From contig JACPQN010000015.1 in the NCBI GenBank assembly GCA_016190485.1, positions 1 to 59,277 of the forward strand: a stretch of 59,277 nt of DNA, in the 5' to 3' direction. Of the stretch, positions 1-59,277 are shown piece by piece. The number at the start of each line of letters is the position of its first letter. Position 1 is the first letter of the stretch. Under the pieces are notes generated by a model, which did no database searches, was not told where the DNA came from, and saw only the letters and a list, made by a program, of their open reading frames with translations. A program made the translations under genes and the position numbers. Source of the stretch: Chloroflexota bacterium. GTDB lineage: Bacteria > Chloroflexota > Dehalococcoidia > SHYD01.

Positions 1-1
1 C

Positions 2-2581
2 ATTTTAAGTAACTTGTCATACAACTACATCTTGTTGCCGGACACGGCCTACACCTGGAGAGTGCAGACCTTGAACCTGAGCAACCAATCCTGGGGCCCC
101 TGGGCTCAGCGCACCTTCCGCACCCGCACCACCTCCAGCGCCACCATCAGTCCCGTGTCGCCCCCGGACGGGGGGGCCGTCAGCACAGCAACGCCCACCC
201 TCACCTGGGCCAACAGCGACAGCAGCATCTTCCTCTACGAGGTGCAGCTCAGCGAGGACCCCACCTTCACCCTGGCGGAGTCGGCCTGCTCCTTCGTCTA
301 CTGGAACGTGATCCACGGCGGGATCACCAAGCCGCTCAACAGCTTCACGGTGCCCGCCAGCCATCCCCTGAGCAACCGGACCAACTACTGGCGGGTGCGC
401 CCCCGCATCCAGGGCGACGGCACGCCGCTGCCCTGGAGCCGCACTTTCAGCTTCACCGTCACCGCGCCCAGCGCCCCAGGGGCGGCTACGCCGACGCCCA
501 CTCCTATCGCCAGCGCCGCGGCGGTGCCCCCTGCGCCGCTGCCCGCCATCGCTTACGTCTCGGTCCAGAATGGCAACTGGGAGGTCTACCTCATGAACCC
601 GGACGGCGGCGGGCAGGTGCGCCTCACCAACGAGCCTGCTACCGACGGTGACCTCACCTGGTCGCCCGACGGGACCAAGCTGGCCTTCACCTCCAACCGC
701 ACCGGCGTCTACCAGATCTACACCATGAACCGGGACGGCACGGAGGTGACTCCCCTCACCGCCAGCACCGCGCTGAACGGCGATCCCGTGTGGTCCCTGG
801 GTGGTGGCATCATCGCCTTTGCCGCCTGCCGGGACGGCAACTCGGAAATCTATGTCATGCGCAACCCCCACGGCACCGAGCAGACTCGCATCACCCGTAA
901 CACTGCCTTCGACGGCGACCCGACCCAGTCTCCCGATGGCTCCAGGATCGCCTTTGTGTCCCAGCGTGACGGCATCTTTGAGATCTACGCCATGAACGCC
1001 GACGGCTCCGGCCTGACCCGGCTGACCACCTCGGTGCCCGGGGTGAGCAACGGCGACCCCTCCTGGTCGCCCGATGGCACCCGCATCGCCTTCACCTCGG
1101 ACCGGACGGGCAACTGGGAGATCTACACCATGCGGCCCGGCGGCTCCGATGTGCGGCAGCTCACCAATAACAAAGCCGTGGACGGCGATCCCGCCTGGTC
1201 ACCGGACAGCCAGCGCATCATCTTCTTCTCCGACCGGGACGGCAACAAGGAGATCTACGTCATGAACGCGGACGGGTCGGGCCAGACCCGCCTGACCTTC
1301 AACACCTGGGACGACTTCGAGCCGGTCTGGTGGGGGCCGGAGCTGTCGGCTGTGGTGGCTCGCATGGCGCCCGGCGGCGGTGGTGGTGGGGCGCCGCCGT
1401 CTCCGCCACCCTCCCCCCTGCCGCCGCCTCCGCTCCCCATCACCGGCGGCGCGGCTCCCGCCGCAGGCCAGGTGGCCGGCCCCGCTACGGCTCTGGCCAG
1501 CGCCAGCTTCGCTCCTGGCACGGGCGGCGCCCTCCGCTCGGGAGACTACTCCATCTCCGTACCGGCGGGAGTGACCGGCCAAGCTGGCGTCGTCGCAGTG
1601 CAGGTGGCCCCCATTACGGGAGAGGTCCCCGCGCCGGCCGCGGGCACAGTCCTGGCGGGACAGGCCTTCGAGCTGGGACTATCTGTCGCGGGACAGTGGG
1701 TGCCTGACCAGCTCCAGCGCCCCCTCCAGATCAGCTTCCCTCTGGACCCGGCCAGCCTGGCGGCCGCGGGTGGACTTCCCCAGAACTTCGCCCTGGCCTT
1801 CCTGGACGAGGCGACGGGGCGTTGGCAGATCCTTCCCACCATCTGCTCCGCACAGGCCTGCACTGCGGAAGTGCACCATCTCTCCACCTTCGCGCTACTG
1901 GTGACCATTCCTACTCCCACGGCGACCTATCCTGGGGACGCCACCACGGTGTACTACCTTGGCCCGCGGCTCGCCTGGCAGACGGAGGGCAATGTCACCC
2001 AGTACCACGTCCAACTCGCCCCCACCGGCTTCGACGGGCCGGCCATAGACCTCATCGTCTCCGATCCTGCCGCCGGCGCGGCCGCCTACTTCGATGTTCC
2101 CGCCCCGGTCATGGGCAGCGGCCCCTATATCATGCTGCCAGGGACGACCTACGCCTGGCGCGTGCGCACCTCCACCTTTGGGGGGACGCTGCCGGCCGAC
2201 AGCCCCGGATGGAGTCGCTGGTCGGCGGCCCGCACCTTCTCGACCAACCAGCCCGTGGGCTGGGGCATCAGCGCGGTGGCGCCGCGCACCGGAGGCCTGG
2301 CGGACAGCGCCACGCCGACGCTGCGCTGGACGGACCAGTTCGCCTTCTACTTCTTCTACGAGCTGCAGATGAGCCAGGACCCCCGCTTCGGCCCTGATAG
2401 CTTTCTCTACTGGGAGCAGCGGCACGGCGGGATGACTGAACCGCTGAACAGCTATTCGGTGCCCCCAGAGTTCCCACTGACTCCCAACACGACCTACTAC
2501 TGGCGGGTGCGGCCATGGGTGCCGCCTGCGAGTCCCGCCTCCGGATGGTCCGAGACCTTCAGTCTCAGGACACCTGGATAA
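2..2581 (+). CDS. PD40/TolB-like beta-propeller repeat protein with flanking Fn3/Ig-like repeats (probably 5' partial)
   Basis: About six WSPDG..IAF.S.R.G..EIY.M repeats; two copies of a YxWRVR/PTLxW module at the N- and C-termini; Pro/Gly-rich linkers. The frame is open to the window edge. Confidence 0.8.
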   Translation: MLSNLSYNYILLPDTAYTWRVQTLNLSNQSWGPWAQRTFRTRTTSSATISPVSPPDGGAVSTATPTLTWANSDSSIFLYEVQLSEDPTFTLAESACSFVYWNVIHGGITKPLNSFTVPASHPLSNRTNYWRVRPRIQGDGTPLPWSRTFSFTVTAPSAPGAATPTPTPIASAAAVPPAPLPAIAYVSVQNGNWEVYLMNPDGGGQVRLTNEPATDGDLTWSPDGTKLAFTSNRTGVYQIYTMNRDGTEVTPLTASTALNGDPVWSLGGGIIAFAACRDGNSEIYVMRNPHGTEQTRITRNTAFDGDPTQSPDGSRIAFVSQRDGIFEIYAMNADGSGLTRLTTSVPGVSNGDPSWSPDGTRIAFTSDRTGNWEIYTMRPGGSDVRQLTNNKAVDGDPAWSPDSQRIIFFSDRDGNKEIYVMNADGSGQTRLTFNTWDDFEPVWWGPELSAVVARMAPGGGGGGAPPSPPPSPLPPPPLPITGGAAPAAGQVAGPATALASASFAPGTGGALRSGDYSISVPAGVTGQAGVVAVQVAPITGEVPAPAAGTVLAGQAFELGLSVAGQWVPDQLQRPLQISFPLDPASLAAAGGLPQNFALAFLDEATGRWQILPTICSAQACTAEVHHLSTFALLVTIPTPTATYPGDATTVYYLGPRLAWQTEGNVTQYHVQLAPTGFDGPAIDLIVSDPAAGAAAYFDVPAPVMGSGPYIMLPGTTYAWRVRTSTFGGTLPADSPGWSRWSAARTFSTNQPVGWGISAVAPRTGGLADSATPTLRWTDQFAFYFFYELQMSQDPRFGPDSFLYWEQRHGGMTEPLNSYSVPPEFPLTPNTTYYWRVRPWVPPASPASGWSETFSLRTPG

Positions 2582-2650
2582 CACCCCTTGTGAGTGTTCC
2601 TCAAACGGCTTTGGGAGGCTCTCAAGACCCTCCATCCGCACCCGCTGCGG

Positions 2651-2680
2651 TTGACAGGGCCAAGCCCGCGCAGGTAGAAT
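2651..2680 (+). promoter_or_regulatory. sigma70-type promoter
   Basis: TTGACA-N18-TAGAAT, 70 nt upstream of the 2751 ATG. Confidence 0.65.
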
Positions 2681-2750
2681 CGAATAGTGTGTAACGCCTG
2701 CGGCGGGTCAGGTTTCGGCGCGCCGGCGGGGACGCACGAGGAGAAGAAGC

Positions 2751-3746
2751 ATGGCGCACTACAGCAAGGGTGAGGCCAAGGAGTGGGCGCGGGAGCACCT
2801 CCGGGGCCAATGGACCACCCTGGTGACTCCATTCACCCCCGACGACGAAGTTGACGAAGCCGGCCTGAGAAACAACATCCGGCACATCCGCTCCCTGGGC
2901 ACGCGCGGCGCAGGGTGCTCCTGGAACATGGGCGAGTTCTGGAGCCTGACCCGGGAAGAGCGGCGACGGGTCATGGAGGTCCTCGCCGACGAGGCGGGCG
3001 GCCAGTGGCCCATTGCGGCCCAGGTGACCCACACCTCCTACAAAGAGGCCATCGCCCTGGCCAAGCACGTGGAGGCCCTGGGCTACGACCTGCTGATCCT
3101 GGGACCACCCTACATCGTCACCAAGACGGAGCAGCAGGTCATCGCCTTCACCCGGGCGGTGGCGGAGCAGGCCTCCCTGGGCATCATGTTCTACAACTCG
3201 CCCCAGTTCGGCATCGTCATGAGCGCCCAGGGGCTGCAGGAGCTGTGTCGCATCCCCAACGTGGTAGGGGTTAAAGAGGCCAGCTTTAACCAGCAGATCT
3301 CCATCGACACTCACCTGTTGGTGGGCAAAGAGGCAGTCATCAGCACGCCCGACGAGTGGATCTTCGCCAAAGGCAAGGAGCTGGGATTCCACCAGCAGGT
3401 CATGTTCGCCAACACCTCCGACTGGCGCTTCGACGTGCCAGGCCGCACCCACTACGTGGACTTTGTGAACCGGGCCTGTGCTGGCGCCCTGGACCCGGAC
3501 TTCTATGCCAAGCACCTGCGCCCCGTGAAGGAGCTCTCGGACCAGTGGTGGCGCGCCACCGTCCAGAAGTTCAGCGGCGTGCTGCCGGTGTCCCTCTGCA
3601 AGTACTGGGGCCAGCTCCAGGGCATGGCGGGAGGCCACGTGCGTCTGCCCCTGATGGATCTCACGCCGGAGGAGAAGGCCCAGCTCAAGCAGGAGTTGGA
3701 CGCGGCGCAGGCGCCCATGCTGGTGGCCGGGGGTGAACGCCGATGA
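2751..3746 (+). CDS. DapA/N-acetylneuraminate-lyase family class I aldolase (not canonical DapA)
   Basis: LVTPF..D.EVD, FYNSP and Schiff-base GVKEAS motifs; WNMGE replaces GTTGE; GAGGAG RBS. Confidence 0.85.
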   Translation: MAHYSKGEAKEWAREHLRGQWTTLVTPFTPDDEVDEAGLRNNIRHIRSLGTRGAGCSWNMGEFWSLTREERRRVMEVLADEAGGQWPIAAQVTHTSYKEAIALAKHVEALGYDLLILGPPYIVTKTEQQVIAFTRAVAEQASLGIMFYNSPQFGIVMSAQGLQELCRIPNVVGVKEASFNQQISIDTHLLVGKEAVISTPDEWIFAKGKELGFHQQVMFANTSDWRFDVPGRTHYVDFVNRACAGALDPDFYAKHLRPVKELSDQWWRATVQKFSGVLPVSLCKYWGQLQGMAGGHVRLPLMDLTPEEKAQLKQELDAAQAPMLVAGGERR

Positions 3747-4723
3747 TCCTCATGGTGAGCGTCCAGAACCTGCCCGAGGCCCTGGAGGCCGCCAGGGGCG
3801 GCGCAGACATCGTGGACGTCAAGAACCTCCAGGAGGCCCTGGTGGGCTCTGCCCACCCCCTGGTGGCCAGAGAGGTGCGGGCCGCCATAGACCCGGACAA
3901 GCATGTGAGCATTACCCTGGGCGTGGTGCCCAACCAGGACGGCACCGTGGCCATGGCGGTCTACGCGGCGGGGCAGCTCCACGCCACCTCGGTGAAGGTG
4001 GGCTTCATGAACACGGACTACCAGCAGGCCGCGGCCACCCTGCGGGCCTCCCGCCGCGCGCTGGAAGGCACCGAGACCAAGCTCATCGGCTCCCTCTTTG
4101 CCGACAACCCCCTGTACGACGGGCTGGACCCCCGCCTCATGGTGAAGCTGGCCAAAGAGGGGGAGTGCGACGGCTTTCTCATCGACACCCTGACCAAGGA
4201 CGGGCGCAACCTCTTCGACTTCATGCCCGAAGACCTGCTACGGGACATGGTCTTTGAGGGCAAAGAGGCGGGCAGGAGCACGGCCCTCTCCGGCCATCTC
4301 CGCATCGAGGACCTGGACGAGCTGGCCCGCATCAACCCGGACATCGTAGGCGTGCGGGGCGCCGTGTGCCAGAAGGGCGACCGCGCCACCGCAGTGGCCT
4401 GGGAGGCCGTGGCCGAGTTCAAGCGCCAGGTGGAGCTGCGCAAGAGCGGCGAGATCAACGTCTTCGGCAGCGCCCGGGTGGGCGTCAACGGCCACAGCAA
4501 CGGCTGGGTGGTCATCGACGGGCGGGGCAAGAGCTGCGCCGGCATCATCGCCGCCCTCACCGCGCAGGTGGAGAAGGACCGCAGCGCCCTCATCGAGGTA
4601 CTCATCCCCGACGTGCTGAACATCTACGACCTCATCGTCTGGTCGCAGAAGCGGGGCCACCGGCTCCTGAGCCAGCGCAAAGAGACGGATAGCAGCACGG
4701 TGCGGGTGCTGGTGCAGCCGTAA
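3743..4723 (+). CDS. mfnB: (5-formylfuran-3-yl)methyl phosphate synthase-like protein (DUF556) fused to a C-terminal TusA/SirA-like domain
   Basis: LMVSV...EA..A..GGADIVDVKN, IDTLTKDG and PDIVGVRGAVC motifs; C-terminal ~70 aa IDGRGKSC...IEVL...W..RGH resembles TusA; ATGA overlap with the upstream gene. Confidence 0.8.
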   Translation: MILMVSVQNLPEALEAARGGADIVDVKNLQEALVGSAHPLVAREVRAAIDPDKHVSITLGVVPNQDGTVAMAVYAAGQLHATSVKVGFMNTDYQQAAATLRASRRALEGTETKLIGSLFADNPLYDGLDPRLMVKLAKEGECDGFLIDTLTKDGRNLFDFMPEDLLRDMVFEGKEAGRSTALSGHLRIEDLDELARINPDIVGVRGAVCQKGDRATAVAWEAVAEFKRQVELRKSGEINVFGSARVGVNGHSNGWVVIDGRGKSCAGIIAALTAQVEKDRSALIEVLIPDVLNIYDLIVWSQKRGHRLLSQRKETDSSTVRVLVQP

Positions 4724-4753
4724 GCTGTCTCACTGCAATCCGAAGGGCGAAGG

Positions 4754-4783
4754 GCAGGCCACCGCGCTAGCGCGGTGGCCTGC
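4754..4783. terminator. perfect 30-bp palindrome between convergent genes
   Basis: GCAGGCCACCGCGCTAGCGCGGTGGCCTGC. Confidence 0.65.
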
Positions 4784-4819
4784 TCGGTTCTTGGGGCAAA
4801 GAGGACAGGGAAACAGTGA

Positions 4820-5638
4820 TTACTGGGGAATCCTCAGTCGAGCACCCCCTTCTGTTGAATAGCCATGGCCGTACTCCCAGGTCAGTCTCAGGCCCACCAA
4901 GTCATGCGGCGTTTTCACATGGATCCCTAGCGAGTGTAAATCTTCCAAGAAATCACCAAGTTGCCCGCTGTCTGCTTTGAGCCATAATTGATCAGGGAAG
5001 AAAGGATCGCTGCCTTCGGGGTGCTCAGGATCGAACACGTCGATAGCCAGCCATAAGACCCTGCCTTCAGGATAGACTTGCACCCTCCTTACTACACCTT
5101 CGTAGGATACTTCTCTAGTAAAGTGCAGCGGACTAAAGGAGATACGGAAGGTAGGGTCAAGAGCCGCTTCGAAACGCTCCGTAAACTCACGATAGTCAAC
5201 AACAAAATCTAGCTCTTCCAACAATCGCCTTACGGTAAAGACCTCGATACCTGCGGACTCTAACAGCGGGACAAGGTCAGAGTCACCTTTCAAGTCGTCG
5301 TCCCGGGTTACCAGTGTGTTGGCCCGCCCTGAGGCTGCCGTCTCGAGAACCATGTCGTCATCTGGGTCGCGGCAGAGCCGCAGTGCGCCGGTCACCGGGA
5401 CTACCGTAGCACGCCGGCGCAGACGGGAGATCAGGGCTCGCGCAGTAGCTCTGGTCACGTGGTACTTTCGGGCGATTCGTGGCCGCGCCAGGACTTCTGA
5501 CAATTCCGTAAACAGGGGTTCACTGGCTATCAGGACGAACTTGCTCGCCTCGAGCGCAGCAAGCACGCGTGCCGGATACCCCTCTGGGTTCAATAAGGCC
5601 GAGACCCAGACGTTGGTATCAACGACGACTCGACGCAC
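4820..5638 (-). CDS. PIN-domain TA toxin with a ~130-aa C-terminal extension
   Basis: VVVDTNVWVSAL, CRDPDDD.VLE.A and LVTRD.DL PIN motifs; overlaps the antitoxin gene. Confidence 0.85.
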   Translation of the reverse strand: MRRVVVDTNVWVSALLNPEGYPARVLAALEASKFVLIASEPLFTELSEVLARPRIARKYHVTRATARALISRLRRRATVVPVTGALRLCRDPDDDMVLETAASGRANTLVTRDDDLKGDSDLVPLLESAGIEVFTVRRLLEELDFVVDYREFTERFEAALDPTFRISFSPLHFTREVSYEGVVRRVQVYPEGRVLWLAIDVFDPEHPEGSDPFFPDQLWLKADSGQLGDFLEDLHSLGIHVKTPHDLVGLRLTWEYGHGYSTEGGARLRIPQ

Positions 5639-5903
5639 GGTGTACCTTGCGAACCTCTTCCCGTGCTACGACAATGTCAGCTTCCACGCTTTCTGACGGC
5701 ACGTTTCTTCGCTGTCTCTTCAGAACCCTGGCTTTGAAGTCTTCCAGGCGTTCTCGCCAAAGTGCCTGATCGGGCTCCTGGGTGGAAATGTACGTGTCAA
5801 TTGCCCGTCGTACCAACTCAGCCAAGCTGCATCTCTGTTCCGCCGCCATGTGCTTAAGGGCGCGAACTTGTTCCTCATCGAGATAAACATTCGTTCTGTA
5901 CAC
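5619..5903 (-). CDS. CopG/RHH-family antitoxin
   Basis: RTNVYL.EEQ..AL...A.....SLAELVRRAID; GTG start at 5903 after AGAGGTGA; TATAC-N8-GTATA inverted repeat upstream (~5927-5944). Confidence 0.8.
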   Translation of the reverse strand: MYRTNVYLDEEQVRALKHMAAEQRCSLAELVRRAIDTYISTQEPDQALWRERLEDFKARVLKRQRRNVPSESVEADIVVAREEVRKVHRASSRR

Positions 5904-6062
5904 TTCGCTCACCTCTTTAGTCACATTATACATCATGGGGTATATACTATCAAGGTGTGCGGGCAGTTGGCAGGATTGCCCGTCTGGTGGGTGCGCGGGA
6001 TAGGGATAAGCAAGGCCGGGCTCCTGAGCGCCCGGCCTCTTGCTGTACCGTGTGTGAGTGGG

Positions 6063-7292
6063 CTAGGAGAGCCGCCCTGCCTCCTCTTTGGCCGTGCGGC
6101 CGATGCCGATGCGACGGGCGATGATCAGCTTCTGGATGTCCGTAGTGCCGCCGGGGTGGACGTTGATGATCCCCGAGCGCTGCTGCGACTCGATGTGCCC
6201 GTCGGCGATGCGGTACTCCGCGTCGGTGGTCAGGGCCTGGTAGCCCAGGAGCTGGCCCATGAGATGGGTCATGCGGAGGCCCGCGGTCTTGCGCATGTAG
6301 GAGGACTGGGAGCCTTCGTAGGAGCGGGGCTTCCTGGCGTGGGCCAGGTAGAAGTTCCGCATACCAAGCAGGCGGGTGATCTCGTTATCGGTCTGAATGT
6401 CCGCCAGCACGTCCCTGGCATCGGGGTCTTCCGCCAAGTGGCGCCCATCCCGCTGGGCCGTCTCGATGTACTTCCAGAACTCCCGCTCGAAGGCGTTACG
6501 GACGATGCGCCCGCCGCCGCCGTGCTCCAGTTCCAGGTGGGTGCTGGCTACCCGCCAGCCCTGGTTCTCTCCGCCGATGAGGTTGAAGGCGGGGACTCGC
6601 ACGCTGTCCAAATATATATCGTTCTTGTGTCCTTCGGGGTTGCCGTCCTCGCCCCGGGAGCCCAGCAGCTCCATGGGGATGATGGTGACGCCCGGGGAGT
6701 TGGCCGGAATGATGAACCAGCTCACGTTCTCGTGGCGCGGCGCCTTGGGGTCGGTGACGGCGATGGTCCACATCCAGTCCACGCCGTGGGCTGCCCCGAT
6801 GAAGGTCTTGTGGCCGTTGAGGACGTACTCGTCGCCGTCCTTCACGGCGGAGGACTTGACGCTGGCCAGGTCGGAGCCTACTTCTGGCTCGGTGAGGCAC
6901 TGGAAGGTTACCACCTCGCCCTTGAGCATGGGCGGGAGAAAAGCCTTCTTCTGCTCGTCGCTGCCCCACACCAGCACGCTGGGCGCCACCAGGGTGGCGC
7001 TATCGTGGTAGGGCGGGGAGTGGAGCCCCAGGCTGTCCAGCTCTTCGGCGATGATGATGGCCTGGTCCATGCTCAGGCCGCCGCCGCCGTACTCCCTTGG
7101 CATGGTGGGCCAGAGCCAGCCCTTGGCCCCCAGGCGGCGGGCCAGCACCCGGCGCTGCTCCCACTCCTGCTGAGGGTGCTCCTCGACCCGGGGCGAGCGG
7201 CTGATGCCCGCGGGAACATTGGCCTGAAGCCATGCCCGCACGTCCTGGCGGAAGGCCTCCTGATCAGGCGTATACGAAAGCTCGAACTCCAT
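6063..7292 (-). CDS. acyl-CoA dehydrogenase family protein
   Basis: P.EYGGGG, LTEPEVGSDLAS, LNGHKTF, IGGENQGW and GGTTDIQK.IIAR motifs. Confidence 0.92.
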   Translation of the reverse strand: MEFELSYTPDQEAFRQDVRAWLQANVPAGISRSPRVEEHPQQEWEQRRVLARRLGAKGWLWPTMPREYGGGGLSMDQAIIIAEELDSLGLHSPPYHDSATLVAPSVLVWGSDEQKKAFLPPMLKGEVVTFQCLTEPEVGSDLASVKSSAVKDGDEYVLNGHKTFIGAAHGVDWMWTIAVTDPKAPRHENVSWFIIPANSPGVTIIPMELLGSRGEDGNPEGHKNDIYLDSVRVPAFNLIGGENQGWRVASTHLELEHGGGGRIVRNAFEREFWKYIETAQRDGRHLAEDPDARDVLADIQTDNEITRLLGMRNFYLAHARKPRSYEGSQSSYMRKTAGLRMTHLMGQLLGYQALTTDAEYRIADGHIESQQRSGIINVHPGGTTDIQKLIIARRIGIGRTAKEEAGRLS

Positions 7293-7423
7293 CCTGGCGC
7301 TCCTCCTCTGGGTAGACTGGATGTTGCTGGGCCTGCCGCTTTCCGACAGCGACGACCTGGAGAACCTACCGACAACAGTAACGAGGCTAGCGCGCCCAGT
7401 ATAACAGCCCCGTCAAGGGCTGG

Positions 7424-9079
<1,656 letters not shown>

Positions 9080-9155
9080 TGGCGACCTCTAGGCGGGATG
9101 TTGGCGCTGGCGACGGGCCTGCCGACCCTGCCTGGATTGTAGCACAGAAGAAGGC

Positions 9156-9181
9156 AGGGGCACCTCCGTGGAGGCGCCCCT
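9156..9181 (-). terminator. hairpin terminator after SBP-1
   Basis: AGGGGCACCTCC-GT-GGAGGCGCCCCT, followed by a pyrimidine run on the minus strand. Confidence 0.6.
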
Positions 9182-9201
9182 GTGCTCCGGCTTCCTGGAA
9201 G

Positions 9202-10839
9202 CTATTTGTCGAACCAGACCTGCTTCCAGTGGCGGTTGCTGTAGCTGCTGGGCGCGGTGACGTACCCCTTGACGTAGTTCCAGTGCGCGCTCTGGGACTC
9301 GCTCCAGGCAAGGATGATCTTGATCCCCAGGGGCACGGCATACCGCTCCAGGTCCCACACGTACTGCTTGCGCTTCTCCGGATCCAGCTCCTGGGACTGC
9401 CGCACGAAGAGGTCGGTAACCTTCTGGTCGCAGATACCTGAGTAGTCTCGCGGCGCGCGGCACATGTAGAGCTCCGTGTAGTGGGCGTCCGGGTCATCCA
9501 AAGCCAGCCCGTGGCCCCAGGGCAGCAGATCAAACTCTCGCTTCACGGCCGCGTCGTAGGCTGGGCCGGAGTCGAGGATCTTCATGGGGGCACTGACCCC
9601 GATCTGTTTGAGCTGGTCAGTAACGTAGATCGCCAGGTTCTCAGATCCCTTGCGGACCGTCATGGAGGTTTCGAAGCCGCTGGGATAGCCGGCGTCCGCC
9701 AGGAGTTTCTTGGCCTCCCTGCGGTTGGCCTCGACGTCTGGCCCGTACCCGGGCAGCTTGGCCAACTCCGCTTGAGGCAGGGCATAGGGACTTGAAGGAG
9801 GAACGTAGCCCCCGAGCAGCCCCAGCCCGTACTGGATGGCTTTGATGAACCCGGGCCGATCGATAGCCAGGCTTATGGCCTTTCGTACCCGAAGATCGTC
9901 GAAGGGCCTGCGGTCCGCGTTCATGTTCAGGGTGGACCACCCGATCCCTGCTTGCTTTGGCTGGACGAGGATCTTCCCGGTCATGGTCTTCTCTAGTTCC
10001 TCTACCTGCAGGGCGTTGGGCCCGTACACATCGAGGTTTCCCGTGCGAAAGGCAGCAAAACGGGTCCCCTCGTCGGCAATAACGAAGGCCTTGACGCCGT
10101 CCAGGTAGGGCACCCCCTTCTGCCAGTAGTCCGGGTTCCGCTCCATCTCGATGCTGGTCCCCCGGATGTACTCCTTAAACCGGTAGGCCCCGGTCCCCAT
10201 GATCTCCTTTTCCATGATCTTGTGGCCCTTAGGTTCTACGAAGGTCTTGCTGTAGATACCCATCCAACCTTGGGCCAGCATAGGCAGCAGCGCTGCATAG
10301 GGGCGGCTAAGGACGACCTGCACCGTATGCTCATCCGGGGTTTCGATCCGTTCGATGGGCTGCAGGTTGTCCCGTCGGGTGCTTACCTGCCCCTTCGGCG
10401 GGTTTCTGACCCAGTCCAGGCTGAACTTCACGTCCGCCGAGGTGAAGGGATCACCGTTGTGGAACTTGACCCCCTTGTGGAGATAGAAGGTGACCTCCTT
10501 GCCATCTTTGCTGACCTCCCAGCGCTCCGCCAGATCAGGGATGATCTTGCTGTACTCGTAGGGGTGAAAGATCATCAGGTTGTTGTAGGCGGACCAGGTA
10601 AACTGGTGCATGGCGTAAGTGGAGTTGGAGTAGAGATCGAAATTGGGCGGATCGTCCGTCTGCCAGAGCCGGAACACGCCGCCGTACTTGGGCTGGCCCT
10701 GCGTGGGAAAGGGCGCGACGCCCGTGGGCTGATCGGGCTGGGGGCGTGGCGCCTCCGCGGCGGGCGCACAGGCCAGGAGCAAGAGACATAACAGGACGAC
10801 GCTGCCCAGCAATGCGCTGGCGGCCCCTCTGCTCTTCAT
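9202..10839 (-). CDS. ABC transporter family-5 (peptide/nickel-type) substrate-binding lipoprotein
   Basis: Lipobox LLAC; PDLAERWEVS.DG, GVKFHNG.PFT..DVKFS and PFDD.RVRKA motifs. Confidence 0.92.
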   Translation of the reverse strand: MKSRGAASALLGSVVLLCLLLLACAPAAEAPRPQPDQPTGVAPFPTQGQPKYGGVFRLWQTDDPPNFDLYSNSTYAMHQFTWSAYNNLMIFHPYEYSKIIPDLAERWEVSKDGKEVTFYLHKGVKFHNGDPFTSADVKFSLDWVRNPPKGQVSTRRDNLQPIERIETPDEHTVQVVLSRPYAALLPMLAQGWMGIYSKTFVEPKGHKIMEKEIMGTGAYRFKEYIRGTSIEMERNPDYWQKGVPYLDGVKAFVIADEGTRFAAFRTGNLDVYGPNALQVEELEKTMTGKILVQPKQAGIGWSTLNMNADRRPFDDLRVRKAISLAIDRPGFIKAIQYGLGLLGGYVPPSSPYALPQAELAKLPGYGPDVEANRREAKKLLADAGYPSGFETSMTVRKGSENLAIYVTDQLKQIGVSAPMKILDSGPAYDAAVKREFDLLPWGHGLALDDPDAHYTELYMCRAPRDYSGICDQKVTDLFVRQSQELDPEKRKQYVWDLERYAVPLGIKIILAWSESQSAHWNYVKGYVTAPSSYSNRHWKQVWFDK

Positions 10840-10966
10840 GGTTACCCTCCTTATATACTCTCAGGACTTAGGCCCAGCCCCGTCCTGCCCTCACCGCTGC
10901 GGCGTGCCAGCCTCCACTGGCTTATGAAATTACTATATAGTACGCCGCTCTATAGGATAATACAAT
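10840..10966 (-). promoter_or_regulatory. promoter plus conserved 5' leader, copy 1
   Basis: TTGTAT (10965-10960)-N17-TACTAT (10942-10937); near-identical to 12721-12846; AAGGAGG RBS. Confidence 0.7.
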
Positions 10967-11032
10967 AGGCACGGGTCTCAAGCCGCTTGGATCGGCCACC
11001 GCTGGCGGTCTCACCAGGCGGAGACAAACGAG

Positions 11033-11059
11033 GTGGGGCGTCCCTCGGGACGCCCCACC
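11033..11059 (-). terminator. hairpin terminator after SBP-2
   Basis: GTGGGGCGTCCC-TC-GGGACGCCCCAC. Confidence 0.65.
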
Positions 11060-11085
11060 GACGGTCTACGGGTGAGTAGCTATCG

Positions 11086-22402: not shown

Positions 22403-22966
22403 ATGATGGAGCAAGCCCTGGAAAGAAAAGCAGCCAGGTTGTGGCTGCTGGGGACCATCGTAGCGGCGCTGTTGGTCTCAGCGTGCGCCCAGAGCGCGGG
22501 CGCACAGCAGGCGGGCGGCGACAAGGACAGGGAGATCGCTGCCCTGCGAGACCAGGTGGCCGGGCTTCAGCAAGATAGCCGATTCTGGAGCCAGCTCGCT
22601 GGCGCGCTCAAGCCAGTGGAGATGGCGAGCATGACTGACCACCGGGCCTACATGTTGCCCAGCGGCGCTGTCATCGCCCTCCATTTCGATAATCTGAAGC
22701 TGGACCAGGCCAAGAACCTCAACTGGGTCGCCCTGGGGATTCCCGGCGCCTTCACCAAGGCGGACCAGGAGCGGGTGGAGGGCCAGTTCGGCAAGGGCTT
22801 CACCCACTTCCACGATATGAAGAACGACACCCATGGCGGAAAGCCCGGCGCCGAAGGGGTCTGGTTCGTCCACATGGCCGTTCGAGACTTCGACTCTCCC
22901 ATGTCCGGCGGTGGCGTGAAAGCAGGGGTTGATGGTAAGTTCATGCCGACGCCTCCGTCTCAATAG
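22403..22966 (+). CDS. His/Met-rich lipoprotein of unknown function
   Basis: AAGGAGG RBS; lipobox LVSA-C; coiled coil; MTDH, LHFD, FTHFHD, THGG and WFVHM motifs. Confidence 0.8.
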   Translation: MMEQALERKAARLWLLGTIVAALLVSACAQSAGAQQAGGDKDREIAALRDQVAGLQQDSRFWSQLAGALKPVEMASMTDHRAYMLPSGAVIALHFDNLKLDQAKNLNWVALGIPGAFTKADQERVEGQFGKGFTHFHDMKNDTHGGKPGAEGVWFVHMAVRDFDSPMSGGGVKAGVDGKFMPTPPSQ

Positions 22967-22976
22967 CGGAGCACCG

Positions 22977-23012
22977 CTCACCCTCTCCCTTCTTTCCGGG
23001 GGAGAGGGTGAG
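22977..23012. repeat. CCCTCTCCC...GGGAGAGGG hairpin repeat
   Basis: CTCACCCTCTCCC...GGGAGAGGGTGAG; related sequence at ~41230-41300. Confidence 0.6.
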
Positions 23013-23067
23013 CGAATCTCAGGGACTGAAGGTCGCTGATGGTAGGGAGCATCGAGAAGTGAGAGCC

Positions 23068-23220
23068 ATGTGGGGGATCAAGGACGTTCAGAAGGCGGGT
23101 CTCTGCCGCTACTGACCATCAAGCTGGCTGCTGGGGCTAGCAGTCTTGCTGGTCTACGACAGTCTGTTCCTGGCGCGACAGGCGATTCGAAAGGTGACGG
23201 CCCTGCTTGTACCGCGATAG
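23068..23220 (+). CDS. candidate small membrane selenoprotein (CxxU)
   Basis: MWGIKDVQKAGLCRY-U(TGA 23113-23115)-PSSWLLGLAVLLVYDSLFLARQAIRKVTALLVPR*; SECIS-like hairpin directly 3' of the UGA; alternative GTG starts at 23059 and 23008. Confidence 0.55.
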
Positions 23221-23253
23221 TCGGCGGCGAGGCGGCGGGACAACCCCCGCACG

Positions 23254-23487
23254 TTAGAGGCCCAGAAGCTCACTCAGGCGTGCTCGGTCGAAGCCGATGA
23301 TCACCTCGCCGTCGATGACGGTGGTGGGAGTGGCGCGTGACCGCAGCGCAATGAGCTCCCGCAGCAGCGCTCGGTCCTTGCCGATGTCCTTCTCTACAAA
23401 GGGGACCCGGTGTTGAGAGAGAAACTCTTTCTCAGCATGGCAGGACGCTCAGCCCGGCTGGGTGTAGATCGCGACTTCCTGAGCCAA
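23254..23487 (-). CDS. glutaredoxin/NrdH-like selenoprotein (UxxC)
   Basis: MAQEVAIYTQPG-U-ASCHAEKEFLSQHRVPFVEKDI...ATPTTVIDGEVIIGFD (77 aa); TGA at 23451-23449 occupies the first Cys position of CxxC; missed by the ORF track. Confidence 0.9.
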
Positions 23488-23512
23488 TCTGCTCACTTCC
23501 TTACTCGCAGTG

Positions 23513-24205
23513 TTAACCTTGCGCCACGGCCGCCAGACGGCCCGAGTCCAGGATGTCGATGCGAGTACGGCCCAAGCCGATAAGCCCCTGGGCTTTCAGC
23601 TCGTTCAGGGCCAGGGTCGCCGTCTCACGAAAGGTGCCCGCCATCTCGGCCAGGTCCTGATGGGTGAGACCGGTGATAGTGCTACTCTGCTGCTCCTCGG
23701 CCAGCCGCAGCAGGAGCGCCGCCAGGCGGGCCCCCACGCTCTTAAAGGCCAGGTCTTCCAGGACAGCCTGGGCATTGAGCAGCCGCCTCCCCACGACCTG
23801 GAGCACCCGCAGCGCCACAATGGGCTTGGTAAGAAGCAGGCGCTCCACGTCCGCCCGGCTCATGGCGCAGAGGACACTGGGCTCCGCGGCTTCGGCGAAG
23901 CTATCGTACATGCCCTGGCCCAGCAGCGACATCTCTCCGAAGAAGGTACCGGCGGGTAGATGGGCAATGATGAGCTTCTTGCCTTCGGGAGAGAGGCGAT
24001 AGAGGTTGACTACCCCCTTCTTGAGCAGATAGAGCACCTCGCGCGACTCGCCGGGAATGTAGATAATCCTGCCCCGCTCGCAGGTCATCTCCGTGGTCAC
24101 CCGGTCGAGCCACTCCATCTCCTCCTTGGTGAGGTCTTTGAAGACCTCCTGGCCGGAGAGGTAGCCCACCTTGCTGGCCAACGAGGCGGGTTCGAATGCC
24201 TCCAT
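23513..24205 (-). CDS. Crp/Fnr-family transcriptional regulator
   Basis: cNMP-fold G.FFGE motif; HTH LTHQDLAEMAGTFRETAT. Confidence 0.93.
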   Translation of the reverse strand: MEAFEPASLASKVGYLSGQEVFKDLTKEEMEWLDRVTTEMTCERGRIIYIPGESREVLYLLKKGVVNLYRLSPEGKKLIIAHLPAGTFFGEMSLLGQGMYDSFAEAAEPSVLCAMSRADVERLLLTKPIVALRVLQVVGRRLLNAQAVLEDLAFKSVGARLAALLLRLAEEQQSSTITGLTHQDLAEMAGTFRETATLALNELKAQGLIGLGRTRIDILDSGRLAAVAQG

Positions 24206-24221
24206 GCGGACCTCTTAGCTC

Positions 24222-24476
24222 TTACTGTGGCCTGTAAAGTTGCGCCAGCCTGGCGTTCAGCTCCTCCGGGAAAGGGTTCCCTACGAAGAGGACGTTCTCG
24301 TCCAGGAGGAAGGTGGGCACGGCGACGACGGCGTCGGGCTTTTGCACCATCTCCCCCTCCAGATCAACGAGCTCCACAGGCAGGTCGGGGAAGCGCCGCC
24401 CCACTTCCTCGTAGAGGCGGCGCGCCTCCTCACAACCCGGGCACTGTCCTGCGACGACAATCCGAAGGAGGGGCAT
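24222..24476 (-). CDS. small thioredoxin-fold protein (CPGC)
   Basis: CPGC, AVPTF cis-Pro and GNP motifs; ATG at 24476 after AAGGA. Confidence 0.85.
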   Translation of the reverse strand: MPLLRIVVAGQCPGCEEARRLYEEVGRRFPDLPVELVDLEGEMVQKPDAVVAVPTFLLDENVLFVGNPFPEELNARLAQLYRPQ

Positions 24477-24509
24477 TGGTGTGTCCTTGTGCCAGACTGG
24501 CATACAACA

Positions 24510-24556
24510 ACTCTACGCCGGATGGCTAGGACTGGTCTGTAAGTCGGCCTACAGAC
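24510..24556 (-). promoter_or_regulatory. candidate Crp/Fnr-family box with class II promoter spacing
   Basis: GTCTGTA-N8-TACAGAC palindrome (24535-24556); on the minus strand N23 then TAGAGT. Confidence 0.6.
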
Positions 24557-24676
24557 ATGGTCCGGTATCGAAGCTATGCTGGCTGGTGAAAGTACTTGAA
24601 CAAGCGAACGAGTCCGCAAGCTTGCGCTCCCATTGTATGTCTTTCTCCTGATAGCGCATAGTCGCAGAGGAGTACC

Positions 24677-26218
24677 ATGACGGCCATTGCTACGGAGAGC
24701 AGCGCCCCAGTTAAAGCAACTGAGCAACGCTCCGGCGTACCTGGCCAGCCAGAGAAGATGAAGCTGCGCACCAGGGCGGCTATCCGCCTTGGGGTGGTGG
24801 CCCTTGGAACGGTCACCTTCTTGTTGGCGTTGCCTGACGCCATGCTCCCGCCCTCGCCCACCTTCGCCGTCCTGCTTGGCCTGGTCGTCGCCAGCGAGGC
24901 CCTGGCGGTACGACGGTCGGCCACCAATGGCGTGGTCAGCATGACCTTCGTGGCGCTGGCAGCCGCGGTATTCCTCTTGGGGCCGGGTGCCGCAGCCCTG
25001 CTGGGCGTGCTTGGCGTCGTGCTGGGGGATGGGCTGCTGCGTCGCGGGCCTGCGCTCCTGGTGTGGGAGAAGGCTAGCATCCTCGTTCTCATGCTGATAG
25101 CCGGCGGAAGCGCGGTGGAGCTTACCGCGGTGGCAGGCGGCGGGATCCAGAGCATGGTGTCCCACGCCGTCATGGCCTTCTGGGCTGGGAGTTTTCTCCT
25201 GCTGCTCCTCACTGAATGCCGCAGCTACCGGCGGTGGACACTCGGATGCGCTGAGGCCGCCGCTGCGCTCCTCTTTGTGGGCGCCCTGTGGACCCAGCCC
25301 CTGTGGTCGGCGCGCCTGGGAGAGACAAGCATGATGTACGCCCTCACGCATGTCTCCTCCATGTTCCTCCTGGCGGGAGCCTTCATGATGGTAGACAGCG
25401 TAGCCACCTCCACCATACAGATCGCCTCGGCCGGCCTCGCTGGCCTGCGATTCTGGCGCTATGGCCTGCTGCCAGCGTTCTACCAGTATAATGGCCAGGC
25501 CCTGGCTGCCTTGCTGCTCCTTTGGGCAGACTTCTCCGGCGGCCCCTACGGGCTTGTCGCAGCCGCCGCCTTCGTGGTTTTGGGATTCTACGCGTACCGG
25601 CTGTACATTGGGAAAGAAGATCTCCTGGTCGCCAGCTTGTGCGCCCTGTCCTCGGCTCTGGATGCCAAGGACTCCTACACCCAAGGACATTCGGACCGGG
25701 TTGCGGTTTACTCGGTAGCGCTGGCTCGGGCTCTGGGATTCAGCCTGGGCAAGCAACGGCAGGTGCAGCTCGCCGCGCAGCTCCACGACATCGGGAAAAT
25801 CGGCATCCCCGACGCCGTTCTGCTGAAGCCCGGGCGTTTCACACCCGAAGAATACGAAGTCATGAAGGGCCACGTCAGCAGAGGAGTGGAGATTCTGTGG
25901 AACGTCCCTGACCTGCGGGAGCTTGCCCGCATCGTCGAGCAGGAGCACGAACGCTGGAACGGGTCGGGGTACCCCAACGGGTTGCGCGGCGAGGGCATCC
26001 TGTTGGCAGCGCGCATCATCGCCGTGGCCGACGTGTACGATGCGCTGACGTCAGATCGCTCTTACCGCAAAGCCCTCTCGGAAGAAGAGGCGCGGGCCAC
26101 CTTAGAGGACCTGGCAGGAGTTGAGCTGGACGCTAAACTGGTGCGAGCCTTCCTCGCGCTACAACGTCACAGTGACCTGGAGGCGGACCTGGCCTTTGCC
26201 TACTGCCTCACCCATTGA
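24677..26218 (+). CDS. membrane-anchored HD-GYP phosphodiesterase
   Basis: Multi-TM N-terminus; D.YT.GHS.RV, LHDIGKIG, HERWNGSGYP and VADVYDAL motifs. Confidence 0.92.
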   Translation: MTAIATESSAPVKATEQRSGVPGQPEKMKLRTRAAIRLGVVALGTVTFLLALPDAMLPPSPTFAVLLGLVVASEALAVRRSATNGVVSMTFVALAAAVFLLGPGAAALLGVLGVVLGDGLLRRGPALLVWEKASILVLMLIAGGSAVELTAVAGGGIQSMVSHAVMAFWAGSFLLLLLTECRSYRRWTLGCAEAAAALLFVGALWTQPLWSARLGETSMMYALTHVSSMFLLAGAFMMVDSVATSTIQIASAGLAGLRFWRYGLLPAFYQYNGQALAALLLLWADFSGGPYGLVAAAAFVVLGFYAYRLYIGKEDLLVASLCALSSALDAKDSYTQGHSDRVAVYSVALARALGFSLGKQRQVQLAAQLHDIGKIGIPDAVLLKPGRFTPEEYEVMKGHVSRGVEILWNVPDLRELARIVEQEHERWNGSGYPNGLRGEGILLAARIIAVADVYDALTSDRSYRKALSEEEARATLEDLAGVELDAKLVRAFLALQRHSDLEADLAFAYCLTH

Positions 26219-26257
26219 CTCCCGCGCGACCCCACAACCCGCGCCCACAACCCGCGC

Positions 26258-26386
26258 TTGACGGCCCCGCCGGGCGGCGCGACAATGCGGCTACCTTGGC
26301 AGGGAGGCATGGTTGCCATGGATGGGATGCGGGCAGAGCAGACCGGGAGCCGGTAGCACCAGGTTGACGCCTGGTGCTTTTGTTTT
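26258..26386 (+). promoter_or_regulatory. promoter plus leader with intrinsic terminator (attenuator-like)
   Basis: TTGACG-N17-GACAAT; stem AGCACCAGG/CCTGGTGCT (26355-26378) followed by TTTGTTTT, upstream of the gene start. Confidence 0.6.
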
Positions 26387-26424
26387 CTGCCTCGGCCGCC
26401 GATTCTTTTCATGAGGAGGTCGGA

Positions 26425-26682
26425 ATGAACTCCAGTCTCATCGGCAAGATCGAGAAGGCCAAGCGCTACGCCCAGGAGCGAGGGCGGGTCTCCTTCCAGG
26501 AGTTCCGGGTCACCTTCAGGGGCGAGAATGATCTCCACGCGGTGGGCTTTCGCGAGGGGCGCTGGCAATGCACCTGCGACTTCTTTGCCGATAGAGAGCT
26601 GTGTAGTCATACCATGGCCCTGGAGAAGATCCTGGGCGACATGTTGCCCACCGCAGCCATATCGGGCGCTGTGTTGATCTAG
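26425..26682 (+). CDS. small SWIM zinc-finger protein
   Basis: MNSSLIGKIEKAKRYA; CTC.F.....CSH motif; GAGGAGGT RBS. Confidence 0.85.
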   Translation: MNSSLIGKIEKAKRYAQERGRVSFQEFRVTFRGENDLHAVGFREGRWQCTCDFFADRELCSHTMALEKILGDMLPTAAISGAVLI

Positions 26683-26706
26683 CCATTTCAGCGGGTTACC
26701 ACCAGA

Positions 26707-26736
26707 AGGAGGAGCAGCCGCCGGCTGCTCCTCCTT
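26707..26736. terminator. bidirectional terminator
   Basis: AGGAGGAGCAGCC-GCC-GGCTGCTCCTCCT between convergent genes. Confidence 0.7.
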
Positions 26737-26763
26737 GCTTTCTCCCTGCGAGCGCGCCTCTGG

Positions 26764-26934
26764 TTACCTCCGGCGCAGCCACCGCCAGATCAGGGCTCCC
26801 ACTACACCGGCCAGAACCAGCGGCGCCAGAAGATACGTCATGTAGATGAGGACAAAACCCACGCCCACCAGCCCCAGCACGATGGCCGTGGCCAACAGAA
26901 AACGCCACTCCGGCGCCAGCTCTCCCTCATGCAA
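26764..26934 (-). CDS. 56-aa two-helix membrane protein
   Basis: TTG start after GAGGT; MHEGELAPEWRFLLATAIVLGLVGVGFVLIYMTYLLAPLVLAGVVGALIWRWLRRR*. Confidence 0.65.
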   Translation of the reverse strand: MHEGELAPEWRFLLATAIVLGLVGVGFVLIYMTYLLAPLVLAGVVGALIWRWLRRR

Positions 26935-26952
26935 CGCGCCACCTCAGCGTGG

Positions 26953-27345
26953 CTACCCAGCGTAGACCCGGAGCACCAGGCAGGCATTCTGGCCGCCGTT
27001 GCCGTTCCCCAACACCACGCCGACCCGGCTGGCGTCTTCGCTGGCCAGGTCCAGGCGGGCGTCCTCCAGGGCCATCTTGGAGGACGCCACCGCAAACTGG
27101 CTGAACCGGGCCAGCCGGCGCGCATCCTTGGCGTCCATAAACGCCCTGGGGTCAAATCCTTTCACCTCCGCCGCGATAGTGGTGGGATAGCCCTCAGTGT
27201 TGCAGAGGGTGATCTGGCCGATGCCCGATCTGCCCTGCACCAGCCCCGCCCAGAAGTCAGCTACGTTCAAACCCAGGGGCGTTACTGCTCCCATACCCGT
27301 TACCACCACCCGGCGGCGTCCGCGATTATCACGTCCTGATGTCAT
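26953..27345 (-). pseudogene. fabF: beta-ketoacyl-ACP synthase II with a large internal deletion
   Basis: RRVVVTGMG.VTPLG N-terminus joined directly to the GGQNACLV C-terminus; only 130 aa; no catalytic Cys/His region. Confidence 0.85.
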
Positions 27346-27371
27346 AGGGGGCTCCTCGATGCGCTGGTTCC

Positions 27372-28760
27372 TTAAGGAATAACACCGGTGGGGCCGGCCG
27401 CGTGCTCCGGGCTGGACGAAAAAATGTCCAGCGCCTCCTCCGCTCGGCCCAGCAGCGTGAGCACCTGGCCCGCCAGGTACAGGGACCCCGTGGCGCAGAT
27501 CATGTCCGCTTCGTCGGCCTCAGCTCTGGCCACTGCCAGCGCGCTTGCCACGGCATCGGCCACCTGCACCGCGACGTTGCGGTGGCGGAAGGCCGCCGCC
27601 AGGGCCTCGGTCGGCGTGGCGCGAGGGTGGGCAACGCGGGTCACGATAGCCAGGTCGGTTGCCGGAGCTAGCTCCCGGGCAATGGCGTCCTGATCTTTGT
27701 CCGAGAGGGTGGCGACCACCAGGATGGCCCGCCGGTGCGGAAAGTCCGACTGGAGCGCCTCACACAGGCACCGCGCCGAAGCGCCGTTGTGGGCGCCGTC
27801 CAGCAGCAGGAGGGGTTCCCGCTCCAGCACCTGGAGCCGGCCGGGCCAGCGCACCCGGGCCACGCCCTGCTCTACCGCTACGCGGGTAACCGCCACGCCG
27901 TGCTCACGCAGCGCCTCCACGGCCAGGGCCACCACCGCGGCGTTCTCCGCCTGAAAGGCCCCGAGCAGTGGCGTGGTGAGCTGGAATCTGGTCTTCAGCC
28001 CCCGCACTTGGACGGACTGCCCCTCAAAGGTCTGACTGAGCCGCGCCCACTTGGCCCTGGATGCCACGTCCACCAGGGGCGCGCCCTGCTGATAGCACCG
28101 CTGCGCGATGACGGTGCGGGCCGCGTCATCCTGGGGGGCCATAATCACCGGCACGCCGGGCTTGATGATGCCCGCCTTCTCCCCCGCAATGGCGTCCAGG
28201 GTCGCGCCCAGGACCTCCACATGGTCGTAGCTGACAGGGGTGATGATGCAGAGGTCGGGCTGGGGCACCACGTTTGTAGCGTCCAGGCGCCCACCCATGC
28301 CTGCCTCCAGCACCTGGGCCGCGGCCCCCTGCCGCTGGAAGTGCAGGAAGGCCAGGGCCGTCAGCAGCTCAAAGGTGGTGATCCTCCCGTAGACCGGCTC
28401 CTGGTGGTAGGACTCTACCTCACGGTGAAGTTGCTCCACCAGCGTCGCCAGGTCGGCGGGAGAGATGGCCCGGCCGCTGAGCCGCACTCGCTCCCGCAGG
28501 TCACACAGGTGGGGCGAGGTGAAGAGGCCGGTGCGGTACCCTGCGGCCTCCAGCACCGAGGCCATCATAGCGGCGACGCTGCCCTTGCCCTTGGTGCCGG
28601 CGATGTGGACGGTCACTCGCCCGAGATGCGGGTCTCCCAGCCGTCGTAGCAGCATCGCCATGCGCCGCAGGTCGTAGTGCTCCGCGGCGTAGGCCTGAGC
28701 GGGCTGCTGCTCGTAGTTGGTGAAGCTCTGGAGATAGCGCAGCGCGTCTTGGTAGGTCAC
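27372..28760 (-). CDS. folC: folylpolyglutamate/dihydrofolate synthase
   Basis: HIAGTKGKGS, FTSPHL, EAGMGGRLDATN, WPGR, DGAHN and GSLYL motifs. Confidence 0.95.
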   Translation of the reverse strand: MTYQDALRYLQSFTNYEQQPAQAYAAEHYDLRRMAMLLRRLGDPHLGRVTVHIAGTKGKGSVAAMMASVLEAAGYRTGLFTSPHLCDLRERVRLSGRAISPADLATLVEQLHREVESYHQEPVYGRITTFELLTALAFLHFQRQGAAAQVLEAGMGGRLDATNVVPQPDLCIITPVSYDHVEVLGATLDAIAGEKAGIIKPGVPVIMAPQDDAARTVIAQRCYQQGAPLVDVASRAKWARLSQTFEGQSVQVRGLKTRFQLTTPLLGAFQAENAAVVALAVEALREHGVAVTRVAVEQGVARVRWPGRLQVLEREPLLLLDGAHNGASARCLCEALQSDFPHRRAILVVATLSDKDQDAIARELAPATDLAIVTRVAHPRATPTEALAAAFRHRNVAVQVADAVASALAVARAEADEADMICATGSLYLAGQVLTLLGRAEEALDIFSSSPEHAAGPTGVIP

Positions 28761-28868
28761 AGGTGGTCAAGGGCAGACAACAGCAACGGCCGTACTGAGC
28801 ACCGCTCTGAGTGGCCATTATAACATACAACCTTGTCCCGTCGGATGCCCTTTGTGGAGTGCAGGTAG

Positions 28869-28970
28869 CGAGGGTGTGTATCAACCCGCCACCTCAGGCT
28901 CAAGCCTGAGGCATTCTGAGCGGCTATGCTGCAGGCTGAAGCCTGCAGCGCGGAGTTACTAAACACTCTC
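28869..28970. repeat. MITE/REP-like repeat family A, copy 2 (inverted)
   Basis: Ends CGAGGGTGTGTA...TAAACACTCTCG with two internal palindromes. Confidence 0.8.
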
Positions 28971-29210
28971 GTTCGGTAGCATTGCTTGACAATGGCGGCG
29001 CCAATTTGTATACGATGCATCAATCGCGGTAATGGAGGTGATAGACCAGAATTGTAGATTGGCGAAGGTTGGCCTACTCCGGCAGTTCTCGGCTGTTGGG
29101 GAGAGCGAAAGGAGCACAGTCAAGGCACGCTCATGACGAACGAAGCCTGTCGAGGGAAGCTGGTGGGCTTTTGACGGTGCGAACCAGGAGTGGTCACGGA
29201 GGAGAAAACC

Positions 29211-30818
29211 ATGCGTCCATGGCAGTGGTTGCCCGTTGCAGCAGCGTTAGCCACCGTGCTGGCGGCCTGCGTGCCGGCCGCACAGGCCCCGGCAGAGAAA
29301 CCGGCGGCGGAACAGCCTGTGGCCGAGTATGGCGGCGTGCTGAACTTAGCCCTGTCAACCGAGCCTGCAACGCTCGATCTGCACGCCGACAACACCTCGA
29401 CGCCGGTGTTTCCTATCTACAACCCCCTGGTCCGCTACGACCCGCTCGAAGCCCTGATGAGCAAGGTGGAGCCGAACCTGGCGGAACGCTGGGAGATCAG
29501 CCCCGACGGAAAGACCTACACCTTCCATCTCATCAAGGGAGTGAAGTTCCACCAGGGGGGCGAATTCACCGCGTCAGACGCGGCCTTCAGCTTCGAACGG
29601 CAAAAGAACCCCCAGAAGGGCCAGGTGGCGCCACGCAAGGCCGCGTTTGACCCCGTGGACCGTTTTGAGGTGGTGGACGATTACACCCTCCGTGTTCACA
29701 TGAAGCGGCTCTACGCCTCGTTCCTGGCGAATATCGCCCAGGGGTGGATGGCCATGCTGGACAAGGAGTGGGTGGAGGCCGGCCATGATCCGACCAAAGA
29801 ACTGAACGGCACCGGGCCCTTCACCTGGAAAGAGTACATCCGTGGAACCTCGGTAGAGCAGGTCAAGAACCCCAACTACTGGAAGAAGGGGTTGCCCTAC
29901 CTGGACGGCGTGAAATACTTCTTCATCCCTGACGAGGGCACGCTTCTAGCCGCCTTCCGGACCGGGAACCTTCACATATCCGGCAGCGCCCTGAACCTGG
30001 CCCAGCAAGGGGATGTCACCAGCGCCCTCGGGGACAAGGTCCGCTCCGAAAAGCGGCCTGTCTACTACGGTAACAGCCTGGTCAACCTGTCTACCGCCAA
30101 GAAACCCTTCGATGACGTGCGCGTGCGGCGGGCGCTGTCCTACGCCATCGATCGGGAGGCCGGCATCAAGGTGCTCTGGGAAGGGCAGGGGTACAACCAG
30201 GGGTATATGCCCGGGAAAGGGCCCTGGGGCCTCCCCCCAGAAGAGCTCGCCAAGTTCCCGGGCTTTAGCGGCGATCCCGAGAAGAACCGGGCTGAAGCTA
30301 AGCGGCTCCTGGCGGAGGCGGGCTACCCCAACGGCTTCAACGTGGCCATGAACGTGCGGAAACAGACTGGCCGGGAGCAGGTCAACATTTTCGTGCAGGA
30401 CCAGTGGAAGAGGATCGGTGTCATCGGGACCCTTAAGACCTATGAGACGGCCGTCTCCTACGAGCTGCTACGTAGCGGGGACTACGAGGTCTTCGAGTGG
30501 GGCACCGCCTACGCGTTCGACGACCCGGACGCCATCTACGCCGAGCACTTCACCTGCAAAGCTGAGCGCAACTACGCCCACCTCTGCATTCCGGAGGTGG
30601 ACGCCCTCTTCGAGAAACAGTCGGCGGAGCTAGACCTGGCCAAGCGAAAGAAGCTGGTGAACGAGATGGAGAAGGCGGCCCTGGACGCCATGCCCAGGAT
30701 CATCATCCCGGCAGGGGATAACACGGCCACGGGCATCTGGAACACGGTCCGGAACTGGCGCTTGCAGCCCAGCCCCTACGGCAATCGCCACTGGGAGCAG
30801 ACCTGGCTGGCCAAATAG
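29211..30818 (+). CDS. ABC transporter family-5 substrate-binding lipoprotein (more distant paralogue 4)
   Basis: GGAGGAG RBS; lipobox LAAC; LAERWEIS.DGKTYTF and AQGWM motifs. Confidence 0.92.
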   Translation: MRPWQWLPVAAALATVLAACVPAAQAPAEKPAAEQPVAEYGGVLNLALSTEPATLDLHADNTSTPVFPIYNPLVRYDPLEALMSKVEPNLAERWEISPDGKTYTFHLIKGVKFHQGGEFTASDAAFSFERQKNPQKGQVAPRKAAFDPVDRFEVVDDYTLRVHMKRLYASFLANIAQGWMAMLDKEWVEAGHDPTKELNGTGPFTWKEYIRGTSVEQVKNPNYWKKGLPYLDGVKYFFIPDEGTLLAAFRTGNLHISGSALNLAQQGDVTSALGDKVRSEKRPVYYGNSLVNLSTAKKPFDDVRVRRALSYAIDREAGIKVLWEGQGYNQGYMPGKGPWGLPPEELAKFPGFSGDPEKNRAEAKRLLAEAGYPNGFNVAMNVRKQTGREQVNIFVQDQWKRIGVIGTLKTYETAVSYELLRSGDYEVFEWGTAYAFDDPDAIYAEHFTCKAERNYAHLCIPEVDALFEKQSAELDLAKRKKLVNEMEKAALDAMPRIIIPAGDNTATGIWNTVRNWRLQPSPYGNRHWEQTWLAK

Positions 30819-30883
30819 CGCCACCCGCTCCTTGACCTCTGCGCGCCGTGCACCGTGCAATAAAGGCCAAGACACGCCCCTGA

Positions 30884-31004
30884 CAGGCTGCGGAAAAGGG
30901 CATTCCCGCTCGTCCTGAGCCTGTCGAAGGACGAGTGGCTCATGGTTCCCTTCGGCAAGCTCAGGGTAAACTCGGCTCACCATGAGCGGTTTTTCAACAG
31001 CCTG
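30884..31004. mobile_element. MITE family B (IS5-like TIRs)
   Basis: CAGGCTGCGGAAAA...TTTTCAACAGCCTG, flanked by CTGA/CTAA; second copy at 45988-46089. Confidence 0.7.
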
Positions 31005-31118
31005 CTAAGGGAAGGGATCTACTGGACGAGTACACGTTCCGAAGGGCTGAGTGCTCGCGGCGGCAGCGGGCTCGCGGTACGCAGCGGCCACAGACGCGTG
31101 TAGGCGCTACTGCTCAGA

Positions 31119-32252
31119 TCACAAGGCTTCCAGCAGCTCTTTCGCAGTCCAGGCGTCGGTGAACAGCGTGAGATGCCGGCGCTCGATGGGTGACTCCACG
31201 CTCGTAAGCAGCGCCAGCAACGCGGCCTTCTTCGACGCTCCCGCGCCCACCACCAGGACCTCCTCGGCCTCGCTGATTCGCCTAGCTTCTACGGCTAACA
31301 CCAGGTTGTTCACCTTCTTCACAGCGTCCAGGAACTCTTGAGGGACGTCCGAAGTGTCGCAAGCCAGAAAGAGTCGGTGGCAGACCTCGGCAACGCTGTC
31401 ACGGAGGCGACCGTCCTTTTCCTGGAACTTCCAGATGACCTCCAGCGGCTCCTGCATGGGGCCGAATTCCTTCTGATCGAAGTGGTAAAAATGGTGCTGC
31501 CTGTTGAGCTGGCCGATGCCCAGGAACGCAAGGTCCAACGTGGGTTCGGGCACAGGGGGTCGTTTCTGTCCATTGTCGTCCTTGGATATCCAGCCCCGCA
31601 TGTAGTGAACGGCTTGTCGATTAATCTGAAGGATAGAAGCAAGGCGGAACACGTTTTCGTCGGCGTCGAGATCTCTGGTGATGGGGTACCAAGCGCCAAC
31701 CCTTCCACCACCGGACAGCGAGTAGAGATGAATACCGCTGTACCCTGTCAGCCAACCTGGTCGCTTTTCGCTGAGCTCTCCGAGCTTATCAATGGTAAAT
31801 CCCACACCGCGACCAGCAGCCACACCAATGTGCATGTTGTTCCTGAGCCGGTCCATCAGATAGGGCGCGGTAGCTTCGGCAAGCGCCAGGTGCAGTCGAT
31901 CGGCGGCGAGGTAGGCCAATTCCGGCTGCGGGCCATCGTCTCGGAGGGGAGAGCACGCTGCTTCAGCCCCCAGGATGATAGCGACACGTGCGCGGATCTG
32001 GGCTGCCTTACTCAGTCTTGCGCCGAGGCCGTCGTCAAACCCAGCGAATCTGGCTACGGTCCTCCTATCCTGCTTGTCCACTAGCTGGAACCGCTTCTGA
32101 TTCAACCAGGTTTGGAAGCGCCTGTGGAGCGTGGCCGGGGAGTAGTGGTAGCGGGAGGAAAGTTCTTTGAACGGGACTCCGCCCAACAGATGCTCGGTGG
32201 CTATGTTGAGGGCCAGGTCTTCGAGGTCTTGCCCTTCCCGTTGATCCGACAT
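31119..32252 (-). CDS. SorC/CggR-like sugar-binding transcriptional regulator (divergent)
   Basis: N-terminal HTH (ELS.RY..S.ATLHR); IGVAAGRG, DLAFLGIG and GAGASK..A...LFTD..TA motifs. Confidence 0.72.
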   Translation of the reverse strand: MSDQREGQDLEDLALNIATEHLLGGVPFKELSSRYHYSPATLHRRFQTWLNQKRFQLVDKQDRRTVARFAGFDDGLGARLSKAAQIRARVAIILGAEAACSPLRDDGPQPELAYLAADRLHLALAEATAPYLMDRLRNNMHIGVAAGRGVGFTIDKLGELSEKRPGWLTGYSGIHLYSLSGGGRVGAWYPITRDLDADENVFRLASILQINRQAVHYMRGWISKDDNGQKRPPVPEPTLDLAFLGIGQLNRQHHFYHFDQKEFGPMQEPLEVIWKFQEKDGRLRDSVAEVCHRLFLACDTSDVPQEFLDAVKKVNNLVLAVEARRISEAEEVLVVGAGASKKAALLALLTSVESPIERRHLTLFTDAWTAKELLEAL

Positions 32253-32549
32253 TGGGACCTCCTATCTGCACGAGCAAACCATATCTCACCGTTGCTATAC
32301 TGATTCTCATATGATATCACCTCCACATCCTTGTCCAAAGTGGCCGGGAGGAATGATACTGCTGGCCAGTAGAGTTCGTCCAACGCATCCGTATACGGGG
32401 CGGGCTGACCGCAGAATGGGGGACATGAGACCAGAGCAGGTCGAGGCTGCATGCCTGAATCTTGACACTCCCAACTAGGCGTTGCTACTCTAACCACCAG
32501 TCTTGCGCTGAGGGTCCGGGGGTCCAGGAAAACTGAAGGAGGTTTGGGC

Positions 32550-33671
32550 ATGATTACTCTGAGCGTCATCAAGGCGGACGTTGGCTCTGTTGGCGGCCAC
32601 ACCCTGCCCACGGTCGAGATGCTTCAGGCAGTCCGGCAGCGGGTGCAGGAGGCAATCCAGCGGGGCCTGATCATCGATGGCCTGGTGACTCATACCGGCG
32701 ACGATATCGCCATGATCCTCACCCACGAGCGGGGGACCAACAACCGGGAAGTGCACGTGGACCTGGCCTGGAACGCTTTTCTGGCGGCCACTAACGTGGC
32801 CAAGGAGCAGGGCAACTACGGCGCGGGCCAGGACCTGCTGGTGGACGCGCCCTCCGGCAACGTGCGGGGAGCAGGCCCGGCCGTGGCGGAGATCGAGTTC
32901 GAGCCGCTCCCTTCCTACCGACCCGCCGAGTCCTTCGCCGTCTTCGCTGCGGACAAGTGCGCGCCTGGCGCGTACAACCTGCCGCTGTACATGACCTTCT
33001 GCGACCCCATGCACAACGGCGGGCTGCTCCTCAGTCCCCGCCTGCATGAGGGCTTTACCCTGACTGTCATTGACATGGACGCCAGGGAGGGCGATCGCCT
33101 CATCAAGCTAGACGTGCCGGAGCGGTCGTGGGACGTCTGCGCGCTGCTGCGGGACATGGACCGCTTTGCCATCGAGTCGGTCCACTCTCGGGCCTTCCCC
33201 AACGAGCAGGTGGTGTCCGTGTCGGCTACCCGGCTCCACAACATCGCCGGGCGCTACACCGGCAAGGATGACCCCGTGGCCATCGTCCGCAACCAGGGGA
33301 TCTTCCCCGCGCCCGAGGAGATGATCGAACCTTACCTTATCGGCCACTTCGTCACCGGCGACACCCGGGGCTCCCACACCATGCCGTTGATGCCGGTGTC
33401 CATCAATACCCCCGTAGCCGGGGCCTTCTGTCTCCCCATCGTCTCCTGTCTGGGATTCTCCATGGACGGCAAGGGGCATTTCTCCCACAGCTATGTGGAC
33501 TTCTTCGGCGATGGGGCCTGGGACAGCACCCGGCTCCACGTGCAGCGCAAGGCCGTGGAGATCCGCCGCCAGGGTTTCTTTGGCGTGGCCATGGCCTCCC
33601 AGTCGGAGATCGCCTACACCGGCCTGGTGGACACCATGAAAAAGCTGGACAAGGAGTTCTTCAGCCGCTAG
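32550..33671 (+). CDS. fbp: fructose-1,6-bisphosphate aldolase/phosphatase (class V FBPase)
   Basis: IKADVGSVGGH, GDDI, YGAGQDLL.DA.SGNVRG.GP and YTGKDDP (Schiff-base Lys); AAGGAGG RBS. Confidence 0.93.
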   Translation: MITLSVIKADVGSVGGHTLPTVEMLQAVRQRVQEAIQRGLIIDGLVTHTGDDIAMILTHERGTNNREVHVDLAWNAFLAATNVAKEQGNYGAGQDLLVDAPSGNVRGAGPAVAEIEFEPLPSYRPAESFAVFAADKCAPGAYNLPLYMTFCDPMHNGGLLLSPRLHEGFTLTVIDMDAREGDRLIKLDVPERSWDVCALLRDMDRFAIESVHSRAFPNEQVVSVSATRLHNIAGRYTGKDDPVAIVRNQGIFPAPEEMIEPYLIGHFVTGDTRGSHTMPLMPVSINTPVAGAFCLPIVSCLGFSMDGKGHFSHSYVDFFGDGAWDSTRLHVQRKAVEIRRQGFFGVAMASQSEIAYTGLVDTMKKLDKEFFSR

Positions 33672-33678
33672 GCAGCCG

Positions 33679-34305
33679 GTGCCTGACTCCCCGCTGCGAG
33701 CGCCGCGGCCCAAGCTCCTGGTTGCCACGGGAAACGCCGGCAAGCTGGCCGAGTACCGAGTACTGCTGGGAGACCTGCCCTGCCAGATCATCGGTCTCTG
33801 GGAAGCCGGGATCACCCTGGAGGTGGAGGAGGCGGGCGCCACCTACCACGAGAACGCCTGCCTGAAGGCCGAGGCCTACGCCCAGGCCAGTGGGCTGCTC
33901 ACGCTGGCCGACGACTCCGGGCTGGAGGTGGATGCCCTGGGCGGTGCGCCCGGTCCCCTCTCGGCCCGCTACGGCGGCCCCGGCCTGACCGACCCCCAGC
34001 GGGCGCAGCTCCTCCTGGCCAACCTCAGCGGGGTGGCCCAAGCCCAGCGGACGGCGCGCTTTGTCTGCGTCATCGCCATCGCGGGTTCGGGCATGGAGAC
34101 CCGGCTGGTGCAGGGGGAGTGCCGCGGGACTATTACCACCGAGCCCCGGGGCGACAACGGCTTTGGCTACGATCCCGTCTTCCTGGTGCCGGAGCTGGGC
34201 CGGACCCTGGCGGAGCTTTCTGCCAGCGCCAAGGACGCGGTGAGCCATCGGGGCAACGCGGCCCGGGCAGCGCGACGCGTTCTGGAGGAGCGGCGGCGGC
34301 GCTAA
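33679..34305 (+). CDS. rdgB: non-canonical purine NTP pyrophosphatase
   Basis: ATGNAGK, ADDSGLEVDAL.G.PG..SARY, GFGYDPVF and SHRG motifs. Confidence 0.95.
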   Translation: MPDSPLRAPRPKLLVATGNAGKLAEYRVLLGDLPCQIIGLWEAGITLEVEEAGATYHENACLKAEAYAQASGLLTLADDSGLEVDALGGAPGPLSARYGGPGLTDPQRAQLLLANLSGVAQAQRTARFVCVIAIAGSGMETRLVQGECRGTITTEPRGDNGFGYDPVFLVPELGRTLAELSASAKDAVSHRGNAARAARRVLEERRRR

Positions 34306-34322
34306 GGGCACAATGCACTGCC

Positions 34323-34425
34323 CGAGAGTGTTTAATAACTCCGTACTGCAGGCTGAAGCCTGCAGCATAGCCGCTCAGAATGCCTCAGGCTTGAGCCTGA
34401 GGTGGCAGGTTGATAAACACCCTCG
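34323..34425. repeat. MITE/REP-like repeat family A, copy 3
   Basis: TIR CGAGAGTGTTTA...TAAACACCCTCG with two internal palindromes. Confidence 0.8.
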
Positions 34426-34436
34426 CTGCCCCTGCT

Positions 34437-34465
34437 TTGCCACTCTCCCCTAACCCCTTTACAAT
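34437..34465 (+). promoter_or_regulatory. sigma70-type promoter of moaA
   Basis: TTGCCA-N17-TACAAT. Confidence 0.7.
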
Positions 34466-34496
34466 AGTGGCAGAGAGGGAGAGCTGGCCAAGCCAC

Positions 34497-35507
34497 ATGG
34501 ATGCCGTTACCGATACTCGAAATCGCCCGCTGCGAGACCTGCGGATCTCCGTGACGGACCGGTGCAACTTCCGGTGCGTCTACTGCATGCCCCGAGAGGT
34601 CTTCGGCCGGGGTTACGCCTTTCTGCCCCACAGCCAGGTCCTCACCTTCGAAGAGATCACCCGCCTGGCCCGGCTCTTCGTGGCCCAGGGCGTGGAGAAG
34701 GTGCGGATTACCGGTGGCGAGCCCCTGGTGCGCCATGACATCGAAAAGCTGGTCGCCATGCTGGCTGCCGTCCCCGGCCTCCACGACCTCACCCTCACCA
34801 CCAACGGCGCGCTGCTCAAGCGGAAGGCACAGGCCCTGCGGGAGGCCGGCCTCCGGCGCATCACCGTGAGCCTGGACTCCCTGCGGGACGATGTCTTCAT
34901 GGCCATGAACGACGTGGACTTCCCGGTGCAGGGCGTGCTGGAGGGCATCGAGGCGGCCCAGGAGGCGGGTCTGCATCCAATCAAGGTCAATATGGTGGTG
35001 AAGCGGGGCGTCAACGACAGCGACGCGCTGGACATGGCCCGCTATTTCCGGGAGCGCGGGCATATCCTCCGCTTCATCGAGTACATGGATGTGGGCACCA
35101 CCAACGGGTGGCGCATGGACGACGTGGTGCCTGCGGCGGAGATCCTCCGCATGATAGACGGGGAGATGCCCCTGGAGCCGGCGGAGGCCAACTACCCCGG
35201 CGAGGTGGCGGAGCGCTATCGCTACAAGGACGGCGGGGGAGAGATCGGGATCATCGCGTCGGTCACGCAGCCCTTCTGCGGGGCCTGCACCAGGGCCCGC
35301 CTCTCCGCCGAGGGTAAGTTCTACACCTGTCTCTTCTCCAGCGCGGGCCACGATCTGCGGGGCCTGCTGCGGGGTGGGGCGACGGACGACGAGCTTTCGG
35401 CCTTCCTGCGCTCGGTCTGGCGCATCCGCGACGACCGCTACTCAGAGGTGCGGGCCGAGGCCACCGCATCCCTTCCCAAGATCGAGATGTCCTACATCGG
35501 CGGGTGA
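34497..35507 (+). CDS. moaA: GTP 3',8-cyclase
   Basis: [28 protein letters not shown]...C and C-terminal MSYIGG motifs. Confidence 0.96.
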
Positions 35508-35554
35508 GGACCCGCTGCACAATCGCCTATTCCAGTTCCTGCGAGGCCGCTCCC

Positions 35555-36499
35555 ATGCCTGACCTCCCCGCCTACGAGATCTACACCGACGGCGCCTGCA
35601 CCGGCAACCCCGGCCCCGGCGGATGGGCGGCCGTGCTCACCGGCGCCGCCGGCGGCTCCTGGCGTGCTGGCCACGAGGAGCGCACCACCAATAACCGGAT
35701 GGAGATCAAGGCCGCCATCAAGGGCCTGGAGCAGACGCTCGCGGGCAGCCAGGTGACCGTGTACAGCGACAGCCAGTACCTGGTGAACACCATGACCAGA
35801 GGCTGGCAACGCAAGATGAACCTGGACCTGTGGGCGCAACTGGACGGGCTGGTGGGAGAGCGGCACGTCTCCTGGCGGTGGGTGCCCGGCCATGCCGGCT
35901 ACCCGCTCAACGAGGAGGCCAACCGCCTGGCCCAAGCCGCGGCGGACCCCGGCGCGCCCCACGACCAGTCCGGCGTGCTGGAGGGCGGGCCGGGAGCGCC
36001 CGCTGTCTCACTCCCCAGCGAGACGCCTCACCTCTCCCACCTGGACGAGCAGGGCCGCGCCCGCATGGTGGATGTCTCGGCCAAGGAGGAGACCCGCCGT
36101 GAGGCAGTGGCCAAGGGCGCCGTCTTCATGCGGTCCGAGACCCTCGCCCTCCTCCAGTCGGGGGGCATCGCCAAGGGCGACGTGCTGACGGTGGCTCAGG
36201 TAGCGGGCGTTATGGCTGCCAAGCGCACCAGCGAGCTGATCCCCATGTGTCACCCGCTGCGCCTCTCCCACATTCAGGTGGAGCTCCAACCCGACCCAGC
36301 CCTCTCCTGCGTAGAGATCACCGCCACCGTGCGCACCACGGACCGCACGGGCGTGGAGATGGAGGCCCTGACGGCCGTCTCCGTGGCGGCGCTGACCATC
36401 TACGACATGTGCAAGGCCGTGGACCGGGCCATGCGCATCAGCGACGTGCGCCTCACCCGCAAGTCCGGCGGCAAGAGCGGGGACTTCCGCCAGGGGTAG
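35555..36499 (+). CDS. rnhA-moaC: ribonuclease HI fused to cyclic pyranopterin monophosphate synthase
   Basis: [25 protein letters not shown] and WV.GHAG, then LSHLD..G.ARMVDVS.K, IPMCHP and GVEMEAL in one frame. Confidence 0.92.
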
Positions 36500-36517
36500 C
36501 AGGAGCGGGAAAGAGGC

Positions 36518-37654
36518 ATGGTAGTCAACCCGCACATCAAGTTCACCCTGCGCGACTACATGGCCACGCCGGAGGACACGCGGTACGAGCTGATCGATGG
36601 TGAGCTGACCCGCATGCCCTCCGTGGATGTGGAACACCAGGAGGTGCTCGGCCATCTGCTGAGCACGTTGAGCAGATACATCGAAGCCAAGGGTCTGGGC
36701 ACAGTGTGCAGTGCGCCGCTCGACGTGGTGCTATCTGACCACGACGTGGTAGAACCAGACCTCCTGTATGTCTCAAAACAGCGGGCGCATATCGTCAAGG
36801 ATCGCATCTATGGCGCGCCGGATCTGGTGGTGGAAGTCCTCTCGCCGGAGACCGAGGAGCGGGACCGCACCCTCAAGCGGACTCTCTACGCCCGCCACGG
36901 CGTGCGCGAGCTCTGGCTGGTGGATCTACAAAGGAGAACTATCGAGGTCCTTAAGCTCAGCGGCAGCGCCTTTGAGCGTGTGAGCATTTATACTGAAGGG
37001 GAAACGCTACGCTCGCCCTTACTTCAGGAGTTGACGCTGCGGTTGGACTTCTGGCCCCTTCCGCGGCCCAACAAGAAACAGGAAAAGGTGACCACCGTGG
37101 TCAACTCCAAGATCAAGTTTACCGTCCGGGACTATGTGGCCACACCCGTGGACAAGCGGTACGAGTTGCTCGAAGGAGAGTTGCTTGTGGCACCATCTCC
37201 CCCGCCAAACCACCAGAGAATAACAAGGCGGCTTTTGAGATGGCTCAGCGAGTTTGTGGAGCAGCGGAACCTAGGAGAGGTCTTTGACGCGCCTCTGGAT
37301 GTGATCCTCTCCGACTATGATGTCCTGCAACCCGACGTGCTGTTCATCTCAAAGGAGCGTGCTGGAATCATCCGAGATCGCATCTACGGCGCGCCGGACC
37401 TGGTAGTAGAGGTGCTGTCTCCAGGCACCGAGGAGCGTGACAGAGTTCTCAAGCGCACCATCTATGCCCGCTATGGCGTGCGAGAGTACTGGCTGGTGGA
37501 CCCCCAGCAGGAATCGGTGGAGGTGCTGGCGCTAGAGCCCGAGGGCTTCGTGCTGGCTGCCATCTATCACGCCGGTGAGGCGCTCACGTCTCCTGTGCTG
37601 GAGGGGCTGGCCCTGGCCGTCGAGCCGCTATTTAGCACCCAGGGAGACCGGTGA
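36518..37654 (+). CDS. tandem double Uma2 (DUF820) endonuclease-like protein
   Basis: Two copies of RYEL..GEL, PD, GAPDLVVEVLSP and YA..GV.E.WLVD. Confidence 0.88.
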   Translation: MVVNPHIKFTLRDYMATPEDTRYELIDGELTRMPSVDVEHQEVLGHLLSTLSRYIEAKGLGTVCSAPLDVVLSDHDVVEPDLLYVSKQRAHIVKDRIYGAPDLVVEVLSPETEERDRTLKRTLYARHGVRELWLVDLQRRTIEVLKLSGSAFERVSIYTEGETLRSPLLQELTLRLDFWPLPRPNKKQEKVTTVVNSKIKFTVRDYVATPVDKRYELLEGELLVAPSPPPNHQRITRRLLRWLSEFVEQRNLGEVFDAPLDVILSDYDVLQPDVLFISKERAGIIRDRIYGAPDLVVEVLSPGTEERDRVLKRTIYARYGVREYWLVDPQQESVEVLALEPEGFVLAAIYHAGEALTSPVLEGLALAVEPLFSTQGDR

Positions 37655-37720
37655 GGCCCACGTTGCTGTGCGCCACGTCATAGACACGGCGCGCCACCTG
37701 CGGTATGAAGGTAACGGAGT

Positions 37721-38311
37721 ATGTGGCATAGATCACCAGTCGGGCCAGGGAGCCGCGCTACGACGCCGCTGAGGTGGCTGCTCCGGCGGGTTAAGTCGCG
37801 CGGGCGGGGGCAGTCCCTGGTGGAGTTTGCCCTGGTGCTTCCCATGCTGACCCTGCTGGTGATGGGGTCGGTGGACTTCGGCAGGGCCATGTACGCCGTC
37901 ATCACGGTGAACAACGCCGCGTTCCACAGCGCGCTCTGGGCGGCGAACCACCTCCGCTACGGCACCACGGGGTGCGGCACTTCCGGCGCGTACTGCTGCC
38001 CCCCCCAGAACAACACCACTGCCATAGACACCGTGGCCCCCACCCGGATCCGGGACGTGGTGATCCGGGACTTCCTGGTGGGGCTGGATTACACGGCCAC
38101 CTGCTCCTCCGAGAGCTCATCGGTGAGCAGCGCCTGCAACCCAGCCGTGAGCTGCTCCACCAGCACCGACGGCTACAGCCACAGCAGCGGCACCGCCTAC
38201 CGCTACGCCGAGGTGACGGTGACCTACCGGTGGACCGCCATCGGCCCCTACGATGCGCTGCTGGGCCAGATCGACATCCCCCGTAGCGTGCGTCTCCGCA
38301 AGGTGCCGTGA
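37721..38311 (+). CDS. TadE-family minor pilin
   Basis: RGQSLVEFALVLP prepilin cleavage motif followed by a TM segment. Confidence 0.85.
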   Translation: MWHRSPVGPGSRATTPLRWLLRRVKSRGRGQSLVEFALVLPMLTLLVMGSVDFGRAMYAVITVNNAAFHSALWAANHLRYGTTGCGTSGAYCCPPQNNTTAIDTVAPTRIRDVVIRDFLVGLDYTATCSSESSSVSSACNPAVSCSTSTDGYSHSSGTAYRYAEVTVTYRWTAIGPYDALLGQIDIPRSVRLRKVP

Positions 38312-38790
38312 TGCTCCGTCCAGTGCGGGACCAGGCGGGGCAGAGCCTGGTTGAGTTCTCCCTGATGTTCGTGACCTTCATGTTCGTGATGGCGGGCATC
38401 TTCGACTTCAGCCGGGCCATCTACTACTACAACTCCCTCTCCGAGGCCGCGCGCGCCGGCGCGCGCTACGCCATCGTCCACGGCGAGAACGCCACCTCGG
38501 CCGCAGGGCCCTGCACCTCCGGCGCCTCCTGCGACTGCTCCGATAGCGCCGCCCCCAACGCCACGGCCATCCGCACCGCCGTGCTAACCCGCACCCAGGG
38601 GATGGACCCCGGCACCATCATCACCACCTGCTCCTGGCCGGACCAGAACACCGCCGGCACCTACCGCAACGCCCGGAACAGACGTGTGAAAGTCACTGTG
38701 GCCTACACCTATCAGCCCATCCTGACCGCGTTCATCCCTGACGCGACCATCACCCTCCAGGGCGAGGCCACCTCTTTCATCCAGTTCTAG
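38308..38790 (+). CDS. TadE-family minor pilin
   Basis: AGQSLVEFSL and AARAGARYA motifs. Confidence 0.88.
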   Translation: MMLRPVRDQAGQSLVEFSLMFVTFMFVMAGIFDFSRAIYYYNSLSEAARAGARYAIVHGENATSAAGPCTSGASCDCSDSAAPNATAIRTAVLTRTQGMDPGTIITTCSWPDQNTAGTYRNARNRRVKVTVAYTYQPILTAFIPDATITLQGEATSFIQF

Positions 38791-38965
38791 TGTGGTGTCT
38801 CTAAAGAACGCCGCGAACGTCATTGCGAGAGCCGGAGGTGACGAAGCGATCTGGGTGGAGGCATGGCCTAGCTTCCCACCCCCAGATTGCCACGCCCTCC
38901 TTCGTCGGGCTCGCAATGACCCTCCGGCCGGGGTTTGTCAACGCATTTCGAAGACGGGACACTAG
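38787..38965. mobile_element. MITE-like element family C
   Basis: CTAG-TGTGGTGTCT...AGACGGGACA-CTAG; inner GTCATTGCGAG...CTCGCAATGAC. Confidence 0.75.
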
Positions 38966-38972
38966 CAAGGAC

Positions 38973-40466
38973 ATGAGCACAGCAGAGAGCATGGCGCCGA
39001 GAGGACAGTCTGAAGCCCGCGTCGCGGCCCAGCGGGGCCAGATCCTGGTCATGGTGGCCATCATGATGCCCATCATGCTGGCCTTCGTGGGGCTGGTGCT
39101 GGACAGCGGCTTTATCTACGCCGAATCCCGGCGCGCGCAAGCCGCGGCAGACGCCGTGGCCTGGTCGGCCGCCACCTATTTCTGGAAGAACGCCACGGCC
39201 GACTGCACGGCCACCAGCGCCTCACCGGGCACGGATACCTGCGGCGCCCTGGCCTACGCCAGCGCCCTGGAGTACTCCAGCAGCACCGGGGCCACCGTTA
39301 CCGTCACCCATCCGGCGGATCCTGTCATCACCAACACCTATGGCACCAAGGACTACGCCACGGTGGGTGACTACGTGCTGGTGAGCATCGAGAAGGACGT
39401 CCCCCAGTTCTTCATCGGTGTCGTGTTCCCGGCCCTGGCCCGCGCCAAGGGCACCGCTATCGGCGGCATCGCCCGGATGCCCATGGAGTACGCGCTGGTG
39501 GCCCTGGATACTGTGTGCAGCACTAACCTGGGCCTCAGCGGAAACGTGGACCTCATCGTCAACAACGGCGGGATCATGAGCAACTGCCCTAGTACCACAT
39601 CGGTCAACGTTTCAGGGTCTGCTGGCCTCAAGGCCGACGCCATCCAGACCACAGGCAACTGCAGTCCCAATCCCCTTCCCACGCCCAGCCCTTCGGGAAC
39701 GTCGCCTACCTGCGAGACGGGCATTGCCCCCATCAGCGATCCCATCGGCACCTTGCCCTACCCGTGCACCACCACCACCACCGGCAACGAATCCACGAGC
39801 ACCGCCGGCTATGGCTACTGCGCATCCCGCGGGAGCGTCTCCGGAAACCAAGACATAGTGCTGAATCCGGGCGTTTATACCAGCATCAATCCCTCGGGCA
39901 GCGCTATGGTCTGGCTGCGCTCGGGGATCTACGTCATCAAAGGTGGAGGCATATCCACCTCTGGTACCACCGGTATCAGCGTCTGTGCCACGGACAATAG
40001 CGCTCCTGCTGGCTCGGCCCCACCGGGCAGCACCGGCCTCGTCTCCCTCGGCTACGGCTGCACCGGCGGTAACGGAGGGGTCTTCATCTTCAACGCCCCC
40101 AGCACCTACGATGGCAGCAATACCGCGAACCCCTGTGGCGGCGGCACCAGCGGTGGCGCCATCAACCTCTCCGGCACCAGCGGCTTCGACTTTCGGTCCC
40201 TGACCAGCGGCCCATACAACGGAATGGCTATATGGCAGGGGTGCGGTCTCACAAATAACATGACCCTGAGCGGAGATGCCGACTCGAAGGTCCAGGGCAC
40301 GGTGTATATTCCCAGCGCCGACGTCACCCTCAGTGGCAACGCCTCGTGGAGCACCCCCAGCGCAGTGATCGCCAACGCCGTGACCGCCAGCGGCAGCGTT
40401 GCCATCACCATCAACTATGACGCCAACTCCGCCTACAAGCCCTACAACGTGGTGCTGGCCAACTAG
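38973..40466 (+). CDS. TadG-like pilus protein with Ser/Thr/Gly/Cys-rich adhesin-like C-terminus
   Basis: RGQILV.VA, D.G..Y...RAQAAADA.A, L.PG.Y and G.VY.PSA.V.LSGN motifs; ATG after AAGGA. Confidence 0.82.
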   Translation: MSTAESMAPRGQSEARVAAQRGQILVMVAIMMPIMLAFVGLVLDSGFIYAESRRAQAAADAVAWSAATYFWKNATADCTATSASPGTDTCGALAYASALEYSSSTGATVTVTHPADPVITNTYGTKDYATVGDYVLVSIEKDVPQFFIGVVFPALARAKGTAIGGIARMPMEYALVALDTVCSTNLGLSGNVDLIVNNGGIMSNCPSTTSVNVSGSAGLKADAIQTTGNCSPNPLPTPSPSGTSPTCETGIAPISDPIGTLPYPCTTTTTGNESTSTAGYGYCASRGSVSGNQDIVLNPGVYTSINPSGSAMVWLRSGIYVIKGGGISTSGTTGISVCATDNSAPAGSAPPGSTGLVSLGYGCTGGNGGVFIFNAPSTYDGSNTANPCGGGTSGGAINLSGTSGFDFRSLTSGPYNGMAIWQGCGLTNNMTLSGDADSKVQGTVYIPSADVTLSGNASWSTPSAVIANAVTASGSVAITINYDANSAYKPYNVVLAN

Positions 40467-40693
40467 TGGGGTGTTCCTGAAGAACGCCGCGAATTTGTCG
40501 TTGCGAGAAGGCGAAGCCGACCCTTAGGTAGGCTCAGGACAAGCGTGGCAATCCGGAGGAGGGAAGCCATCCTGCTGGGAGGGGATCGTTACCCCTCCCA
40601 GATTGTCACCCTTCGGCAGGCTCAGGGCAGGCGGCCCTCGTTCCTCGGGCCTCGCAATGACATCTGCACCAAGCTTCGGAACCAGGACGTTAG
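40463..40693. mobile_element. MITE-like element family C
   Basis: CTAGTGGGGTGTTCCTGAAGAACGCCGCGAA start shared with the 38787 copy; REP core. Confidence 0.65.
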
Positions 40694-40775
40694 CTGATCG
40701 GCCTCCGCCCCCCACACCCTCGCCTTGACGGTGGCGCGTGCCCACGCTACACTGCGAGAAAAGCATGATGCGTGC

Positions 40776-41177
40776 ATGATCGCTGCCGGCAGAAGTCCGA
40801 CACTAGTGCTACCGCTAGCCCTGCTCCTGGTCGCCATCCTTTTCTCCGTCACCGGCGAACTGCTCCTGAAGCACGGCATGAACCGGTTTGGGGTGCTGGA
40901 CCTGCACCCCACCTACCTGGCTTCCTCGCTGGCGCAGGTGTTCAGCAGCCCCTACGTGCTGGCGGGCTTCGCCTGCATCTTCACGGGCTCCATCTTCTGG
41001 CTCTCGGTCATCTCCCGGGTGCATCTGAGCTACGCCTACCCCATGCTGAGCCTGAGCTACATCCTGGTGGTGGGCGCCTCCTGGCTCTTCCTGGGGGAGC
41101 AGTTCACCTGGGTGCGGGTGCTGGGCGTGCTGGTGATTATCCTGGGGGTGAGCCTGGTCTTCTGGAGCGGCCAGTAA
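40776..41177 (+). CDS. SMR/EamA-like small transporter (ArnE/F-like flippase)
   Basis: Four TM segments; LS.AYP.LSL.YI motif; promoter TTGACG-N17-TACACT at 40725-40753. Confidence 0.85.
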   Translation: MIAAGRSPTLVLPLALLLVAILFSVTGELLLKHGMNRFGVLDLHPTYLASSLAQVFSSPYVLAGFACIFTGSIFWLSVISRVHLSYAYPMLSLSYILVVGASWLFLGEQFTWVRVLGVLVIILGVSLVFWSGQ

Positions 41178-41334
41178 TGTTTGGTCCTCGTGACCCCCTC
41201 CCTCCTTCGGCAGGCTCAGGACGGCGTCTAGCTCCCTCCCACAAGGGGAGGGAGAACGTCCTCCCTCTCCCTCGATGGGAGAGGGTAAGGGTGAGGGTGC
41301 CCTCTTCCCATTGCGCCGACGTTGGGTTGGGGCC

Positions 41335-51215: not shown

Positions 51216-52427
51216 GTGGCGCTAGACCTGGCCCAGATCGCTGCGCAGCTCTCCCAGAGGCTGCCGGGCCTGCAACGCGCGGCAGCGCAGCGGGCCGCCC
51301 AGCGAGATCAGGCGCTGCGGGCGCTGCACGGCGACCCCCTGGCCTGGGAGGCATTGCGGGAGAGCCTGGAGCAGCGGCGAGCGGTGCTGAGCTTCACCCT
51401 GCCCGCACGGCTCCTGGAAGACCCCGCCAGCCATGCGCGGCCACCCGCCTTACCGCAGGAATTCGCGGTGCTGGCCACCGACGGCTCGCAGATTGAGCTG
51501 GACCGCCATGCGCCCTTGCCCTGCTACGTCCTCAACCTGGGCGAGGTGGCGCTGCGTTACGGACCTGGCGCCGGCGCGCGCCTCTCCAGCCGGGCAACTC
51601 TGCGCCTGGCCGGCCGACTCGAAAGCGTTGACCCAGCGGGCGGCGAGGAGGCCCAGGAGCAGCGGGAGCGGGTGCAACTGGAGCTGGAGCGGGCGGTTGC
51701 GGAGGTCCGGGCGCTGGCAAACCTGGTGCGGGAGGAGGCGTCGTCCTCCTTTACCCTGGCGCTCTTGGACGGGTCACTGATCCTCTGGACCGCCGCGGCC
51801 GGGCGGGACCAGCAGACGGCCGACGCCTACCTCGCCCAGTACCTGGGCCACCTGGCCGAGCTGGCGGAGCTGGCCCACAGCCGGCCTCTGGCCCTGGCCA
51901 GCTACATCTCTGCGCCCCGTAGCGCCGAGGTGGTCAACGCCCTGCGGGCCGCCTTCTGTGCCCCGAACGTGAGCTACTGCCAGGCCAACTGTCACGACCC
52001 GAAGGGCCGGCTATGTGAGGAGCACGTGGACCTCCTGGCCGACCGGGACCTCTTCGGCTGGCTGGAGGAAGGCAGCCGCTCCGCCTTGTTCGCCAGCGAA
52101 CCTCGCATCATGCAGCGCTACCTGCCGCCCGAGAACAGGGTGCACTTCTTTTATGTCAACGTCGGGGCGGAGGTCGCCCGGGTGGAGGTGCCCGCCTGGG
52201 TGGCCCAGGACCAGCGGCTCCTGGGGCTGACTCACGCGGCGGTGTACGACCAGTGCCGCCGCAACTTCGGCTACCCCGTGGCCCTCATGGAGGCCCACCA
52301 GCAGGCCGTGGTCTCCGAGGCGGACCGCCGCGCCTTCTGGCAACTGGTCTATCAGCAGCTTGCCCACGCCGGGCAGCCCGTGGACGGCTCTGCCAAGGGC
52401 CAGAGCAAGCGGTTGCCGTGGGCTTAG
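51216..52427 (+). CDS. nurA: NurA-family nuclease
   Basis: ATDGSQI, LLDGSL, ARVE.P.W and GYP.AL.EAH..AV motifs. Confidence 0.92.
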   Translation: MALDLAQIAAQLSQRLPGLQRAAAQRAAQRDQALRALHGDPLAWEALRESLEQRRAVLSFTLPARLLEDPASHARPPALPQEFAVLATDGSQIELDRHAPLPCYVLNLGEVALRYGPGAGARLSSRATLRLAGRLESVDPAGGEEAQEQRERVQLELERAVAEVRALANLVREEASSSFTLALLDGSLILWTAAAGRDQQTADAYLAQYLGHLAELAELAHSRPLALASYISAPRSAEVVNALRAAFCAPNVSYCQANCHDPKGRLCEEHVDLLADRDLFGWLEEGSRSALFASEPRIMQRYLPPENRVHFFYVNVGAEVARVEVPAWVAQDQRLLGLTHAAVYDQCRRNFGYPVALMEAHQQAVVSEADRRAFWQLVYQQLAHAGQPVDGSAKGQSKRLPWA

Positions 52428-52515
52428 TGAGGAGAGACCGCCAACAATATTCCATGACCAGGGGAACGTATGCCGCTCATGGTGAGCGGACTTATTCAGC
52501 GCTCTTGGTAAACTG

Positions 52516-53109
52516 ATGGAGCGAGCAGGCGAGATCATCGAGACCGCCACCGACCGCTTCGTGGCCCAGAGCTACGTGCTGAACCAGGCGCCACCCTTCG
52601 GCGCCCTGGTGCGGGTGAGCGCGGAGGCGGAGGGAGGAGCCACCGTGTACGGCGTGGTCGCCCAGATCGAAACCAGCGCCCTGGACGCCTCCCGCAGGCC
52701 CGTGGCCCGCGGGCAAGAGGCGGGCTCCCTGGCCCAGCTTTACCAGGAGCACCCCCAGCTCCGGGAGCTCTTTTGCACCACCTTTTCGGCCCTGGCAGTG
52801 GGATTCAGCCAGGACGGTGCCGTGCGCCACTACCTGCCGGCGCTGCCGCCCCCGGTGCACCAGTTCGTCTACCAGTGCGAGCCGGGAGAAGTGGCGGCCT
52901 TCACCCAGGAGCTCACCTTCCTGCCGCTGCTGCTTTCGGCAAGAGGCCTGGCAGAGGCCCAGGAGGTGACCGCGGCCTTCCTGCGGCAGGCGGCGCAGGC
53001 CCACGGCGAGGCGCGCGAGGCCTTCCTGGTGCGCGCCGGCAAACTGCTGGTGGGCCAGCTCCGGGGCGACCCGGCGCGGCTGGCTGGCATTCTTGCGAGG
53101 CTGCGATGA
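52516..53109 (+). CDS. HAS-barrel domain protein
   Basis: GEIIE.....F.AQ, PPFGALV and LP..PP.VH motifs; position between nurA and herA. Confidence 0.8.
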   Translation: MERAGEIIETATDRFVAQSYVLNQAPPFGALVRVSAEAEGGATVYGVVAQIETSALDASRRPVARGQEAGSLAQLYQEHPQLRELFCTTFSALAVGFSQDGAVRHYLPALPPPVHQFVYQCEPGEVAAFTQELTFLPLLLSARGLAEAQEVTAAFLRQAAQAHGEAREAFLVRAGKLLVGQLRGDPARLAGILARLR

Positions 53110-54743
53110 GCCCCTTCCACCAGGACGGCCACGCGCCCGAGACCGCAGAGCCCCTGGGATTGGTGGTGCGCGGCTCCTTGCGAGAGGGGCTAGATGTGAA
53201 GTTAGAGCCAGACCGCTCCATTGAGGAGGTGAAGGTGGGGCAATACGTGACCGTGGAGGGGGAGCACACCCGCTTCTTCTGCATGGTCAACGACGTGAAG
53301 CTGGAGGCCACAGACCCGGCCCTCACCACCTCACCCCCCGACCTGAGTGATCCCCTCACGGCCCAGGTGCTGCGGGGCACGGCGACCTACGGCGTGCTGC
53401 ATCTGGCGCCCACCCTCACCTGGGGGCCTGCCGGCCCCCAGCCGGTGCGCACGGTGCCCGCCCACTTCGCCCGAGCCTACGCGGCCACCCAGGAGGAGAT
53501 CGAGGCCATCTTCGGGCCGGAGGACGCCCAGCACCTGTGGATCGGCAGCCCTCTGGATATGGAGCAGGCCTTCATCCGCCTCAACATCGGACGGCTGGTG
53601 GAACGCAGCGTGGGCGTCTTCGGTAAGAGCGGCACCGGCAAGACCTTCATCACTCGCATCCTCATGGCGGGCATTCTCCAGAAGCGCGCCGGGGTGCAGC
53701 TCATCTTCGACATGCACAACGAGTACGGCTGGGAGGGCACCAGCGAGGGCCGCAGCCGGAGGGTCAAGGGCCTGAAGCAGCTCTTCGGATCCCAGGTGGC
53801 GGTGTTCACCCTGGATGAGGAGAGCGCCCGGGCGCGGGGCCTCAGCGCCGACGGCGTAGTGGAGATCGGCTACGACGAGGTGGAGCCGGAGGACATCGCC
53901 GGCCTTCAGGAGACCCTCAACCTAACCGAAAACGCGGCTCAAGCCGTCTACGTCCTGGAAAGACACCTGGGCCGGCGCGCCTGGCTCAGCGCCTTTCTTA
54001 CCCTGGACGCGGAGGGCATGAAAGGCCTCGCTGCCCAGACCAACCTGCACGACGGGACGCTTCAGGCGCTCCAGCGGCGGCTGGAGTACCTGAGCCGGCT
54101 GCGATTCCTGGCACCCAAGGCGCGCGAGAACTCGGTGCGCATGATCCTGGACTACCTGGAGCGCGGCAAGTCGGTGGTGCTGGAGTTCGGGCGCTATCGG
54201 GACAACGCCCTGGCCCAGGTGCTGGTGGCCAACATGCTGAGCCGCCGCATCTACGATGCCTGGGCCCACCGTACGGAGGCGGCCAAGGAGCAGGGGCAGG
54301 AGCCGCCCCACCTCACCATCACCATCGAAGAAGCCCACAAGTTCCTGAACCCCCGCATGGCCGGCCAGACGGTCTTCGGCACCATCGCCCGGGAGATGCG
54401 CAAGTACAACGTGACCCTGCTGGTGGTAGACCAGCGCCCCAGCGGCATCGACCCCGAGGTGCTCTCCCAGATCGGCACCAAGGTCTCCTGCCTCCTGGAA
54501 GACGATAAAGACGTGTCCGCCCTGCTGTCTGGGGTCTCTGGGGCAAGCGAGCTACGCAGCGTGCTCAGCCGGCTGGAGAGCGTGCAGCAAGCCCTGATCT
54601 TTGGCCACGCGGTGCCTATGCCGGTGGTGGTGCGCACCCGGGACTACGGCACGCCGGAGTCGTACCAGGCTTTCGGTTTTAGAGAGGCCGCCGAGCTGGA
54701 GCGCCAGGCCGAGCAGGACCGCAAGGAGCTCTTTGGGCGATAA
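53106..54743 (+). CDS. herA: HerA-family ATPase/helicase
   Basis: N-terminal HAS barrel; VFGKSGTGKT, FDMHNEYG, IEEAH, AREMRKY and DQRPS motifs; ATGA overlap. Confidence 0.93.
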   Translation: MSPFHQDGHAPETAEPLGLVVRGSLREGLDVKLEPDRSIEEVKVGQYVTVEGEHTRFFCMVNDVKLEATDPALTTSPPDLSDPLTAQVLRGTATYGVLHLAPTLTWGPAGPQPVRTVPAHFARAYAATQEEIEAIFGPEDAQHLWIGSPLDMEQAFIRLNIGRLVERSVGVFGKSGTGKTFITRILMAGILQKRAGVQLIFDMHNEYGWEGTSEGRSRRVKGLKQLFGSQVAVFTLDEESARARGLSADGVVEIGYDEVEPEDIAGLQETLNLTENAAQAVYVLERHLGRRAWLSAFLTLDAEGMKGLAAQTNLHDGTLQALQRRLEYLSRLRFLAPKARENSVRMILDYLERGKSVVLEFGRYRDNALAQVLVANMLSRRIYDAWAHRTEAAKEQGQEPPHLTITIEEAHKFLNPRMAGQTVFGTIAREMRKYNVTLLVVDQRPSGIDPEVLSQIGTKVSCLLEDDKDVSALLSGVSGASELRSVLSRLESVQQALIFGHAVPMPVVVRTRDYGTPESYQAFGFREAAELERQAEQDRKELFGR

Positions 54744-54827
54744 AGCCGGGGTGAATGGCTATCTGGATAAGTTGTGTGACGTGCCAACTAGGATTCATAG
54801 AATGTACATTGGCAAGCGGCTGGGTCA

Positions 54828-56072
54828 ATGATTCGCAATTTCCCACATCAGGTCAATCGGATTTCCAAGATCCGGGGCGCGCTTCAAGTGGCTTCGGACC
54901 TTATTACCGCCCAGAAGGCGATTGATGACGATGGTGTGTTTGGTTATGCCGTCGCCCGAGCTGGGATTTATGCCTTTCGAGGCCTCAGCTCTCGAACCAA
55001 CGCAGAGCTGGAGGCCACTATTCGGCAAGAGCAGGCAAAGAGCCTCTCAAACCAAGGACCTAGGACCTTCGCCCGCGACCTAAGAAGGACCTTGGTACTT
55101 CTCGGGTTCCTTCAGCAAGACGGAGGATGGCATATCACCTTACTGGGACACCAGCTTTTGGCGGTAGCTGATCCTCCGTACCCTACGGCCGCCTCGCTTT
55201 GGACAGACGCAGTCCTCCAGCTAGAGCTTGATGACCCCGGGCCGCTTCACCCAGCCAGAAATATGCTGCGCATGGCTGAGAAGCGGCCGGGGATCGACAA
55301 GAAATGGTTGGCTTTCGCTCTAGACATGAATGACGACTCGGATGCAGAGCTCGATCGAGTGCTTTCACTGCAACGTCTCGATTTCGAAAGGGCGATCACC
55401 AATGTTGACGCAACACATTATCAGGCTGCCAACGCAGTCAAGATTCTCCCTTCTCTCCTTGAGCAGCTTGGGCTGCTTAGCATTAACATAGCCGTTTGCA
55501 ACCTAACGCCGCTTGGCGTTGCATCGCTCGCCGGCGCTCCTAGCGCACCGACTCCCGCCCCAACCAGACGGGGACGCAGGATCGGCTATGGAGTGGCTAC
55601 CCCAGAAGATGTGCATGACCTAACAGGTGGGGGAGGTCGGCCTAGAACGACAGAGGAGCAGTTGCATTCTGCGGCGCTTCTTGAGGAACGGACGTCGCAA
55701 CATCAGGAGCTGGTGAAGCGAATCGTTGCCAGCATGGGGAACGTTTCCGACGTACGCTGCTCTGATGACGCCTTCGATATTGCGGCAGACAGTGTGCTCC
55801 GAAACGAAACGCTCCTAATTGAGGCTAAAACTCTGAGGGGTGATGCTCTGGTGCAGGCTCGGCTGGCACTCGGTCAACTTCTTTTCTACGAGTATTTTGA
55901 CTTTCGCCCTGTGATCCCTAATTCAATCGTCAAGATAGCGGCTTTCGACTCGGAACCAGGTGATCAGGCCCGACAATTCCTCGGAGCTTTCGGGGTGGAA
56001 ACTCTCGTATTCACCGAAACGGAAGCCGTAAGGTCCGACACGCTGGCCGACTATTTCATCGCGCCAATGTGA
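54828..56072 (+). CDS. putative restriction endonuclease (C-terminal PD-(D/E)xK)
   Basis: H..LV, FDI, LIEAKT and ARLALGQLL.Y motifs; lower GC; convergent with two methyltransferases. Confidence 0.65.
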   Translation: MIRNFPHQVNRISKIRGALQVASDLITAQKAIDDDGVFGYAVARAGIYAFRGLSSRTNAELEATIRQEQAKSLSNQGPRTFARDLRRTLVLLGFLQQDGGWHITLLGHQLLAVADPPYPTAASLWTDAVLQLELDDPGPLHPARNMLRMAEKRPGIDKKWLAFALDMNDDSDAELDRVLSLQRLDFERAITNVDATHYQAANAVKILPSLLEQLGLLSINIAVCNLTPLGVASLAGAPSAPTPAPTRRGRRIGYGVATPEDVHDLTGGGGRPRTTEEQLHSAALLEERTSQHQELVKRIVASMGNVSDVRCSDDAFDIAADSVLRNETLLIEAKTLRGDALVQARLALGQLLFYEYFDFRPVIPNSIVKIAAFDSEPGDQARQFLGAFGVETLVFTETEAVRSDTLADYFIAPM

Positions 56073-56091
56073 TGACCTTCGGCTTTGCGGA

Positions 56092-56895
56092 TTAGAGGCC
56101 CAACGCCGCCTCGCGCGGCTCAGCTTCCCAACGCCTCAGTCGATCTAGCGCGATTTCCACGTAATCCGGATTGAGTTCTATACCCCAGAACTCTCGTCCG
56201 AGCATCGCAGCGGCCAAGCATTCAGTCCCGCTACCAGCAAAGGGAACAACAACTAGGTCACCCGGATTCGAAAAGTGCCCCACGATTCTGAGCGTCAACG
56301 GCAGGGGCTTTTGAGTCGGATGGTCGACTTTCTCTTTACGGAATCGGCGCCCAGCCAAGGTGGGGAAAGGCCAGATATCACCAGCCAAGCGCCCCTCAGG
56401 GTTCGGCTGCCAAACCTTTCCATTCTTCGTAATCCTGTGCCTGAGGCGGTCCACACTCTTGTACGGCTCCCGGATTGGGTGGTAGGTGTAATTTTCTCCC
56501 CGGGAGAACCAAAGGATCGGCTCGTAGTGAGCCGCGAGAGTGCGGCTGTAGCCCGCGAAACCGTTTTCGTAGTGCCAGATGATGAGCCTCTGGTAGTCGA
56601 GCCCAAGCTCGTAGAGATGGCACTGGATCCAACAAATGTGACGATGAATTCCATACACGAAGATGCTGCCCCCAGGTGCCAAGACACGCCCGCATTCCGC
56701 AAGCCATTTCTTGCACCACGGAAGCCAGTCCTCATGATGCTCAGATTCCCTCCATACGCCGAAATCCTTTTCGAGGTTGTAGGGAGGGTCGGCGATGATT
56801 AGCTGAGCGCAGCCATTAGGGAGTTTTGCAAGCTCGGTCACGCAATCTCCGACCAACACGCGGTTGGTGTAGACAGGCAAGCTACTGCTTGTCAT
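56092..56895 (-). CDS. amino-DNA methyltransferase, beta class
   Basis: ADPPYN first, then HPTQKP and PFAGSGT. Confidence 0.92.
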   Translation of the reverse strand: MTSSSLPVYTNRVLVGDCVTELAKLPNGCAQLIIADPPYNLEKDFGVWRESEHHEDWLPWCKKWLAECGRVLAPGGSIFVYGIHRHICWIQCHLYELGLDYQRLIIWHYENGFAGYSRTLAAHYEPILWFSRGENYTYHPIREPYKSVDRLRHRITKNGKVWQPNPEGRLAGDIWPFPTLAGRRFRKEKVDHPTQKPLPLTLRIVGHFSNPGDLVVVPFAGSGTECLAAAMLGREFWGIELNPDYVEIALDRLRRWEAEPREAALGL

Positions 56896-57769
56896 TCTGA
56901 AGCACCAAGATGAACTGATTGTGGATGTTAGGCACGTAGGAAAAAGGATACCCGTACGGAAATACGCGCTTGTGCCTCTGGTAGAGGACGATGATGCCGC
57001 GGAGACCAAAGTTCCGGGTTTCAAGGGCCCTTGCGAGGTCCGCGTGGAACATTACGTATCGGGACTTGTGTCTGAAGTCTCCGACGACAACGGCCATGTA
57101 CTTGCCCGGCTTCAGCGGGTGCGAGCAAGCTCCCAAGATCGTGGCCAATTCTTCGAGGAATGCGGGGTAGTCGCGAATGTTCCCAAGGTCGGCCGGATCG
57201 TCGCCATACCGCGTATCAAGGCCCTGGGAGCGCCGCTCCTGCCGTGCTTTGTGGTCTTCCTTGTGGAGGATGGCTGCGTACGGAGGGCTCGTCATTACAA
57301 AGTCGACGCTGTCGTATTCTAGACTAGGCACTAACTTGCGAGCATCTCCTTCAACGACTTTCTGCTGCGTGCGGGTAGGAGCGTCTGGAGCCACCTCACG
57401 TTCAATCCGCTCTCTCGCCAGCTGGGCGTAGTGAGGATTAAGCTCAAATCCGATTCCGACGCGCCCTTCTAGTGCGCAGGCCTTGAGCGTCGAGCCTACC
57501 CCGACAAACGGATCGAGAACGACGCCTCCGCGCTTTGTGAAAAACCGGATCATTCTGCTTACGTCACTGAAAGAGAACGGCGCAGGGTGCTGCCGTTCAA
57601 TCTGGGCGTCAGGGTGTTGCGCGCCTAGGCCCCGCTGTAGCCAGACCGATACCGTCTCGCTCATCCATTCGCGAGAGGTCAGCTCGTTCAACTTGTTTCG
57701 AGGATCAACTTGCGCTTGTGTCAGGTCGCGCGCCAGCTCCTCGGATAGCTCAACGATGGCACCCTCCAT
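56882..57769 (-). CDS. DNA methyltransferase, probably N4-cytosine
   Basis: HPAPF and LDPFVGVGST before TSPPY; start uncertain (57769 or 57919). Confidence 0.88.
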   Translation of the reverse strand: MEGAIVELSEELARDLTQAQVDPRNKLNELTSREWMSETVSVWLQRGLGAQHPDAQIERQHPAPFSFSDVSRMIRFFTKRGGVVLDPFVGVGSTLKACALEGRVGIGFELNPHYAQLARERIEREVAPDAPTRTQQKVVEGDARKLVPSLEYDSVDFVMTSPPYAAILHKEDHKARQERRSQGLDTRYGDDPADLGNIRDYPAFLEELATILGACSHPLKPGKYMAVVVGDFRHKSRYVMFHADLARALETRNFGLRGIIVLYQRHKRVFPYGYPFSYVPNIHNQFILVLQNDKQ

Positions 57770-57851
57770 GGCCCCATCAAGCAAGAGGATCTGATGGTCG
57801 AGTTGGCTTGGCTTCGAGCCAGGTCGTAACTGCTTCAACAAATCCGTTCCT

Positions 57852-58121
57852 TCACTCGGCTTCTCTGCGCCCTTGGCGACTCTCTGACAGTCCGGACTCG
57901 CCCATGGCAGGAGTCCCATAGGGCGTCGATTCCTCCGCCACCCGTAAGATTGGGAGCCTGAGTTGACGTCCCGGCCCGCGTTGCCTCACATAGTCGCCCG
58001 CGACTGAAGTGAACCAGTCTTTCAACGACCTGCCTTCCGCAGCTAGTGCGGAATATAGCTGCCGTTTCAGATCAAGATCGTCGACGTCGATGACAATGCG
58101 TCTGCTCTTTCCAACGGGCAT
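57852..58121 (-). CDS. small RHH-like regulator upstream of the methyltransferases
   Basis: RIVIDVD..LKR.LY.AL..EGRSLKDWF; palindrome GTGACGTCAC at 58140-58149. Confidence 0.65.
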   Translation of the reverse strand: MPVGKSRRIVIDVDDLDLKRQLYSALAAEGRSLKDWFTSVAGDYVRQRGPGRQLRLPILRVAEESTPYGTPAMGESGLSESRQGRREAE

Positions 58122-58240
58122 GGATGTAATGTAACTTATGTGACGTCACCTGTCAAGCGCCCGCAGCAGGCAGGCTCAGGGCGAGCGGACTATCCTTTGT
58201 CGCAGCCCATAAGTCTCCTGGCTCCGGAATTCGGACCATA

Positions 58241-58357
58241 GTCATTGCGAGGGAGCCCGAAGGGCGGGGCCGAAGCAATCCGGGGGCAAAGGCTAGCTGC
58301 TTCCAGGCGTCAACCCCACCCCAGATTGCCACGTCGGCTTTGCCTCCTCGCAATGAC
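58241..58357. repeat. CGTC-type REP dimer
   Basis: GTCATTGCGAGG...GCAATC...GATTGC...CCTCGCAATGAC. Confidence 0.75.
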
Positions 58358-58436
58358 AATCTATCTTTTATGGCATATTTTCTGAATATGGTATGATATC
58401 AATAGTTGCCAGATTCTTGATCTTTTGGGAGATTGC

Positions 58437-58748
58437 ATGATGCGCACCAAGCGAAGCGCTGCCACAACACCCTCTACAGTGACTGCTGCTCCTGGCACGA
58501 CCACCATCAAAGTGAAGGTGGAACAGGGAGGCCGGATCGTGGTCCCCGCAGCATTTCGTCACTCATTGGGCGTCAAGCCCGGAGACACCGTGCTGGTGAC
58601 GTTAGAAGAACCCGACACCATCCGGATACGCAGTTATCCTGGGGCAGTCAGGCGCATTCAGGAACTGGTTAGGCAGTATGTGCCGGAAGGAGTAAGCCTG
58701 GTAGACGAGCTGATCCAGGAACGGCGCGCCGAAGCCGCCCGTGAGTAG
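58437..58748 (+). CDS. AbrB/MazE-family antitoxin
   Basis: GGRIVVPA.FR..LG.KPGD and SLVDELI.ERR.EA motifs. Confidence 0.88.
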   Translation: MMRTKRSAATTPSTVTAAPGTTTIKVKVEQGGRIVVPAAFRHSLGVKPGDTVLVTLEEPDTIRIRSYPGAVRRIQELVRQYVPEGVSLVDELIQERRAEAARE

Positions 58749-59124
58749 CGTCGTCCTCGACGCCTCGGCCTTGATGGCGCTACTGAACGGTGAGACGGGC
58801 GCTCAGGTGGTCGCTGAAGCACTGGGCGATGCCGTCATCGGCTCCGTCAATCTCGCGGAGGTGTTGACGAGGCTCGCCCAGCGGGGGCTCTCTGAAGAAG
58901 GCATGCGAGCAACAGTGGACGACCTTGAGATCGACGTTATCCCCTTCGATAAGGACCTAGCCGTGAGCGCAGGAATGCTTTGGCCCTTGACCAGGGCCTA
59001 TGGCCTCTCCCTGGGCGACCGAGCTTGCCTTGCATTGGCAAGACAGTTGGAGGCCCCAGCTCTCACGGCTGACCGGATCTGGGCTGAGCTAAACCTTGGG
59101 ATTGAGGTCCAGGTCATCCGTTAG
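58741..59124 (+). CDS. vapC: VapC PIN toxin
   Basis: VLDASAL.A, VNLAEV, GLSLGDRACLALA and TADR.W motifs. Confidence 0.92.
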   Translation: MSSVVLDASALMALLNGETGAQVVAEALGDAVIGSVNLAEVLTRLAQRGLSEEGMRATVDDLEIDVIPFDKDLAVSAGMLWPLTRAYGLSLGDRACLALARQLEAPALTADRIWAELNLGIEVQVIR

Positions 59125-59277
59125 CCCCGCAGTCCTGCGGCCGTTGTTTTCAGCCGCAGGGCCGTGAGCCAGTGTCTCTAGGAGTGGGTGAGGCGCTGAT
59201 AGCAGTCTAGTACTTGGTTGCGTAAGTTCGTGTGCACTGGGTCCGTCCCAACCCCGCTCACCCTGAGCTTGTCGAAG

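What the first reader, a model, noticed from the sequence alone, without database searches (positions are those of the whole stretch)
23068..23220. Hidden ~50-aa membrane selenoprotein with a CxxU motif
Seen: in an apparently empty gap the frame reads ...AGL-C-R-Y-UGA-PSSWLLGLAVLLVYDSLFLARQAIRK..., a CxxU motif followed by a hydrophobic helix and basic tail. Directly after the UGA is a long hairpin (CCA/UGG, CAAG/CUUG, GCUGCUG-GGGC-UAGCAGU) whose G-initiated loop starts 18 nt past the UGA, the same spacing as in the GrdB-like gene. selB is in the window and another selenoprotein gene converges 33 nt away. I recognise no family, so this is a candidate new selenoprotein.
Basis: partly seen in the sequence, partly recalled or inferred. 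Interest (0 to 1): 0.9.

Follow-up and report, generated by a model that had tools for sequence, protein, structure and literature searches.

The report
New tiny membrane selenoprotein family
The "empty" gap holds a real gene for a roughly 50-residue membrane protein that carries selenocysteine beside a cysteine, from a small family that no database has filed and whose neighbours are thiol-redox and mercury-resistance genes.

Summary
Window 23068-23220 (+) reads M-W-G-I-K-D-V-Q-K-A-G-L-C-R-Y-U, then a hydrophobic helix and a basic tail, with a hairpin after the UGA.

Taken alone this is not above chance. The genome holds 312 comparable CxxTGA read-through frames, 11 of them with a hairpin. Comparison settles it:
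- Five Bacillota genomes carry a collinear gene with TGA in the same column.
- Two database proteins carry Cys there (P0007, P0016).
- dN/dS after the TGA is below 1 in all 21 pairs.
- Conservation begins and ends with the ORF.
- A 7-bp hairpin with an invariant GG loop follows the UGA in 6 of 6 Sec genes and is lost in the one Cys gene whose DNA I held.
- SelB and tRNA-Sec are present in all six genomes.

None of the 8 members hits any Pfam or NCBIfam model. None of the 119 families in a 2026 inventory fits.

Function is inferred, not shown. The Cys/Sec pair sits at the start of the membrane helix. Neighbours are Grx-like selenoproteins, ResA-like reductases with CcdA, and MerA. My best guess is a thiol/selenol exchange site serving Trx-fold partners. 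Direct binding of Hg or another soft metal is the main rival.

The parts
23068..23220 (+). Gene for a 50-residue single-helix membrane selenoprotein (ATG to TAG, stop included)
   Evidence: Translation. Collinear homologues with TGA or Cys in the same column. dN/dS below 1.
23104..23106 (+). Codon of the invariant Cys (C13 of the G-L-C motif)
   Evidence: Invariant in 8 of 8 sequences of alignment A5.
23113..23115 (+). In-frame UGA read as selenocysteine (U16)
   Evidence: TGA in the same column in 6 of 6 Sec genes; TGC in the one Cys-form gene whose DNA was held (L037); Cys in protein P0016.
23126..23145 (+). Conserved SECIS-like upper hairpin: 7-bp stem GGCUGCU/(A/G)GCAG(U/C)C around a loop with an invariant GG
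   Evidence: RNAalifold columns 14-33, all 7 pairs kept in 6 of 6 sequences. Third-codon positions are invariant at 4 of 5 stem sites against 1 of 10 outside. The stem is lost in the Cys-form gene L037.
23114..23154 (+). Window-specific extended hairpin (lower pairs GACCA/UGGUC and CAAG/CUUG below the conserved stem)
   Evidence: Fold. The lower pairs are not conserved in the other five genes.
23119..23175 (+). Hydrophobic membrane helix (residues 18-36)
   Evidence: Best 19-residue Kyte-Doolittle window has mean 1.73; the 8 family members range 1.52-2.11.
23254..23496 (-). Convergent glutaredoxin-like selenoprotein gene (U16, PGUASCH), a candidate partner
   Evidence: A 42%-identical gene with the same active site stands beside the small gene in G499.
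23513..24205 (-). Crp/Fnr-type regulator, directly upstream of the grx gene on the same strand (context)
   Evidence: Pfam cNMP_binding 5.8e-18 and HTH_Crp_2 3.4e-16.
24222..24503 (-). Small thioredoxin-like gene (weak Thioredoxin_3 match, below the cut-off), context
   Evidence: 20.1 bits against a cut-off of 24.8.
22980..23009 (+). Inverted repeat after the upstream 203-residue gene, 58 nt before the small gene's ATG
   Evidence: Read. No T run; the terminator scan found nothing.
48497..50350 (+). selB, the Sec-specific elongation factor
   Evidence: TIGR00475, 364.9 bits, over the cut-off.

Best explanation
Window 23068-23220 is a genuine translated gene for a roughly 50-residue bitopic membrane selenoprotein. 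It belongs to a small family that is not filed in any library I could search.

How the gene is read: the UGA at 23113 is recoded to selenocysteine by SelB and tRNA-Sec, guided by the hairpin that starts 10 nt after the UGA.

What the protein looks like: a short basic N-terminal arm, an invariant G-L-C, then Sec one or two residues later, then Pro and a single hydrophobic helix (W-L-L-G-L-A-A...Y-N), then a basic tail. The Cys/Sec pair therefore sits at the N-terminal end of the membrane helix, at the membrane surface.

Inferred, not shown: this pair is the working site. I put about 45% on it exchanging a selenenylsulfide/selenol-thiol with thioredoxin-fold proteins encoded beside it. Those are a Grx-like selenoprotein here and in G499, and ResA-like reductases fed by CcdA in G502 and G505. 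The whole would form part of a response to thiophilic stress, since in G503 and G502 the gene lies beside or near merA.

The redox-relay role is much less certain.
For: 1. Homologues across the UGA. Five genomes of one Bacillota class (5 of 210 searched) carry a collinear gene with a single TGA in the same column. In the three genes of the window's subfamily, 15 residues precede U.

2. Cys forms. P0007 (71 aa, GLCGYC; E 8e-5 alone, 5.1e-23 against profile A1) and P0016 (63 aa, GLCCC; 1.1e-21).

3. Protein-level selection after the UGA. Nei-Gojobori dN/dS over 19 codons is 0.04-0.77 in 21 of 21 pairs. G401 against G499 shows 10 synonymous and 2 non-synonymous differences. Ser is coded by both AGC and TCC.

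4. The conserved block equals the ORF:
- G401/G499 identity: 0.48 upstream, 0.87 start to TGA, 0.71 TGA to stop, 0.40 downstream.
- G503/G505/G502 identity: 0.18, 0.71, 0.69, 0.29.

5. Hairpin. Seven pairs are kept in 6 of 6 genes, with an invariant GG in the loop. Third-codon positions are invariant at 4 of 5 stem sites against 1 of 10 outside; the one stem site that varies switches A and G opposite U (Fisher one-sided p = 0.017, overstated because the sequences are related). The Cys-form gene L037 does not form the stem.

6. Sec machinery. SelB over the cut-off and tRNA-Sec at 72-77 bits in 6 of 6 genomes. SelA and SelD are present in G000.

7. Hydrophobic helix in 8 of 8 members.

8. Context.
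- Grx(Sec) is adjacent in the window and on both sides in G499.
- A ResA-like gene lies directly upstream in G502 and G505, and CcdA (DsbD_TM, 30.3 bits) lies in G502.
- MerA at 601.7 bits lies in the same cluster in G503. A MerA fragment lies 4.8 kb upstream in G502.

9. No Pfam or NCBIfam match for any of the 8 members.
Against: - No expression or selenium-incorporation data exist. No RNA run holds the stretch.
- The family is tiny: 6 Sec and 2 Cys sequences, all from metagenome-derived records.
- The hairpin shows no compensatory double changes (0 of 7 pairs). Five of the six per-sequence fold z-scores are unremarkable (-0.35 to -1.13 and +0.05).
- No relative was found in 400 other genomes of G000's class (single-protein query), in 400 of its phylum or in 400 of the Bacillota sample. 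The window's copy therefore stands alone among its kin.
- The start codon in G505 is unclear; there is no ATG, GTG or TTG near the aligned start.
- Against the redox-relay reading in particular:
  - Cys-Sec spacing varies (CxxU against CxU/CCU), which is unusual for a strict redox motif.
  - Partners differ in compartment: cytoplasmic Grx against extracytoplasmic ResA-like.
  - Charge bias does not fix the topology (C-flank net charge is more positive in 6 of 8).
  - G401 and the AMFO01 locus have no thiol-redox neighbour.
  - G503 has lost the ResA-like gene but kept the small gene.
Confidence: 0.82

Rival explanations
1. Same gene and same selenoprotein, but the Cys/Sec site is a soft-metal ligand rather than a redox relay. 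It would bind Hg(II), or Cu(I), at the membrane surface and hand it on, as the cysteine pairs in the first helix of MerT, MerF and MerE do. The Trx-fold neighbours would only keep the site reduced.
For: - In G503 the gene closes a cluster made of an ArsR-type regulator, a 116-residue membrane protein with a vicinal CC in a helix, MerA (TIGR02053, 601.7 bits against a cut-off of 454.45) and a membrane protein.
- In G502 a MerA fragment (295.5 bits) and the same membrane protein lie 4-5 kb upstream on the same strand.
- Subfamily 2 has C-C-U or C-x-U, and its Cys form has C-C-C. This loose, vicinal spacing suits metal chelation better than a strained disulfide.
- Passages of bioRxiv 10.1101/2022.07.06.499078 state that CU motifs are rare and occur in mercury-related selenoproteins, including a small set of MerT-family proteins. 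[quoted passage not shown]
- A CsoR/RicR-like repressor and a Met-rich protein lie near the Cys-form gene.
Against: - No MerT, MerF, MerE or MerC model matches at E up to 10.
- There is one helix only.
- mer genes lie near 2 of 7 loci, and those two species are related.
- The window, G499 and G401 have no mer or copper genes within the DNA I read.
- The CopY assignment of the BlaI-like repressors is weak (24.7-27.9 bits against a cut-off of 121.95). In G505 that repressor sits beside a BlaR1-like peptidase.
Confidence: 0.3
2. The UGA is a true stop. The locus would encode only a 15-residue leader peptide followed by a conserved regulatory RNA hairpin, and the sequence after the UGA would be conserved as RNA, not as protein.
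For: The hairpin is conserved at the nucleotide level with no compensatory changes. There is no expression evidence.
Against: - Two homologues have Cys at that column and read straight through as single proteins.
- After the UGA, synonymous changes dominate and dN/dS is below 1 in 21 of 21 pairs.
- Conservation extends about 35 codons beyond the 20-nt hairpin and stops at the stop codon.
- Wobble sites vary freely outside the stem.
Confidence: 0.05
3. A chance open frame in GC-rich spacer DNA. The hairpin would be the terminator of the convergent grx gene.
For: - G000 has 312 comparable CxxTGA frames, 11 with a hairpin.
- The window is 57-72% G+C, so long open frames are common.
- The hairpin lies about 100 nt past the grx stop on the other strand.
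Against: - The same frame, the same UGA column and the same upper stem recur in five genomes of another class. Four of those have no convergent grx gene.
- The hairpin has no T run on either strand.
Confidence: 0.03

Closest known systems
MerT-family selenoproteins ('Putative mercuric transport protein', PF02411, motif C/SxxU; Table 1 of PMC13188914)
   Same: A membrane protein with a Cys/Sec site in or at a transmembrane helix. One family member (G503) lies in a mer cluster.
   Different: By recall, MerT is about 116 residues with three helices. No PF02411 match for any of the 8 members at E up to 10. This family has a single helix and 48-63 residues (71 in P0007).
MerE and MerF small mercury transporters (recalled, not fetched)
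   Same: Small membrane proteins of mer operons whose cysteine pair in a helix carries Hg(II). MerE stands after merA, as this gene does in G503.
   Different: By recall they have two helices and about 80 residues, with no Sec forms known to me. No sequence similarity was detected.
DsbB and VKOR (recalled)
   Same: A CxxC pair at the end of a transmembrane helix that exchanges disulfides with a thioredoxin-fold partner, which is often encoded next to it or fused to it.
   Different: They have four or five helices and a bound quinone. There is no homology, and a single helix cannot form such a pocket on its own.
Eukaryotic selenoproteins K and S (recalled)
   Same: Small single-pass membrane selenoproteins.
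   Different: Their Sec lies near the C-terminus in a cytosolic tail and their SECIS lies in the 3' UTR. There is no homology. Here Sec precedes the helix and the SECIS-like hairpin lies inside the coding region, as in bacteria.
SelW-like / Rdx proteins and other CxxU thioredoxin-fold selenoproteins
   Same: A CxxU motif with Cys-form homologues.
   Different: Those are soluble thioredoxin-like folds of 80 residues or more. This protein is too short for that fold and matches no such model.
NF041239 'CC/Se motif family selenoprotein' (named in PMC13188914 Table 1)
   Same: The name and the CxxU motif suggest a CC/C-Sec site.
   Different: None of the 8 members matches NF041239 at E up to 10.

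Membership tests
Bacterial selenoprotein gene (computational criteria used in the field) | In-frame UGA conserved at one alignment column among homologues | tested here: met
   TGA in the same column in 6 of 6 Sec genes from six species genomes.
Bacterial selenoprotein gene (computational criteria used in the field) | Homologues with Cys aligned to the UGA | tested here: met
   P0007 (TGC in L037) and P0016.
Bacterial selenoprotein gene (computational criteria used in the field) | Coding conservation on both sides of the UGA | tested here: met
   dN/dS 0.04-0.77 after the UGA in 21 of 21 pairs. Identity is 0.69-0.87 inside the ORF on both sides of the UGA and 0.18-0.48 in the flanks.
Bacterial selenoprotein gene (computational criteria used in the field) | Bacterial SECIS: a stem-loop just downstream of the UGA with G in the apical loop (the 16-37 nt rule is recalled from bSECISearch) | tested here: met
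   A 7-bp stem starts 10 nt after the UGA. The loop has an invariant GG whose first G lies 18 nt after the UGA's last base, in 6 of 6 genes. There is no compensatory covariation. Synonymous sites are frozen in the stem only.
Bacterial selenoprotein gene (computational criteria used in the field) | Sec machinery in the genome | tested here: met
   SelB over the cut-off and tRNA-Sec at 72-77 bits in 6 of 6 genomes. SelA at 559.5 bits and SelD at 389.5 bits in G000. SelA and SelD were not searched in the other five.
Bacterial selenoprotein gene (computational criteria used in the field) | Selenium shown in the protein | not testable with these tools
   Needs 75Se labelling or mass spectrometry.
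MerT family (PF02411) selenoproteins | Match to the MerT model and a three-helix architecture | tested here: not met
   No PF02411 hit at E up to 10 for P0004 or P0007. No NCBIfam hit for any of the 8 members. One hydrophobic segment only.
Thioredoxin-fold CxxU selenoproteins (SelW-like, Grx, Trx, AhpD-like) | Match to a thioredoxin-fold or AhpD-type domain model | tested here: not met
   No such Pfam or NCBIfam hit. The soluble parts are under 30 residues.
NF041239 CC/Se motif family | Score against NF041239 | tested here: not met
   Not among the hits at E up to 10 for any of the 8 members.
Any of the 119 families of PMC13188914 Table 1 | Carries the family's InterPro-based model | tested here: not met
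   I read the table. All PF, NF and TIGR models are covered, with no hit. Entries that have only cd or PTHR ids could not be scanned; by their names they are large soluble domains.

The most novel reading that the evidence does not exclude
A minimal, single-helix 'micro-selenoprotein' that carries a Cys/Sec site at the membrane surface. It would act as the membrane station of a thiol/selenol relay. One version links thioredoxin-fold proteins (ResA-like outside, Grx-like inside) to the membrane, in the manner of DsbB or VKOR but with one helix. The other version captures Hg(II) or other soft metals with a selenolate for hand-off to MerA. Either would be the first bitopic membrane selenoprotein described in prokaryotes and a new accessory component of mercury/thiol-stress islands in monoderm bacteria.
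Probability: 0.3. Interest if true: 0.8.

Novelty: new variant of a known kind. Interest (0 to 1): 0.66.

Why it matters
Bacterial selenoproteins are routinely lost in annotation because the UGA is read as a stop. A protein this small is invisible twice over. Neither half of this gene was called in any of the six Sec genomes, and only the two Cys forms are in the protein databases I searched.

The find adds a family to an inventory of about 119 families, and it adds a structural type the inventory lacks: a single-pass membrane peptide whose Sec sits at the helix start.

The gene keeps company with Grx-like selenoproteins, with CcdA/ResA-type reductases and with merA. That gives a concrete, testable lead on how selenium chemistry is used at the membrane, for redox exchange or for mercury capture.

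It also shows that reading CxxU plus a hairpin from raw sequence can work, though only when comparison follows. This genome alone has 312 look-alike frames.

Tried and rejected
Searches that found nothing or little
- Rfam at gathering score on the whole window: 0 matches. ARAGORN: 0 tRNAs in the window. Promoter and terminator scan of 22800-23700: 0 and 0.
- DNA search of 22355-23520 in 41 relatives. Only the upstream 203-residue gene and parts of grx matched; nothing matched the candidate.
- P0004 against 401 genomes of G000's class. Only G000 itself matched. The best other hit had E 0.0057 per genome, covered 26 residues and had no stop, so I judged it chance. The tally was 0 of 7 in the same family and 0 of 2 in the same order.
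- Word-index search with P0004: no candidate.
- Metagenome scan with P0004: 593 pattern matches, 0 confirmed.
- Second metagenome scan with A3. The tool's pattern required a Cys codon, so Sec genes could not be found. It gave 4 stretches and 1 confirmed, L037. This is a real gap in the survey.
- Samples of 401 genomes each from the phylum of G401 and the phylum of G000: no further member.
- Viral contigs with a degenerate DNA pattern: 0.
- Protein atlas with P0007: no usable hit.

Hits I rejected
- L028 (cyanobacterial MAG) shares PSSWLLGL and IFLARQ, but inside the N-terminal anchor of a longer frame with neither C nor U. Judged chance.
- G409, G443 and G588 (E 0.003-0.009) showed no family pattern when translated.
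- G1139 (E 5.2e-4, GICRTCP..LLGL) overlaps the 3' end of a LysM-domain gene on the other strand for 90 of its 123 nt. Judged chance.
- Of the 7 proteins, I fetched only P0007 and P0008. P0008 is a repeat protein. The other five (468-1926 residues, partial matches) I dropped without inspecting them.

Steps that gave no evidence
- Sequencing runs: no RNA holder listed.
- Contigs laid on 22800-23600. X2 and X4 are identical over the ORF. X5 has one low-depth contig (2.8) that covers 22800-23145 with its indels confined to 23009-23058; its letters were not available. X6 does not cover the ORF. I treat none of this as evidence.
I ran no structure prediction.
- The Grx-like selenoprotein occurs elsewhere in all five Bacillota genomes. 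With no background frequency this says nothing about coupling.

Ideas considered and dropped
- Lipoprotein. G-L-C is not a lipobox (by recall the residue before Cys should be G, A or S), and the hydrophobic segment follows the Cys rather than preceding it. The lspA neighbour in G401 is probably coincidence.
- TGA recoded as a sense codon throughout the genome. Three of the family's genes end in TGA, and SelB and tRNA-Sec are present.

Literature
- Three full-text searches found no description of a small single-helix bacterial selenoprotein.
- I read passages of PMC1976440, PMC2398784 and bioRxiv 10.1101/2022.07.06.499078, and parts 1-2 of section 7, including all of Table 1, of PMC13188914.
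- BSepDB (PMC13326102) and deep-Sep (PMC12013277) I saw only as search listings.
- Supplements are closed. Their gene lists could hold this family, and I could not check.
Full report
1. THE OBSERVATION

On the + strand, ATG at 23068 opens a frame that reads MWGIKDVQKAGLCRY. A TGA follows at 23113-23115, then PSSWLLGLAVLLVYDSLFLARQAIRKVTALLVPR and TAG at 23218-23220.

The 48 nt from the UGA fold into the stated hairpin at -19.5 kcal/mol, with z = -2.39 and 6 of 200 shuffles folding as well. The GGGC loop starts 18 nt after the UGA. In a 71-nt context the fold is unremarkable (z = -0.37).

The convergent gene 23496-23254 (-) is a glutaredoxin-like gene with U16 in PGUASCH (Pfam Glutaredoxin 5e-11). 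Its stop lies 33 nt from the candidate's stop. selB lies at 48497-50350.

The frame has coding-like base composition: GC by codon position is 0.63/0.43/0.73.

2. IS IT MORE THAN CHANCE?

Not from this sequence alone. The genome is 66% G+C, and open frames abound. Across all six frames of G000 I counted 66,124 TGA codons. Of these, 312 are CxxTGA with a start 5-60 codons upstream and at least 30 open codons downstream. Eleven also pass a simple hairpin rule. One of those eleven, at window 14504 (+), lies antisense inside a real ABC substrate-binding gene.

3. HOMOLOGUES

The first searches were blank.
- No DNA-level match in 41 relatives.
- Nothing convincing in 401 genomes of G000's class.
- No word-index candidate.
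- Nothing in metagenome contigs.

The scan of one genome per species then returned L027, a Bacillota MAG contig. Its frame reads MLTWRKLRAHGLCGE-TGA-PSSWLLGLAALIVYNAGYLAWAGVRWAVRARS-TAG. Fifteen residues precede the TGA, as in the window.

The exhaustive HMMER search of 1.84 billion representatives returned P0007. It is 71 residues, collinear over 3-42, and carries GLCGYC where the window has GLCRYU.

A profile of these three (A1) found four more genes among the 210 genomes of that Bacillota class (G499, G503, G505 and G502), making five with G401. Each has exactly one TGA inside the match. A profile of seven (A3) then found a second Cys form, P0016, with 63 residues and GLCCC.

The family as known here has six Sec genes and two Cys proteins (alignment A5). 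G11, L12, C13, U/C16, W20, L21, G23, L24 and R41 are invariant.

There are two subfamilies.
- The window, G401, G499 and P0007 have C-x-x-U/C.
- G503, G505, G502 and P0016 have C-x-U/C. Three of these four have Cys directly before the Sec or Cys (CCU, CCC).

4. IS THE PART AFTER THE UGA TRANSLATED?

Four lines of evidence say yes.
- Over the 19 codons after the UGA, Nei-Gojobori dN/dS is below 1 in all 21 pairs (0.04-0.77). The close pair G401/G499 differs at 10 synonymous and 2 non-synonymous sites.
- Serine is coded by AGC in some genes and TCC in others. Pro, Leu and Gly wobble positions vary freely.
- The other two frames of the same DNA keep 3 and 4 invariant residues of 18, against 7 in the proposed frame.
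- Conservation begins at the start codon and ends at the stop:

| Segment | G401 vs G499 | G503/G505/G502 |
|---|---|---|
| Upstream flank | 0.48 | 0.18 |
| Start to TGA | 0.87 | 0.71 |
| TGA to stop | 0.71 | 0.69 |
| Downstream flank | 0.40 | 0.29 |

G502 has a textbook Shine-Dalgarno sequence (AAGGAGG) six bases before its ATG.

5. THE HAIRPIN

RNAalifold on the six Sec genes gives one stem. It spans columns 14-33 counted from the U of UGA, has seven pairs kept in 6 of 6 genes, and its loop has an invariant GG. No pair changes on both sides, so there is no classical covariation.

The constraint shows instead at synonymous sites. Third-codon positions are invariant at 4 of 5 stem sites (3 of 4 without the non-degenerate TGG). 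The remaining stem site switches A and G opposite U. Outside the stem only 1 of 10 such positions is invariant (Fisher one-sided p = 0.017, overstated because the sequences are related).

The one Cys-form gene whose DNA I held (L037) does not form the stem.

6. SEC MACHINERY

SelB over the curated cut-off and tRNA-Sec at 72-77 bits are present in all six genomes. G000 also has SelA (559.5 bits) and a SelD gene that itself contains one TGA.

7. WHAT KIND OF PROTEIN IS IT?

Every member has one 19-residue window with a Kyte-Doolittle mean of 1.52-2.11, directly after the Sec-Pro. Both flanks are basic. The C-flank has the higher net charge in 6 of 8, which leans towards N-out/C-in but does not settle the topology. 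The Cys/Sec pair therefore sits at the N-terminal end of the helix, at the membrane surface.

8. NEIGHBOURS

- Window: Grx(Sec) convergent, then a Crp/Fnr regulator and a weak thioredoxin-like gene on that strand. A chromate transporter lies two genes upstream.
- G499: Grx(Sec; GUAGC, apparently frameshifted), then the small gene, then Grx(Sec; PGUASCH, 42% identical to the window's), then a zinc-ribbon protein, all on one strand.
- G502: MerA fragment, then a 186-residue membrane protein, a ResA-like gene, CcdA (DsbD_TM, 30.3 bits), a divergent BlaI-like repressor, a second ResA-like gene (WCSSC), and the small gene 46 nt later.
- G505: the same order, with a BlaR1-like peptidase. The ResA-like gene has TAG at its Trp codon, and the contig ends before any merA.
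- G503: an ArsR-type regulator, a 116-residue membrane protein with a vicinal CC, MerA (601.7 bits against 454.45), the same membrane protein, a remnant of the ResA-like gene, then the small gene.
- G401: lspA upstream and a proline racemase convergent.
- Cys-form locus L037: a CsoR/RicR-like repressor and a Met-rich protein.

Thiol-redox genes therefore stand next to the gene in 4 of 7 loci (three independent lineages). mer genes lie near it in 2 of 7 loci (one lineage).

9. MECHANISM

Shown by computation: a conserved gene, a Sec/Cys column, a hairpin and the Sec machinery.

Inferred: the Cys/Sec pair is the working site. I commit to a thiol/selenol exchange site serving the adjacent Trx-fold proteins, at about 45%. 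The main rival is a soft-metal (Hg) ligand in the manner of the MerT, MerF or MerE cysteine pairs, at about 30%. That rival is favoured by the variable CxxU/CxU/CCU spacing and by the mer context. It is weakened by the lack of any similarity to mer transporters and by the three loci without metal genes. The two readings can be combined: a selenolate that captures a thiophilic ligand and is kept reduced by its neighbours.

10. IS IT KNOWN?

No Pfam or NCBIfam (release 20.0) model matches any of the eight members, even at E up to 10. The 2026 review PMC13188914 lists 119 prokaryotic selenoprotein families, each with a model id. I read the whole table, and none is a small single-helix protein. 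The word 'membrane' occurs only twice in the paper's text; the one passage I saw concerns proline reductase. Three literature searches found no description.

Supplements, BSepDB and the deep-Sep gene lists could not be inspected. I therefore claim 'not filed in the libraries and tables I could read', not 'never seen'.

11. DISTRIBUTION

The family was found in 5 of 210 genomes of one Bacillota class. Beyond G401 and G000 themselves it was found in:
- 0 of 400 genomes sampled from that phylum;
- 0 of 400 in G000's class, with a single-protein query;
- 0 of 400 in G000's phylum, apart from one hit I judged to be chance.

G000 is not named by any tool. It lies in a different class from the Bacillota genomes. 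The window's copy is thus isolated among its kin and travels with a Grx(Sec) gene, as in G499. That fits lateral transfer, which I did not test.

12. VERDICT

This is a new, rare family of very small membrane selenoproteins, real with about 0.8 confidence. Its function is open between a redox relay and soft-metal handling.

Noticed in passing
window 23254-23496 (-): Glutaredoxin-like selenoprotein (U16, PGUASCH). It follows a Crp/Fnr regulator gene on the same strand.
   Followed up: partly
L053 (G499:C90), about 3570-3820 (-): The Grx(Sec; GUAGC) gene upstream of the small gene changes frame after ...IAFEDRD. The N- and C-terminal halves lie in different frames. This could be an assembly error, a pseudogene or a programmed shift.
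   Followed up: no
L032 1884-2300 (-) (G505): The ResA-like gene has TAG where its G502 orthologue has the Trp codon of WCSSC. It is either a broken gene or a sequencing error.
   Followed up: partly
L049 909-1256 (+) and 3356-3913 (+) (G503:C80): Two membrane proteins of a mer cluster have no Pfam or NCBIfam match. The other is a 186-residue protein (P0015), which is also conserved next to MerA in G502 and at the contig end in G505.
   Followed up: partly
window 22355-22966 (+): A 203-residue protein with an N-terminal hydrophobic segment and no family match. Homologues exist in three relatives (G009, G036, G021) without the small gene after them.
   Followed up: no
window 22980-23009: A 10-bp GC-rich inverted repeat (ACCCTCTCCC / GGGAGAGGGT) right after that gene, with no T run. 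It may be a terminator that the scan does not recognise.
   Followed up: no
window 14504 (+) and 3526 (+): Two further CxxTGA-plus-hairpin frames in the window. The one at 14504 lies antisense in the ABC substrate-binding gene 12955-14700 (-), a worked example of a chance hit. The one at 3526 was not examined.
   Followed up: partly
G000:C74:5102-6028 (+): The SelD gene of this genome contains one in-frame TGA, so SelD is itself a selenoprotein here.
   Followed up: no
L040 1468-1590 (+) (G1139): A 40-residue ORF with GICRTCP...LLGL...N resembles the family. It overlaps the 3' end of a LysM-domain gene on the other strand, so I judged it chance.
   Followed up: yes
window 23009-23058: A low-depth contig of a relative in run X5 differs from the window by many small deletions confined to this spacer, then aligns without gaps into the ORF up to 23145. 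Its letters were not available.
   Followed up: no
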